From positions 2,048,001 to 2,112,000 of the forward strand of contig CAWHFW010000005.1 of assembly GCA_963828735.1 (NCBI GenBank): a DNA stretch of 64,000 nucleotides, read 5' to 3'. A program made the position numbers and the translations under genes. Position 1 is the stretch's first letter; every line of letters starts with the position of its first letter. This document shows positions 1 through 64,000 of this stretch, in pieces. Under the pieces are notes generated by a model. That model saw only the letters and a program-made list of their open reading frames with translations, searched no databases and was not told the origin of the DNA. The DNA is from an uncultured Gemmatimonadales bacterium (lineage in GTDB: Bacteria; Gemmatimonadota; Gemmatimonadetes; Gemmatimonadales; GWC2-71-9).

Positions 1-2184
1 GGCAACGCCCTGGCCTACGCCCACGCCCACGGCGTGATCCACCGCGACCTCAAGCCCGAGAACATCCTCCTCCAGTCCGGCCAGCCGGTGATCGCGGACT
101 TCGGCATCGCGCTGGCCGTCGCCCAGGCCGGCGGACCCCGCGTCACCGAGACCGGCATCTCCCTCGGCACCCCGCACTACATGAGCCCCGAGCAGGCCGC
201 CGCCGAGCGCGAGATCGACGCCCGGTCCGACCAGTACGCCCTGGCCGCCGTGACCTACGAGATGCTCTCGGGCGAGCCGCCCCATACCGGGCCCACGGCC
301 CAGGCCGTCATCGCGCGGCTCATGACCGAGCAGGTCCGGAGCCTGCGCGCGACCCGGCCTGGCGTGCCGGTCGAGGTGGACCGCGCGGTCGCGCGCGCGC
401 TGGCCAAGTCGCCGGCGGACCGGTTCGGCTCGGTGGCCGAATTCGTCGCCGCGCTCACGGGACCCGCCGATTCGGCACCGGGTCGGTCAGGCCGGCGCAC
501 TTCGCGGTGGTTGATTCTCGCGGCCGCGAGCCTCGCGATCGCGCTGGCGATGTTCGGCATCAGCCGCCTGCGAGGCGGGGGTAGTGCGGAGACAGCCGCG
601 CCGAGCGACAATCTCCGCGTGGTGGCGGTCCTCCCGTTCCGCAACCTCTCGCGAGACACCGCGCAGCAGTACTTCAGCGCCGGGATGACCGAGGAGATCG
701 CCACCGAGCTCTCCCGTGTCGCCGCGCTGCGGGTGCTGAGTCGTGCCGCCACGGCGCAGTACGACACGGCGGGGGACCGGCTCAAGCGGATGTCGCGCGA
801 GCTGGGCGTGGGCAGCGTCGTGGATGGCAGCGTGCGTCTGGCCGGCGACCGGGTCCGCATCGCCGTGGAGCTGACCAACGTGCGGACCGGCCAGTCGCTC
901 TGGTCGGAGCAGTACGACCGGCAGATCTCCGATCTGTTCGCGGTGCAGGATGACGTCGCGCACAAGGTCACGGCGGCGCTCGAGGCCAGGCTCACCCCCG
1001 CCGAGGACAAGCGGGTCGCCCATGCCCCGACCTCCAACATGGCGGCCTACCAGCTCTACCTGCGGGCACTGGACCTCAACCCCACGCTGCGGACGGAGAA
1101 TCTCTCCGGCGGCGAGCTGCTGGGGCAGGCCACTCGGATGGATCCCGGGTTCGCCGCGGCCTACGCCCAGCTCGCCCGGAATCTGATGTTCCGGAGCGTG
1201 GCCGGGGAGCGGGCCTACACCGACTCCGCGTTCATCGCCGCGCGAAAGGCGATCGCGCTCGACCCGGAGTTGGCCGACGGCTGGTTTGCGCTCGCCGACT
1301 TGGAGAGCGTCGTCCTCAAGCTGTCCGATGCCCGGCGTTCGTACCTCAAGGCCCTGGAGCTCAACCCGAGCCACGGCGGCGCGATGGCCGACCTGGCCAA
1401 TGTGTACGTCACGCTCGGACGCTACGATGAGGCGCTGGACTGGTCCCTGCGCAATCAGCAGCTCAACCCCAATCTGCCGCATTCTCCCTACCACGTCTCC
1501 CTCGGCCTGATGCCGCTCGACGACGACTCGGCCACCGGACGCTTCCTGCTCGCCGCGGAGCGGCAGTTTCCGACCGAGCTCAGGATTCAGGGACTGCTGG
1601 CATGGCTGGACCTGAGGCGCGGGTTCAACCGGGCGGCCCTCGAGCGGGCCCGCCGCATGGTGCGGAACGCGCCCGACAATACCGAGGGGCCGCCGATCCT
1701 GGCCGAGCTGGCGGTGGTGGTGGGAGACACCGGCGCCGAGCGGCTCATCGAGCCGCTGGCCCGGCAGGATCCAGAGGCGGCCGGACAGATGTTTCCCGAA
1801 TCGCTCCGGTCGCTCTATGCCCTGACCCTGCAGCGTCAGGGGGACACCCGCCGCGCCGCCGAGCTGTGGCGGGCCTCGGCCGCGGCGGCGCACCGCAGCC
1901 TCGATGCCGGCGCGGAGAGCTACACGGCCCCGATGGAGCTGGCCGCGATCAGCGCCGTCGAGGGCCACACCGATGCGGCGCTCGAGTGGCTCGAGCGCGG
2001 CTACCGGGCCGGATGGAAGGACGCCCGGTTCCTCAATCTCGATCCCTTCTTCGCATCGGTGCGGCGGGAGCCGCGCTACCAGGCGCTGGTCGCCGCCATG
2101 ACGCAGGACGTGGCGGAGATGAGGAAGCGCGCGGCGGCCGCGCATCCCTCGCTGTTCAGTCAGGGGTCACCGGCAGAGCGCTGA
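1..2184 (+). CDS. Ser/Thr protein kinase with TM segment, TolB-like domain and TPR repeats (5'-partial)
   Basis: Frame open from base 1 (GNALAYAHAHGVIHRDLKPEN); DFG and GTPHYMSPEQ kinase motifs; hydrophobic helix; VAVLPFRNLS...FSAGMTEEI domain; TPR-like helices. Confidence 0.9.
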   Translation, partial: GNALAYAHAHGVIHRDLKPENILLQSGQPVIADFGIALAVAQAGGPRVTETGISLGTPHYMSPEQAAAEREIDARSDQYALAAVTYEMLSGEPPHTGPTAQAVIARLMTEQVRSLRATRPGVPVEVDRAVARALAKSPADRFGSVAEFVAALTGPADSAPGRSGRRTSRWLILAAASLAIALAMFGISRLRGGGSAETAAPSDNLRVVAVLPFRNLSRDTAQQYFSAGMTEEIATELSRVAALRVLSRAATAQYDTAGDRLKRMSRELGVGSVVDGSVRLAGDRVRIAVELTNVRTGQSLWSEQYDRQISDLFAVQDDVAHKVTAALEARLTPAEDKRVAHAPTSNMAAYQLYLRALDLNPTLRTENLSGGELLGQATRMDPGFAAAYAQLARNLMFRSVAGERAYTDSAFIAARKAIALDPELADGWFALADLESVVLKLSDARRSYLKALELNPSHGGAMADLANVYVTLGRYDEALDWSLRNQQLNPNLPHSPYHVSLGLMPLDDDSATGRFLLAAERQFPTELRIQGLLAWLDLRRGFNRAALERARRMVRNAPDNTEGPPILAELAVVVGDTGAERLIEPLARQDPEAAGQMFPESLRSLYALTLQRQGDTRRAAELWRASAAAAHRSLDAGAESYTAPMELAAISAVEGHTDAALEWLERGYRAGWKDARFLNLDPFFASVRREPRYQALVAAMTQDVAEMRKRAAAAHPSLFSQGSPAER

Positions 2185-2363
2185 TTCGTCACTCCGGTGC
2201 CGCACCCGCCGAAGCTCGGACCACCTCTGGACCAGATCGCCGTCCCCCGCCCCAGCGTCGACCAGGTAGGAGTCGCCCTCACCGCTCTCGACGCGGCCCG
2301 CCGCGGCCTGCATCTTTCCCGAGCAGGTCACAGGCTGACAACCACCACCATCGGGGAGCGCCC

Positions 2364-2681
2364 ATGAAGTACGTGCTCAGCTGGTTCGAACGCCCGCAGG
2401 GCTCGCCGATCGAGTACGAGAATGCCCAGAAGCGCATCCTAGAGGTGTTCGGTCAATGGAAGGCGCCCGCCAACTTCAAGATCGAATTCTTCGTGATCCG
2501 CGTCGGCGAGTGGGGAGGGCACATGCTGGTCGAGTGCGACGATCCGGTGACCGTCCACAAGTTCTGTTCGATGCTGCCCGCGTTCGTCTTCGAGGCGCGA
2601 CCGGTCATCACGGTCGAGGAAGCCGTCCGCGGTGAGCTCGAGGTGATTGCCTGGCGGGACGGACTGAAGGGCAGAACCTGA
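2364..2681 (+). CDS. DUF3303-like small protein
   Basis: GGGGAG RBS then ATG; MKYVLSWFERPQGS...GGHMLVECDD...FEARPV resembles DUF3303. Confidence 0.7.
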   Translation: MKYVLSWFERPQGSPIEYENAQKRILEVFGQWKAPANFKIEFFVIRVGEWGGHMLVECDDPVTVHKFCSMLPAFVFEARPVITVEEAVRGELEVIAWRDGLKGRT

Positions 2682-2780
2682 GTCCTCGCCGCCAGGATCA
2701 TTGAGCCCAGTGACCTTCGCCAGGGCGAAGGCCATCACCACCGCCCGAATCCCTCCCTCCGCGTCGCCGTCGGGCACCAG

Positions 2781-2849
2781 CATGACGGCGCCAAGATCTC
2801 CACGTCGCGCGGCAACGTCGTCATCCCCGACGAGTTGATCGCTCGCTGA
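2781..2849 (+). pseudogene. Tiny class I aminoacyl-tRNA synthetase (LeuRS-like) KMSKS-loop fragment
   Basis: Translates HDGAKISTSRGNVVIPDELIAR*, close to DGAKMSKSRGNVVxPD. Confidence 0.45.
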
Positions 2850-2883
2850 AGAACCCTTGCCCCGGCCCGCCGGTTAGTTCACC

Positions 2884-3888
2884 ATGTCTACCATGGTTCC
2901 CCTCTCCGTCCTCGACCTCGCCCCCATCGTCGAAGGCGGCGACGCCGCCGACGCGTTCCGCCGCTCGCTCGACCTCGCCCGCCACGCCGAGCGTCTGGGC
3001 TACCGCCGCTTCTGGCTCGCCGAGCACCACGGCATGCCGGGTATCGCGAGCGCGGCCACCGCGGTCGTCATCGGCCACGTGGCCGCCGGCACCTCCACCA
3101 TCCGCGTCGGCGCCGGCGGGATCATGCTGCCGAACCACGCGCCGCTCGTGATCGCGGAGCAGTTCGGCACCCTGGCCTCGCTCTTCCCCGGACGCATCGA
3201 CCTCGGGCTTGGCCGGGCGCCGGGGTCGGACCAGCTCACCACCCGCGCGCTGCGACGGAGTCCGCTGGCCGCCGAGACCTTTCCGGCGGATGTCGTCGAG
3301 CTGATGAGCTATTTCCAGCCGACCCATCCCCGACAGCTCGTGCGGGCCGTGCCCGGCGCCGGGCTCGACGTGCCGATCTGGATCCTGGGCTCGAGCCTGT
3401 TCGGCGCGCAGCTCGCGGCCGAGCTCGGCCTGCCGTTCGCCTTCGCCTCGCACTTCGCGCCGGCCGCGCTCGACGAGGCGCTCGAGCTCTACCGCGCCCG
3501 CTTCAAGCCCTCCGTCCAGCTCGAGCGCCCTCACGTCATGCTCGGTGTCAACGTCTTCGCGGCCGAGACGGACGATGAGGGCCGGCGGCTATTCAGCTCG
3601 CTGCAGCAGGCCTTCGTGAACCTGCGGCGCGGCCACCCAGGCAAGCTGCCGCCGCCCGACGCTGGGTTCGTCGAGCGGCTGCACCCGGGCGACCGACGGT
3701 TGCTGGATGAGATGCTGTCGTGCTCGGTGGTGGGGTCGCCCGCGACGGTGCAGCGCGGGCTGGAGGCGTTCGCCGCCCGCACCGGCGCGGACGAGCTCAT
3801 GGTCGCGTCGCAGATCTACGATCACGAGGCGCGGCTGCGTTCCTACGAGCTAGCGGCCGGTACTCCAGCCGCCGCCGTCCTGCCTTGA
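2884..3888 (+). CDS. LLM class flavin-dependent oxidoreductase
   Basis: [40 protein letters not shown] motifs. Confidence 0.92.
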
Positions 3889-3977
3889 GGCGATAGACCC
3901 CGTCACCAGCCGGCTCGTGGCGGCGGATCCTGAGCGGTATTCCGGTGCGGGTGAACTCACCTCACCCCCCCGCTCTC

Positions 3978-5363
3978 ATGGAGTTACCCTTTGATACCGC
4001 CATGATCCAACACCTGCTCGACACCTACGGGTACGCCGCCGTCCTGCTGCTTGTGGCGCTCGAAAGTCTGGGCATCCCGCTGCCCGGCGAGACCGCGCTC
4101 CTCACCGCCTCGGCCTATGCCGCCACCGGCCACCTTTCGATCGTGGGCGTCATCGCCGCGGCGGCAGCCGGCGCGGTGCTGGGTGACGCCGGGGCCTATT
4201 GGATCGGGCGGACCGGCGGGCTGGCCCTCATCCGGCGCTACGGGAAGCTGCTCGGCGTCGACGAGGCCAGGCTCGAGCGGGCCCGCGGGTTCTTCAAGCG
4301 CCATGGCGGCAAGACGGTGTTCCTCGGCCGCTTCGTGTCGCTGTTTCGCATGCTCGCCGCGCTCCTGGCCGGCGTGACCCGGATGCCCTACGGCCGGTTC
4401 TCGGCCTTCAACGTGGCCGGCGGGATCTGCTGGTCGGTGCTGTTCGGCAGTCTGGGCTATTTCTTCGGCCGCCAGCTGCCGCACATCGAGCATGCCATCG
4501 GACAGGCCGGCGCGCTCCTCGTGCTGCTGGGGGCACTCCTCGTCGGGCTGGTTCTCGCGGGCGGCTGGGTGGTGCGCAACGCCGCCGAAATCCGCGGGTG
4601 GGTCTCGCGGCTGATCCGGCGGGTCGGCGCCTCGCCGTTCATTCAGGGCGTGCGCGAGCGGCACCCCAAGGCGTGGTCGTTCGTGGCGCGGCGGTTCGCG
4701 GCCGGCGAGTACCTGGGCCTCCACCTGACTCTCGGCCTGCTGTTGAGCCTCGGCGCGCTGTGGCTGTTCGGGGGCATCTCGGAAGACGTCGTCCACCACG
4801 ATCCCATCACGCAGGTCGACCTCACGATCGCGAGCGCGTTGCACCGGCACGCGACCCCGACCGGCGTCGCGATCGCCAAGGGCTTGAGCTTCCTCGGCTC
4901 GCCGGGATTCGTCGCCGCCTGGGGACTCGGCCTCATCGTCGTCCTCCTCGTGCGTCGGCGACCGCTGCTGGCCGGTGGCTGGATCGCGGCGGTCGCGGGC
5001 GGCGGCCTGCTCGACCTCGCGCTCAAGCGGGTGTTCCACCGGACCCGACCCACCTGGGACGTGCCCCTGCTGACGGCTCGAGGATGGAGCTTCCCGAGCG
5101 GACACGCCATGGGATCGCTCATTGCGTACGGCATGCTGGCCTACATGCTGGTCCGGGATGCGGAGGGTCGCCGCCCGCGGATGGCGATCGTGGTGGGGGC
5201 CGTGCTGCTCGTCCTCCTCATCGGCCTCAGCCGGATGGTCCTCGGCGTGCACTACTTCAGCGACGTCCTCGGTGGCTATGCGGCCGGCGTGGTGTGGCTG
5301 GCGACATGCATCACGGGCCTCGAAGTCGCGCGGCGGATACCGCCGGGTACGCCCTCCTCATGA
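3978..5363 (+). CDS. Bifunctional DedA/PAP2 phosphatase membrane protein
   Basis: ESLGIPLPGE (DedA); KRVFHRTRP, SFPSGH, SRMVLGVHYFSDV (PAP2); alternative start 4002. Confidence 0.9.
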   Translation: MELPFDTAMIQHLLDTYGYAAVLLLVALESLGIPLPGETALLTASAYAATGHLSIVGVIAAAAAGAVLGDAGAYWIGRTGGLALIRRYGKLLGVDEARLERARGFFKRHGGKTVFLGRFVSLFRMLAALLAGVTRMPYGRFSAFNVAGGICWSVLFGSLGYFFGRQLPHIEHAIGQAGALLVLLGALLVGLVLAGGWVVRNAAEIRGWVSRLIRRVGASPFIQGVRERHPKAWSFVARRFAAGEYLGLHLTLGLLLSLGALWLFGGISEDVVHHDPITQVDLTIASALHRHATPTGVAIAKGLSFLGSPGFVAAWGLGLIVVLLVRRRPLLAGGWIAAVAGGGLLDLALKRVFHRTRPTWDVPLLTARGWSFPSGHAMGSLIAYGMLAYMLVRDAEGRRPRMAIVVGAVLLVLLIGLSRMVLGVHYFSDVLGGYAAGVVWLATCITGLEVARRIPPGTPSS

Positions 5364-6799
5364 GCGGCGCGAAAGGCAAGTCGGCCTTCCTGATCATCAG
5401 CCCTCGGCGGGGCAAGAACGTCGCCCGGCTCGCTGACCTGCTGGCCGTGCTCTCCGCGGCGGGCTGGAAGACCGACACCGCCCTCAAGGAGTTCGCCGGG
5501 CACACGATGGTCCTGGCGCGAGAGGCGGCGGAGGCGGGCTACGATCTCGTGATCGGCTACGGGGGAGACGGAACGCTCAATCAGGTCGTCAACGGTGTCA
5601 TGGCCGCCAAGCGGGGGCGGAGTGTCGTCGGTCTCATCCCCGGTGGGACCGCCAATGTCTGGGCCCACGAGATCGGGCTGCCGGACGACCCGGTCAAGGC
5701 CTCGCTCCTCCTCATCAACAGCGACGGACGCAAGGTCGACCTGGGACACGTCGGGGTGGACGCGCTTCACCTCCCGTCCACGAAGAACGGACCGCCGGGG
5801 AAGCCCCCGTCCGGCCGCCGGCATCATTTCCTCCTCATGGCGGGCCTGGGCATCGATGCCGCCGTCATGCGCCGGGTCTCCGCGCCGCTCAAGGAGAGGA
5901 TCGGTCAGGCGGCCGTTGCGCTCGCGGCGGCAAAGGAGCTGCCCTTTCAGCACGCCTTCCCGATCGAGATCGCGTCTTCGGTCCCGGGCGAGGAGAGGGC
6001 CGTGCTCTGGAAGGGCGACGCGCTCCAGGTCATCGTCGGCAACACGCGCAGGTACGGCAACATCGCCGAGGTGACCGGGGACGCCCACATTGATGACGGG
6101 CTGCTGGACATCGGCATCATTACCGCGGGGGATCCGCTTTCCACCATGGAGCAGGTCCTCGCGGCTCTGCTGCATCGCGAGCCGGCCCACGGCCGGTCGG
6201 AATATTTTCGCGGCCGACGCTTCTGGATCACGGCGCCCGCCTCCGTCGGCCTGCAGGTGGACGGGAGCCGGGTGAAGCTCAAGGACTACCTGGCGGGCCT
6301 GGATCGGGCGGCACTCGGAGGGGCAGAGCATCCCGAGGCGGTACTCGTGACCTACCGGTTCGACGCGATGCCAAAGGCGGTGCATCTGGCCATACCGCGC
6401 TCCTACGACGGCGCGCTGTTCGAGGGCAGAGCGGGGAAGGAAGGTGAGCGGGAGGACGGCGTTGGGGGCGACACGCTTGGATCGGAAGGCGGCCGACAGG
6501 CTGAGCCGGTCGACGCGCTGCTGGAGGAGGGACGGAAGATTACCGTGGTCGCGGTCGGCCCGAACCCGGAGCGCAAGGCAACCTGGATCGTTGCCGGCGC
6601 GACCCCGGACAAGGACACCGGGGAGTCCAAGCCCGTCGCCGTGCGCATCGACCGCGACACCAGGCTGGTCACGCCTGACGGAGAGTCGCTTCCGCCGGCC
6701 GCCGTGGCGAAGCTTTCGGAGGGAAGCGCGATCGTGGTGGAAGGGAAGCGAAGCAAGCGCGGGGTGATCCGGGCGAAGCGAGTCGTCGTGGTGAGCTGA
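5360..6799 (+). CDS. Diacylglycerol/lipid kinase family protein with extra C-terminal domain
   Basis: ATGA overlap with upstream stop; GGDGTLNQVVNG, IPGGTANVWA, GNTRRYG, DDGLLD, QVDG motifs. Confidence 0.88.
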   Translation: MSGAKGKSAFLIISPRRGKNVARLADLLAVLSAAGWKTDTALKEFAGHTMVLAREAAEAGYDLVIGYGGDGTLNQVVNGVMAAKRGRSVVGLIPGGTANVWAHEIGLPDDPVKASLLLINSDGRKVDLGHVGVDALHLPSTKNGPPGKPPSGRRHHFLLMAGLGIDAAVMRRVSAPLKERIGQAAVALAAAKELPFQHAFPIEIASSVPGEERAVLWKGDALQVIVGNTRRYGNIAEVTGDAHIDDGLLDIGIITAGDPLSTMEQVLAALLHREPAHGRSEYFRGRRFWITAPASVGLQVDGSRVKLKDYLAGLDRAALGGAEHPEAVLVTYRFDAMPKAVHLAIPRSYDGALFEGRAGKEGEREDGVGGDTLGSEGGRQAEPVDALLEEGRKITVVAVGPNPERKATWIVAGATPDKDTGESKPVAVRIDRDTRLVTPDGESLPPAAVAKLSEGSAIVVEGKRSKRGVIRAKRVVVVS

Positions 6800-6811
6800 C
6801 GTCGCCGAATC

Positions 6812-8140
6812 TCACAACTGTTTCCGCAGCACTCCCGCCATCCGTTCCTCGACCCGCTCCAGAAGTGACCGATGCCGCCATGCCTCGGCCGTGATCTCGC
6901 GCGACCGGGCCCGGTCCTTCGTGAAGGCCGCCGCCTGGGCAGCGCCGAATGCGGGGTCGTAGACGTTGAGGTTGGCCTCCTGATTGAGCCGGAACGAGCG
7001 GTCGTCGAAGTTGGTCGAGCCGACGGAGCACCAGATATCGTCCACCACCATCACCTTGGTGTGGTACATCGTCGGCTGATACTCGAAGATTTTCACGCCG
7101 GCGTCGAGCATCGGCCCCCACATCAGGCGCGACGCCCTGCGGACCACCTGCGCGTCCAGAATCGGACCAGGCACGATGATCTCGACGTCCACGCCGCGCC
7201 GGCGGGCTGCGACCAGCATGTCCACGGTCGTCTGGTCGGGCACGAAGTAGGCGTTCGCGATCAGAATCCTCCGGGTGGCCGCGGCGATGGCGAGCAGAAA
7301 CATGACGCGAAGGTTGCCGTTGCCGCCCTTGGGCGAGCTCCAGAACACCTGGCCGAGCTGCCCGCCCTCGCGATCGAGGTCCGGGTAATAGCCGGGCCCA
7401 TCGAGCATCACGCCCTGGGTCTCGAACCAGTCGTCCATGAACGCGGCCTGGAGCTGAGCGACCACGGGTCCTTCGACCCGGAAGTGGGAGTCGCGCCAGT
7501 GCTCCGAGTCCTGGGCGTGGCCCAGCCACTTGTCGGCCACACCCATGCCGCCGGTGAACCCCAGGCGCCCGTCCACGATCAGCAGCTTCCGGTGGGTGCG
7601 ATGATTGAGGTGGTCGAGCTGGTAAAAGTGGAGCGGACGGTAGAACACGACCTCGACGCCGGCCTGCCGAAGCCGCTTGATGTCGTCCTTGTCGACTTTC
7701 TGGGACCCCGCCCAGTCGATCATAACGTGCACATGCACGCCGGCCCGGGCGCGCTCGGTGAGCGCGGCGGTGAACTGGTGTCCGATCGCCGATGACCAGT
7801 AGATGTAGCTCTCGAAGGTGATCGTCCGGCGCGCCGAGCGGATGGCCGCGAGCATGGCCGGGAAGGCCTCGTCGCCGTTGTAGAGCGCGGTGACCCGGTT
7901 GCCGGCGACGAAAGCGGGGCCGAGCAGACTCCCCATCGTGCGCACGAACTGCGAGTCGGTGGCGGCGTAGCTGTGGGGGAGGGGGTGCGCGACCTTGCGC
8001 TCGGAGCTCGCCAGGTTGGCGTACAGGAACGCGATCACGAGCACGGCGCCCACCGCCAGGGCGATCTCGGCGGCGCGGAGTCGCCGCCAGCGCTCGGCCA
8101 GATCCTTGACGTCTTTGAACACCGATCGCTTCGCCGGCAT
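6812..8140 (-). CDS. cls: Cardiolipin synthase (phospholipase D family)
   Basis: Two HKD motifs (HRKLLIVD, HTKVMVVD), GSTNFDDRSF, N-terminal TM. Confidence 0.9.
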   Translation of the reverse strand: MPAKRSVFKDVKDLAERWRRLRAAEIALAVGAVLVIAFLYANLASSERKVAHPLPHSYAATDSQFVRTMGSLLGPAFVAGNRVTALYNGDEAFPAMLAAIRSARRTITFESYIYWSSAIGHQFTAALTERARAGVHVHVMIDWAGSQKVDKDDIKRLRQAGVEVVFYRPLHFYQLDHLNHRTHRKLLIVDGRLGFTGGMGVADKWLGHAQDSEHWRDSHFRVEGPVVAQLQAAFMDDWFETQGVMLDGPGYYPDLDREGGQLGQVFWSSPKGGNGNLRVMFLLAIAAATRRILIANAYFVPDQTTVDMLVAARRRGVDVEIIVPGPILDAQVVRRASRLMWGPMLDAGVKIFEYQPTMYHTKVMVVDDIWCSVGSTNFDDRSFRLNQEANLNVYDPAFGAAQAAAFTKDRARSREITAEAWRHRSLLERVEERMAGVLRKQL

Positions 8141-8173
8141 GCCGGGACGTCCCGTGGAAGAGGCGTCCTTGAT

Positions 8174-9031
8174 CTAGCCCCTTCCTTCCGCCTTGGCCAG
8201 CCCAGCGCTCCCGGTGGCCTCGGGCACGACGACGGCCCACACCGGACGGTGGTCGCTCGCGCCGCGGGTCTCGTGCAGCACCCCGGCCCGCCCTGGACCG
8301 GCCGGCACAAGCCGCCGGACGAAGATGTGGTCCCAGGTGAAGATCGAGATGGTCGGGTCGATGTGGCGCGTGAGCCAGCGATATCCGTTGCGCTCGAGGA
8401 AGGGGCCGATCCCGTAGCTGTTGAAGTCGCCCGCGATCACGACGGGCCCGTCGAAGCGGCCAGCGTCCGCGAGGATCGTCCGCACCTGGTCTTCCCGCGC
8501 CCGGTCCGACCCTCCGGACGGCGTCTCCAGGTGGACCCCATAGACCCGCATCCTGACACCCCGGACGACCACCTCTGCTGCGGTCGCGTTCCGTCGCTGG
8601 TGGCGGGTGCGGCTTGCGTGGGGCAGCAGCACCTTCCAGCTGCGCGCGATCGGCCAGCGGGAGAGCACGGCGGGGCCGAAGTACTTGTGGTCGGTCGGGT
8701 GGATCGAGCCGGGGTAGTAGACGTAGTTGAGGTCGAGCGCCCGGGCGATGCGGTCCACGCCGCGGTCGTCCATCTCTTCCAGGGTGACGATATCGGCGCC
8801 GCGAAGACTGTCGCTCCGCAACACCTCGATGGCGCGGTCGATCCGGCGGGCGAGCTTGATGTTGAAGGTGACGATCCGGATCGGACCGGTGACTCGGGAA
8901 TCATTGCCGAGCAGCGCGTACTCGCCCGAGAACCGTGGCGAGGCGGGATCGAGCAGGTTGGTCGTGCGGGCGCAGCCGGCCAGGAGGGCGGCGGCGAGCA
9001 CGGTTCGGAAGGCGAGATCGGACACGGTCAT
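8174..9031 (-). CDS. Endonuclease/exonuclease/phosphatase family lipoprotein
   Basis: Lipobox LLAGC; IVTFNI, AGDFN, WDHIF, SDHRPV motifs. Confidence 0.88.
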   Translation of the reverse strand: MTVSDLAFRTVLAAALLAGCARTTNLLDPASPRFSGEYALLGNDSRVTGPIRIVTFNIKLARRIDRAIEVLRSDSLRGADIVTLEEMDDRGVDRIARALDLNYVYYPGSIHPTDHKYFGPAVLSRWPIARSWKVLLPHASRTRHQRRNATAAEVVVRGVRMRVYGVHLETPSGGSDRAREDQVRTILADAGRFDGPVVIAGDFNSYGIGPFLERNGYRWLTRHIDPTISIFTWDHIFVRRLVPAGPGRAGVLHETRGASDHRPVWAVVVPEATGSAGLAKAEGRG

Positions 9032-9041
9032 GGAGTAAATG

Positions 9042-9176
9042 CTAGCTCGACGGCGCGGGCCTGGAGGCGCGTGGCGGGACCTTCGCAAGCACCCGTGCCA
9101 CCGCGGCGCGGAGTCGCTCGAGTTGCAGCGCCTCCATTCGTTCGCGGGTAAGGCTCTCGACCTCAGGTTTCCACAT
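9042..9176 (-). pseudogene. paaK: Truncated phenylacetate-CoA ligase (PaaK-like N-terminus only)
   Basis: MWKPEVESLTRERMEALQLERLRAAVARVLAKVP matches the PaaK N-terminal pattern; start overlaps the aminotransferase stop; stops after 44 codons. Confidence 0.7.
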
Positions 9177-10431
9177 CCAGCCGCTCGAGCGCCCCTCGCA
9201 ATCGAACCAGCAGCTCTCCGATGGCGCTCTCCGACACGCTGCCGACCGAGAGCCGGAACCACCCTGGCTCACCGTCGAAGCCGAAGGCCTCGAACGGCAC
9301 CACGGCAAGGCCGGCTTGCTCGAGCAGGTAGCACCGCATGACCTCCGTGGAATCCAGGGCCTGACCTCCGGTGCCACGCCCCTTCGGCGGGCCGAACCGC
9401 ACGCTGAGATACATGCCGCCCGAAGGTGCGACCACCTCGACGGGCAACCCGTCTCGCCGCATCGCCAGCATCCCGGCATGCAGCCGGTCGAGCCGCTGTG
9501 CGAGACCGGTCTGCATCGTGCGACGGGCCGCGGCGACCGCCTCCGCATCGGCCAGCATCTCTGCCGTGCCAACCTGCGCCGGCCGCGGAGCCCAGGCGCC
9601 TACATGACCCAGAAAGGCGTTGAGCTGGCCCGAGAGATCCGCTGGCGCGCAGATCCAGCCAACCCTGAGACCGGTCGCCGCGAACACCTTGGAGATGCCG
9701 TCCACCAGAATCGTGTAGGGCGCCACCTCCGGGCAAAGCACCTGTGGCACCACGTGCTCGAGCCCGTGGAAGGTCAGCATCCAGTACACTTGGTCATACA
9801 GCAGGTAGAGCGGCGGCTCGTCCGGCGACCGCCGCGCGTTCTCCGCCACGACCGCGTCGCAGATGGTCCCCAGGGTCGCCGCGTCGAACGCGGTGCCAGT
9901 GGGGTTGACCGGGGAATTGAGCACCAGGAGTCGCGCACCCCGGAGGGCGGGTGCCAGCATGTCCGCGGTCGGAAGGAAGGCGGTGTCACTGCCACACTGG
10001 ATCGGAACCGCGGTGGCTCCGGCCAACTCGCAGTAGCTGTCGTTGTTCCAGGAAGGTACCGGGAACACGACTCGATCGCCTGGTTCGATCGTGAGCTGAT
10101 ACGCGGCGAACAAACCCGGCCGGGAGCCGCCGGTGATCACGATCGAGCTGGCGGGAATCGCGAGGCCGAGCTCGCGGGCGTAGAGCGACGAGACCTGCTC
10201 CCGGAGCGCCGGGATCCCCACCGACGGCGGGTAGTTCGTCTCTCCGCGGCGAAGCGCGGCCTCGATGCGCTCGAGCAGCAGCGGCGGAATCGGAAACTCG
10301 CGCGGGTCGAAGTCGCCGATGCTCAGGTTGCAAATCTGCCGCCCGCCGGCCTGGAGCGCCCGAACCTCGTCGGCGATCGCCAGAATGCGCGACCCGACCA
10401 GGCCGGCGAAGCGGCGGCGGGTCGGGGTCAC
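9163..10431 (-). CDS. PLP-dependent aminotransferase class I/II
   Basis: NSPVNPTG, YDQVY, DGISKVFAATGLRVGW; GTG start overlaps paaZ stop. Confidence 0.9.
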   Translation of the reverse strand: MTPTRRRFAGLVGSRILAIADEVRALQAGGRQICNLSIGDFDPREFPIPPLLLERIEAALRRGETNYPPSVGIPALREQVSSLYARELGLAIPASSIVITGGSRPGLFAAYQLTIEPGDRVVFPVPSWNNDSYCELAGATAVPIQCGSDTAFLPTADMLAPALRGARLLVLNSPVNPTGTAFDAATLGTICDAVVAENARRSPDEPPLYLLYDQVYWMLTFHGLEHVVPQVLCPEVAPYTILVDGISKVFAATGLRVGWICAPADLSGQLNAFLGHVGAWAPRPAQVGTAEMLADAEAVAAARRTMQTGLAQRLDRLHAGMLAMRRDGLPVEVVAPSGGMYLSVRFGPPKGRGTGGQALDSTEVMRCYLLEQAGLAVVPFEAFGFDGEPGWFRLSVGSVSESAIGELLVRLRGALERLDVET

Positions 10432-12473
10432 GCCGCGGAAGACCGCTTCACGAGCGTGAGGATGGTGTAGACGGCGACCGGCTCGGCGCTCTGGTTGGTC
10501 ACCTCCACGTCCCACGCGACGACTCCCTGCGGCACCTGCCCGTCAACGGTATCTTTCGCCGTCTTCTGCTTGCAGGTGAGCCGGGCACGGATGGTGTCGC
10601 CGGGGTAGACCGGCTTCACGAAGCGGAGATTGTCCAGCCCATAGTTGGCCAGGACCGGTCCAGGCGCGGGATCCACGAAGAGCCCAGCGGCGGCGGAGAG
10701 GACGAAGTACCCGTGGGCCACGCGCCGCTCGAACAACGAGGCCTTCGCGGCGACATCGTCCATGTGGGCGTAGAAGAAGTCGCCGCTGATGCCGGCGAAA
10801 TTGACCACGTCCGCCTCGGTCACGGTCCGGCTGTGGGTCAGCCAGGTCTCCCCGATGCGCAGCTCCTCGAAGTGCTTGCGGAACGGATGGACACCGTCGC
10901 TCAGCTCGGGGCCGCCCTGGACCCATTGGCGCCCGACCGCCGTGAGTGTGGCGGGGGTCCCTTGCAGCGCGGAGCGCTGCATATAGTGAAGGACACCCCG
11001 GACGCCGCCCATCTCCTCACCGCCTCCGGCGCGCCCGGGCCCGCCGTGGATCAGAGGGGGCAGCGGCGAACCGTGCCCGGTGGACTCCTTCGCGTTGTGG
11101 CGATTGAGAACCATGAGCCGGCCGTGGTACGCGGCGGTGCCCAGCACGACCTCGCGGGCCACCACATCGTCCGCCGTGACGACCGACCCGCAGAGGCTGC
11201 CGCGGCCCAGCTTGGCGAGCGCGACCGCCTCGTCCAGCGTGCGGTATGGCATCACCGTGTTCACCGGACCAAACGCCTCCACGTCGTGCGGCTCGGTCTT
11301 CCCGAACGGCGCGTCACAGTAGTAGAGCAGCGACGGGAAGAAGGCGCCCTTCGCCGCGTCGGCGCCCACCACCTCGAAGTGATCCGGGTCGCCGTAGACC
11401 CGCTCGCACGACGCGGCGATCAACGCCGCGCTCCCGCCGACCTCGCCCACCTGGGCCCGGCCGGCCAGCGGCCCCATCCGGACCCCGTCCTTCGAGGGGT
11501 CGCCCAGCGTGGCGCCGGCAAGCCGCTTTGAGAGCGCCCGGACCACGTCTTCGGTCATCCCCTCGGGCACCATGGTGCGCCGGATGGCGGTGCACTTCTG
11601 CCCCGCCTTCACGGTCATCTCCTTCGTCACCTCTTTGACGAAGAGATCGAACTCCTCCGAGCCCGGCGCGGCATCGGGCCCGAGGATGCAGTAGTTGAGT
11701 GAGTCGGCCTCGAGGTTGAACCGGACCGATTCGGCGATCACGCGCGGGTGGCTCTTGAGCTTGCGGCCGGTTCCGGACGAGCCGGTGAAGGTGACGACGT
11801 CCTGGCAGGTCAGGTGGTCGAGCAGGTCGCCCACGCCGCCGCAGATGATCTGGAGCGCGCCCTCCGGGAGGATTCCCGCGCTCACCATGCTGCGCACCAT
11901 TCGCTCGGTGAGGTACGACGTGACGGTGGCCGGCTTGACGATGGCCGGCATGCCTGCGAGGAAGGTGGGCGCGAGCTTCTCCAGCATGCCCCAGCAGGGG
12001 AAGTTGAAGGCGTTGATGTGGACCGCCACCCCCTCGAGCGGCACGCATATGTGCCGGCCGAGAAAGCTGCCCCCCTTCGAGAGCCGCTCCACCGAGCCGT
12101 CGACGTAGAAGGTCTCGTCGGGGAACTCGCGGCGACCCTGGCTGGCATACGCGAAGAAGGTGCCGATGCCACCCTCGATGTCGATCCAGGAATCGGCCTT
12201 GGTCGCCCCCGTGCCGGCCGAGACCTGATACAACTCCTCTTTCCCGGCCATGAGATGCTGGGCCATCGCCTTGAGCATCCGGGCTCGCTGGTGGAACGTC
12301 ATCGCCCGCAGCTTGGGCCCGCCCACCCGGCGGCTGTACTCCAGCATGCCCTTGAAGTCGAGGCCCTCGCTGGTCGACTCCGCGATTTTCTCCCCGGTCA
12401 CCGCGTGAAACAGCTCGGTCGCCCGGCCGGTCCCGGTGACCCACTCACCCTGCGCGTAACTCTGCAGTCGCAT
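10428..12473 (-). CDS. paaZ: PaaZ oxepin-CoA hydrolase / 3-oxo-5,6-dehydrosuberyl-CoA semialdehyde dehydrogenase
   Basis: ALDH domain ([25 protein letters not shown]) fused to MaoC domain ([18 protein letters not shown]). Confidence 0.95.
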
Positions 12474-12476
12474 GCC

Positions 12477-13097
12477 TTACTCTCCGTCGGCCGGTGCCGC
12501 TGGTCTGGTCTCGTGCCACGTCTGGTATGACGCCTGCTGCTCGGGGCGGTCCGGCGGGATCTGGCGGAGCGGCTCGCTCGGCTGGAGCGACCGGTGCAGC
12601 CGTTGCGGCAGTCCCTGGTAGAGCCGGGTGCCCTCGGTCTTCCACTGGAGCATGGCGTCCGACACTTCCTTTACCACTCGGGCCGGATTTCCCGCGACGA
12701 CCGAGCGCGGCGCGATCTGCATATCGGCCGGGACAAAACAAAGGGCGCCGACGATCGATTCCGCGCCCACCACCGCCCGATCCATCACCACGGCGTTCAT
12801 CCCGACCAGCGCGTTCCGTCCGATCCGGGCCCCGTGTACCACCGCACCGTGGCCAATGTGCGCACTGGCCTCGAGCACGACGGTCACGCCGGGGAACATG
12901 TGAACGGTGCAGTTCTCCTGGATGTTGCAGCCGTCCTCGATGACCACACCGCCCCAGTCACCCCGAATCGCCGCGCCCGGCCCCACGTACACGTCCCGCC
13001 CGATCACGACGTTGCCGGTCACCGTGGCATTGGGATGAATGAAGGCCGACTCGTGGACCACGGGGATGAAACCTTCGAACGCGAAGACGTTGGGCAC
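12477..13097 (-). CDS. paaY: PaaY hexapeptide-repeat protein
   Basis: GTG start; FAFEGFIPVVHESAFIHP, IRGDWG, HIGHGAVVHG; paa context. Confidence 0.88.
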   Translation of the reverse strand: MPNVFAFEGFIPVVHESAFIHPNATVTGNVVIGRDVYVGPGAAIRGDWGGVVIEDGCNIQENCTVHMFPGVTVVLEASAHIGHGAVVHGARIGRNALVGMNAVVMDRAVVGAESIVGALCFVPADMQIAPRSVVAGNPARVVKEVSDAMLQWKTEGTRLYQGLPQRLHRSLQPSEPLRQIPPDRPEQQASYQTWHETRPAAPADGE

Positions 13098-13102
13098 GAG
13101 CC

Positions 13103-14320
13103 CTACACCCGGGCGATGATCGTCGCCATGCCCTGTCCCACTCCGACACACATGGTGCAGAGCGCGTACCTCTTGCCGGTTTCCTTGAGCTCGTGGGCCG
13201 CGGTGAGCAGCAGCCGGGCGCCGGACATTCCGAGCGGGTGCCCGAGGGCGATGGCGCCGCCGTTGGGATTGACTCGGGGATCCCGGTCGTCGAGGCCGAG
13301 CTGCCGGACACAAGCGAGCACCTGGGCCGCGAAGGCTTCGTTGAGCTCGATGACGTCCATGTCGGGAAGGGTGAGCTTGGTCTTGGCCAGGATCCTGCGC
13401 GTCGCGGGAACCGGCCCGAGTCCCATGGTCCGGGGCTCGACGCCCACGACCGCGCTCGCGACGATGCGCGCCAGCGGCGTGAAGCCGAACTCGCCCACCG
13501 CGTGCTCCGAGGCCAGCAGCAAGGCGCACGCGCCGTCGTTGATCCCCGACGAGTTGCCCGCGGTGACGCTCCCCTTGCCGTCGGTGCGGAACGCGGGTTT
13601 GAGCTTGCTGAGCTTCTCCAGGGTCGAGTCCGGGCGGGGGAACTCGTCCTGCGCGAAGAGGCGGCCTGGCTCGCCCCTGGAAGCACCGGGCACTGCGACA
13701 GGCACGATCTCACTCTGGAATCGACAGCGCTGCTGGCTGGCGGCGGTCTTCTGCTGCGACCACAGGGCGAACTGGTCCTGGTCCGCCCGATTGACCCTGA
13801 GCTCCGTTGCCACGTTCTCCGCGGTCTCCCCCATGGAGTCCACGCCGTAGAGCTCACGCATCTTGGGATTGACGAAGCGCCAGCCGAGGCTGGTATCGAA
13901 CAGCTCCGCATTCCGGGCGAACGCCTGACTCGACTTGGACAGCACGTAGGGCGCCCGGGTCATCTGCTCGACGCCGCCGGCGATATAGAGGTCGCCGTCA
14001 CCCTCGCGCATGGCTCGGCTCGCGTTTGCCACCGCGCTCATGCCGCTGGCGCACAGCCGATTGACGGTCTCGCCGGGCACCGAGACCGGAAGCCCCGCAA
14101 GGAGTAGCGCCATCCGGGCGACGTTGCGGTTGTCCTCCCCCGCCTGGTTGGCGCACCCGAGCATGACATCGCTGATGCGCTCCCGATCCAGACCCGGGTG
14201 ACGATCGAGCAGCTTGGCGATCACGTGCGCCGCCAGATCGTCGGCCCGCATGTGGGCCAGGCTCCCGCCAAAGCTGCCGATCGGCGTACGCACGCCGTCG
14301 ACGAGGTATACGGGCTTCAT
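13103..14320 (-). CDS. paaJ: 3-oxoadipyl-CoA thiolase (PaaJ/PcaF)
   Basis: GCANQAGEDNRNVARM, NRLCASG, NEAFA, GHPLG, CVGVGQG. Confidence 0.93.
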   Translation of the reverse strand: MKPVYLVDGVRTPIGSFGGSLAHMRADDLAAHVIAKLLDRHPGLDRERISDVMLGCANQAGEDNRNVARMALLLAGLPVSVPGETVNRLCASGMSAVANASRAMREGDGDLYIAGGVEQMTRAPYVLSKSSQAFARNAELFDTSLGWRFVNPKMRELYGVDSMGETAENVATELRVNRADQDQFALWSQQKTAASQQRCRFQSEIVPVAVPGASRGEPGRLFAQDEFPRPDSTLEKLSKLKPAFRTDGKGSVTAGNSSGINDGACALLLASEHAVGEFGFTPLARIVASAVVGVEPRTMGLGPVPATRRILAKTKLTLPDMDVIELNEAFAAQVLACVRQLGLDDRDPRVNPNGGAIALGHPLGMSGARLLLTAAHELKETGKRYALCTMCVGVGQGMATIIARV

Positions 14321-14388
14321 GGGCAGTCACGTAACGTGGTCATCGGAACTGAATTATAGACGGATGAGCGGGAATGAACCACGGAGGG

Positions 14389-14561
14389 AATTCACCACGG
14401 AAGCACGGAGGACACGGAGGTCGGACGGAGTTCTTAGCGACGTACTTCTCATGCTCTGATGTGTACTTGGGGTGCCCCGCCACGCCACACCAAAAACATT
14501 GCTGCAGTGACCTTGCAGTTTCCGTGCGGCCTCCGTGTCCTCCGTGCTTCCGTGGTGAATT
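14389..14561. repeat. Empty inverted-repeat pair (family 1)
   Basis: Perfect 32-bp IR AATTCACCACGGAAGCACGGAGGACACGGAGG (14389-14420) with its reverse complement at 14530-14561; 109-bp spacer. Confidence 0.92.
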
Positions 14562-14676
14562 TGTTGTTCCAAGCTGTGCACCGGGGTACCCCCCAACCTC
14601 ATCAGCGAGGTGGTGTTACTACGGTCGCCGTTCCGATGTATTATCCACCCTCGCCAACGCGTCGAGAGGACCATCG

Positions 14677-15462
14677 ATGGCCTATCGGTTCATTCTGTTC
14701 GAGGTCGATCAGGGCGTCGCGCGCATCACCTTGAACCGACCCGACGTCCTCAACAGCATCCACACCGCGATGTCGGCCGAGATCCAGGAAGCCCTGGCGC
14801 ATGCCGCACAGGAGCCCGAGATCCGCGCCGTGCTCCTGACTGGCGCGGGACGCGGCTTCTGCGCAGGCCAGGACCTGGACGAAGTTCGCCCCGGCGCCAC
14901 CGTGAATGACTTCGCGGCCCACGCCCGGAAAGCGTACACGCCGATAGTCCGCACGCTTCGAGCGCTCGAGAAGCCGGTGATCTGCGCCGTCAACGGGGTT
15001 GCCGCCGGAGCCGGGGCGAACCTGGCCCTCGCGTGCGACCTGGTCCTGGCCGCGGAGGATGCTTCCTTCGTGCAGGTGTTCGCGAAGATCGGCCTGGTAC
15101 CGGACACGGGTGGGAGCTTCTTCCTGCCCCGGCTGGTGGGACTGGCGCGGGCGACGGCGCTCGCGATGTTGGCCGAGAAGATTACGGCGGCGCAGGCGGT
15201 GGAGATCGGGCTGATCTACCGGGCGTGCCCGGCCGCCTCCCTCGCCGAAGAGGCATCGAAGCTCGCCCTCCACCTTGCCGCCCAACCGACGGTCGGCCTC
15301 GGCCTCACGAAGCGGCTGCTGAACGCCGCCTGGGGCAACGACCTGGAGACGCAGCTCGAGCTCGAGGCTGAGTGCCAGGGCACCGCCGGACGCAGCGCGG
15401 ACTACGCCGAGGGAGTGGCGGCGTTCCTCGCGAAGCGGAAGCCGATCTTCACCGGACGGTGA
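14677..15462 (+). CDS. paaG: PaaG epoxyphenylacetyl-CoA isomerase (crotonase family)
   Basis: GRGFCAGQDL, NGVAAGAGANLALACD, GLVPDTGGSFFLPRLVG. Confidence 0.88.
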   Translation: MAYRFILFEVDQGVARITLNRPDVLNSIHTAMSAEIQEALAHAAQEPEIRAVLLTGAGRGFCAGQDLDEVRPGATVNDFAAHARKAYTPIVRTLRALEKPVICAVNGVAAGAGANLALACDLVLAAEDASFVQVFAKIGLVPDTGGSFFLPRLVGLARATALAMLAEKITAAQAVEIGLIYRACPAASLAEEASKLALHLAAQPTVGLGLTKRLLNAAWGNDLETQLELEAECQGTAGRSADYAEGVAAFLAKRKPIFTGR

Positions 15463-15465
15463 CGC

Positions 15466-16654
15466 GTGCCAGCCTCGGACTCTGAGACCGCTTGCGTGGG
15501 TGTCCTCGGGGCGGGTCCCATGGGCAGCGGGATCGCCCAGGTCGCCGCCGTAGCGGGACATCCGGTCGTCCTGCAGGACCTCGACGAGGGGGCGATCACC
15601 CGGGCGCGCGCCGGGATCGAGAAGGCGCTCGCTCGGGAGACCGAGAAGGGCCGCTTGACCCGCTCGGCCGCCGAGGCGGCGCGGGGGCGCGTCCGGTACG
15701 TGGTGGGCGGCGATGTGAGCGGGTTTGCATCCTGTCAGCTCGTCATCGAGGCGATCGTCGAGCGGCTGGGGCCCAAGCGCGAGAGCTTCGCCGCGCTCGA
15801 GCGGGTGGTCGCGCCGGACGCGATGCTCGCGACCAACACCTCCGCCCTGTCCATCACCGCCATCGCTGCCGCGTGCCAGCGCCCCGAGCGGGTGGTCGGC
15901 CTGCACTTCTTCAATCCCGCGCCGATGATGCCGCTGGTGGAGGTGGTCCCGCGGGCACGCGACGCCGGGCGCCCTGGTCGATGCCGCCTGCGCTCTGGTG
16001 CAACGCTGGGGCAAGACCACCGTCGTCGCCGCGGATACCCCGGGCTTCATCGTGAACCGGATCGCCCGACCCTTCTACGGCGAGGCGCTCCGGATCCTTG
16101 ATGAAGGCATCGCCGATTGCGCTACCATCGACTGGGCCATGCGGACGCTCGGCGGCTTCAGGATGGGACCCTTCGAGCTCATGGACCTGATCGGCAACGA
16201 CGTGAACTTCGCGGTGACGTTGGCGGTCTACGAGGGGCTCTTTTTCGATCCGCGCTACAAGCCCTCGCTCACGCAGCGACGGCTGGTCGATGCCAATCTG
16301 CTCGGACGGAAGACCGGCCGGGGCTACTACGACTACGGCGACGGTGCGGTCCGACCGGCACCGAGGGAGGATCCGGCCCTCGGGCGATCGATCCTGGAGC
16401 GGATCCTGACGATGCTGATCAACGAGGCGGTCGACGCCGTCTTCTGGGGCGTCGCCACGCCGGCGGACATCGACGTCGCGATGGTGAAGGGAGTCAGCTA
16501 CCCCAGAGGGCTCATCGCGTGGGCCGAGGAGCTCGGGTATCCGTTCGCGCTCGAGCGCCTGGAACACCTGCAGGCGGAGTACGCGGAGGATCGCTACCGG
16601 CCGAGCCCACTGCTCCGGCGCCTTGCCGCATCCGGTGGAACGCTCCGCGGGTGA
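15466..16654 (+). pseudogene. paaH: PaaH 3-hydroxyadipyl-CoA dehydrogenase, +1 frameshift near 15951 (possibly sequencing error)
   Basis: GAGPMGSGIA, ATNTSALS, GLHFFNPAP in one frame; continues GHATPGALVDAACALVQRWGKT...DTPGFIVNRIARPFYGEA in the next frame. Confidence 0.88.
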
Positions 16655-17106
16655 GCTCCCTGCCGGCTGACCCCGAGCTGCGCGCGGCGGCCATCGTCCG
16701 CCACATGCTGGAGCATGACGCCTTCAGTCAGTGGTTGGGCGTGGAGATCGTGGAATTGAGGCCGGCTCGGGTGACCCTTCGCATGGCCGTGCGCCAGGAT
16801 ATGACCAACGGATTCGGGGTGTGCCACGGCGGGGTCACGTTCGCCTTCGCCGATAGCGCGCTGGCCTTCGTCAGCAACACCGGCGGAAAGGTGACGGTCA
16901 GTATCGAGAACAGCATGACGTACCCGGCGGCCGTGCGGGTCGGCGACCTGCTGCTGGCCGAGGCGGAGCGGGAGGCGAGCAGCCAGCGGCTGGCGTATTA
17001 CCGAGTGCGAGTCACCAGGGGGGATGGCGCCGTGGTCGCACTCTTCCGCGGCACGGTGTTCCAGACAGACCGGGAGCACGACGTGGGGCGAGATGGGAGT
17101 GAGTGA
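16651..17106 (+). CDS. paaI: PaaI acyl-CoA thioesterase
   Basis: DAFSQWLG, NGFGVCHGGVTFAFADSALAF; GTGA overlap. Confidence 0.9.
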   Translation: MSSLPADPELRAAAIVRHMLEHDAFSQWLGVEIVELRPARVTLRMAVRQDMTNGFGVCHGGVTFAFADSALAFVSNTGGKVTVSIENSMTYPAAVRVGDLLLAEAEREASSQRLAYYRVRVTRGDGAVVALFRGTVFQTDREHDVGRDGSE

Positions 17107-19198
17107 AGCGCGGGCGCCCGGCGCCGCCGGGGTCGACCCCAGGATCGACTGGAAGCGGGTGCTCTACTTGAGCCTCGCCTCGCGGGCGCTGGATGACATC
17201 GAGGAGACCCGTCTCGTCCCCGAACAGAAGGTGCTCTACCAATTCTCTGCTCGCGGGCACGAGATGGCGCAGGTCATCCTGGGCAGCCTGTTGGACCACC
17301 CGCACGATGCCGTGGGCGCCTACTACCGGTCGCGACCGATGCTCCTGACGCTCGGCCTCTCGCTGGAGGACGCGTTCGCGGCCCCCATGGGAAAGTCGGG
17401 CGGCTTCAGCAACGGCCGGGACATCGGAGTGGTGTGCAATCTGCCGAAGGCGGACGGCCCCATCGTGCTCCCGATGTCCGGGGACGTCGGCTCCCAGTAC
17501 ACGCCGGCGGTTGGGTGGGCACAGGGCGTTACCTACCATCGTGACGTACTGGGCGACAGCGGCTACGACGGCTCGATCGCCGTGGTGCTGGGCGGCGAGG
17601 CCTCCGTCGCGACCAATGGCTTCTGGTCGGCGCTGACGATCGCCACGACCCTCACCCTGCCGCTGCTCTTCTATATAGAGGACAACGGCTACGGCATCTC
17701 GGTGCCGTCCAGCTTCCAGACGCCGGGCGGCGACATCGCGGCCAACCTCGCCTCGTTCCGAAATCTTCTCGTGCGGAACGGCGACGGCTCCGAGCCCAGC
17801 GAGGCGGCTCGTCTGCTCCAGGAGACGGTGACCCACGTTCGGGCGGGCAAGGGCCCCGCCTTGCTCCGGCTCGCCGTGCCGCGGTTGAGCGGGCATTCGG
17901 CGCAGGACACCCAGGCGTACAAGAGCCAGGAGCGCCTGGCCCAGGAGCAGGCCAGCGATCCGCTGCCCAAGCTGTATCAGCTCCTTCGGAGCGGGACGCT
18001 GTCGGAGTCGGCCATCGCGGCGGTCGAGGCGCAGGTCAAGGCTGACGTGGACAGGGCCCTCGGAGCCGCGCTGGCGCGGCCTGAGCCCGAGCCGTCCGAT
18101 GTGACCAGGCACGTGTATGCCGCCACCCGGCCCGATGGTACCACGGAGCTTCAACTGGTTGGCGGGCTCGCTCCGGCTGGACACCGATTCCCTCCGGGCA
18201 GCGAGGTAGCGCGACCCGAGCCCACTCGCATCAACCTGCTCACCGCCATCCGGCGGACGCTGGAGCACGAGCTCACGACGAACCCCAAGATGCTGCTCTT
18301 CGGAGAGGACGTGGGCCCCAAGGGTGGCGTGCACGCTGCGACCATGGGGCTGCAGGCGGCCTTCGGGGAGCGACGGGTATTCGACACCAGCCTCTCGGAG
18401 GAGGGCATCATCGGTCGCGCGGTCGGCCTGGCGCTCTCTGGTCTCCTGCCCGTCGCGGAGATCCAGTTCCGCAAGTACGCCGATCCCGCCACCGAGCAGC
18501 TCAACAACTGCGGCACGATGCGCTGGCGGACGCACAACCGCTTCGCCGCCCCCATCGTCGTGCGGATGCCGGGCGGGTACGCGCCGAAATGCGGGGATCC
18601 ATGGCACAGCGTCTGTGGCGAAGTGCTCTGGGTGCACGCCACCGGATGGCAGGTCTGCATCCCGTCGAACGCGGAGGACGCCGTGGGTCTCCTTCGTTCG
18701 GCGCTCCGGGGCAACAACCCGACGATCTTCTTCGAGCACCGGGCGCTGCTCGATGGGGCATCGGCCCGACGGCCGTACCCGGGCGACGACTTCGTGCTTC
18801 CGCTCGGCAAGGCCAAGGTCGTCCTCGACGGCGAACGGCTCACGGTGGTCACGTGGGGCGCCATGGTGGAACGATGCGAGCGCGCCGTGCGCGAGCTCGA
18901 GGAGTCGATCGAAGTGCTCGACCTCCGCACCGTGGCGCCATGGGACCAGACTGCGGTGCTCGCCTCGGTCCGGAAGACCCGGCGCTGCCTGATCGTCCAC
19001 GAAGACACCCTCACGGCCGGATTCGGCGCGGAGGTCGCCGCGGTGGTCGCGGAGCAGGCGTTCCTGAGCCTCGACGCGCCGATCTCCCGCCTCGCGATTC
19101 CGGACGTGCCGACGCCGTACAACCTCGGACTGATGAACGCCGTACTTCCCAGTGTCGAGGGGATCGCGGCCAAAATGCAGGAACTGCTCGAGTTCTGA
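17093..19198 (+). CDS. 2-oxoacid dehydrogenase E1, fused alpha+beta subunits
   Basis: ThDP-type motif GEASVATNGFWS...EDNGYGIS; GEDVGPKGGV, RVFDTSLSEEGIIG, EIQFRKY. Confidence 0.9.
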   Translation: MGVSEARAPGAAGVDPRIDWKRVLYLSLASRALDDIEETRLVPEQKVLYQFSARGHEMAQVILGSLLDHPHDAVGAYYRSRPMLLTLGLSLEDAFAAPMGKSGGFSNGRDIGVVCNLPKADGPIVLPMSGDVGSQYTPAVGWAQGVTYHRDVLGDSGYDGSIAVVLGGEASVATNGFWSALTIATTLTLPLLFYIEDNGYGISVPSSFQTPGGDIAANLASFRNLLVRNGDGSEPSEAARLLQETVTHVRAGKGPALLRLAVPRLSGHSAQDTQAYKSQERLAQEQASDPLPKLYQLLRSGTLSESAIAAVEAQVKADVDRALGAALARPEPEPSDVTRHVYAATRPDGTTELQLVGGLAPAGHRFPPGSEVARPEPTRINLLTAIRRTLEHELTTNPKMLLFGEDVGPKGGVHAATMGLQAAFGERRVFDTSLSEEGIIGRAVGLALSGLLPVAEIQFRKYADPATEQLNNCGTMRWRTHNRFAAPIVVRMPGGYAPKCGDPWHSVCGEVLWVHATGWQVCIPSNAEDAVGLLRSALRGNNPTIFFEHRALLDGASARRPYPGDDFVLPLGKAKVVLDGERLTVVTWGAMVERCERAVRELEESIEVLDLRTVAPWDQTAVLASVRKTRRCLIVHEDTLTAGFGAEVAAVVAEQAFLSLDAPISRLAIPDVPTPYNLGLMNAVLPSVEGIAAKMQELLEF

Positions 19199-19212
19199 TC
19201 GAGGAATCCGGA

Positions 19213-20397
19213 ATGGCAGAGCTGATTCCGATCGCGGCGCCGGCCGACCAGGCCGAGGGGACCGAGATGGTCGTGGGGACGTGGCTCAAGAACGTGGGCG
19301 AGTCCGTCACCCAGAACGAGCCGGTGCTCGAGATCACTACCGACAAGGTGACGGTGGAGATCGCCGCACCCGCCACCGGCATCCTCCGTGAGATCCTCAA
19401 GTCGGCGGATCAGTCGATCCAGGCCGGTGAGGTGCTGGGCCGCATCGAGGTGGGTGGGGCTGCGGCTGCTGGGCCCACTCCGGCGCGCGAGCCCACCTCG
19501 AGGGCCGAGCCCACCCCGACCGGCGGGCCCGCGTCCACGAGCGCTGAGCTGACCCCGGCCGTCCGCCGGCTGCTCGCCCAGCATGGTCTCGAGGCGTCGA
19601 CCATCAGCGGCACGGGCCGAGGCGGGCGGATCACGGTGCAGGACGTCGAGGCGCACATCGCCTCGCGCCCGACGACACCTGCCAACGCCGAGCCGGGCGC
19701 CTATCCCAGCCGCAAGGTGCCCCACACCGGGATGCGCCGCAGCATCGCCCAGCACATGGTGCAGAGCGTCGCGGTGGCGCCGCACGTCACCACGGTCTTC
19801 GAAGCCGATCTCTCCGCGATCGTCTCTCACCGTGAGGCCCACCGCGCTGCCTTCGAGGCGGACGGGGTCAAGCTCACCTATACCGCCTATTTCATCCGCG
19901 CGAGCGTCGCCGCGCTGCAGGCCGTGCCGGAGGTGAACAGCCGGTGGCATGACGACGCGCTGGAGCTGTTCGGCGACTGCAACATCGGCGTCGCCACCGC
20001 GCTCCCGCAGGGTGGCCTCATCCTGCCCGTCATCCACCGCGCCCAGACGCTCGACCTGCGGGCCACCGCGGAGCGTCTGCATGACCTGACCCAGCGCGCC
20101 CGAAGCGGCACCCTCGCGCCGAGCGACGTGCAGCACGGCACCTTCTCGATCTCCAATCACGGCGTGAGCGGCAGCCTCCTCGCGGCGCCGATCGTCATTC
20201 CGCAGCCGCAGTCGGCGATTCTCGGCGTCGGCAAGCTGGAGCGGCGGCCGGTGGCGCGGGAGCAGGGCGGGAAGGATGTGGTGGAGGTGCGGCCGATGTG
20301 CTACGTGACGCTCACCATCGACCATCGCGTGCTCGACGGCTATCAGGCGAACGCGTTCCTGGCCCGCTGGGTGGAGGAGATCGAGGGTTGGCGTTGA
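19213..20397 (+). CDS. 2-oxoacid dehydrogenase E2 dihydrolipoamide acyltransferase
   Basis: Lipoyl domain EITTDKVTVE; GTGRGGRIT binding domain; catalytic DHRVLDG. Confidence 0.93.
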   Translation: MAELIPIAAPADQAEGTEMVVGTWLKNVGESVTQNEPVLEITTDKVTVEIAAPATGILREILKSADQSIQAGEVLGRIEVGGAAAAGPTPAREPTSRAEPTPTGGPASTSAELTPAVRRLLAQHGLEASTISGTGRGGRITVQDVEAHIASRPTTPANAEPGAYPSRKVPHTGMRRSIAQHMVQSVAVAPHVTTVFEADLSAIVSHREAHRAAFEADGVKLTYTAYFIRASVAALQAVPEVNSRWHDDALELFGDCNIGVATALPQGGLILPVIHRAQTLDLRATAERLHDLTQRARSGTLAPSDVQHGTFSISNHGVSGSLLAAPIVIPQPQSAILGVGKLERRPVAREQGGKDVVEVRPMCYVTLTIDHRVLDGYQANAFLARWVEEIEGWR

Positions 20398-20656
20398 TGT
20401 AGCTGCATGGTTTACCTGGCGTCGGCCGGGCTGTTTCCCTTTTGGAGCAGCCCCTGGTTCGTTGCTGCAGCTCGACCGCTGCTGCGGTCACCCACCGATT
20501 CAGGTTGGGCTTGCCGGAAAGTGATGGGTTGCCCCTTTCTCTGATCCGCGCCCCGCAGGATTCCCCCCATGATGCCGATCCGACCACCAGGATGGGAGCT
20601 TGGCGGCAGCGGCCGCTGGTCCCCACAAGAGACTGACCCACAGCGAGTTGCCCCTC

Positions 20657-20698
20657 GTGATTCCCAGGTGATTCGGGCGTGACCGCCGGCCGTATACT
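20657..20698 (+). promoter_or_regulatory. Three GTGA boxes at 11-bp spacing plus TATACT -10-like hexamer
   Basis: GTGA at 20657, 20668, 20679; TATACT at 20693; same geometry at 59271-59312. Confidence 0.55.
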
Positions 20699-20761
20699 GA
20701 CCGCGTCAATGAAGCCGGCACCCGAACTCACGCACCGGGATTACCCTCCCGAGGAGAAACA

Positions 20762-21784
20762 ATGCTGTTCCCCAACTGGCAGTACCCAATGGTCCGGTCG
20801 TTCCGCTCCATGCTTCCTCGGCTGCTCGTCCTCGCAGGCGCCGCGGCGTTGGCGGGGTGCGACAGCACCGAGAGCCCGCTCGATCCGGCGAGCGAGACCG
20901 CCCCGATCGAGGCGCCCGCCGATGCCGTGGCACCCGCCGATGGCCTGGCGGCGCTCACCACGTCACGAATCGCCTTCACCTCGTACTCTGGGATGCTTGG
21001 CGACATCTACCTGATGGACGCGCAAGGGAACAACCGCACCCGCCTCACGACCTGGGCCAGTACCGAGTTCGCTCCGAGCTGGTCCTACGACCGCAAGCGG
21101 GTCGCGATGGTGCGATTCCGGACGGACGCGACCAACGCTCAGCACTACGACATCTACGTGATGAATGCGGACGGGACCAACAAGCACTGGGCGAAGTCCT
21201 ATACCTCCGCGTTCCACATCATGGATCCATCCTGGTCGCCCGACGGATCGCGTCTGGTGGTGACCGTCGTCCTGCAAAACCTCCCCTACGTGGCCACCCT
21301 GAACCTGGCCACCGGCCAGCTCGCGCTCGTCTGGGCCACGGGCGGCAGCTACATGCAAGGTGAGGATCCTTCGTACGACCCGACGGGCCAGAAGATCATC
21401 TACGTGGGCCCCTCACACAACACCGTGGATCTCGTCGTTCCGGGTGGGCCGCACACTGTCCCCGTGTCGGGGGACATGCGGGTGGGCGATCCCACCTTCT
21501 CACCGGATGGGAAGAGGATCGCCTACAGCCGGATCGCGACCGGCACCTTCAACAACTACGAGGTCTACGTGAAGACCCCCGCCACGGGGGTGGTCACGCG
21601 GCTCACCAATAACGGTCACCATGATGGCGAGCCGAGCTGGTCGCCGGACGGAACCCGGATCGCGTTCTCGAGCGATCGGTCGGGCAGGCCGCAGATCTGG
21701 ACCATGAACAGCAGCACGGGTGGGAGCCTCGTCCGGATCACGAACAGCTCGAGGGACGAAGTGGAGCCGGCGTGGTACCATTAG
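20762..21784 (+). CDS. TolB-like PD40 beta-propeller lipoprotein
   Basis: GAGGAG RBS; lipobox ALAGC; repeated PSWSPDG/PTFSPDG. Confidence 0.85.
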   Translation: MLFPNWQYPMVRSFRSMLPRLLVLAGAAALAGCDSTESPLDPASETAPIEAPADAVAPADGLAALTTSRIAFTSYSGMLGDIYLMDAQGNNRTRLTTWASTEFAPSWSYDRKRVAMVRFRTDATNAQHYDIYVMNADGTNKHWAKSYTSAFHIMDPSWSPDGSRLVVTVVLQNLPYVATLNLATGQLALVWATGGSYMQGEDPSYDPTGQKIIYVGPSHNTVDLVVPGGPHTVPVSGDMRVGDPTFSPDGKRIAYSRIATGTFNNYEVYVKTPATGVVTRLTNNGHHDGEPSWSPDGTRIAFSSDRSGRPQIWTMNSSTGGSLVRITNSSRDEVEPAWYH

Positions 21785-21971
21785 GCCGGCGGGTGGCGGC
21801 GCTCGACGAGTCATCCTGAACCCTCGCTTCGCCCAGGGTGACTCGCTCGGGGCGTCGCAGGCTCGGGGTACGATCGTGAACGTCGGTGCGCCGGGCGGTC
21901 GGCCATCGCGCTGAGCCTGAGGCTTGACTGCCGCCAGTCGGGTTCTTCTTATGTTCTCTTGTAGAATCTTT

Positions 21972-22128
21972 CGCGCCGTGGCGCGATGGGACCAGGCTGC
22001 GGTGCTCGCCTCGGTCCGGAAGACCCGGCGCTGCCTGATCGTCCACGAAGACACGCTCTTCGAAGTGGCTGGCGTTGATATGGATGCATGGCTTACCTGC
22101 CGTCGGCCCGGGCTGCTTCCCTCCGGAG
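21972..22128 (+). repeat. Displaced duplicate of an E1 segment joined to a diverged copy of the E2 end
   Basis: 21972-22058 matches 18926-19012 (4 mismatches in 87 bp); 22060-22128 resembles 20381-20447. Confidence 0.85.
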
Positions 22129-22290
22129 TTGCTCCGCTGGATTTTCGAGGTTGACCCGCTCGCCCGTCCCCGGTGCCGGGGCCCGATGCGGATGGTGGCG
22201 GTGATTACGGATTCCGGGGTGATCAGCCGGATCCTCGCCCAGCGGGCCTGGGTCCGGGATGGCGCCCCCCGATCCCGGAGTCCCCCGCCG
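22126..22290 (+). mobile_element. Remnant of IS91-like transposase C-terminus
   Basis: [40 protein letters not shown]...RSPP resembles the LLxxxFEVDPLxCPxCGGxMRxIAxITDxxVIxRIL...RxPP tail. Confidence 0.6.
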
Positions 22291-22377
22291 CGCCAGTGTC
22301 GGATGTCGATTTCGCAAAGCGTGGTTCGACGTATAGGTAGGGGCCAGCCAGTCACTCCAGCACCTGGACGCACGCTC

Positions 22378-24822
22378 ATGCTCATCTCGGACCTACGCTA
22401 CGCCGTACGCAGCCTCTCCCGCGCGCGCGGGTTCACCCTCGCCGTGGTGCTCACCCTCGGCCTCGGTATCGGCGCAAACACCGCCATCTTCAGCGTCGTT
22501 CGCGGCGTGTTGTTGCGCCCCCTGCCCCACAAGGACGGCGAGCGGCTGGTCTATCTGCGGCATTCCCTACAAGGTCCGGGCGGAGAGAACGTGAACTTCT
22601 CCGTCCCCGAGATCAATGACTTCCGCGAGAGCGCCAAGAGCCTCGCCGGCATCGCCGAGTACTCGGGGATGATCTACACATTGCAGGGGAAGCCGGACGC
22701 GGTTCGCATGACCGTCGGCCTCGTCACGGGCAACTACTTCAACGTGATGGGGCTGTCCGCCGTCGCGGGTCGGTTGCTGACCGACGCCGATGATGGCGTG
22801 AACGTCCCGCCGGTCATGGTCCTCACGCACGAGTACTGGATGAAGCGCTTCGGCGGTGATCGGGGGATCATCGGCCAGCACGTTCGGCTCGGCGGTAAGT
22901 CGGTCCAAATCGTCGGCGTCGTGCAGCCGGCCCCGTACTTCCCGCGCCCGATGGATGCGCTGCTCAACATGGTCATGAGCGAGCACCACACGAGCGCCCT
23001 GATGGTGCAAGGCCGGAGCCATCGCATGACCGAGATGGTCGCGCGACTCGCACCCGGCGCGACCGTGGACCAGGCGAAGGTCGAGGCCGCGACGATCAAC
23101 GCCCGCGTGGTGAAGGCGTATCCTCAGGACTACGATCCGGGGTCGCGGTACGAGATCTCCGTCCTCCCATTTCAGGAAGTCCTCGGCGAGAAGGCAAGGC
23201 TCACGCTGTGGTTGCTCATGGGCGCCGCCGCGTTCGTCATGATCATCTCGAGCGCCAATGTCGCGAATCTGACGCTCATGCGAGCGGTCCGACGCGAGCA
23301 CGAGCTCGTGGTTCGCGCGGCGCTCGGCGCGGGGACCGCTCGGCTCCGCCGCTTGCTGCTCGTCGAGAATCTTGTGCTCGCGTTGACGGGCGCGGTGGTG
23401 GGTCTGCTGATCGCGATCGCTGGCGTTCGGCTGCTCGTCTCGCTGGCCGAGCGCTATTCCCCGCGCGCGAACGAGATTCGGCTGGACGGCATGGTGTTGG
23501 GCTTCACGCTGCTGCTCTCGGTGCTCGTGGCGGTGCTGCTCGCGTTCGCGCCGACGCTCGCCAAGGAAGGATCGTTGGGAGCATGGGTCGCCGCGGGCGC
23601 GAACCGAATGAGCGGTGGTGTCCGCGGTCAGCGCCTGCAACGCGGCCTCGTCGTCGCGCAGATCGCCGTATCGGTCATCCTGTTGACGGGTGCGGGGCTG
23701 CTCACACGCACGATGCTTCAGCTCTCAGAGGTGGACACGGGCCTCACCACCGAGCGGATCCTGACCATGGAAGTGCCGTTCGACTTCGAGGCGCGGAAGG
23801 ACGAGGACGCGAAGGCGCTGTTCGAGCGGATGCAGCTCGAGGTCGCGGCGATTCCGGGAGTGCGCGAGGTCGGCATCGGCTCGACGATGCCGCTCCGTGC
23901 GACCGAGGCCGTGCTCGAAGTGAAGGCGGAAGGACGAGCGCTCGCCAGCGGTGAGGCCATTCCGCGAGCCGATTACCGAACGGTCAGTCCTGGATTCTTT
24001 CATGCGGCCGGCATCCCGTTGATGCAGGGACGCGAGTTCGCGGAGACCGACACGAAGCAGGCGGCGCGAGTGGTGATCCTCAACAAGACGCTCGCTTCCA
24101 GGCTCTTTCCGAACCGCGACCCGATTGGACAGCGCGTGGCGTGGACGGGCGAGGTGCTCAAGTTCATCGGCCTGAGCGACGAGTGGCGTACGGTGGTCGG
24201 CGTGGTCGGTGACACGAAAGACGGCGGACTCGACGCCGCGCCCCGCGGCGCGCTGTTCCAGCCAATGAAGCAGGAAGCGATGTTCGGCGGCGGTCTCGTG
24301 ATTCGCTCAGAGCGTGATCCGGCCACACTCGCGCCGGCCGCGACTCGCATCGTGCGGAGCATCGTGCCGAACGATCCGATCGAGAACGTGCTCACCATCG
24401 GCCAGATCAAGGATCAGAGCGTCGCCCCTCGGCGACTGAATGCGGTGCTGGTGTCGTCGTTCGGCGTCCTGGCGGCGATCATTGCGGCAGTCGGCATCGC
24501 CGGCGTGCTGGCGTTCTCGGTGAGCGCGCGGACGAACGAGATCGGCATCCGCATGAGCCTTGGCGCGGACAGCGCGCGGGTGCAGCGCATGGTATTGGCG
24601 GAGGGCGGGATCCTGCTGGTCTATGGCTTGGTGCTGGGGGTCGCGGGCGCCCTGACCGGCACCCGGCTGATCCGCGGACTACTGTTCGGCGTCGCGCCGA
24701 ACGACCCGATCACGCTGGTGGCCGTGGCATTGATGATGGTGGTGGTGGGGGTGGCGGCGTGCTGGCTGCCGGCGGTTCGCGCGGCTCGGATCGATCCTGC
24801 GGTGGCGATCAGAAGGCAATAG
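22378..24822 (+). CDS. ABC transporter permease, duplicated MacB/FtsX (ADOP-like orphan permease)
   Basis: [22 protein letters not shown], two FtsX domains ([17 protein letters not shown]), AARIDP C-terminus. Confidence 0.92.
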
Positions 24823-24881
24823 AATGCACGGCGGGAGCGGCGGGATTGGTTGAGCGTGCCGTAGAGGACCGGCGGTAAAGG

Positions 24882-24968
24882 GGCGGGGGCGCTGACGCGC
24901 CGGCGGGAGCGGACCTCCAAGCGCCACCCCGCCGGGCGCGGCCCCCCGCCGGGCGCAGCCCACCCGCC
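24882..24968. repeat. GC-rich REP-like palindromic repeat (family 2)
   Basis: GGCGGGGGCGCTGACGCGCCGGC...CCCGCCGGGCGCAGCCCACCCGCC shared with 26004, 28097, 29432, 33323. Confidence 0.75.
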
Positions 24969-25006
24969 GCCCCATTCCTGGATTCGGCGCGCGCGAGACT
25001 TGAGCC

Positions 25007-26071
25007 TCAGGGCACGCGCCCCTCGAGGATCGTCGCCAGCCGCGCCGGATCGAGGTTGCCGCCCGAGACGACGCAGACCACCGGGCCCTCCGGGCGCGGC
25101 ACGGCCGCTCCGCCCGGGCCCGTGGCCGGGCGGCCGGCGAATGCGGCGGCCAGCGACGCGGCTCCCGCGCCCTCGGCGACAACGCGCGCCCGCGTGACGA
25201 GGAGGCGGATCGCGGCGGCGATTTCCTCGAGCCCGACGACGAAGCTTCCGGCGAGCAGGGTAGAGGCGAGCGGCCACATCTCGGCGAGGATGCCGCGCCC
25301 GCCGATGCCGTCGACGAAGCTCGGCCGGTAGTCGATCGCGGTGGGCGCGCCGGCGGCGAGCGCGGGCGCCAGCGGGGCCGCGGTCTCGACTTCGCAGGCG
25401 AACGTCGGGGCGGTGGATCCGGTCGCGCGCACACCGGCGGCGATGCCGCTCGACAGCCCGCCGCCGCCGTACGGCACGAGGACGCTCGCGACCGCGGGGA
25501 GGTCCTCGAGGATCTCGAGCCCGATCGTCGCGTTGCCCGCGATCACGGCCGGGTCACTCACCGGGTGGATGAAGCGCCCCGTCATGCCCTCGTAGCCCCG
25601 CTCGACCAGCACCTGCCACCAGCGCTCGAACGGCACCGGAACGATGCGCGCGCCGAGGCGCTCGATCGCGTCCAGCTTGGCCCGCGGCGCGTGGTCGGGG
25701 ACGACGACGGCGCACGGCACGCCGGCCGCGCGGGCGCACCAGGCGACCCCCTGGGCCATGTTGCCGGCGCTCGCGGTGTAGACGCCGCGCGCCAGCTCGT
25801 CGCGCGGGATCAGGCCCATCGCGCTGGCGGCGCCGCGGATCTTGAACGAGCCGATCGGCTGGAGCGTCTCGAGCTTGAGCCAGGTCTCGGGTTCACCCGG
25901 CTCCGGCGGAAGGCGGAGCAGCGGCGTGCGCAGGGCGATGCCCTGGATGCGCCCGCGGGCGGCGAGGACCTCCTCGCGCGTCGGTGGATGGAGCACGGGC
26001 GGTAGCCCACCCGCCGGGCCCCGCCCACCCGCCGGCGCAGCCCCCGCCCGGTCCGGCGGCGCGGGCGTCAT
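25007..26071 (-). CDS. PLP-dependent threonine/serine dehydratase family protein
   Basis: LKLETLQPIGSFKIRGA, SAGNMAQG, PYGGGGL, VSGGNLD; ATGA overlap. Confidence 0.9.
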   Translation of the reverse strand: MTPAPPDRAGAAPAGGRGPAGGLPPVLHPPTREEVLAARGRIQGIALRTPLLRLPPEPGEPETWLKLETLQPIGSFKIRGAASAMGLIPRDELARGVYTASAGNMAQGVAWCARAAGVPCAVVVPDHAPRAKLDAIERLGARIVPVPFERWWQVLVERGYEGMTGRFIHPVSDPAVIAGNATIGLEILEDLPAVASVLVPYGGGGLSSGIAAGVRATGSTAPTFACEVETAAPLAPALAAGAPTAIDYRPSFVDGIGGRGILAEMWPLASTLLAGSFVVGLEEIAAAIRLLVTRARVVAEGAGAASLAAAFAGRPATGPGGAAVPRPEGPVVCVVSGGNLDPARLATILEGRVP

Positions 26072-27072
26072 GCGAGATCCGCCGGGCCGCCCCACTCGAG
26101 CCACGTTCCGCCGCCGGAGGTGACCGCGCTCCGGTGGATGTAGTGCGCCGCGGCGAGGTCCTCGATCGCGATGCCGAGCGACTCGTAGACCGTGATGTCG
26201 TCGCGCGACACCCGCCCGGGGACCTTGCCGAGGAACACGTCGCCCATCTCGCCGAGCAGGTGATCGTCGCCGATCGCGCCCTCGGCGCGGGCGAGCCGGA
26301 AGTCGCCGGACTCGTTGAGGCACGACTCGCGGCAATCGGTGAAGACGCGCGCCCGGCGGACGGCCTCGGTGTCGAGCTCGCGGCTGGACGGGAAGCACGC
26401 GCCGACCGCGTTGACGTGGGCACCGGGCGCGAGCCACGCGCCCTCGAGGATGGGCTCGCGCGCCGCGGTCGTGGTGCAGACCAGGTCGGCGTTGCGCACG
26501 GCGTCCTCGGCGCGGCCCGCCACCTCGATCGGGATGCCTGCGCGCGCGCTCTCCTCGCGTGCGAAGTGCTCGGCGTGGGCCCGCGTGCGGCTCCACACGC
26601 GGACGCGGCGCAGCGGGCGCACGTTGCGCATCGCCGCCAGGTGGCTGCGCGACTGCGTGCCCGCGCCGAGGAGCGCCAGGTCGCCGGCATCGTGCCGCGC
26701 CAGCGCGTCGGTGGCGGCGGCGGACGCCGCGGCGGTGCGGATTGCGGTGATCGCCGTCGCGTCGATGATCGCCAGCGGCTCGCCGTGCGCGATCCCGAAG
26801 AGCATCACGACGCCCTGGTGCGAGTCGTACAGCGTGCCGTGGTTGCCGGGCATGACCGAAACGACCTTCAGGCCGAAGCTCTGCGGCGCGCCGAGGTAGC
26901 CCGGCATGAGCCCGAGGAGGCCCGAGCCGTCGGGCAGGCGCAGCATGCTGCGCAGCGGCTGCACCGCCTCGCCCCGGGCCAGCGTGGCAAGCGCCTCGCG
27001 CATGAGGAGGATGCACATCTCCATGGGGAGGAGCTCGCGGACGCCCGCCTCGTTGACGAACAGGACCTTCAC
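26068..27072 (-). CDS. Ornithine cyclodeaminase / mu-crystallin family protein
   Basis: ITAIRTAAASA, GAGTQ, GAHVNAVGA, YESLGIAIEDLAAA. Confidence 0.92.
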   Translation of the reverse strand: MKVLFVNEAGVRELLPMEMCILLMREALATLARGEAVQPLRSMLRLPDGSGLLGLMPGYLGAPQSFGLKVVSVMPGNHGTLYDSHQGVVMLFGIAHGEPLAIIDATAITAIRTAAASAAATDALARHDAGDLALLGAGTQSRSHLAAMRNVRPLRRVRVWSRTRAHAEHFAREESARAGIPIEVAGRAEDAVRNADLVCTTTAAREPILEGAWLAPGAHVNAVGACFPSSRELDTEAVRRARVFTDCRESCLNESGDFRLARAEGAIGDDHLLGEMGDVFLGKVPGRVSRDDITVYESLGIAIEDLAAAHYIHRSAVTSGGGTWLEWGGPADLA

Positions 27073-28049
27073 GCCCGTGTCTCCGCCGCGCCCGGCGCGA
27101 ACAGGGCGAGCACGCATTCGGGATCGACGTTGCCGCCGGAGACGATCGAGACGACGCGCGTCCCGGCGGGCAGCTTCACGCGGCCGGCGAGCAGTGCGGC
27201 CGTCGCCGCGGCACCCGAGCCCTCGACATACAGCTTGGCGCGGACGAGCAGTGCGCGCATCGCCTCGCGGATCTCCTCCTCGGTGACCAGCACGACCTCG
27301 TCGAGCACGTCGCGCGCGACCTCGAGCGGGATCGCGCCGACGAACGGCGGCGTGAGGCCGTCGGCGATCGTCCCCGCGGGACGGGGGACGGGCACCGCCT
27401 TGCCGGCGGCGAGCGACGGGGTCATGCCCGGCCCGGCCTCGAGCTCGACGCCGACGACCCGGCAGCCGGGCACGAGCGCCTTCACCGCGCAGGCGACGCC
27501 GGCCATCAGCCCGCCGCCACCGATCGGCACGATCACGCACTCGACGTCGGGCACCTGCTCGACGATCTCGAGGCCGACCGTTCCCGCCCCAGCGAGCCCG
27601 ACCGGGTCGTCGAACGGGTGGACGAACGTCGCTCCGGTGCGGGCCTCCTCCTCGCGGAGGCGGTCGAACAGCGTCGCGCGATCCGCGTGGGCGACGATCG
27701 TCGCGCCGTAGCTGTGGACGGCATCGGTCTTCGAGCGAGGTGCGTCTGCCGGCATGACGACCGTCGCCGGCACACCGACGACGCGCGCCGCCCACGCGAC
27801 GGCCTGCGCGTGGTTGCCGGCCGACACGGTGACCAGGCCGCGCGCGCGCCGCGCCTGGTCGAGCGACAGCACGACGTTGAGCGCCCCGCGCGGCTTGAAC
27901 GAGCCGGTCTTCTGGAAGCTTTCGCACTTGAGGTCGAGGCGCACGCCGGCCCGCTCCCCGAGGGTGCGCGAGGAAAGCATGGGCGTGCGGTGGAGGTGCG
28001 GCGCAGTGCCGGCGGCGGCTTCGCGAATGGCGTCGAGCGGGATGCGCAT
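27069..28049 (-). CDS. PLP-dependent threonine/serine dehydratase (serine racemase-like)
   Basis: LKCESFQKTGSFKPRGA, SAGNHAQ, HPFDDP, PIGGGGL, SGGNVD. Confidence 0.9.
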   Translation of the reverse strand: MRIPLDAIREAAAGTAPHLHRTPMLSSRTLGERAGVRLDLKCESFQKTGSFKPRGALNVVLSLDQARRARGLVTVSAGNHAQAVAWAARVVGVPATVVMPADAPRSKTDAVHSYGATIVAHADRATLFDRLREEEARTGATFVHPFDDPVGLAGAGTVGLEIVEQVPDVECVIVPIGGGGLMAGVACAVKALVPGCRVVGVELEAGPGMTPSLAAGKAVPVPRPAGTIADGLTPPFVGAIPLEVARDVLDEVVLVTEEEIREAMRALLVRAKLYVEGSGAAATAALLAGRVKLPAGTRVVSIVSGGNVDPECVLALFAPGAAETRA

Positions 28050-28096
28050 GGTGCGGCGAAGCTGGCAGGCGGTGGCGACGGTGTCAAGGCGAAAAA

Positions 28097-28129
28097 GCGG
28101 GGGCGCTGACGCGCCGGCGCAGCCCCCGC
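28097..28129. repeat. Short family-2 palindrome
   Basis: GCGGGGGCGCTGACGCGCCGGCGCAGCCCCCGC hairpin. Confidence 0.7.
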
Positions 28130-28178
28130 CCATGCCCGCCGCTTGACAGCCGCCAGTCATCTTCGTCTTATGTTCGCC

Positions 28179-29423
28179 ATGGACACGGCCACAATCCTTC
28201 ACGCGGACCTGGACGCGTTCTACGCCTCCGTCGAGCAGATGCTCGATCCGTCCCTCAAGGGCAAGCCGATCGCAGTCGGGGGCGGCGTGGTGCTCGCGGC
28301 GTCCTACGAAGCGAAGGCCTTCGGTGTCCACGGCGGCATGCCGGGTCGGCGGGCGCGAGAGCTTTGCCCCGACCTGGTCTTCGTCGGGGGGCACTTCAAG
28401 GAGTACCAACGGCTCGGCGACGCCGCGATCAGGGTACTGGGCGACTTCACGCCGCTGGTCGAGCGGATCTCGATCGACGAGGCGTTCGCCGACGTCGCAG
28501 GCTGCACGCACCTCTTCGGCACGCCGGCCGAGATCGCCGGAGCGATCCGCCGACGCGTGCGCGACGAGCTGGCCCTTCCCATCTCCGTCGGCGTCGCCAG
28601 CACAAAACACCTCGCCAAGATCGCCTCGCAGGTCGCCAAACCTGACGGGCTGGTTGTCGTCGACCCGGGGACCGAGCTCGCCTTTCTTCATGTTTTGCCG
28701 GTGGAGATGATGTGGGGCGTCGGCCCGGCGACGAGGGCGCGACTCGCCGAACGCGGCATCGCTACCATCGGCGACCTGGCGAAGAGCTCCCCAGGCGCGA
28801 TTGCCAGCCTTCTCGGCCCTGCCGCGGGCGAGAGGCTGGCCGCCCTCGCCTGGAACCGCGATCCTCGCGCCATCCGGACCCATGTCCACGCCCACTCGGT
28901 TGGAGCGCAATCGGCGCTCGGCCGAAGGCCCGTCGAGGACCCGGTCATCCGCCCCGCGCTCCGCCACCTTGCCGACCGGGTCGGCTCGCGCCTCAGGGCG
29001 AAGGGCAAGTCCGGGCGGACCGTGACGGTGCGGGTGCGCTTCGGCAACCTCCGCTCGGTGACACACGCCGTGACGCTGCCGCAACCCGTCGCCGCGACGG
29101 CCATCCTGGCGGAGATCGCCGAGGACCTGGTGCGAGCTGTCCTCAGGAGCCATCCCGAAGAGCGCGCGATCTCCCTGCTTGCCATCTCGGTCTCGCATAT
29201 CGAGGAGCAGCCGGTGGTGCAGCTCGATCTGCCGCTCGGCCTCGCGGACGAGGCCCGGCGCCCGGGCGCCACGAGAGGAATGGCGCACCTCCTCGCGGAC
29301 CGCGCCATCGACGCTATTCGCGACCGTTTCGGCTGGGAATCCGTCGGATATGCCTCGGTGGCGCTGGATGCCAGGCGCTCGGTTCCCGACGCGTTTCGGG
29401 AGCTGGCGGAGAGGGAGTTGTAG
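28179..29423 (+). CDS. dinB: DNA polymerase IV (Y family)
   Basis: ILHADLDAFYASVE, AASYEAK, ISIDEAF, AKIASQVAKPDG; alternative start 28170. Confidence 0.93.
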   Translation: MDTATILHADLDAFYASVEQMLDPSLKGKPIAVGGGVVLAASYEAKAFGVHGGMPGRRARELCPDLVFVGGHFKEYQRLGDAAIRVLGDFTPLVERISIDEAFADVAGCTHLFGTPAEIAGAIRRRVRDELALPISVGVASTKHLAKIASQVAKPDGLVVVDPGTELAFLHVLPVEMMWGVGPATRARLAERGIATIGDLAKSSPGAIASLLGPAAGERLAALAWNRDPRAIRTHVHAHSVGAQSALGRRPVEDPVIRPALRHLADRVGSRLRAKGKSGRTVTVRVRFGNLRSVTHAVTLPQPVAATAILAEIAEDLVRAVLRSHPEERAISLLAISVSHIEEQPVVQLDLPLGLADEARRPGATRGMAHLLADRAIDAIRDRFGWESVGYASVALDARRSVPDAFRELAEREL

Positions 29424-29431
29424 GGAGGTCG

Positions 29432-29542
29432 GGCGGGGGCGCTGACGCCCCGGCTGGAGCGGCGGGGAACGGCCACCTCCAATTAGCACTCCGCCGTTCC
29501 CGCCGGGCGCAGCCCACCCGCTGGCGCGTCAGCGCCCCCGCC
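29432..29542. repeat. Longest family-2 palindromic element
   Basis: 17-bp perfect outer IR GGCGGGGGCGCTGACGC plus inner IR GGGAACGGC/GCCGTTCCC. Confidence 0.8.
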
Positions 29543-29590
29543 GTGTCGGCTGCCACCTCCGGCGCCCTCGGATCGCGATAGCTTCGCCGG

Positions 29591-32071
29591 ATGACCACTC
29601 ACGACGGCTTCGTCCACGTCCGCGGCGCCCGGGTCCACAACCTCAAGAACGTCGACGTCCGGATCCCTCGCGACGCCCTGGTCGTCTTCACCGGCGTCTC
29701 AGGCTCGGGCAAGTCGTCGCTCGCCTTCGGCACCCTCTACGCCGAGGCGCAGCGGCGCTACCTCGAGTCCGTGGCGCCGTACGCGCGGCGGCTGTTCCAC
29801 CAGGTGGCCGTGCCAGAGGTGGACGGGATCGACGGCCTCCCGCCCGCGGTCGCCCTCCAGCAGCAGCGCGGTGCGCCGACCACCCGCTCCTCGGTCGGGA
29901 GCGTCACCACGCTCTCGAACCTCCTTCGCATGCTGTACTCGCGCGCGGGAGACTACCCCCGCGGCCAGGGCATCATCTACGCCGAGGGCTTCTCGCCCAA
30001 CACCGTCGAGGGCGCGTGCCCGCGGTGTCACGGGCTCGGCCGGATCTACGACGTCACCGAGCGGAGCATGGTGCCGGACGACACGCTCACCATCCGCGAG
30101 CGGGCGATCGCCTCCTGGCCGCCGGCGTGGCACGGCCAGAACCAGCGCGACATTCTCGTCACCCTCGGCTACGACGTGGATCGGCCATGGCGCGAGCTGC
30201 CCAAGGAGGACCGCGACTGGATCCTCTACACGGAGGAAACGCCCACCGTCCCGGTCTACGCCGGCTACACCCCGGCCGAGACGCGCCGAGCCCTCAAGCG
30301 GAAGGAGGAGCCGAGCTATATGGGCACCTTCTCCGGCGCGCGGCAGTACGTGCTCGAGACCTTCGCCAAGACCGAGAGCGCCCAGATGAGGAAGCGCGTC
30401 TCGCGCTACATGGTGAGCACCGAGTGCCCCGTCTGCCACGGCAAGCGCCTCCGGCCAGAGGCGCTTGAGGTCAAGTTCGCCGGCCTCGACATCGCCGACA
30501 TGTCCCGCCGGCCGCTGAAGCGTATGGCCGAGATCTTCGCACCGTACGCGGCGGAGACGGCGCCCGGCTTCCAGCGGCTCAAGGAGGAGCACCCGGAGAA
30601 GGCGATGGTCGCCTGCCGGATCGCGAAGGATCTCGTCGCCCGGCTCGAGGTGCTGATGGAGCTGGGCCTCGGCTACCTCTCGCTCGAGCGCAGCACGCCC
30701 ACACTCTCGCCCGGCGAGCTCCAGCGCCTCCGGCTCGGCACGCAGGTCCACAGCAACCTCTTCGGCGTGGTCTACGTGCTCGACGAGCCCTCGGCGGGCC
30801 TGCACCGGTTGGACACCGAGGCGCTGCTCCGGACGATCGATCGCCTCAAGGCCGCGGGCAATACCATTTTCGTCGTCGAGCACGAGCTCGACGTCATGCG
30901 CCACGCCGACTGGATCGTGGACGTCGGGCCGGACGCCGGCCAGCACGGGGGCGAGGTGCTCTACAGCGGGCCGGTCGAGGGGCTCCGCGAGGTGAAGGAG
31001 TCGCGCACCCGCGAGTACCTCTTCGGCGAGCGCCGCCCGGCGCCGCGCGAGCCGCGGCAGCCCAGCGGCTGGCTCCGCCTCGAGGGCGTCACCCGGAACA
31101 ACCTGCGCGACCTGCACGTCTCCTTTCCGCTCGGCGTGTTCACCACGGTGACCGGGGTCTCGGGCTCGGGCAAGTCGAGTCTGGTCAGCCAGGCGCTGGT
31201 GGAGCTGGTCCAGCGACACCTTGGGCACGAGGTGGAGTCGCCGGAGGACGAGGCCCCGGAGCTGGAGCGTGGCCCGGTCGAGCCGACGGGCGGCCATATA
31301 GTGGAAGGGATGGAGGGCATCCGCCGGCTGGTGATGGTGGACCAGAAGCCGATCGGCCGCACCCCCCGCTCCAACCTGGCGACCTACACTGGCCTGTTCG
31401 ACGGTGTCCGGAAGCTCTTCGCCGCGACCAGGCAGGCGCGGTCGCGGAAGTACGATGCGGGGCGGTTCTCCTTCAACGTCGCCAAGGGCCGATGCGAGAC
31501 CTGCGAGGGCGAGGGCTTCGTGATGGTCGAGCTCCTCTTCCTGCCGAGCGTGTACGCCCCGTGCCCGACGTGCCACGGGTCGCGCTACAATGCGCGGACG
31601 CTCGAGGTGAGGTACAAGGAGCGGAACATCGCCGAGGTGCTGGCGATGACGGTGGACGAGGCGGCGGCGTTCTTCGCGGAGGCGGCCGGGGTGAGCCGGT
31701 CACTGGCGATGCTGCGGAGCGTCGGCGTCGGCTACCTGCGCCTCGGCCAGCCGGCGACGGAGCTGTCCGGCGGCGAGGCCCAGCGGATCAAGCTGGCCAC
31801 GGAGCTGCAGCGCCCCGCCCGCGGTGACACGCTCTACATCCTGGACGAACCGACCACGGGGCTGCATCCGGCGGACGTCGAGAAGCTGGTGGCGCAGCTC
31901 GATGGGCTGGTGGAGGCGGGGAATTCCGTGATAGTCGTGGAGCACGACATGTCGGTCGTGGCGCAGAGCGACTGGGTGGTCGACGTGGGGCCGGGGGCGG
32001 GAGAGGAGGGGGGGACAGTCGTAGCGGAAGGCAGGCCGGGGAACGCGAGGGCTGACGCTAGATCGCCTTGA
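29591..32071 (+). CDS. uvrA: UvrA-like ABC ATPase (short class II type)
   Basis: Two Walker [11 protein letters not shown], CxxC zinc fingers, [22 protein letters not shown]-terminus looks clipped. Confidence 0.88.
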
Positions 32072-32564
32072 ACTCCTCGAACGGCTGGTGGCAGTGATGG
32101 CAGTAATGGATGGCCTTGCAGGCGGTCGACCCGAACTCGCTCTTGCGTTCGGTGTTCGACGAGTTGCAGTAGGGACAGGCGGCGCGACGCACCGCCGACA
32201 TCAGCGGCACCAGCGCCTGCTCGACGACCGTGTGGCCGGGAGCAGAGATGCCGTAGGCCTTGAGCTTCGCCTTGGCCGCGTCGCTCAGCCAGTCGGTGGT
32301 CCAGGCGGGCGAGTACACCGTCCGTAGCTCGACTCGATCGTAGCCCTTGGCGCCGAGCGCGGCCACGATCTCCTGCTCGATCATCTGCATCGCGGGACAG
32401 CCGGAGTAGGTCGGCGTCACGTCTACCGTCACGGCCCCGTTGGGTCTCAGCTCCACCCTCCGAACGATCCCCAGCTCGACGATGTCCAACGCCGGCACCT
32501 CGGGATCCGGGATGCCGCGCAGCACCTCGAGCAGAGTCTCCTCGGTGCCCGCGCGACTCACCAT
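32058..32564 (-). CDS. paaD: Phenylacetyl-CoA epoxidase subunit PaaD
   Basis: [28 protein letters not shown]...FGSTACKA...[10 protein letters not shown]. Confidence 0.93.
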
Positions 32565-33385
32565 TTCGCCCCCGCGTGCGAGCGCGCGAGGATCTGCATC
32601 TCGGCCAGCAGGTGGCCCAGGTGCTCGGTGTGCCGCCCCTGGCGGCCGCCGGAGTGCATGAAGCCCTCGGGTGGCAGCGTGAGGGTCGCCCGGCGAACCA
32701 CGTCGCTCACGATCTCGAGCCAGGGCGCCTCGAGCACCGCCGGCTCCGGTGCGCCCGCGCCCGCGACCAGCCGGTCCACCTCGTCCGTCGCGAACAGCTC
32801 TCCGGTGTAGGGCCAAAGCTCGTTCAGCGCCGTCTGGACTCGCCGATGACTTTCGTCGGTGCCGTCGCCCAGTCGAATGACCCACTCGCCGCTGTGGCGG
32901 ATGTGATAGCGGGCTTCCTTGTAGGCCTTGGCCGCGATGCCGGCGAGCTTGGTGTCGGCCGCCTGTTGGAGACGGTCCAGGAGCAGCACACTCCAGGCGT
33001 CGAAGAGGAACTGGCGTACGATGGTGCGACCGAAGTCGCCGTTGGGCAGCTCGACCAGGTTGACGTTGCGGTAGTCGATGGCATCGCGGAAGTAGGCCAG
33101 GGCATCCTCGTCCCGCCCCTTGCCTTCAATCTGGCCGGCCAGCTGCAGGAAATGCGTCGCCTGCCCGATGAGATCGAGCGCGACGTTGGCGAGCGCGATA
33201 TCCTCTTCGAGTATCGGTCCGTGCCCACACCACTCCGACAACCGGTGCCCCAACACCAGCCGATCGTCCCCCAACCGAAGCAGATACTCGAACAAAGCTT
33301 CCTCGCCCAACGGGCGTCCCCCCCCCGCCGGGCGCAGCCCACCCGCCGGCGCAGCCCCCGCCCGCCACGCCTCGCCCCCGCCCAC
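32558..33385 (-). CDS. paaC: Phenylacetyl-CoA epoxidase subunit PaaC
   Basis: [50 protein letters not shown]; start codon uncertain. Confidence 0.95.
33323..33364. repeat. Family-2 repeat inside the paaC 5' end
   Basis: CCCCGCCGGGCGCAGCCCACCCGCCGGCGCAGCCCCCGCCC; similar to 26004-26049. Confidence 0.7.
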
Positions 33386-33670
33386 CTACTCCACCCTCAC
33401 ACCGCGGGGCGTTTTGTAGAACTGCGGATGCCGATACGGCTTATCATCCGCCGGATCAAAGAACGGCCCCCGGTCCTCCGGGCTCGACGCGACGATCGCG
33501 GCACTGGGCACGACCCAGATGCTCACGGCCTCGCCCCGGCGCGCGTAGACGTCGCGGGCATTCTGCAGGGCGATCTCCGGATCCGCCGCGTGCAGGCTGC
33601 CGGCGTGCTCGTGCGGCGCGCCGTCCTTCGCCTGGGTGAAGACCTCCCACAGCGGCAGCTCGTCAGCCAT
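33386..33670 (-). CDS. paaB: Phenylacetyl-CoA epoxidase subunit PaaB
   Basis: PLWEVF, HAGSLHA, NARDVYARRGE, SIWVV, YRHPQFY. Confidence 0.95.
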   Translation of the reverse strand: MADELPLWEVFTQAKDGAPHEHAGSLHAADPEIALQNARDVYARRGEAVSIWVVPSAAIVASSPEDRGPFFDPADDKPYRHPQFYKTPRGVRVE

Positions 33671-33695
33671 CAGTCTCGCCCCGCTCGCCGCGGCC

Positions 33696-34667
33696 TCAGG
33701 CCGCCGGCGCCGCACTGCGGCGGCGCTGCTTCTCGGCGAAGGCCGCCGCCGCCTCGCGTACCCAGCCGCCCTCGTCGTGCGCGGCGCGCCGAGCCGCGAG
33801 TCGCTCCCGGTTGCAGGGGCCGTTGCCGCTGATGACCTGTTTGAACTCCGCCCAGTCGATCTCGCCGAACTCCCAGTGCTTGGTCTCGGCGTTGTAGCGG
33901 AGCTTGGGGTCGGGCAGGGTGAGCTTCACCGCCTGGGCCTGGGCCACGGTCAGATCCACGAACCGCTGCCGCAGCTCGTCGTTGCTGAACCGCTTCACCC
34001 GCCAGCGAAGCAGGTCCGCGCTGTTGGGGGAGTTGACGTCACTGGGGCCGAACATCATCAGGGTCGGCCACCACCACCGGTTCACCGCATCCTGGACCAT
34101 GGCCCGCTGCGCGGGCGTGCCGGCGGCCAGCGTCGCGACGATCTCGTAGCCTTGCCGCTTGTGGAAGTTCTCTTCCTTGCAGATCCGGACCATCGCCCGC
34201 GCGTACGGGCCGTACGAGGCCTTCGCCAACACGGTCTGGTTCACGATCGCGGCCCCATCGACGAACCAGCCGATGCACCCAATGTCCGCCCACGTCAGGG
34301 TCGGGTAGTTGAAGATGCTGGAATACTTCGCCCTGCCGGTGAGGAGCTGGTCGATCAGCTCGGCGCGGGCCACGCCCAGCGTCTCCGTGGCGCAGTAGAT
34401 GTAGAGCCCGTGGCCCGCTTCGTCCTGGACCTTGGCGAGCAGGCACATCTTGCGCCGCAGGGAGGGTGCCCGGGTGATCCAGTTGCCCTCGGGCAGCATG
34501 CCCACGATCTCCGAGTGGGCGTGCTGCGACATCATCCGCACCAACTGGTGGCGGTACCGTTCCGGCATCCAGTCCTTGGGCTCGATCGTCTCGCCCGCGT
34601 CGATTCGGGCTTCGAAGGCGACGGCGGATGCGGAGTCGTCTGGGGTCGGGAGCGGCGCAGTGGACAC
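33696..34667 (-). CDS. paaA: Phenylacetyl-CoA epoxidase subunit PaaA
   Basis: [46 protein letters not shown]. Confidence 0.96.
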
Positions 34668-34778
34668 CTTGGCGTGCCTCTTGGAGTTCAGGGCGGCGGC
34701 GCAGTCGCTGGAGCGGTCCCGGGCCACCCGCTACCTTCTAGTTGCAATTGTATCGGACCTTTTCGGGGAAGGGAAGCC

Positions 34779-35552
34779 GTGACCCAGGCGACGACGCACG
34801 AGCCCGGCAGCGTGACCACGCAGGTGGCGGACGGCGTCGCCAGCGTGACCTTCGGGCATCCCAAGGGGAACTCGCTGCCGGGAGCCCTCCTCGCCGAGCT
34901 GGCGGCCCGGATCACGGCGCTGGGCCAGGAGCCACGGGCGAGCGTGATCGTGCTTCGAAGCGAGGGCACGGGTGCGTTCTGCGCGGGCGCGTCCTTTGCC
35001 GAGCTGTCCGCGATCGCCGATGCCGAGAGCGGCACCCGCTTCTTCCTGGGGTTCGCGAACCTGATCAACGCGATGCGCGAGTGCCCTAAGCTCATCCTGG
35101 CTCGGGTTCACGGGAAGGTGGTCGGTGGCGGCGTCGGGATGGTGGCGGCATCCGATTATGCGCTCGCGACCCCGGCTGCCCAGGTGAAGCTCAGCGAGCT
35201 CGCGGTCGGGATCGGCCCGTTCGTGGTGGGGCCCGTCATCGAGCGAAGGATCGGGGTGGGGAATTACGCCGCTCTGAGCATCGATGCAGCCGAGTGGCGC
35301 AGCGCGGACTGGGCCCACCAGCGCGGGCTCTACGCGGAGCTGCAGCCGGACGGCGCGGCGCTGGATGCGCGCCTCGCGACCCTTGCACGCCAGGTCGCGG
35401 CGAGCAATCCGGAGGCGTTGACGGCCATGAAGCGAGTCTTCTGGCAGGGAACCGAGCACTGGCCGGAGCTGCTGGCCGTGAGGGCGCGGCTGAGCGGGAC
35501 GCTGGTGGTCTCCAGCTTCGCCCGACAGGCGATTGAGCGCCTCTCGAAGTAA
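34779..35552 (+). CDS. Enoyl-CoA hydratase/isomerase family protein
   Basis: AFCAGASF, GKVVGGGVG, KLSELAVGIGPFVVGP. Confidence 0.88.
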   Translation: MTQATTHEPGSVTTQVADGVASVTFGHPKGNSLPGALLAELAARITALGQEPRASVIVLRSEGTGAFCAGASFAELSAIADAESGTRFFLGFANLINAMRECPKLILARVHGKVVGGGVGMVAASDYALATPAAQVKLSELAVGIGPFVVGPVIERRIGVGNYAALSIDAAEWRSADWAHQRGLYAELQPDGAALDARLATLARQVAASNPEALTAMKRVFWQGTEHWPELLAVRARLSGTLVVSSFARQAIERLSK

Positions 35553-35717
35553 TTCGGAATCCGCCTCCGGTTCCCGACCGACCTGGACCAGTTGCGCGGC
35601 ACCGAGGGGATGCAGGAGCTGCGCTACAACGCCGAGCTCGAGCGGGCATCAGCGGGCGACGCCGTAGTCGAACGCATCCCGATGCGTATTTCCCTAGGCG
35701 CTCGTTGAACGAGGAGC

Positions 35718-36164
35718 ATGGGTAGCGGCGTGACGGACGCGGAGCACTACCATAAACTCGAGCGCCTCTATGCCGCCGCACCGATCTCGCAGTGGTTTGG
35801 CGCCACCATCGCCGTCGCTGAGGGCCAAGCCGAGGTCCGGATCGCGACCCGCCCGGAGTTCTACCACGCGGCCCATGCTGTCCACGGCTCGGTGTACTTT
35901 CGGGCTCTCGATGATGCGGCGTTCTTTGCCGTGAACTCCCAGGTACGAGAGGTGCTGGTGTTGACCGTCTCCTTCACGGTGCACTTCGCTCGCCCGGTCA
36001 CGAGTGGCGAGCTGCGGGCCGTGGGCCGCCTGCTGCACGGGAGAGGGCGCCTGTTTCTCGCGGAAGCCGATCTTTTCGACAGCGGGGGGCAGCTACTCGG
36101 CCGGGGCAGCGGCGTGTTCACACGGAGTGCGATACCGCTGGACCCGAGGATCGGCTATGCCTGA
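35718..36164 (+). CDS. PaaI-family (hotdog) thioesterase
   Basis: GAGGAG RBS; HAAHAVHGSVYFRALDDAAFFA. Confidence 0.85.
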   Translation: MGSGVTDAEHYHKLERLYAAAPISQWFGATIAVAEGQAEVRIATRPEFYHAAHAVHGSVYFRALDDAAFFAVNSQVREVLVLTVSFTVHFARPVTSGELRAVGRLLHGRGRLFLAEADLFDSGGQLLGRGSGVFTRSAIPLDPRIGYA

Positions 36165-36239
36165 CGACGCGCACCGCCGCCTGACCCGCGCATGCAGCCG
36201 ACAGGCCCGCGGGATGTCGCGCATTCGGATGTGTGGCGA

Positions 36240-37778
36240 CTAGGCGGGTCCGCTCCCGCCGCTCATTTGTCCCGGCGTGGTCCTGAGCCTGCCCCGATCC
36301 ACCTTTCCCAGGTGCGTCATCGGCAGCGAATCGACGAAGATCACCTCGCGGGGATGCTTGTACGGCTCCAGCCGGTCGCGCACGAAAGTCTTGAGCTCCT
36401 CCCCGAGGTTCTCGCGAGGCTCGCGAGCCACGACGTAGGCGTAGGGCTTGGTCAGCCCGCTGGCATCGGCCACCCCCACGACGGCCACCTGCGCCACCGA
36501 CGGATGCAACAGCAGACAGCTCTCCACCTCCGTGGCGGAGAGCCACTTCCCCGAGACCTTGAGCAGCTCGTCGGCCCGGCCGCCGTAGGTGTAGTATCCG
36601 TCGGCGTCCCGCTGGACCAGGTCTCCCGTGACGACCCACTCGCCGCGGAAGCAGGTCTGGCTTCTGTCGAGCTGCTGCCAGTAGCCCAGCGCCCGCGAGC
36701 CGCCACGCACCCAGAGGTGGCCGATCGTTCCATCGGGCAGCTCGCGGCCTTCCTCGTCCGCCACCCTGATCTCGAAGCCGGGCACCACCTCGCCCAGCGT
36801 GCCGCGGCGCACCCGACCCACGCGATTGGAGAGGAAGATGTGCCACATCTCAGCGGTGCCGAGACCATCGAGAAGGGGCACGCCGAAGCACTGGTCCCAC
36901 CGGGCGTGGAGCTCCTCGGGCAAGCCCTCTCCCGCGGAGGTGGCTAGGCGCAGCGAGGAGAGGTCCTGACGGGCGGCCTCCGGGTGATTCACCATCTGGT
37001 TGATCATGGTGGGGACCGTGACCAGGATGGTCGGGTGGTAGCGAGCGATCCGGCTGAAGATGGCCTCGGCCGTGCACCGCTCGTCGAACAGCACGCTGGA
37101 GGCGCCGGCGGCGAAGGGAAACAGAAGATTCGAGCCGGTTGCATAACCGAAGTACAGCTTCGGCACCGAGATCGTCACATCGGTCTCGGTGTAGCAGAGG
37201 ACCTGCGCGGCGTAGCACTGCGCGGTATTGACGAAGGAGCGATGCGGCTGCACCGCCGCCTTGGGGCGGCCGGTGGTGCCGCCGGAGAACAGCCAGATGG
37301 CCGCGTCGTCCGGGTGGGTGGGGAAGTTCTCCCAGGTGTCCGGCGCGGCAGCGAGACGCGATCTCCAGTCGGCGCTATCCACCAGCAACAACTTCGGCGC
37401 GTGGGCGGCCCGGCCCGCGGCGGCGCGGAACGCGTCGGCATGCGCGGCATGCACCAGCGCTACGGTCGCGCGGCTGTACTCGAAGAAATACTCGATGGCG
37501 TCGGGCTTGAGTTCCGGGTTGACCATCACAACAACGGCGCCGATCTTCAGGATGCCGAACAGCGCCGCGACGTAATCGGGTCCGTCGGGCAGGGCGATGA
37601 TCACCCGCTGTTCCGGCGTCACCCCCGCCGAACTGACCACGTTGGCATAGCGGTTGGCCAGCGCCTGCACCTCGCGATAGCTCAACCGTCCGGCATCGGT
37701 TTGGAGCGCGGTCCGGTCGCCCCGACCCTCGCGCACCCGGGCATCCAGAAAGAAATCGGCGATGTTGAGGTGGGTCAT
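36240..37778 (-). CDS. Benzoate-CoA ligase family, probable anthranilate-CoA ligase
   Basis: WLFSGGTTGRPKAA, PKLYFGYA, DGLGTAEMWHIFLSN, TGD, GRADELLKVSG; next to the abm-like operon. Confidence 0.85.
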   Translation of the reverse strand: MTHLNIADFFLDARVREGRGDRTALQTDAGRLSYREVQALANRYANVVSSAGVTPEQRVIIALPDGPDYVAALFGILKIGAVVVMVNPELKPDAIEYFFEYSRATVALVHAAHADAFRAAAGRAAHAPKLLLVDSADWRSRLAAAPDTWENFPTHPDDAAIWLFSGGTTGRPKAAVQPHRSFVNTAQCYAAQVLCYTETDVTISVPKLYFGYATGSNLLFPFAAGASSVLFDERCTAEAIFSRIARYHPTILVTVPTMINQMVNHPEAARQDLSSLRLATSAGEGLPEELHARWDQCFGVPLLDGLGTAEMWHIFLSNRVGRVRRGTLGEVVPGFEIRVADEEGRELPDGTIGHLWVRGGSRALGYWQQLDRSQTCFRGEWVVTGDLVQRDADGYYTYGGRADELLKVSGKWLSATEVESCLLLHPSVAQVAVVGVADASGLTKPYAYVVAREPRENLGEELKTFVRDRLEPYKHPREVIFVDSLPMTHLGKVDRGRLRTTPGQMSGGSGPA

Positions 37779-37799
37779 GGTCGTGAGGACACAATAATC

Positions 37800-38567
37800 G
37801 TGCAGCCGCTTGCCGCAATGACTTGGGAGGAGACGCGGGACTCCACCGGTCCCAGGTCGGTCGCCATCCTGCCGGTGGGGGCGGTCGAGGCGCATGGCCC
37901 GCACCTGCCGCTGGAGACCGACGTCGTCATCGCCCTGGCGATGGCCCGTGCGGGCGCGGCCCGGCTCGACGCCCGCGGCCAGCGGGCAGTGGTCCTTCCG
38001 CCGCTGAGCTACACCGCCGCCCCTTTCGCCCATGGCTTCGCTGGAACGCTCTCCCTTCGCCCGGAAACGGTCTCGGCGACGGTGCTGGACATCGCCCGCA
38101 GCCTGGCCTGGCATGGCTTCGGAGTGATGGCCATCGCCAACGCGCATCTGGACCCGACGCACCTGGCTTCGCTGGAGGCGGCCGTCAACGCGATCCGGCG
38201 CGAGGTCGGGCTGCCTGTCGCATTTCCCAATCTGACCGACAAACCGTGGGCTCTCCGACTGAGCGAGGAGTTCAAGAGCGGTGCCTGCCACGCCGGCCAG
38301 TTCGAGACGTCGATCATGATGGCCGAGCGTCCTGAGCTGGTGCGGGACGCGATACGGACCGCCCTGCCGCCCAACCCGGCGTCGCTCTCCCGCGCCATCC
38401 GCGACGGCAAGCTGAGTTTCGAGGAGGCGGGCGGAGCCAGGGCGTATTTCGGCTTCCCGGGGCAGGCCACCGCCGAAGAGGGCCGCGCGACGATCGAGGT
38501 GCTCGGCGCGATCCTCGACGAATCGGTGCAGGCCGAGCTCGGCGCCAGGGCGGGGCAGCCGACATGA
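37800..38567 (+). CDS. Creatininase-family amidohydrolase
   Basis: MTWEE, LPVGAVEAHGPHLPLETD, NAH, HAGQFETS; alternative start 37818. Confidence 0.9.
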   Translation: MQPLAAMTWEETRDSTGPRSVAILPVGAVEAHGPHLPLETDVVIALAMARAGAARLDARGQRAVVLPPLSYTAAPFAHGFAGTLSLRPETVSATVLDIARSLAWHGFGVMAIANAHLDPTHLASLEAAVNAIRREVGLPVAFPNLTDKPWALRLSEEFKSGACHAGQFETSIMMAERPELVRDAIRTALPPNPASLSRAIRDGKLSFEEAGGARAYFGFPGQATAEEGRATIEVLGAILDESVQAELGARAGQPT

Positions 38568-39742
38568 GCTCCTTGTCCGGCCGGATCGCGGTGGTGACTG
38601 GTGCCGGCCGCGGGATCGGAGCGGCCACCGCCCGCGCGCTCGCCGAGGCCGGTCTGACGGTCGTGGTCGCGGCCCGCACCCGCGACCAGATCGAACGGCA
38701 GAGCGCCGAGTTGCGGGCGGCCGGCGGCCAGGCCAAGGCCGTGGCCTGCGACGTGAGCAGTGAGGCCGGCGTGGAGGCCCTCGCGCGCGAGGCATCGGAG
38801 CTGGGCCCGGTCGCGATCCTGGTCAACAACGCCGGCGCGGCCGCCTCGATGCCGATCGCCCGTACCTCGCTCGACGAGTGGAATCGCCTCATCGCGGTCA
38901 ACGCGACCAGCGCCTTCCTCTGCACCCGGGCCTTCCTTCCGGGTATGCTCGAGCGAAAGTGGGGGCGAGTGGTAAACGTAGCGTCGACCGCGAGCTTGAG
39001 AGGCGGCAAGTACCTGGCGGCGTACTCGGCGGCCAAGCACGCGCTCCTGGGCCTCACCCGCTCGGCCGCGGCGGAGGTGGCGGGGACGGGGGTGACGGTG
39101 AACGCGGTCTGCCCCGGCTTCGTGGATACCGAGATGACAGCCGAGACCGTGGACCGGATAGCGGCCAAGACCGGCCGCACCCGGGAGGCCGCGCTGGCCG
39201 CGGCCCTGGCCTCGGAGAACCAGCCGAGGCTGATCACGCCGGAGGAGGTAGCGGCCGCCGTCGTATCACTGTCCACCGCCGCCGTGGGCCATCCTCCCAA
39301 CGGGGAGGCCATGATCCTGGACGGGAGGGACCCGATGAGCGGACGGTTCGCGATCATCAATCCCGAGGAGCTCGGCGCACCCCGAGGTTTTAACAACGGG
39401 CTGCTGGCCCAGGCCGGCGGCAGGACGCTGTTCATTGCGGGACAGACTGCACGTGCGACCTCGGGCCAGGTACCGGCTGCCGACCTCGTGTCCCAGTTCG
39501 ACACCGCGCTCGGCAACGCGTTGGCCGTGCTGCGTGAGGCCGGCGGTGCGCCGGGCGACATCGGTCGGTTCACGATCTACGTCACCGACATGGCGCAGTA
39601 TCGTGCCAGCCTCAAGTCATTGGGCGAGGCGTATCGACGCCGCATGGGCACCCACTTCCCGGCGATGGCGCTGGTGGAGGTGAAATCGCTGGTGGACCCG
39701 CAGGCGGTGGTGGAGATCGAGGCGACGGCGGTGCTGGGCTAA
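38564..39742 (+). CDS. SDR oxidoreductase in frame with a RidA-family domain (fusion, or two genes split at 39335)
   Basis: TGAGRGIG, NNAG, YSAAK; then PRGFNNG...IAGQ...FPAMALVEV...VEIEATA. Confidence 0.85.
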   Translation: MSSLSGRIAVVTGAGRGIGAATARALAEAGLTVVVAARTRDQIERQSAELRAAGGQAKAVACDVSSEAGVEALAREASELGPVAILVNNAGAAASMPIARTSLDEWNRLIAVNATSAFLCTRAFLPGMLERKWGRVVNVASTASLRGGKYLAAYSAAKHALLGLTRSAAAEVAGTGVTVNAVCPGFVDTEMTAETVDRIAAKTGRTREAALAAALASENQPRLITPEEVAAAVVSLSTAAVGHPPNGEAMILDGRDPMSGRFAIINPEELGAPRGFNNGLLAQAGGRTLFIAGQTARATSGQVPAADLVSQFDTALGNALAVLREAGGAPGDIGRFTIYVTDMAQYRASLKSLGEAYRRRMGTHFPAMALVEVKSLVDPQAVVEIEATAVLG

Positions 39743-39763
39743 GACCGAGATCCCGATACTGAG

Positions 39764-40324
39764 ATTCACCACGGAAACACGGAAGTCACGGAAACCGAAC
39801 GGCAGCGGGGAGCTAGAGCAGTATTCGTTTTATGCCGTGGGGGAGAGCGTCGACGTTGAAGTTCATCAGAAGGCCGGAGGTGACTCTGAGGAGACGCAGG
39901 TAGGTCATCAGTTGAGCCGAATGGATCGGCAGGAGTTTGTCCACGGACTTGAGTTCGAGAACGAGACAGCCTTCGATCAGGAAATCAATGACGTAACTCT
40001 TTGCGATCTGTTTTCCCTTGTATTCGAGAGGTACGGACATCCGACTATGATACGTGATGCCTTGTAGTTCTAGTTCGTGGCACAAGCAGGCGTGATAGCT
40101 GGACTCAAGAAGGCCCGGGCCGAGATGGCGATGTACTTCAACTGCCGCGCCTATGGCCTTTGCGCTTATTCGATTGGTCGGATGCTCGATGAGTCCCACG
40201 GCCCCTCCCGAGCAACGAAACGTAAGAGGCGCGTGTCGAGGCTCACCACCAATTTCCCTTCGTAGGTGTCGAAAATGGAAATGACCACACTTCCTTCCGT
40301 GTCTTCCGTGTTTCCGTGGTGAAT
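39764..40324. mobile_element. Candidate element: GxxExxY gene bounded by family-1 inverted repeats
   Basis: Arms 39764-39793 and 40295-40324 match 29/30 (ATTCACCACGGAAACACGGAAGWCACGGAA). Confidence 0.7.
39813..40199 (-). CDS. GxxExxY protein (PD-(D/E)xK nuclease-like)
   Basis: VHRHLGPGLLESSY, IDFLIEGCLVLELK, HSAQLMTYL, GLLMNF; GGAGG RBS before GTG; visibly AT-richer than neighbours. Confidence 0.93.
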   Translation of the reverse strand: MGLIEHPTNRISAKAIGAAVEVHRHLGPGLLESSYHACLCHELELQGITYHSRMSVPLEYKGKQIAKSYVIDFLIEGCLVLELKSVDKLLPIHSAQLMTYLRLLRVTSGLLMNFNVDALPHGIKRILL

Positions 40325-40374
40325 TCAACGGGTGCTTGGTGGGACGGGTCGAACCTGGTCGAACGAGCGCACTG

Positions 40375-41175
40375 ATGACCCTGAGCCCCAAGTCCTTCGC
40401 CTACACCGTCGACCCGGCGACCGCCGTCGCGACCATCACGCTCAATCGCCCCGACCGGTTGAACGCGCTCACCTTCGAGGTCTACACCGAGCTGAGGGAC
40501 ACGTTCCGCGCCCTCGACGCCGAGCCCGGCGTCCGCGCCGTGATCATCACCGGTACCGGCCGCGCCTTCTGCAGCGGGGGGGACGTCGAGGACATCATCG
40601 GCGTCCTGTTCTCGAGGGACGCGGCGGGTCTGCTCGAGTTTACCAGACTCACCGGCGATCTCATCCTCTCCATCCGCCAATGTCGGCGGCCGGTCGTGGC
40701 GGCCCTCAACGGAACCGTGGCGGGCGCCGGCGCCGTGATCGCGGCCGCCAGCGACATCCGGATCGCGGCCGAGGGCGCCAAGATCGCTTTCCTCTTCTCG
40801 CGGGTCGGCCTGACCGGGGCCGACATGGGCGCGGCGTGGCTGCTTCCGCGAATCGTCGGCCTGGCGCATGCGAGCGAGCTGCTCCTGCTGGGCGACTTCA
40901 TCACCGCCCAGCGCGCCGCCGATATCGGCCTGTACAACCGGGTGGTGCCCGCCGAGCGGCTGATGGCGGAAGCGACCGACGTCGCGGTCCGCCTGGCGCG
41001 GGGCCCCTCGGCGGCCCATGGCGTCACCAAGCAGTCGCTGAACGAGGAAGCGGCGATGGACCTGGTGTCCGCGATCGAGCGGGAAGCGCGGGTTCAGGCG
41101 GACTGCATGCGTCACCCGAACTTCCGCGAAGCCTACGAAGCCTTTCGCGCCAAGCGCGAACCGAAGTTCGAATAG
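40375..41175 (+). CDS. Enoyl-CoA hydratase (AbmC-like)
   Basis: LNALTFEVYTEL, AFCSGGDVEDII, GADMGAAWLLPRIVG. Confidence 0.9.
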   Translation: MTLSPKSFAYTVDPATAVATITLNRPDRLNALTFEVYTELRDTFRALDAEPGVRAVIITGTGRAFCSGGDVEDIIGVLFSRDAAGLLEFTRLTGDLILSIRQCRRPVVAALNGTVAGAGAVIAAASDIRIAAEGAKIAFLFSRVGLTGADMGAAWLLPRIVGLAHASELLLLGDFITAQRAADIGLYNRVVPAERLMAEATDVAVRLARGPSAAHGVTKQSLNEEAAMDLVSAIEREARVQADCMRHPNFREAYEAFRAKREPKFE

Positions 41176-41177
41176 GC

Positions 41178-42317
41178 ATGCCCGACACGCGATTGATCCG
41201 CGCCTTCCTCGAGCCGCAGCACGGGTCGCTCGCCGCGCGGGCGGGCGACTTCGCGATGGCGGAGATCGCTACCCGTCCGGAACCGGTTGACGATGACGCA
41301 GCCAGGACCGAGGCGCGGGCTCTCCTCGGACTGCTCGGTGCGGGAGGCTGGCTCCAGCCGATCTTCGACCTCGATCTTCGCGGCTGCTGCCTGACGCGAG
41401 AGGCACTGGGAGAGGCATCACCGCTGGCCGACGCGGTGTTCGCGCTGCAAGGGCTCGGCACCACACCGATCCTGCTGGGCGGCACGCCGGCGCAGAAGGA
41501 ACGCTGGCTCGGCCCGATCGCCAGGGGAACGGTCATGACCGCCTTCGCGATGACCGAGCCGGAGGCAGGGTCGGACGTCACCGGGATTGCGACGACCGGC
41601 CGGCGCGAGGGATCGGGCTACGTGCTCAACGGGGTGAAGACGCTGATCTCGAACGCCGGCATCGCCGATCTCTATGCCGTGTTCGCCTCTACCGACGGGA
41701 GCAAGGGGGCCAAGGGTATCAGTTGCTTCCTGGTGCCGGCCGACGCGCCCGGGCTCCGATTCGTGGAGCCGCAGGTGCTGAGCGCCCCGCACCCGTTAGG
41801 CGAGATCGCGTTCGAGGACTGTCAGGTGCCGGCGGACGCGATGCTCGGCAGCGAGGGACGCGGCTACGCGCTCGGCCTTGCAACCCTCGACCGGCTGCGG
41901 CCCACGGTGGCCGCGGCTGCGTGCGGGATGGCGACTCGCGCGCTCGCCGAGTCGCTGGTCCACGTGAAGCGGCGACAGCAGTTCGGGAAACCGCTGGCCC
42001 AGTTCCAGCTGGTGCAACAGAAGCTGGCCCGGACCGCCACCGATCTCGCGGCCGCCCGGCTCCTGACCTATCGCGCCGCCTATGAGAAGGACCAGGGACA
42101 GGAGCGGATCACGAGCGAAGCAGCCATGGCGAAGTCCTTCGCCACCGAGATGGCGCAGCGGGCGGTGGACGACGCGGTGCAGCTCATCGGCGGGCGCGGG
42201 GTACTGGCCAGCCATCCGGTGGAACGGCTGTACCGCGCGGTCCGGGCGCTCCGGATCTACGAGGGGACGACGGAGATCCAGCAGCTGATCATCGCGGGGG
42301 AGCTGCTCAAGCAGTAG
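41178..42317 (+). CDS. Acyl-CoA dehydrogenase (AbmD-like)
   Basis: FAMTEPEAGSDV, ISNAGIAD, APHPL, RALRIYEGTTEIQ. Confidence 0.92.
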   Translation: MPDTRLIRAFLEPQHGSLAARAGDFAMAEIATRPEPVDDDAARTEARALLGLLGAGGWLQPIFDLDLRGCCLTREALGEASPLADAVFALQGLGTTPILLGGTPAQKERWLGPIARGTVMTAFAMTEPEAGSDVTGIATTGRREGSGYVLNGVKTLISNAGIADLYAVFASTDGSKGAKGISCFLVPADAPGLRFVEPQVLSAPHPLGEIAFEDCQVPADAMLGSEGRGYALGLATLDRLRPTVAAAACGMATRALAESLVHVKRRQQFGKPLAQFQLVQQKLARTATDLAAARLLTYRAAYEKDQGQERITSEAAMAKSFATEMAQRAVDDAVQLIGGRGVLASHPVERLYRAVRALRIYEGTTEIQQLIIAGELLKQ

Positions 42318-42336
42318 TCCGGGAGCCGATCCATGG

Positions 42337-42465
42337 ATTCACCACGGAAACACGGAAGGCACGGAAGACGGCCGCGGAAAACCGGCAGGACTGTGTGGGT
42401 GTGCTGTTCCACCCTCAATCTTTCCTCCGCACTCCCTCCGTGTCTTCCGTGTTTCCGTGGTGAAT
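42337..42465. repeat. Empty inverted-repeat pair (family 1)
   Basis: Arms 42337-42366 and 42436-42465 match 28/30; 69-bp spacer. Confidence 0.9.
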
Positions 42466-42514
42466 ACCTCGAGGACATAGATTCAGATCGCCGAGGCACT
42501 CGCGAAGCAACGCT

Positions 42515-43966
42515 ATGTGGCACCCCGACCCCTTCGTGAAGCACCCTATCCCGGCGACGCATCCGCCCACCGCGGCGGAGGCGGCCCGCTCGCTCTGGTT
42601 CAGCCCCCTCCGCTCCGGCCGGCTCCAGCTGGAGGAGCGCACCTGGGTGCCGGCCATGGTACCCTGGCGGGCCACCGATGACGGGCTGGTCACGCCGGAG
42701 GTTCTGGCGTGGTACGAGCGCTTCGCGCGCGGACAGCCGGGGGCGCTCGTGGTCGAGGCCACCGGCATCCGGGACATCCCCAGCGGACCGCTCCTACGGA
42801 TCGGACACGATCGCTTCACCAGCGGCCTGGCGGAGCTGGCACGCACCGTCCGCCAGGCGAGCGGCGGCCGGACCCGCCTGTTCATCCAGGTCATCGACTT
42901 TCTCCGGATCCGCCGCCGGCCCCAGCCGGTGCGATACTTCCGGGAATTCCTGGAAATCACGGATCGGCACCGAGCCATCCTACCTGGCTCCGACGACGCG
43001 ATCCGTGAGGCGCTGGCGCGATTGCCGGAGGCCGAGTGGCCCCGATTCCTCAGCGAGCGGGAGCTCGAAAGCCTGCAGTTCGGCGAGCGGGAGCGGGTCA
43101 CCGACACCACGCTCCCTCACATCCGCGAGCTGCCGCGGGTCCTGCCGGAACTGTTCGCTGAAGCGGCGGAGCGCGCCGAGCAGGCGGGGTTCGACGGCGT
43201 GGAGCTGCACTACGCCCACGCGTATACCGTGGCGTCGTTTCTCTCCGCGCTGAACCAGCGGGATGACGGCTACGGTGGGTCCCGTGCCGATCGGGTGAAG
43301 TTGCCGCTCGAGGTCTACCGCGCGGTTCGCGCCGCGGTGAGCGATCGGTTCGTGGTGGGATGCCGGTTCCTGGCCGAGGAATGCATTCCTGGAGGCTACA
43401 CTGCAGAGGACGCAGCGTGGTTCGGCGCCGAGTTCGCGCGCGCCGGGATGGACTACCTCTCGCTCTCTCGCGGAGGCAAGTTCGAGGATGCCAGGCAGCC
43501 GCGAATTGGCTGGGCACGATACCCGTACACCGGGCCCAGCGGTTACGAGTGCATGCCGACCGTGCGGTCCGACCAACGCGGACCGTTCGGCCGCAACCGC
43601 GCGGCCACCCGCGCCGTGCGGGACGCGGTGCGTGCGGCGGGATGCAACACGCCGGTGGTGCTGTCGGGCGGCGTTTCGACCTTCGAGCAGGCCGAAGACC
43701 TGCTTCGGGCCGGCGACGCGGACATTATCGCCTCGGCCCGGCAGAGCTTGGCGGACCCCGACTGGTTCCGGAAGCTGAGGCTCGGCCGGGGCGATGAGGT
43801 CCGACGCTGCGTGTTCACCAACTACTGCGAGGGCCTGGACCAGGTGCACAAGCCGGTGACCTGCAAGCTCTGGGACCACACCGATCTGGAGGGTGAGGAT
43901 ACGCCTTTGACGCCCGACGGTCGGCGGAGGCTGGTGGCGCCGGCGTGGGAGCCCACCACCCGGTGA
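42515..43966 (+). CDS. NADH:flavin oxidoreductase (Old Yellow Enzyme family)
   Basis: AGFDGVELHYAHAY, FLSALNQRDDGYGG, ARQSLADPDW, C-terminal CxxxNxC...C. Confidence 0.88.
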   Translation: MWHPDPFVKHPIPATHPPTAAEAARSLWFSPLRSGRLQLEERTWVPAMVPWRATDDGLVTPEVLAWYERFARGQPGALVVEATGIRDIPSGPLLRIGHDRFTSGLAELARTVRQASGGRTRLFIQVIDFLRIRRRPQPVRYFREFLEITDRHRAILPGSDDAIREALARLPEAEWPRFLSERELESLQFGERERVTDTTLPHIRELPRVLPELFAEAAERAEQAGFDGVELHYAHAYTVASFLSALNQRDDGYGGSRADRVKLPLEVYRAVRAAVSDRFVVGCRFLAEECIPGGYTAEDAAWFGAEFARAGMDYLSLSRGGKFEDARQPRIGWARYPYTGPSGYECMPTVRSDQRGPFGRNRAATRAVRDAVRAAGCNTPVVLSGGVSTFEQAEDLLRAGDADIIASARQSLADPDWFRKLRLGRGDEVRRCVFTNYCEGLDQVHKPVTCKLWDHTDLEGEDTPLTPDGRRRLVAPAWEPTTR

Positions 43967-46222
43967 GAGTAGCGGTCGTGGGCGCGGGTCCCGCGGGCCT
44001 CTATCTCGCCATCCTGCTCAAGCGTGACGACCCGGGCCACCAGGTGGCCGTGTACGAGCGGAACCGGCTCGAGGACACGTTCGGCTTCGGGGTGGTGTTC
44101 TCCGACGAGACCCTCGAGAACGTCGGCGAGGCTGATCCCGAGACCAACGCTACCATGGCTGCGGCGGCGGCGCACTGGGAGGACATCGAGATCCACTACC
44201 GTGGCACCGTCACGCGGTCCACGGGGCATCGCTTTTCGGGGGTGGAGCGGAAGACCTTGCTGGAGCTGCTGGCTCGGCGGGCACACGCGCTGGGAGTGCA
44301 GGTGCATTGGCAGCAGGAGATTCGCGAGGTCTCCGACTGCGGTCTTCCCAAGGCCGATCTGGTGGTCGCCGCGGACGGCGCGGCGAGCCTGATCCGCGAC
44401 CGGCTCTCGGACCAGTTCCAGCCCAGCCTCGACTGGCGCCGCAACCGCTTCGTCTGGCTCGGGACCACCCGCCCCTTTCCCGCGTTCACGTTCTACTTCA
44501 AGCCTTCGCCGGCCGGTCTGTGGCGGACCCATGCGTACCAGTACGCCCCTGGCCGCTCGACCTTCATCGTCGAGGCCAGGGAGGAGACCTGGCAGGCCAG
44601 CGGCCTCGCCGAGGACGACGAGCAGGGCACGGTCGCCTACCTGCAGCGGCTCTTCAAGGACGAGCTGCAGGGCCACTCCCTCCTCGCCAACCGGTCCATC
44701 TGGCGCCGCTTCCCCACGGTGCGGAATGCTCGCTGGCACGCGGGGAACGTCGTGCTCCTGGGCGACGCCGCGCATACGGCGCACTTCTCGGTGGGCTCGG
44801 GCACCAAGCTCGCGATGGAAGACGCGATCGCGCTGGCCGCGGCGCTCAAGGCCGAAAGGTCGGTTCCAGGCCGCCCTCGCCAGCTACGAGGCCGGACGGC
44901 GCCCCCAGGTGGAGAGTCTTCAACGCGCGGCCCAGGCCAGCCTCGAGTGGTTCGAGTCGGTGGAGCGCTACCACGATACCGAACCGCTGCAGTTCGCCTT
45001 CAACCTGCTCACCCGAAGCCTTCGCATCACCCACGACAACCTGAAGCTTCGCGATCCGCCGCTGGTGGCGCAGGTGGACCGCTGGTTCGCCGGGCAGGCC
45101 GCCAGGCAGAGTGGGCGACCGGTGTCGGTCGATCCCTGCCCGCCGCCGCTGTTCACGCCCTACCGGCTGCGCGAGCTGGTGCTGCCCAACCGAATCGTGG
45201 TCTCCTCGATGTGCCAGTACCGCGCCGAGGACGGGCAGCCGAACGACTGGCACCTGGTGCACCTGGGCAGCCGTGCCATCGGCGGCGCCGGCCTGGTGAT
45301 GACCGAGATGACCGACGTGAGCCGCGAGGGACGCATCTCGCCCGGCTGCGCCGGTATGTATCTCCCGGCCCATGTGGCCGGATGGCGGCGGATCGTGGAG
45401 TTCGTGCACCGGGAGAGCGAGGCCAAGATCGGTATGCAGCTCTCCCATGCCGGCCGGAAAGGCTCGACCTGTGTGCTGTGGGAGGGCGAGGACGAGCCGC
45501 TGCCGGAGGGCAATTGGCCGCTGATCGCACCGTCCCCGATTCCCTACCGGGCTCACAACCAGACGCCTCGGGAAATGACCAGGGACGACATGGACCAGGT
45601 GGCCGCGGACTTCGTCCGTGCCGCCGGCATGGCGGATGCCTCCGGCTTCGACCTGCTGGAGCTGCACCTGGCGCATGGGTACCTGCTGGCCTCGTTCATC
45701 TCGCCCCTCACCAACCGGCGAACCGACGAGTACGGCGGGTCCCTGGCCAACCGCATGCGCTATCCACTGGAGATCGTGACCCGCGTGCGCGCCGAGTGGC
45801 CTCCGGCCAAGCCGCTGTCGGTCAGGATCTCCGCCGTCGACTGGGCCCCCGGCGGCACGGAGGCGCACGACGCCGTGGAGGTGGCACGGATGGTGGTCGC
45901 GGCGGGAGCCGATATCGTGGACGTCTCCGCGGGGCAGACCGTCCCCGATGCCAAGCCGGTTTACGGCCGCCAGTTCCAGACCCCGTTCAGCGACCGGGTC
46001 CGGCACGAGGCGCGGGTGCCCACGATGACCGTGGGGAACATCTCGTCGCCGGCCGACGTCAACACCATCCTGGCTGCCGGGCGTGCCGACCTGGTGGTGC
46101 TGGCTCGGGCACATCTGTGGGACCCGTACTGGACTCGCCACGCGGCCGCGGACCTGAGCTACCCGCTCTCCTGGCCCCCGATGTACGAGACGCTCAACCG
46201 GTACAAGCCCCGAATGCGGTGA
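43963..46222 (+). pseudogene. abmA: 2-aminobenzoyl-CoA monooxygenase/reductase, +1 frameshift near 44870 (possibly sequencing error)
   Basis: [39 protein letters not shown]; next frame [44 protein letters not shown]. Confidence 0.88.
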
Positions 46223-46241
46223 ATCGACCGTAAATTCCATC

Positions 46242-47021
46242 ATGCCTTCGTACACCGAGTACCTGAAGATCAATGAGCTGCTCGCGCTCCAGCACCCTCT
46301 GTCGGAGGGGCCGGAGCACGACGAGATGCTGTTCATCGTGATTCATCAGGTCTACGAGCTCTGGTTCAAGGAGATCCTGCACGAGTTGGACCACCTCGCG
46401 GGCCTGCTGGGGCGCAACGATGGCGCGCGCGCGCGGGGCACGCTCAAGCGGATCCTTACCATCCTCAAGGTCATGGTCGCCCAGCTCGACATCCTGGAGA
46501 CGATGACACCGCTCGAGTTCCTCTCGTTCCGCGATCGACTGGAGTCCGGGAGCGGATTCCAGTCGTACCAGTTCCGCGAGCTGGAGTTTGCGCTGGGCTG
46601 GAAAGACGCGAAGGCGCTGGAACGCTATCCGGCCGGCAGCGAGACTCGCGCGCGCCTCGAGCGGCGCTTCGAGTCGGCCTCGCTGTGGGACGCCTTCCTG
46701 CACCATCTGGCGGCCAACGGCGTGCCCGTGCCTGCGACCGACCTCCGGCGCGACGTCACCCGGCGGGTCGAGTCCTCTCCCGCGCTTCGGGATGTCCTGA
46801 TCGCCGTGTATCGGGGCCAACCGGCGCTGGCCGAGCTGTGCGAACGGCTGGTGGATCTGGACGAAGGGCTCATGGAGTGGCGCTACCGACACGTCAAGAT
46901 GGTCCAGCGCACCATCGGGACTCGTCGGGGCACGGGGGGCAGCGCCGGTGCGGACTATCTGCTCGGCACCCTGAATCAGCCGTTGTTTCCGGATCTCTGG
47001 GCCATCCGCACAGAACTGTGA
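46242..47021 (+). CDS. kynA: Tryptophan 2,3-dioxygenase
   Basis: HDEMLFIVIHQVYELWFK, SGFQSYQFR, WRYRHVKMVQRTIG, GTGGS. Confidence 0.96.
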   Translation: MPSYTEYLKINELLALQHPLSEGPEHDEMLFIVIHQVYELWFKEILHELDHLAGLLGRNDGARARGTLKRILTILKVMVAQLDILETMTPLEFLSFRDRLESGSGFQSYQFRELEFALGWKDAKALERYPAGSETRARLERRFESASLWDAFLHHLAANGVPVPATDLRRDVTRRVESSPALRDVLIAVYRGQPALAELCERLVDLDEGLMEWRYRHVKMVQRTIGTRRGTGGSAGADYLLGTLNQPLFPDLWAIRTEL

Positions 47022-47035
47022 AACACGCCCAGGTC

Positions 47036-48232
47036 ATGGATCTCACGTCTCTGTACGCTTCCCCCAACGCCATCGCGAGCCACTATTCGCAGTTCCGAGT
47101 GTCGGACCGGCTCCTGCTCACCGGGCACTCGCACCAGGCCTGGCCCGACTGCGGATTCGACGGCCAGAAGGCCGCCTGGCTGGACGCCGCGCGGTACGTG
47201 GACGACAAATGGGAGCAGGCGTTCATACAAGCCGAGCGGGTTCGCGAGGGGTTCGCGCGGCTCCTGGGCGACACCGACGGCGATATCGCACTGGGGGCCA
47301 ACACCCACGAGCTGCTCGTGCGTCTACTTTCGGCGCTGCCGCTCGCAGCTCGACCACGCCTGGTGACCACTGATGGCGAGTTCCACAGCATCCGTCGGCA
47401 GCTCGACCGCCTGGAGGAGGAAGGGCTCACCGTCGTGCGGATACCGGAGGCGCCGCTCGAGTCGCTGGCCGCTCGACTCGGGCGCGCCGTGGACGACCGC
47501 ACCGCGCTGGTGCTGGTCTCGGCCGTGTTCTTCGATACCGGACGCATCGCCCGCGGGCTGGGCGAGGTAGCGTCGAGCTGCCGGCGGCAAGGCAGCCGGC
47601 TGCTGGTCGACGCTTACCACGCGCTCAACGTGGTGCCGTTCTCGCTCGGTGACGAGGGGCTCGGCGACACCTTCGTCGTGGGCGGGGGCTACAAGTACTG
47701 CCAGCTGGGAGAAGGGAACTGCTTCCTGAGAATTCCGCCGAACACCGACCTTCGGCCGGTGGTGACCGGGTGGTATAGCGAGTTCACCGTGCTGGCGGAT
47801 CGCCGGCGCGAGGAGCGGGTGGCCTACGGGAGGGGCGGCGATCGGTTCGCCGGCTCGACCTACGACCCGACGAGCCACTATCGGGCCGTGCCGGTGTTCG
47901 ACTTCTTCCGCGCGCATGGACTCACACCCGAGGTGCTGCGGACAGTGAGCCAGCATCAGATCGGGCTTCTCGCTTCGGCGTTCGACGCGCTGGATCTCGA
48001 TCCCCGACGGCTGAGCCGCGACCGCGCCTGTCCGCTCGACGAGGTCGGCGGCTTCCTCGCGCTCCGATCGCCATCAGCCGGAGCGCTGGTGAGCAGTCTT
48101 CGTACCCGCGGGGTCTGGACCGATGCCCGAGGCGAGATCCTGAGGCTGGGCCCCGCACCTTACCTGTCCGACCGCCAGCTCCGAGACGCGATCGGGCTCC
48201 TGGGAGAGGCGGCTCGCGCAACGCCCACCTGA
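47036..48232 (+). CDS. kynU: Kynureninase
   Basis: LTGHSHQAWPD, DAYH, GGGYKYCQLGEG, LRLGPAPYL; follows kynA; alternative GTG 47018. Confidence 0.85.
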   Translation: MDLTSLYASPNAIASHYSQFRVSDRLLLTGHSHQAWPDCGFDGQKAAWLDAARYVDDKWEQAFIQAERVREGFARLLGDTDGDIALGANTHELLVRLLSALPLAARPRLVTTDGEFHSIRRQLDRLEEEGLTVVRIPEAPLESLAARLGRAVDDRTALVLVSAVFFDTGRIARGLGEVASSCRRQGSRLLVDAYHALNVVPFSLGDEGLGDTFVVGGGYKYCQLGEGNCFLRIPPNTDLRPVVTGWYSEFTVLADRRREERVAYGRGGDRFAGSTYDPTSHYRAVPVFDFFRAHGLTPEVLRTVSQHQIGLLASAFDALDLDPRRLSRDRACPLDEVGGFLALRSPSAGALVSSLRTRGVWTDARGEILRLGPAPYLSDRQLRDAIGLLGEAARATPT

Positions 48233-48303
48233 GCGGACCGGACCTCAATACCTCTCAGTACCACGCGCGGGAACCTTGCACCCAGCGATTCGGTTCAGCA
48301 CTC

Positions 48304-49377
48304 ATGCGTCCCATCGAACTCGGCCTCGACACCTTTGGCGACGTCACCCTCGACGCCGCCGGCCGTCCGCTGCATCACGCCCAAGTCCTCCGCAACGTCG
48401 TCGCTGAGGCTGAGCTCGCCGACCAGCTCGGCGTCAACTTCATCGGTGTCGGCGAGCACCACCGCGCCGACTTCGCGATTAGCGCTCCGGAGGTCGTGCT
48501 AGCGGCCATCGCCACCCGGACCGAGCGGATCAAGCTCGGTACCGCCGTCACCGTCCTCAGCACCGACGACCCCGTCCGCGTCTACGAGCGCTTCGCCACC
48601 CTCGATGCGCTCTCCAACGGCCGCGCCGAGGTGATCCTCGGCCGCGGCTCGTTCACCGAGTCGTTCCCGCTGTTCGGCTATTCGCTCGAGGACTACGACG
48701 ACCTGTTCGAGGAGAAGCTCGCGCTGTTCGCGGCCATCCGGGATGCCGACCGCACCGGCCAGCCCGTCCATTGGAAGGGCACCGTGCGCCCGCCGGTCGA
48801 GGGCATGCGCGTCTATCCGCCGGTCGAGCGCCCGCCGCTCAGCACCTGGGTCGGCGTCGGCGGCAGCCCGGAGTCGGTGGTCCGCGCGGCGCGCTACGGC
48901 TTCCCGCTCACGCTCGCCATCATCGGCGGCGACCCGCGGCGCTTCGTCCCCTACGTCGAGCTCTACCACCGCGCCCTCGCCCAGCTCGGCCAGCCGGCGA
49001 CGCTGCCGGTCGGCGTCCACTCGCCGGGCCACATCGCCGACACCGACGCCGAGGCCGCCGAGGAGCTCTGGCCCCACTATCAGGTCATGCGGAACCGGAT
49101 CGGCAGCGAGCGCGGCTGGCCGCCGACCAGCCGGGCCGAGTTCGATCGCGAGATCGCCGCGGGCTCGCTGTACGTCGGCTCGCCCGAGACGGTCGCCCGG
49201 AAGATCGCCGCGACCGTGGGCGCCCTCGGCGCGTCGCGGTTCGATCTCAAGTACAGCGCGGGCACGCTGCCGCACGAGGCCATGATGCGGAGCATCGAGC
49301 TGTACGGGCGCGAGGTGATGCCGCGGGTGCGGGAGCTGGTCGCCGAGACCTCGGCCGTACTTGCCAACCACGGGTGA
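48304..49377 (+). CDS. LLM class flavin-dependent oxidoreductase
   Basis: GLDTFGD, GEHHRADF, STDDPVRVY, GRGSFTESFPLFG. Confidence 0.92.
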   Translation: MRPIELGLDTFGDVTLDAAGRPLHHAQVLRNVVAEAELADQLGVNFIGVGEHHRADFAISAPEVVLAAIATRTERIKLGTAVTVLSTDDPVRVYERFATLDALSNGRAEVILGRGSFTESFPLFGYSLEDYDDLFEEKLALFAAIRDADRTGQPVHWKGTVRPPVEGMRVYPPVERPPLSTWVGVGGSPESVVRAARYGFPLTLAIIGGDPRRFVPYVELYHRALAQLGQPATLPVGVHSPGHIADTDAEAAEELWPHYQVMRNRIGSERGWPPTSRAEFDREIAAGSLYVGSPETVARKIAATVGALGASRFDLKYSAGTLPHEAMMRSIELYGREVMPRVRELVAETSAVLANHG

Positions 49378-49485
49378 GGCCAAGGATTCGGTAGAAGGCC
49401 GCGCGCGGACTGAGGTGGTGACCGTGCGTGGGCAGAGGTGAGCGGTCTAAAGGAGGTCGATCGGCCGGAAGGGCGTGCGGTCAGC

Positions 49486-50028
49486 TCACGTCGCGTGCGC
49501 GGAAGCGTCGGTGCCGGGCGTCGTCGCAGGCGTCTTTCCGGCCTCCGGCCGGAGACGCGGCTCGGCGCCGAGCCAATAGAGCCCGTTGGCCATGATGCAG
49601 AAGCCCGTGACCGCGAACCACACCATCGCGGCGCCGACGAAGCCCGTGAACATGAGCCACCAGCGGCTGTAGACCAGGACCAGGGTCGATGCGACCGAGA
49701 TGTTGATCCCGACCGCCAGGTAGATCCGCCGCTCGAGGTACCAGCTGTCCGTCCGCATGAAGTAGAGCTTGCCCCGCTCGGGCTCGCCTTCGCCGAGCAT
49801 CGGCGTGAAGCCCAACAGCCGGAGCACGTTCCCGACGATACAGAACCCGGTCAGGGCAACCGTGATTGATGCGACGCCGGTGGCAATGACCAGCAGCACC
49901 CAGCGCGGATCCAGCGTCGCGGCGAGCGCCGTGCCCAGAAGCAGCACCACGCCAGCGATCAGCCAGACGGTCCGCTCGATATACCAGCGGTGGGTGGGGA
50001 CGATGTAAACCCCGGATCGAACAGGCAT
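49486..50028 (-). CDS. Membrane protein with two tandem DUF2892/YgaP-like repeats
   Basis: WYIERTVWLIAG...TGFCIVGN and WYLERRIYLAVG...TGFCIMAN. Confidence 0.75.
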   Translation of the reverse strand: MPVRSGVYIVPTHRWYIERTVWLIAGVVLLLGTALAATLDPRWVLLVIATGVASITVALTGFCIVGNVLRLLGFTPMLGEGEPERGKLYFMRTDSWYLERRIYLAVGINISVASTLVLVYSRWWLMFTGFVGAAMVWFAVTGFCIMANGLYWLGAEPRLRPEAGKTPATTPGTDASAHAT

Positions 50029-50099
50029 ACCAGACTACAGTAGCGATCTCAATCAACGGTCGCCAGAGTGGGCCGCCGCCCGCCTTCCCCGGATCGCAG

Positions 50100-50185
50100 C
50101 GCCCTCGGCGCGTCGCGGTTCGATCTCAAGTACAGCGCGGGCAGGCTGCCGCACGAGGCCATGATGCGGAGCACCGAGGTGTACG
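50100..50185 (+). repeat. Displaced duplicate of an LLM 3' segment
   Basis: Matches 49221-49306 with 3 mismatches in 86 bp. Confidence 0.9.
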
Positions 50186-50620
50186 ACCGGACCTCTTGGC
50201 AATGAACTGGCCAAGGTGGAGCGGGAGAAATTGGAGGTGGCGGCGGAGACTTCGTTGACGCCGAGCAGCACCAGGGAAGCGCCGGCCTTGGCGGTCACGG
50301 CCGGCGGTCCAGCACGGTCAGGTGCCCGCAGCGCCGCGGCCACCGCCAGCAGCGCGCGGCCTGGGGCTAAACGGGGAGCGAACACGAGTATCTCCTGGCA
50401 GAGGGAAGGGTCGTAGAGGGCGTCTGGACCGCACGCGCCTTACCAGGAACTCGTAAATTGGCCCTCGAAACCGGACAGCCGCCTGACATGCTCACGGCCC
50501 GCCGTTTAGCCGCCACGGCGCTCGCTTGCGGCCCTCCCACGGCTACGCCGTCCGAGGAGGGTGTTCTGCGGATCTCGGTGACCCGATAGGCCCCGGCCCT
50601 GGCGCGGTTGGGCGCGCCGC

Positions 50621-51148
50621 CTAGCCCTCCCTGCTCGACGCTCGATCCACCGACCATTTTCCTCCGCCCCGCACCATCAACGCGATCGCCAGCGCGGCGG
50701 CCAGGATGTGGTACTCGAAGCCTTCCTGGCCTGCTGGGTACTGCCCGAACCAGTTCATCAAGAACCCGACCGGGGCGTGAACCGTGACGACCGCCACGAT
50801 CATGTTGCACAGGATGCCGAAGGCCGCGATGCGCGTCAGGAGTCCGGTGATCAAGCCCAACGAGCCTGCGAACTCCGCCGTGATGGCGAGGAAGGCGAAC
50901 AGCGCCGGGATGTGGGCCTGCTGGGTGAAGTACGCCATCGTGCCGCTGAAGCCGTAGCCGCCGAACCAGCCCAGCGCCTTCTGAGCGCCATGGGGGAACA
51001 TCACGACGCCGAGCGCAAGGCGGAGCAGGGTCGCGATCGGATCGTCGGTCGTGCCGACCAGCCGTTGCCGGAGGGAGCGAGCCCGTGCGGCCACCGGTCG
51101 CGAGGCCTGAGGAGAGACGGTGCGGCGATCGATCGTTGCGGAGGTCAT
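50621..51148 (-). CDS. DoxX family membrane protein
   Basis: LLRLALGVVMFPHGAQKALGWFGGYG, GFEYH, GGGKWSVD. Confidence 0.92.
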   Translation of the reverse strand: MTSATIDRRTVSPQASRPVAARARSLRQRLVGTTDDPIATLLRLALGVVMFPHGAQKALGWFGGYGFSGTMAYFTQQAHIPALFAFLAITAEFAGSLGLITGLLTRIAAFGILCNMIVAVVTVHAPVGFLMNWFGQYPAGQEGFEYHILAAALAIALMVRGGGKWSVDRASSREG

Positions 51149-51194
51149 GCGTTCCTCGCGGGTAGTCGTGAATATCGGTAGATTGCTCAACTAA

Positions 51195-51205
51195 TGACTA
51201 GTCAA
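51195..51205. promoter_or_regulatory. Putative MarR operator upstream of doxX
   Basis: Palindrome TGACTAGTCA(A); near copy TTGATTAGTCAA at 51730-51741 upstream of marR. Confidence 0.5.
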
Positions 51206-51225
51206 CTATCGACTGAAAAAAACAC

Positions 51226-51705
51226 TCAGGCGCCGTCCGCCAGGATCGTGTTGACGAGCCGAACCAGCTGGTTCACTTCCGTGCGGCTCAGCATGCCGAG
51301 GGCCCGGCGGTCCCACCGGTCGACGGGCTGGTCCAGCACCGCCAGCAGCTCGAGGCCGGCCGCGCTGATCCGGCACCAGACCCGCCGACGATCCTCGCCA
51401 TCGCGCTCCCGGCGAACCAGCCGCTTGGCCTCCAGCCGGTCCAGCAGCCGGGTGATCCCCGGAGCCTGCTGGATCATCCGCTCGGCGATCTCTAGGGTGG
51501 GAAGACCTTTGACGCCTGCGCCCCGGAGAATGCGGAGCACGTTGTACTGCTGCGGCGTGATCCCGTGCGGCTCCAGCAGCGGCGCCACCGACCGCTGAAT
51601 CCGATCCGCCGCTACCAGCATGCCCACCACCCCTTCCTGGGCGGGAGAAGGGAACGGGTGGCTCTGCTTGATGGCGCGTTGCACGTGACTGGTCCGTCTG
51701 GTCAT
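51226..51705 (-). CDS. MarR family transcriptional regulator
   Basis: ITPQQYNVLRILRGA, ITRLLDRLE, DRRRVW. Confidence 0.92.
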   Translation of the reverse strand: MTRRTSHVQRAIKQSHPFPSPAQEGVVGMLVAADRIQRSVAPLLEPHGITPQQYNVLRILRGAGVKGLPTLEIAERMIQQAPGITRLLDRLEAKRLVRRERDGEDRRRVWCRISAAGLELLAVLDQPVDRWDRRALGMLSRTEVNQLVRLVNTILADGA

Positions 51706-51733
51706 GGCGCCGAAGCTATCCCACATTGGTTGA

Positions 51734-52078
51734 TTAGTCAAGTATTTTGGCTCTCGCACGACTCTCGGCCCGGTATCGCCCTGGCGGCCGGCCCCTGAGC
51801 CGCGAGAACGCCCGCGAGAACGCGAACTCCGACTGATAGCCCACGCGGTGCGCGATGGTCCCCACCGCATCGTCCGTCTCGCGCAGATTCCTGGCCGCCA
51901 GCTCCATCCGCCACCGGGTGAGATAGGCCGGTGGCGCCTCGCCCACCAGGCCGCTGAAGCGCCGCGTGAGCGTCGCCCGGGAGAGGTTCGCGTGGCCGGC
52001 CAGCAGATCGAGCGTCCACTCCGCGGCCGGGTCGGCGTGCATGACGGTCAACACCCGGGCTATGATCGGGTCCCGCAG
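51734..52078 (-). pseudogene. AraC family regulator, C-terminal HTH half only
   Basis: LRDPIIARVL...WTLDLLA...SRATLTRRF...YLTRWRMELA...VGYQSEFAFSRAF; no N-terminal domain or credible start. Confidence 0.75.
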
Positions 52079-52107
52079 ACGTCGAGGGCAGCTTTCGTCG
52101 ACTCGCG

Positions 52108-52647
52108 TTACCGGACGATGATCGTTCCGGACATCATCGAGCCGTGCACGGCACAGTTGTACTGGTAGGTACCGGGCGCGGAGAACTGGACCTGATACGT
52201 GCTGCCGTCGCCCGTCTTGATCGCGCTGCTCGTGAAGGTCGAGGAGCCGATGGACTGGACGCCGAGGGACTGGACAGAGTGGGGAACGCTGCCCGCATTC
52301 GCCCAGGTCCACGTGACCGTGCCACCCACCGCGACAGTGTCGATGGCCGGGTTGGCCGACTGGTTGTGCCCACTCCTGAAGAAGATGTTGCCCACGGTGA
52401 TTGCCGCCGTGAGCGGAATCGTGCTGCCGCCGGTGCTGCCGCCGGTGCTGCCGCCGGTGCTGCCGCCGGTGCTGCCGCCGGTGCCGCCGCCGGTGCCGCC
52501 GCCGGTGCCGCCGCCGGTGCCGCCGCCGGTGTTACCGCCATTGTAGCCACCACCCGATCCGTTTCCGGAAGACGGGCTGGTGGGGGAATAACTAGAGCAC
52601 CCGACAAGCACGGCCAGGATAGCGGCCGTCAACAGTCGCCCGATCAT
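52108..52647 (-). CDS. Plastocyanin/cupredoxin-like lipoprotein with Gly-rich linker
   Basis: Lipobox LVGC; PHSV and YNCAVHGSMM type-1 Cu ligand pattern. Confidence 0.82.
   Translation of the reverse strand: MIGRLLTAAILAVLVGCSSYSPTSPSSGNGSGGGYNGGNTGGGTGGGTGGGTGGGTGGSTGGSTGGSTGGSTGGSTIPLTAAITVGNIFFRSGHNQSANPAIDTVAVGGTVTWTWANAGSVPHSVQSLGVQSIGSSTFTSSAIKTGDGSTYQVQFSAPGTYQYNCAVHGSMMSGTIIVR
52421..52528. repeat. 12-bp tandem repeat x9 encoding TGGG/TGGS linker
   Basis: 5x GTGCTGCCGCCG then 4x GTGCCGCCGCCG. Confidence 0.95.
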
Positions 52648-52891
52648 CTGATCCCCCCTCGTTTGAGCGCGATTCATGTACCTCTCGATGAAGGGGTGAA
52701 TATTGGAGCGCGACTGGCGATCAACTATCCGGCGTGCGGCCTGACTTCGATCCCACGATCGTTGGTCGGAGAGCATGCGGAGGAGGGGAAGGGGGCCTGC
52801 CAGAGGTCAGGGGTACAGCAACCGTGCGGGGCGACGGCAGCCACCCGCTTGCCCCCATTCACTGGTCGACTCGGCGGGCAAGCGCTTCGTC

Positions 52892-53542
52892 TCACTCCCG
52901 CGCCGAGGCCCGGTAGGCCTCGGCCTTGGCGCGGTTGCCGCAGACCGCCATGCTGCACCAGCGGCGCTGGTGCCCGCGGCTCACGTCGAGAAACCACACC
53001 GTGCATCGCTCGCAGCGTCGCACGTAGCGGAAGTCGGCCTGACACACGAGGTCGGCCATGGCATGCGCGATCGGCTGGAGCAACGCTTCCGGACCTCTCC
53101 ACCGCCGCTCCCAGTGCCACCGCAGCGCCGGATCGGCGGACGCCTCCGCTTCCGCGCCGGTCGCGACGCCGATCCGGGGGTAGGACGAGTCGTCGGCCAG
53201 CAGGCGATTCAGCGGCTCGAGCGCCCGCACCGCGCTCCTCGTGAGGGGCCGGCCCGCACGTCGCTGGACGAACCCGCGAAACCACTCCCGCAGCTCCCGA
53301 GCCCGCCCGGCAACGACGTCGAGCCGGGCGCCCGCCGCGCCGCGCCACGGCTGCGCGACCTCCGCCGGGACCAGCTGAGCCGTCACCAGCCAGCCCACCA
53401 GGTCCTCGCCGGTCCCCACCCACTCGACGACCTCGCCCGCCGGCGCGGCCAGCGTGTTCAGGAAGTCGAGCGCGCGGTGCTCGCCGAGGAAGAGGGGTGG
53501 CGAGGTCGCCCTGGGGACTGACGTCGCGGGAGCCGTCTGCAT
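52892..53542 (-). CDS. CGNR zinc finger / ABATE domain regulator
   Basis: ALDFLNT; VRRCERCTVWFLDVSRGHQRRWCSMAVCGNRAK. Confidence 0.9.
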   Translation of the reverse strand: MQTAPATSVPRATSPPLFLGEHRALDFLNTLAAPAGEVVEWVGTGEDLVGWLVTAQLVPAEVAQPWRGAAGARLDVVAGRARELREWFRGFVQRRAGRPLTRSAVRALEPLNRLLADDSSYPRIGVATGAEAEASADPALRWHWERRWRGPEALLQPIAHAMADLVCQADFRYVRRCERCTVWFLDVSRGHQRRWCSMAVCGNRAKAEAYRASARE

Positions 53543-53595
53543 GCCGAGTGCCCCTCCTGGCCTCCTGGCCTCTGAAATCCCTTGATCGGGAACCA

Positions 53596-53624
53596 TAACC
53601 TGAATAATAGCATTTAAGAGGTTA
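53596..53624. promoter_or_regulatory. Inverted repeat TAACCT-N17-AGGTTA between the CGNR regulator and divergent hydrolase
   Basis: AT-rich island with IR in the divergent intergenic region. Confidence 0.5.
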
Positions 53625-53670
53625 CTAGGTCCAACCAACTGGTTATCTCGAGCACAAGGAGGATGGGTTC

Positions 53671-54559
53671 ATGACCACGTATCGCCAGGCTACGGTCGAC
53701 GGGCACACGATCTTCTACCGCGAGGCGGGACGCCCGGATGCGCCCGCGGTGCTGCTGCTCCACGGCTTTCCTACCTCTTCGCACATGTTCCGCGACCTGA
53801 TCCCGCTGCTGGCGGAGCGCTTCCGCGTCGTCGCGCCGGACCTGCCCGGCTTCGGCTTCAGTGACAGCGCCCGATCGGGCGGACTTCCCGTACACCTTCG
53901 ACCGGCTCGCCGAGGTCATCGACCGGTTTACCGGCGTCGTCGGACTCGAGCGCTTCGCCGTCTACGTGTTCGACTACGGCGCCCCCATCGGCTTCCGCCT
54001 GGCGCTGGCGCATCCCGAGCGCATCACCGCCGTCATCTCCCAGAATGGGAACGCCTATGAAGAGGGGCTGAGCGAGGGGTGGAACCCGATCCAGGCCTAC
54101 TGGCGCGAGCCGACCGAGGCGCGGCGCGCGGCGCTGCGCGAGTTCCTGGCGCCCGAGGCCACGAAGGGGCAGTACACCTACGGTGTCGCCGATCCGAGTC
54201 TCATCGCGCCCGAGAGCTACACGCTCGATAGCGCCCTGCTCGCCCGTCCCGGGAACGCCGAGATCCAGCTCGACCTCTTCCTGGACTACGCGAGCAACGT
54301 GGCGCTCTATCCCCAGTTCCAGGCATACCTGCGCACGCACCGTCCTCCGGTCCTGGCGGTCTGGGGTAGGAACGACCCGTTCTTCCTGCCGGCCGGTGCC
54401 GAGGCCTTCCGGCGCGATGTGCCCGAGGCCGAGATCCGCTTCCTCGACACGGGTCACTTCGCGCTCGAGACGCACGCGGCCGAGATCGCGGCGGGGATCG
54501 TGGAGTTCCTCTCGCGGGTGTCGGCGCCGGTGTCGGTCAAGGAGACGGCTGTCGCGTAA
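53671..54559 (+). pseudogene. Alpha/beta hydrolase (epoxide hydrolase-like), +1 frameshift near 53866 (possibly sequencing error)
   Basis: [25 protein letters not shown] then next frame [28 protein letters not shown]. Confidence 0.88.
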
Positions 54560-54932
54560 TCAGGGTGGCGGCGGGCTCGAGTGTCCAGGAAGCCCGCCGT
54601 CGCTCACCGCTGGCGCCACCGCGATCGAGTTCGCCCGGCAGGCGGTGGTCGGCGGCGGCGCCTTCGCGATCCGAGGGGTGGCGCGTACCCGCAGAGGATC
54701 GATGGCCACGATCGTCCTGTGCTCCGCACGGCTGGCGGCCCGCCCATTCGGGGCGCAACCTCAGCGGGGGCGAGGCTGCTTGGGAGGTGAGGTCCAAGAG
54801 GCATCGACATCATCGAGCGCCGCGGCGCCGCGGGCACTCAGTCGCCGCAGGATTTCCCGTTGCGCGAAGAGAATCTGCTCTTCGGGCGTCCTGGCCGGGC
54901 AATCGGTCCACGTCAGCATGGGCGCACCTCTC

Positions 54933-55724
54933 TCACCGCAAGGCGTCGGAGAGGTCGGCGTCGCGGCACCTGGGCGTGCAGGCGGCATGGGCCTGGAGCT
55001 CCACGGCGCGGACGGCGACCGCCCTGATGTCGAACGTCACCCGATCCGCCACCTTCACCGCTCCGCCGGGGCCACCGCTGAACGGTTTGATCCCGAAGTC
55101 CGTCTGCTTGACCGAGAAGGTCGCCGCGGCCTCCAGCGTATCGACGCCGATCCGCGCGGTGACATCGATCGGCAGCTCCCGCGTCTGCCCCACCAGCGTC
55201 AACGCACCGATGATGTGGAACCCGTCGGCGCTCGGCGTCACTTTCCGGGACACGAGCCTGATCTCGGGGTACTCCGCCGTCCGAAGCACCTCGGTGCGCA
55301 TCGTCGCGGTAACCTTGCGGATCTCCGCCGTGTCCGGCGGCGTGAGGACCTCGAGGCTATCGGTCAGGACCGTGATGTCCAGGTGAGAGCTCGAGGGATG
55401 CCCGGGGTAGTACACGATCTTCCCCTGGAACCCCCTCGCCTGGACCACGTGCGTGTGGCCAGCGAAGCCGAACAGGCCCGCCTTGCCTGTCTTCACTTGG
55501 AGGCGGCTGCTCGAAGCCAGCCGATAGACCACGGAGTCAGCGGTCTTGAGACGCTCGTCGACTCCTCCGGACAGCTGGCGCCCGGAGTCGGAGATTTCGG
55601 GACCCGAGGTGGCCGGCGAGTCACCCCGCCGGGGCCCGTAGCTATCGGGCAGTTGTGCCTGCGCCTTCTCGCCGAACAGCCAGAGAAAGAGGGCGATGAC
55701 TAGGGTCGGTGGCATCGTTTGCAT
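54933..55724 (-). CDS. YceI family protein (secreted)
   Basis: Signal peptide; KAGLFGFAGHTH, EVLRTAEYPEI, GALTLVG, KQTDFGIKPF. Confidence 0.85.
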   Translation of the reverse strand: MQTMPPTLVIALFLWLFGEKAQAQLPDSYGPRRGDSPATSGPEISDSGRQLSGGVDERLKTADSVVYRLASSSRLQVKTGKAGLFGFAGHTHVVQARGFQGKIVYYPGHPSSSHLDITVLTDSLEVLTPPDTAEIRKVTATMRTEVLRTAEYPEIRLVSRKVTPSADGFHIIGALTLVGQTRELPIDVTARIGVDTLEAAATFSVKQTDFGIKPFSGGPGGAVKVADRVTFDIRAVAVRAVELQAHAACTPRCRDADLSDALR

Positions 55725-55733
55725 CCTTTTCGG

Positions 55734-56591
55734 TTATTGACCGAACGCGCGACGGATGACGAGCCGACCCGTCGCCGCGTCCGCCGCGTCCGCATAGACC
55801 TCGCCGGTGATGGCGAGGCGATCAGTGAGTTGCCACGCCGCGCCCCCGAAGAGGGCGACGCGATTGAGATTCACGGCCACCTTCGTCGCGTCGTTGTCGC
55901 CGAACTGGTTGGTGAAGTTCACCTGGAAGCGGGGTGCCAGCCGACTGTATCCCGACCCCACATACGGGCGCAGCCTGCCGCCCGCCATCGCCCAGCCGAC
56001 GCTGAGGTCGAGCCCCACGATGTTGGGCGAATAGCGGTCGTCCGAGACAGTCCCCTGGAAGCACTCGCTGCTCGGATCGGCGATGGCGCTCCGGTCACAG
56101 GTCACCGGCCCGCGAACCGATCCGAAAGTCGCGTGCGCGCGAATGGCCGCGGCGAGACCATCAGCCAGTCCGAAGCTCTTCCCCAGTGCCAGCCCGATCA
56201 GGTTGGCCTTCACTCCGTTCACCCGGATCGGCGGGATCCACGACACCTCCATCGCCAGCCCGAGCGGCAGCGGAAGGCCGATGCGAGGCCGCGCCAGGGC
56301 GGGGAGCAGGTCGGTGTTCTCCGGCCCCTTGCCTGGGCGACAAATGGTCGGCGTCGCCGTCGCGGGGTTCACCGACGACACGTTGGCCGCCTCGAGCCCG
56401 ATCGTGACCCGGTTCGGGCTCCCCGGAGCCGCCACCGGGCTGAATGCCAACGGGACCGAGAAGATGGCCAGCGTCTTCGCCTCGTTGGATTTCGGTCCCG
56501 GCCGGCAGTCGTATTGCGCGGCGAGTGGGGCAGGGAGCGCGTACAGCGCGCATGCCACACCGGCGAGTCGCACCCACCCGTACCCGGTCAT
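55734..56591 (-). CDS. Hypothetical secreted, possibly outer-membrane beta-rich protein
   Basis: Signal peptide ending LAAQ; ARPRIGLPLPLG; amphipathic beta-like C-terminus. Confidence 0.7.
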   Translation of the reverse strand: MTGYGWVRLAGVACALYALPAPLAAQYDCRPGPKSNEAKTLAIFSVPLAFSPVAAPGSPNRVTIGLEAANVSSVNPATATPTICRPGKGPENTDLLPALARPRIGLPLPLGLAMEVSWIPPIRVNGVKANLIGLALGKSFGLADGLAAAIRAHATFGSVRGPVTCDRSAIADPSSECFQGTVSDDRYSPNIVGLDLSVGWAMAGGRLRPYVGSGYSRLAPRFQVNFTNQFGDNDATKVAVNLNRVALFGGAAWQLTDRLAITGEVYADAADAATGRLVIRRAFGQ

Positions 56592-56884
56592 TGGGCCGTG
56601 ACCACGACCACGCCCGTCATCAGGTCGTCGTCGAGCAGCGCCGTAAGCAGGACTTCGTGCACCAGCCGTCTCGTACCGCGCATATCGAGCCCCTGAACAA
56701 GTCTTCGCGTGTGCCTTCCCCGACCGTGCCGACAATCTTGCGGTCGGCGCCTCCCGCAACCATTCCCGGCAGAGGGAGTCTCCCTCCTCCCGATTCGGGG
56801 ACTGCAACCCGGGCGAAAGTGTGGGTGCGGGATACCCCCTTCGGCAGGGATCTCCCGTTGCGGCCCCACGTCGCGGGCCCTACC

Positions 56885-57310
56885 ATGGCATCCATCGAGT
56901 GCAGCCCTCGGGTGGTGGACGCCCGCGCGCTTCGAAACGACCTGCGGCTGGCCATCGACACGATCCCGACGATCGTGTCGTCCACCAGCCTGACGGGACG
57001 GTGGACTGCATGAACCGCGCGTGGCGGGGTTTCACCGGCTTCTCGGCGGAGGATGCGGTTCGCGGGCAGTGGGTGGAGTCGCTCCATTCCGATGAGGCGG
57101 ACTGGGTGCAACCGTCACGCAACGCGGCGATCGCGGCGGGGAGAGCGTACAGCTGGACGCGCGGCTCCGCCGGTCGGATGGCACCTACCGGTGGGTCCTG
57201 CGCCGGGCGGTGCCGCTCCCGAAGGAGCGGGGCGACGTCGTGAAGTGGTACGGACGGGACCGACATCGACGATCTCAAGCGCGCCGAGGCGGCGCTGCGA
57301 GAGCGAAGGA
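56885..57310 (+). pseudogene. Decayed PAS-domain sensor fragment
   Basis: Pieces in different frames: LRLAIDTIP / DGTVDCMNRAWRGFTG...LHSDE / RLRRSDGTYRWVL..AVP...VKWYG / TDIDDLKRAE. Confidence 0.7.
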
Positions 57311-57384
57311 GGGAGCGAGTTACACGAAGGCGGAGCTAGCTCCCGCGTCCGGCCGCCGGCTCAACTCCAGGAGGGAAGCCTGCC

Positions 57385-58041
57385 GTGCCCGAGACTCCCG
57401 CCAGCGATCGTCTCGTCGCGCTGAGCCCCGCCCGCGTGGCCGCGCTCTGCGACGGCGTCTTCGCCATCGCGATGACCATCCTCGTCCTCAACATCACGGT
57501 CCCTACGCCCGCGAAGGTGCCCGCGGCCGAGCTGCCGGCCGCGTTGCGTCACCTCACGCCGCAGGTGCTGGCGTACGTCATCAGCTTCATCAACCTGGGT
57601 GTCCTCTGGGTCGGCCAGCACAACCAGTATCACTTCATCACCCGCGCCGACCGGTGGTTCCTCTGGATCAACATCGGCTATCTGCTGCTGATCTCGTGCA
57701 TTCCCCTGTCCACCGCCCTCGTCGGGTACTATCCGCTGGAGCGGCTCGCGCTGGCGGTCTACGGCGCCAACCTGCTCGTCGCGACGCTCGTGCTCGCGCT
57801 GCACTGGCAGTATGCGATCGCGGGCCGGCGACTGGTGGGCCCTCACCTCTCGCCGGTCGTCGTCCGGCTCGCGCATCGGCGCATGCTCGGCTCCTCAGGG
57901 GCGTACGCCGCGGCGCTGGTGCTCTCGCTCCTGGTCCCGGTGGCGGGGCTGGCGCTGTACCTGGTCGTGCCGCTCGTCAACGTGCTCCCGTTCGGGGTGG
58001 ATCGTCACCTGCATCAGGGCCCTGGAGGACGCGAGCCGTAA
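57385..58041 (+). CDS. TMEM175 (DUF1211) family channel-like membrane protein
   Basis: RVAALCDGVFAIAMTILVL, YVISF...W..HNQ, IPLST. Confidence 0.88.
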   Translation: MPETPASDRLVALSPARVAALCDGVFAIAMTILVLNITVPTPAKVPAAELPAALRHLTPQVLAYVISFINLGVLWVGQHNQYHFITRADRWFLWINIGYLLLISCIPLSTALVGYYPLERLALAVYGANLLVATLVLALHWQYAIAGRRLVGPHLSPVVVRLAHRRMLGSSGAYAAALVLSLLVPVAGLALYLVVPLVNVLPFGVDRHLHQGPGGREP

Positions 58042-58116
58042 GCCTGACGCGCCGGCATCTGCCGCACATCCACCGCTGCATGCCCCGAGCTCGGCTCGGC
58101 CACCATTCGGGAGCGC

Positions 58117-59046
58117 TCAGCTCCTCGTGCACCGCCGGCTCGGCGCCCTCGCCAGCGTGGCCGCGACGTCGCGCATCGCCTCCTGGTTGTCCGGCCGCGC
58201 CATGGCCTCGTCGTCGTACTTCCACATCAGCATGGCGCAGCCCGCCGGCCCCAGCGTCTTTCCCCAGTCCCGGATCTGCGTGGCCGTCATCCGGCACGTG
58301 GGCTCGCGCGTCCCGCGGCCGGCCGACGTGCCGGCCGGGCAGGCCCACCCCCCGTCGCGCGAGGCGCTCTCGCCGCCATTGAGGATGTTCATGCTGAACG
58401 CGACCCCGACCCCGTCGCGCTTCGCTTGCGCCAGCACATTGTCGCGCCACTCCGCGACGTTCCCGTTGGTCACCCGGTAGGCGTACTGGTTCAACACGTA
58501 GTCCACCACCCGGTACCGCTCATTCGCGCGCCACTGGTAGTACCCGGTCGGCCCGTGGCTCGCCCCCATCGGAAGCGTCGGGAAGTACTGCTTGGCGTAG
58601 GCCGCCATCGAGTCGAGCAGCGGCTTCGTCATGACGCCGCCCCACTTCTTGTTCTCGGGCTCGTCCAACAGCGAATTGCCGAGCACGGTCCCGTCCGCCA
58701 CGCCGGCGGCGATCGCCTCGCGGATCGGGCCGGTGTTGTACTGGTCGATCCGCCGCTCCCATTTGGTGAGATCGAACGCGCCGTCGGTGCTGTACTTGGA
58801 CTCGGCGCCACCGGTCAGGGCGAGGATCAGCGTCTGCTTCGCGGCGCGAGCGTTCGCGATCATCGGGATCACGGTCTCGGGCGACGTGAAGTTCTGGCTC
58901 GCCGTGAACGGGATCGCGGTCTCCATGGGTTGGGTGCCGTGCCAGAGCCCGAAGGGGCCGAACGGCACGCCCGGGGGGCCGGCGGACAGCAGGGCAAGCA
59001 CGCCCCAGGCGGGAAGTAGCGGGAAGACGACTGGTAGGCAGCGCAT
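58117..59046 (-). CDS. Hypothetical secreted protein
   Basis: Hydrophobic N-terminus; natural-looking globular sequence (GVPFGPFGLW, LLDEP, QY, GCAMLMWKYD). Confidence 0.7.
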   Translation of the reverse strand: MRCLPVVFPLLPAWGVLALLSAGPPGVPFGPFGLWHGTQPMETAIPFTASQNFTSPETVIPMIANARAAKQTLILALTGGAESKYSTDGAFDLTKWERRIDQYNTGPIREAIAAGVADGTVLGNSLLDEPENKKWGGVMTKPLLDSMAAYAKQYFPTLPMGASHGPTGYYQWRANERYRVVDYVLNQYAYRVTNGNVAEWRDNVLAQAKRDGVGVAFSMNILNGGESASRDGGWACPAGTSAGRGTREPTCRMTATQIRDWGKTLGPAGCAMLMWKYDDEAMARPDNQEAMRDVAATLARAPSRRCTRS

Positions 59047-59270
59047 GAGACGGTCTCGCGACAAGGGACAATCAAGCAATGCGGTGCGGAGGCTCATGGT
59101 CGCGGCAGCTCGGCGCTGGCGGCACGGCCACGGACGATCCGTCCCACGACCTCGACTACGACTGTGCAGACTTCCTTGGCGAGAAAACAGGTCGGTGCGG
59201 CGACCGGCACGCCTGGGGGAAGGGGCGTCGCCAACTGACCAAGCCACCACCCCCCAGCGACTTATCCGCG

Positions 59271-59312
59271 GTGATTCCGGGGTGATCCGCCCGTGACCGC
59301 CCCTCCCATATT
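59271..59312 (+). promoter_or_regulatory. Three GTGA boxes at 11-bp spacing plus CATATT -10-like hexamer
   Basis: GTGA at 59271, 59282, 59293; CATATT at 59307; mirrors 20657-20698. Confidence 0.55.
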
Positions 59313-59376
59313 CGCCCCCGTGCTCCAGGAGGTACTCGACCCAACTGCACCGGGACCACGGTCCCAGGAGATCCCG

Positions 59377-60402
59377 ATGTCCGCCTCTATCGCTCAGGTC
59401 GACGCCTTGCGACGCCTCGCCCGCGTCTACCGCCGCATCCTCGTTCTCGCTGTGCCGGCCGCCCTCGCCGGCTGCCAGGGCGCCGCCGACTCGCTCGCCC
59501 CCGATGCGACCGCCGCCGGCGACCACTCGCTCGCGACCGCCGAGTCCGCCGCTGCCGAGGCCGTGCCCTCGTCCGGTACGATCGCCGCCCTCGCCACCGA
59601 CCGGATCGTGTTCTCGTCGCTCACCGCCACTGGCTCCGACATCTGGACCATGAGCCCGGCCGGCAGCAGCGCCGCACGTCTCACCTCGTACTCCGGCACC
59701 GAGAGAGGGCCGCGCTGGTCCTGGGATCGCAAGCAGATCGCCTTCGTGCGCCAGCGCAACGGCCTGGCCGACATCTTCGTCATGAACGCCGACGGGACCA
59801 ACAAGCACTGGGCGCGCCCCGCCGCATATTCGAGCACGATCGACATGCCGTCCTGGTCGCCCGACGGCAGCCATCTGCTGGTGCGCGTCGACGTCCAGGG
59901 ACGGCTCCTCGTGGCCAAGCTCGACCTCATGACCGGCAACCTGTCGCTGTTGGCGCCCGCGGGCGCCCTGGGCGTCGACGGCTACTACCCGGTCTACGAT
60001 CCGACGGGGAAGTCGATCTTCTACGTGGACAACACCCTGAAGGTCATCAAGCGGTTCACCCCGGGCGGCGCGGTGACGACCGTCCTGTCACCCGGCATTT
60101 GGGTTGCTGACCTCGCGCCATCGCCCGATGGCAGCAAGCTCGCTTACGATGGAGGAGCGACCGGCCAGAGCAACGAGATCTTCGTGCTGAACCTCGCGAC
60201 CAAGGTGGTCAAGCGCCTGACCAACAACAGCGTCCCCGACTATACGCCGTCCTGGTCGCCTGACGGCACCAAGTTCGCCTTTGCCAGCCTCCGGTCGGGG
60301 GGCAAGCTGCAGGTGTACACCATGAACAGCTCGACCGGGGGCGGCGTCACCAAGATTACCAGCAAGACCTACGGCGCCTACGCGCCGGCCTGGACTCGAT
60401 AG
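59377..60402 (+). CDS. TolB-like PD40 beta-propeller lipoprotein (paralog of 20762..21784)
   Basis: AGGAG RBS; lipobox ALAGC; shared VMNADGTNKHWA, PSWSPDG, TMNSSTGG. Confidence 0.85.
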   Translation: MSASIAQVDALRRLARVYRRILVLAVPAALAGCQGAADSLAPDATAAGDHSLATAESAAAEAVPSSGTIAALATDRIVFSSLTATGSDIWTMSPAGSSAARLTSYSGTERGPRWSWDRKQIAFVRQRNGLADIFVMNADGTNKHWARPAAYSSTIDMPSWSPDGSHLLVRVDVQGRLLVAKLDLMTGNLSLLAPAGALGVDGYYPVYDPTGKSIFYVDNTLKVIKRFTPGGAVTTVLSPGIWVADLAPSPDGSKLAYDGGATGQSNEIFVLNLATKVVKRLTNNSVPDYTPSWSPDGTKFAFASLRSGGKLQVYTMNSSTGGGVTKITSKTYGAYAPAWTR

Positions 60403-60454
60403 GGTCTTCTTTCAGTCATCGCCGCGCGTCGGAGCAGTCGCGCGCAAACCGAAC

Positions 60455-60485
60455 CGCCGCCAGGAGTAACAATCTCCTGGCGGCG
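60455..60485. terminator. Hairpin between convergent genes (putative terminator)
   Basis: 12-bp stem CGCCGCCAGGAG/CTCCTGGCGGCG with 7-nt loop; no strong U-tract. Confidence 0.5.
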
Positions 60486-60509
60486 TTCAGCCGATTCGTC
60501 CTTCCAGAG

Positions 60510-61445
60510 CTAAGGGATCGGGAGCCGGTAGGTCTCGCCGGAGCGGGTGACCCGAAACCGGGGCCCGTGGAGTCTCGTGTGGGGTGGTGCGGCGATCGAG
60601 TCGGAAGGCGCCCGCTTTCCGGCGACGGCCGCGCTCCTCGCGCTGCCCGGCGTCGGCCACGGATCCGCCGCGCCCACGTTCACCGTGTACCCCAGGTCCG
60701 CCATCGATTCGATCGTGACCGCGCTGAGCGGGTTGGCGCCGAGGTCCAGGAACCCCGTCATCAGCTCGTTCGTCATCGCCGATTCCCGCCAATGGCTCAG
60801 CGCTGTGCCCTCGCCGCCGCCGGCCTCGACCGGCACGACCTTGTCGGTGAAGCTCGGCAGCGCCTTGCGGAACGCCGCCTGCGCGTCCGGCCCGCTGAAC
60901 CAGGGGTCCTTGGTCGTCGAGTCGCGGACCAGGTTGTCGAGATCCCACACGGTCCCGAAGCCCAGCAGATGGGCCATCTCGTGCTTGATGACGTCGTCCA
61001 GCATGCCGGTGCTGTCCAGCGAAGCGAGCGTGGTGCTGTTGAGCGACATGACGCCGAGCACCGGGATGTTCCCCGGGTCGCGCACGAGGCACGGGCCGGA
61101 CTCGCCAAGCGTCTGCTCGCCGGGCACCGTGTCCGTGATCCGCTCCACGTGCACCAGAACCAGAAGGTCCTTTACCGTCTCGTTGATCGCTGGCTGAGAC
61201 GAATCGCAGGCGCCGGCCGCCAACTGGACGGCGACCGAGCCGACCGAATCCACGATCACGCCCTGCCACCTGGCGGTCGCCTGACTGAACGCGCTGACGA
61301 CGTCCGGCGAGGGGGGTGTGCGATCGACGTAGCGAACGGTGATGGTGAACGAAGGGCTCGCCAGGTTCGCGCCGGAGGGCCCGGTCGAATCGCTGCAGGC
61401 AGCGAGCAGCGCGATCAGCGCTGCCTCCACGCGTCGGCGCTTCAT
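60510..61445 (-). CDS. Leishmanolysin-like zinc metallopeptidase lipoprotein
   Basis: Lipobox LAAC; HEMAHLLGFG, SHWRE, ELMTG. Confidence 0.85.
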   Translation of the reverse strand: MKRRRVEAALIALLAACSDSTGPSGANLASPSFTITVRYVDRTPPSPDVVSAFSQATARWQGVIVDSVGSVAVQLAAGACDSSQPAINETVKDLLVLVHVERITDTVPGEQTLGESGPCLVRDPGNIPVLGVMSLNSTTLASLDSTGMLDDVIKHEMAHLLGFGTVWDLDNLVRDSTTKDPWFSGPDAQAAFRKALPSFTDKVVPVEAGGGEGTALSHWRESAMTNELMTGFLDLGANPLSAVTIESMADLGYTVNVGAADPWPTPGSARSAAVAGKRAPSDSIAAPPHTRLHGPRFRVTRSGETYRLPIP

Positions 61446-61729
61446 CGTGCGCCGGCCCCCGCGGATGTGTCGGGAACAGCCGGGCAGCCTTGCCGGCCGG
61501 TATCCGTTCCGGCTGCGGGTACCGGGGGCAGGGTTTCGACGCGGCCGCTGCTGTCCACCCGGAAGCGCGGACCACGCGAGACATCATGGCCCAGGTCGAA
61601 GCCGCTGTCCTGCGGCGCGCAGCCCGAGTCACCGACGAGTGCGGCCGCCGGCGCAGGGGCAGGGCGGTGCCCGCACGCGACCACCATCATCAGGCTGCAA
61701 AGACTGGCGAGCAGTGCCTGCGTGGACAT
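61442..61729 (-). CDS. Small hypothetical lipoprotein
   Basis: Lipobox-like VVAC; ATGA overlap with the peptidase start. Confidence 0.5.
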   Translation of the reverse strand: MSTQALLASLCSLMMVVACGHRPAPAPAAALVGDSGCAPQDSGFDLGHDVSRGPRFRVDSSGRVETLPPVPAAGTDTGRQGCPAVPDTSAGAGAR

Positions 61730-61801
61730 GAACGATCCCCGAAAGAGCCCTATCTCTTTCGGGGATTCGCCTCACCGGCCGGTGGTCGCACCCAGCCCCG
61801 G

Positions 61802-62365
61802 TCATCTCGCGCGGTCGATCGCCGCGCCCAGCTCCTTGTATGCCGAAGGATCGATCTCCCGGAACGGAGTCGCGCGGTAGGCGATCCTCCCATCCGGTCC
61901 CACCACGAACAGATTGCGATTGGTGAGCCCCGGCTCGCTGGCCAGCGCGCCGTATCGCCTGCCCACGGCCGTCGCGCTGTCGCTCGCGAACAGGAAGGGG
62001 AACTCCGAGTCCCGCGCCCACGAGGCCAGGGCGGTGTCGGGGTCGGCGCTGATGGCGATGAGCACCACGCCACGGCCGTCCTTGAAGAGCGTCGCGTACT
62101 GATCACGGTACGCGTTCATTTGCACCGTTCAGCCGCTGGTGCGGGCCTTGAAGAAGAACGCCAGGACCACCGTCTTCCCCTTGAAGTCGGAGAGACGGAC
62201 CGGCTTGGCGAGAAGGCCGTAGCGCGTGGCGCCCGGCAGGGTGAAGTCGGGCGCGACAGCGCCCACCTCGAGGGGAGGCGTGGTGCCCGCCGGCGCCGGC
62301 GACTGCTGGGCCAGGAGCACCGCGGGGGTGACGGCGAGCGTCAGAGCGAGGGACAGTGATCGCAT
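61802..62365 (-). CDS. Exported peroxiredoxin (AhpC/TSA, BCP-like) with in-frame UGA, probable selenoprotein
   Basis: Signal peptide; VGAVAPDFTL, LSDFKGKTVVLAFFFKARTSG-TGA(62129-62131)-TVQM; frame continues ISAD, FPFLFASD, RNLFVVGPDGRIAY. Confidence 0.85.
62093..62114 (-). promoter_or_regulatory. Candidate bacterial SECIS hairpin
   Basis: mRNA CGCGUAC-CGUGAUCA-GUACGCG, stem starting 14 nt after the UGA. Confidence 0.55.
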
Positions 62366-62442
62366 GTGCGCTCCGTTGCTGGGTTCGGTTGAGGAGTTCG
62401 ACGCAATATACTCGGGCTGACACTGCACCCCTCCCCGCTTGC

Positions 62443-62976
62443 CTAGCTCTTCTCCCGCTTGGCACACGCCGCCACAAACTCCGCCCTGTGCCGTTCGAGC
62501 CCGCCGATGGGGAACTCCGCGGTCGTCTTGTAGGATCCGGCCCCGTCGGCATAGCTCACGATCGCGCGGCGGTGCCTCGTCAGCCACGCCAACAGGCTGT
62601 CCTGCGAGATCGTCAGCAGCACTTTTCCTCCCGTGCTGGTCGTCCCGGCAAACCCCTTGATCTTGCGGGGAGGGGCGCTGTCCACGCTCAACCGTACTAC
62701 GGTACTCCCCTGCCGCAGCGCCTGATCGGTCATGATGGCGACGGTCGTGTTGTCCCCGAAGCAATCGAAGCTGAGGACCACGTCGTGTGTCGGTGCCTCT
62801 CCTTCCGGTCCCTCCTTGCCGTTGGTCCGAAGCGACGCCGTCGTCCGAATGCCGGGTTCGGTGCTGGCCCGCACAGTGTCCACCCGGATCGTCCAGTCGC
62901 CGCCCGTGTCCCGGCCGCCGCAGGCAGCGAGGAGCAGTCCGGACAGCGCGAGAGCGGAAAGGACGCGACCAGTCAT
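62443..62976 (-). CDS. Hypothetical lipoprotein
   Basis: Lipobox LAAC; coherent protein-like sequence. Confidence 0.7.
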   Translation of the reverse strand: MTGRVLSALALSGLLLAACGGRDTGGDWTIRVDTVRASTEPGIRTTASLRTNGKEGPEGEAPTHDVVLSFDCFGDNTTVAIMTDQALRQGSTVVRLSVDSAPPRKIKGFAGTTSTGGKVLLTISQDSLLAWLTRHRRAIVSYADGAGSYKTTAEFPIGGLERHRAEFVAACAKREKS

Positions 62977-63057
62977 GGTACGAACTATGATAACCGACGG
63001 TCCGGTCACCTGCCGCATGCTGGAGGTACCGTGGCCACCCTCCTTGGGGTGAAGTCG

Positions 63058-63095
63058 CCCGCCACCTGGTACCCAACCCGCCACCTGGTACCCAA
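63058..63095. repeat. 19-bp direct repeat x2 in divergent intergenic region
   Basis: CCCGCCACCTGGTACCCAA twice. Confidence 0.75.
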
Positions 63096-63266
63096 ATGGA
63101 TCTCCCCAAATCGCAATCGGTACCGGAACCCGTTACACAGGGCAGGGAAGGAGCTCGGCTCCCAGGTCTCCACTGAGGGAATTTCCCGCGAGACGGGGCG
63201 TTGCTCGATAGGCCACGCCACGCTCGGTGGCGTCGCCATTCGCGCACACGCAGGCCGGGAGATCTC

Positions 63267-64000
63267 GTGCCCCACGGTACGGCGACCAGCCAACCCGCAA
63301 CTCCGCGGCGGACACCGTTCCGCCGCTGGGGCCTGGTTGCGGCACTCATGCTCCCCACCCCCAGCCGTGCCGCCCTGGCCCAGAAGGCCGCGCCCGTCGA
63401 CCGGGTTCCCCTGGTCAATGGGCTGCTCCTGGGCTCGGTCCTGCACAGCCCGATCGGCGAGCGCGAGGACCTCCTCGAGATCAGCATCACCGACACCACC
63501 GGTGTCCACTACGCCTGGCATGAGCGCACCATCACCACCGACGGCGACACCACCACCGGCTTCCGCCGCCGCTTCGTCAGCGCGAACGACCTGACCGGCG
63601 CACCCCGGTTCGACGACATCTTCGGCAAGGACGAGCAGGTGCGCCCGGGCTTTACCGCGGTTTCGCTGTCGTCCGCCGTGTACCGGCAGCTGCGCGACTC
63701 CGGCAGCGCCCGGTTCAGCATGACCGTCTACCGCCAACCTCCCGACCCGAAGGCCGCGGGCTCACCGTCACTCGACGACTTCCTCGGGCCGCAGCGAGCG
63801 CGATTCAAGGGAACGCTGACGAGAGTTTCGACCCGGCCCGAGGGGTTTCCGCTCCTCCTCAACGGCAGCCGGGCGACGGTGCCGGCCCTGCGCGTGAAGG
63901 GAAGCTTCGCTGACGGCCTGCGGCGCTCGGAATGGGACCTCTGGGTCCAGGCCGACAGCGCGCACCCGCTGCTCCTCAAGTCGGTGCTCGAGGAGAAGGT
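63267..64000 (+). CDS. Hypothetical secreted protein (3'-partial; absent from the ORF track)
   Basis: GGAG RBS and GTG; signal peptide ending AALAQ; open to the window end (RVPLVNGLLLGSV...HPLLLKSVLEEK). Confidence 0.7.
   Translation, partial: MPHGTATSQPATPRRTPFRRWGLVAALMLPTPSRAALAQKAAPVDRVPLVNGLLLGSVLHSPIGEREDLLEISITDTTGVHYAWHERTITTDGDTTTGFRRRFVSANDLTGAPRFDDIFGKDEQVRPGFTAVSLSSAVYRQLRDSGSARFSMTVYRQPPDPKAAGSPSLDDFLGPQRARFKGTLTRVSTRPEGFPLLLNGSRATVPALRVKGSFADGLRRSEWDLWVQADSAHPLLLKSVLEEK

Follow-up and report, generated by a model that had tools for sequence, protein, structure and literature searches.

Predicted GxxExxY nucleases are paired with inverted tandem-unit repeats across bacterial phyla

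Introduction

Inside a co-directional operon of an uncultured Gemmatimonadales bacterium lies a short gene on the opposite strand, bracketed by near-identical inverted repeats. Is this a mobile element, cargo trapped between repeats that spread by other means, or the enzyme of a repeat system of its own? We addressed this question in a 64,000-nt stretch of the genome (contig CAWHFW010000005.1, positions 2,048,001 to 2,112,000; hereafter the window) and in homologous loci of other genomes. A sequence-only reading had taken the gene for a candidate autonomous member of an undescribed mobile or REP-like system, arranged like RAYT/REPIN but served by a PD-(D/E)xK protein. The protein belongs to PF13366, a family listed as of unknown function with multiple transfers in the accessible part of PMC3424549.

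The cassette and its protein

The gene (39813..40199, minus strand) encodes a 128-aa predicted PD-(D/E)xK nuclease and lies between a downstream arm (39764..39793, plus strand), composed of the head ATTCAC and three CACGGAA units, and an upstream arm (40295..40324, minus strand) that is 29/30 identical to it, both pointing inward. The 30-nt arms are 97% complementary and 501 nt apart, compared with 26 nt at 73% for the next-best inverted repeat in the surrounding 1.5 kb, and in the 64-kb window 6 sites match the 22-nt arm head at up to 3 mismatches, against 0.00 expected from 100 shuffles. The GTG start at 40199 is preceded by GGAGG within a 5′ leader inside the cassette (40200..40294, minus strand), which may hold a promoter; a promoter consensus scan found none on the gene's strand, and Rfam returned no family at E up to 0.1 over 39300-43000. 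GC content is 0.527 in the gene versus 0.708 and 0.698 in its neighbours, and the longest direct repeat immediately outside the arms is 2 nt. The arms, the antisense and AT-richer gene and the lack of a visible target-site duplication are thus as first described.

The plus-strand neighbours are a short-chain dehydrogenase (SDR)+RidA ORF, enoyl-CoA hydratase (PRK08258), acyl-CoA dehydrogenase, flavin oxidoreductase, a salicylyl-CoA 5-hydroxylase-like gene and a tryptophan 2,3-dioxygenase-like gene, which we take to be an anthranilate operon. Short-chain dehydrogenase and RidA (PF01042) domains are fused in a single ORF at 38564-39742, and the salicylyl-CoA 5-hydroxylase-like gene (PRK08255; 43945-46222) is split across two frames near profile position 308, reflecting either a pseudogene or an assembly error. 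RNA contigs, which give neither strand nor level, contained a 180-nt piece within the GxxExxY gene in one of four runs. Among metagenome contigs from four studies searched at 85% likeness, near-identical cassette pieces occurred in three runs and no joint excising the cassette was found, an absence that contigs cannot prove. A lone joint between arms carried 21 other letters and a 24-letter side and was taken as another organism's gene-less doublet.

The protein matches TIGR04256 (134 bits, cut-off 35) and PF13366 (132 bits), over residues 10-126; these are the only Pfam and NCBIfam matches, cover the whole protein and, with the G29-E32-Y35 motif, place it above the curated cut-off in the GxxExxY/PDDEXK_3 family. 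Across 137 aligned sequences G29, E32, D72 and K84 are invariant, position 82 (E82 here) is E or D, and Q96 and Y100 recur in 136 and 133. The QxxxY motif links to RecB-type nucleases. A predicted model (pLDDT 95) has a PD-(D/E)xK layout, which we take as the predicted fold. Its top fold match is Cas4 SSO0001 (Foldseek E 1.4e-3; VIA Z 7.7, rmsd 4.9, 101 aligned). BpuSI ties with it, and MGME1, AddAB and RecE come next. No fold match reached Foldseek E ≤0.001 or Z ≥8, and a PDB sequence search with the 137-row profile gave no match at E up to 1. Since the fold matches are all weak, we treat a Cas4/RecB-like identity and a preference for single strands as leads: Cas4/RecB-type nucleases are weakly indicated as the nearest fold relatives, and the matches hint at a single-stranded substrate.

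The protein shares the E...D...ExK core with Cas4/RecB-type nucleases (PMC5704561), and a bioRxiv paper, in its accessible part, mentions a CRISPR tool that labelled a GxxExxY gene cas4. At 128 aa, however, it lacks the four-cysteine Fe-S module of Cas4 (the best cysteine column among the 137 sequences reaches 64%, the next 28%), and the weak Cas4 match is tied with a restriction enzyme domain. A homodimer prediction scored 0.00 and was given no weight. The closest homologues of the window's protein are Gemmatimonadales records, and dN/dS is 0.10-0.17 in seven pairs that include the window's gene; two other pairs were left out when ungapped comparison left frame, and one pair was saturated.

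Arms around GxxExxY genes across phyla

In the genomes drawn, the PF13366 family turned up in 53 of 151 from Gemmatimonadota, 67 of 121 from Bacteroidota, 24 of 151 from Pseudomonadota and 34 of 61 from Chloroflexota. We gathered 161 loci, mainly the best-scoring match per genome and therefore not a random sample, and kept 146 after removing 9 duplicates, 2 partial genes and 4 with short flanks. A motif-free inverted-repeat score of at least 14 was reached at 77 of the first 118 loci, compared with 3 of 219 windows shifted by 1.1 kb. Arms were then defined as a head near TTHAC followed by CRCRRAN units every 7-11 nt, facing inward. Inward arms lay on both sides at 79/146 loci versus 2/274 shifted controls, and on either side at 115/146 versus 14/274; 31 of the 146 had no arm under this motif rule. 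Because the rule was drawn from these same loci, we tested it on 29 fresh Chloroflexota loci, one of which was dropped for a short flank: both-side arms occurred at 12/28 loci and 0/52 controls, and either-side arms at 22/28 and 3/52. The enrichment of arms around GxxExxY genes that the original comparison with RAYT/REPIN called for is therefore present. Gene-bearing pairs span 412-706 bp, and the gene lies between inward arms in bacteria of at least six phyla, the link extending to proteins 25-30% identical.

Some loci depart from the consensus arrangement. Two Myxococcota loci (L066, L067) have inverted arms with a different unit, AGAAGATCA, outside the CRCRRA rule, and arms at L023, L029 and L030 are likewise atypical. 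The upstream arm often lies at or just past the likely start codon (several loci, for example L003, L008, L156 and L165), which makes the repeat part of the translated N-terminus.

The arms comprise sixteen unit types. Of the 79 loci with both arms, 67 have the same unit upstream and downstream (mean 8.8 and maximum 17 when shuffled), and on a protein tree of 146 rows and 120 columns, with many forks unresolved and 115 rows unit-labelled, the unit changes 51 times, compared with 79 (minimum 72) for within-phylum shuffles. Unit position 7 changes 9 times versus 33 when shuffled. Phyla are mixed on the tree (24 changes among the 115 rows), and the unit therefore tracks the protein, not the host. 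The best residue-unit covariation, between residues 120-122 and 66-67 and unit position 7, cannot be separated from the effects of clade and alignment gaps. That much of the unit-protein co-phylogeny can come from physical linkage alone would suit a gene that is passive cargo, captured as a spacer between doublets spread by another host or element enzyme; the persistence of the link over proteins 25-30% identical and six phyla speaks against such capture.

Gene-less doublets in the source genome and beyond

The source genome has one GxxExxY gene and eight arms, which form four inward pairs. Three of the pairs, of 99, 171 and 129 bp, are gene-less; two of these lie in the window and had gone unnoticed in the earlier reading, and one lies elsewhere in the genome. 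The doublet at 14390..14560, with CACGGAA/CACGGAG units, sits between thiolase-like and enoyl-CoA hydratase-like ORFs (names from translations), and that at 42337..42465 sits between the acyl-CoA dehydrogenase and flavin oxidoreductase genes. The latter folds as a single long hairpin (-41.7 kcal/mol, z -8.4) and is missing at the same junction in four genus mates with gene order kept. A lone arm folds at 0 kcal/mol each. Two source-genome doublets have a common 15-nt spacer word, which recurs in a genus mate's doublets, and we conclude from the common word that doublets were copied together with their spacers.

Doublet number follows the gene. In the 151-genome draw of the phylum, where related genomes are not independent, at least five three-unit arms were present in 30 of the 53 gene-bearing genomes and in 3 of the 98 others; in the two largest families the corresponding counts were 17/27 versus 2/48 and 10/21 versus 1/10. 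Arms reach 199 per genome, and 23 of the 53 gene-bearing genomes have fewer than five. Among the three gene-lacking, arm-rich genomes, one has a frameshifted GxxExxY gene; G132 and G127 (98% and 100% complete) carry 14 and 16 arms, and no GxxExxY gene was found in them. Arms form inward pairs in 8/8 cases in the source genome, 82 of the 100 listed in G037 and 62 of 83 in G166.

G166 carries two genes, with CACAGAG and CACGGAA arms, and by eye its two main doublet families carry these same units. Because arm counts track gene presence and the doublet families of G166 match its genes' units, we propose action in trans. This match fails in G037 and G102, whose most frequent doublet unit is not one of those adjoining their resident genes. 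Also beside a gene, at locus L078 (G152, contig C107, 3969-5143), a GxxExxY gene is followed by a long doublet array, like the BIME-type clusters beside RAYT genes.

These populations bear further on passive capture. The two arm-rich genomes without the gene favour it, as does the gathering of other repeat types in the same intergenic spaces. Yet by eye the only long pairs in G166 (2 of 31) are its two GxxExxY genes and the longest among 41 listed pairs in G037 is its GxxExxY gene, with no other cargo in the long pairs of either genome; moreover, 43 ORFs adjoining arms in three arm-rich, gene-poor genomes fall in unrelated families only, none occurring twice. We regard passive capture as improbable. 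GxxExxY is instead likely the trans-acting enzyme of a widespread nuclease-plus-repeat system, with gene-less doublets as its likely spreading units.

Residence and rearrangement

Fifteen genus mates carry the orthologous operon. A GxxExxY gene occupies the same site in one of them; a gene-less doublet directly precedes the hydratase gene in three, the gene-bearing mate among them; in most, the site holds a short-chain dehydrogenase gene or what remains of it; one has a compact junction and two have unrelated hairpin repeats. The gene at the window's site is common to three species with 70-75% protein identity, and both relatives that carry it there keep arms, so the armless relatives that would have spoken against the proposal did not appear. 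More broadly, grouping 150 loci by their flanks gives 98 groups, which is a maximum because the flanks are short; among them are groups of 12, 10 and 8 species per site. Paralogues within a genome are 26-75% identical (10 genomes), with no near-identical copies; matches occur in 8 of 72,556 plasmid records and in none of 50,697 phage records. Target duplication at 111 isolated pairs (51 short, 60 long) showed no excess over mismatched-pair controls, and direct repeats at the source genome's four pairs, whose element ends are not exactly known, are 2-4 nt.

The GxxExxY gene is thus a long-retained resident at fixed chromosomal sites, and purifying selection together with this retention suggests a host benefit. 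An autonomous IS-like element, with the 561-bp unit moving itself and the doublets as its MITEs, would account for the terminal inverted repeats, the low GC, the 98 flank groups, the different clades found at one site and the mixing of phyla on the protein tree; it is at odds with the absence of near-identical paralogues, the site held in common by three species, the lack of target duplication beyond controls at short and long pairs alike, and the rarity on plasmids and absence from phages, and we consider it very improbable. The part of the sequence-only reading that made the gene an autonomous mobile element is accordingly not supported, while its RAYT/REPIN-like arrangement is upheld by arm enrichment and by the relatives' arms. 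In the accessible part of PMC5581495, a resident profile of this kind is reported for RAYTs, not for insertion sequences.

At fixed sites the cassette and its arms change. At one 8-species site the gene points one way in six species and the opposite way in two, with arms at both borders; a tree of the flanks rejects a single clade for the two flipped species (AU p 0.014), and hence at least two flips occurred. Both orientations are also present at a 12-species site. This inherited site of 12 loci has five units (CACAGAG, CACGAAG, CACGGAG, CGCAGAG and CGCAAAG), which means that arms change in place, and at another site the genes are only 36% identical and have different units. Inversions between inverted repeats of 30-45 nt can occur without a nuclease.

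Between two genomes about 94% identical, of which about 130 kb each were compared, array length varies at four orthologous arm arrays. One doublet is present in only one of the two, where by eye about 185 bases stand in place of about 35 unrelated bases and there is no duplication. From this one clean polymorphic site we infer a replacement mechanism. At another site in the pair, unrelated repeat types are swapped for each other.

Other repeats occupy such spaces. Hairpin repeats starting GTCA or TGTCA, which presumably resemble known REP/SRM types, lie at L032, L037 (RidA-hydratase gap), L045 (hydratase-dehydrogenase gap) and L231 (near 6751), suggesting that several repeat systems compete for the same intergenic spaces. 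Runs of other tandem units (GCTAACA/GCTGACA, CCTTACCGC, ATTGTTC and AGGGAAT), some of them in inverted pairs, lie at L045 and L038 after the acyl-CoA dehydrogenase gene, L219 and L231. Two more pair classes, GTTGCTYN and MTYCTGA, are in print (PMC2700814). Such further tandem-unit runs and pairs may be the partners of other small enzymes.

Comparison with known systems

The system works like RAYT/REPIN and Ssn/SRM and is a member of neither. As in the accessible parts of the RAYT/REPIN literature (PMC3116915, PMC5581495), a gene is flanked by its own repeat class; gene-less, extragenic inverted doublets fold as hairpins, have conserved ends and variable spacers of conserved length, and form tandem arrays; and genomes hold several divergent genes, not recently duplicated, each with its repeat flavour, chromosomal and rare on plasmids. 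The enzyme, however, is a predicted PD-(D/E)xK protein here and an HUH/Y1 tyrosine transposase there, the cassette occurs here in both orientations at fixed sites, and the arm is a run of non-palindromic 7-nt units, whereas a REP is a short palindrome that forms a hairpin. Because a lone arm does not fold into a hairpin, it falls outside the strict definition of a REP, and the REP comparison carries over to the inverted hairpin doublets but not to the arm itself.

Ssn/SRM offers a second parallel, as described in the accessible part of PMC11893778: a small single-domain nuclease gene is flanked on both sides by a genome-dispersed repeat (42% for Ssn/SRM, 54% for GxxExxY), repeat variants are paired with protein variants, and the enzyme is hydrolytic, here by prediction. 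SsnA differs in its GIY-YIG fold (cd10448), the window's protein matching only the PD-(D/E)xK family over its full length; SRMs form hairpins individually; and Ssn activity is proven whereas that of GxxExxY is predicted. Compared with insertion sequences that have MITEs, only the terminal inverted repeats are found here, with neither target-site duplication nor near-identical copies.

SsnA, flanked by its repeats, restricts transforming DNA in that same account, and it thereby gives weight to the alternative that GxxExxY proteins recognise arms without spreading them, through SsnA-like cutting of arm-bearing single-stranded DNA, which would gate incoming DNA or recombination, or as a regulator, with doublets spreading otherwise. 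The host benefit suggested by purifying selection and fixed-site retention fits this alternative, and so does the earlier interpretation of such pairs as regulator binding sites by Aklujkar (2009; PMC2700814). Invariant catalytic residues argue against a binding-only role, and a non-spreading protein leaves unexplained why doublet number tracks the gene and why doublet families match resident genes' units. We hold this alternative to be unlikely, though less so than passive capture; Ssn-like gatekeeping is compatible with the data behind the trans-acting, repeat-spreading enzyme that we prefer, and one protein could play both parts.

The same 2009 study reported 21 opposite-strand pairs of three tandem TCTCCGTS[Y] units in G. 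metallireducens, read as presumed IHF/HU-type binding sites with no partner gene named. This unit is the reverse complement of the CACGGAG unit described here. Its sole long pair, I219, has no gene listed inside; at 438 bp it falls within the 412-706 bp range of gene-bearing pairs, and by eye its printed inner ends translate to ELTDLIIG and LKEGIKRIIF-stop, which look like typical GxxExxY ends. A 24-nt pattern for this long pair had no match in metagenome contigs, and the gene call thus remains a by-eye reading. No paper linking GxxExxY to these repeats was found in the open-access literature searched, and the unit words are absent from the main text of PMC3733652. Within that literature the system was undescribed as regards the gene-repeat link, the repeat pairs themselves being in print.

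Discussion

Our account starts from what the sequences show: how the cassette is built, the joint occurrence of gene and doublets, the agreement of arm unit with protein clade, the conservation of catalytic residues, the gene's long persistence at fixed chromosomal sites, and a cassette lying in either orientation at two sites. The sequences make it fairly probable, in our judgement, that the tandem units are recognised by the protein, which cuts at an arm or close to it, and that host recombination repair is then templated by another arm. Its binding sites would be CRCRRAN units, probably in single-stranded form or within the hairpin of a doublet, and the predicted nuclease would nick or cut the arm itself or DNA close by. 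Since PD-(D/E)xK hydrolases are unable to rejoin DNA, completion would fall to host recombination repair, with another arm serving as template. Such repair could place copies of doublets in intergenic spaces, replacing what was there and causing no target duplication, keep a locus's two arms alike, alter array lengths, and occasionally flip or swap the gene cassette.

This is a real, widespread nuclease-repeat system that belongs in kind with RAYT and Ssn but uses a third enzyme fold and a repeat grammar unlike theirs. A broader interpretation, which we advance at somewhat less than even confidence, is that GxxExxY proteins, alongside RAYT and Ssn, evolved independently as a third class of enzymes that propagate repeats. 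They would be minimal 128-aa PD-(D/E)xK nucleases that read a small 7-nt tandem-unit code with clade-specific preference, spreading hairpin doublets and flipping their cassette by cut-and-repair, not transposition. Other small nucleases may pair likewise with the other tandem-unit pair classes in these intergenic spaces. With a predicted substrate written beside each GxxExxY gene, function is directly testable with oligonucleotides. If this interpretation is true, REP-like doublet populations arose with three unrelated enzyme folds, which bears on how repeats spread without a ligating transposase, and the protein clades, paired as they are with 16 or more unit variants, would constitute a natural panel of very small sequence-specific nucleases.
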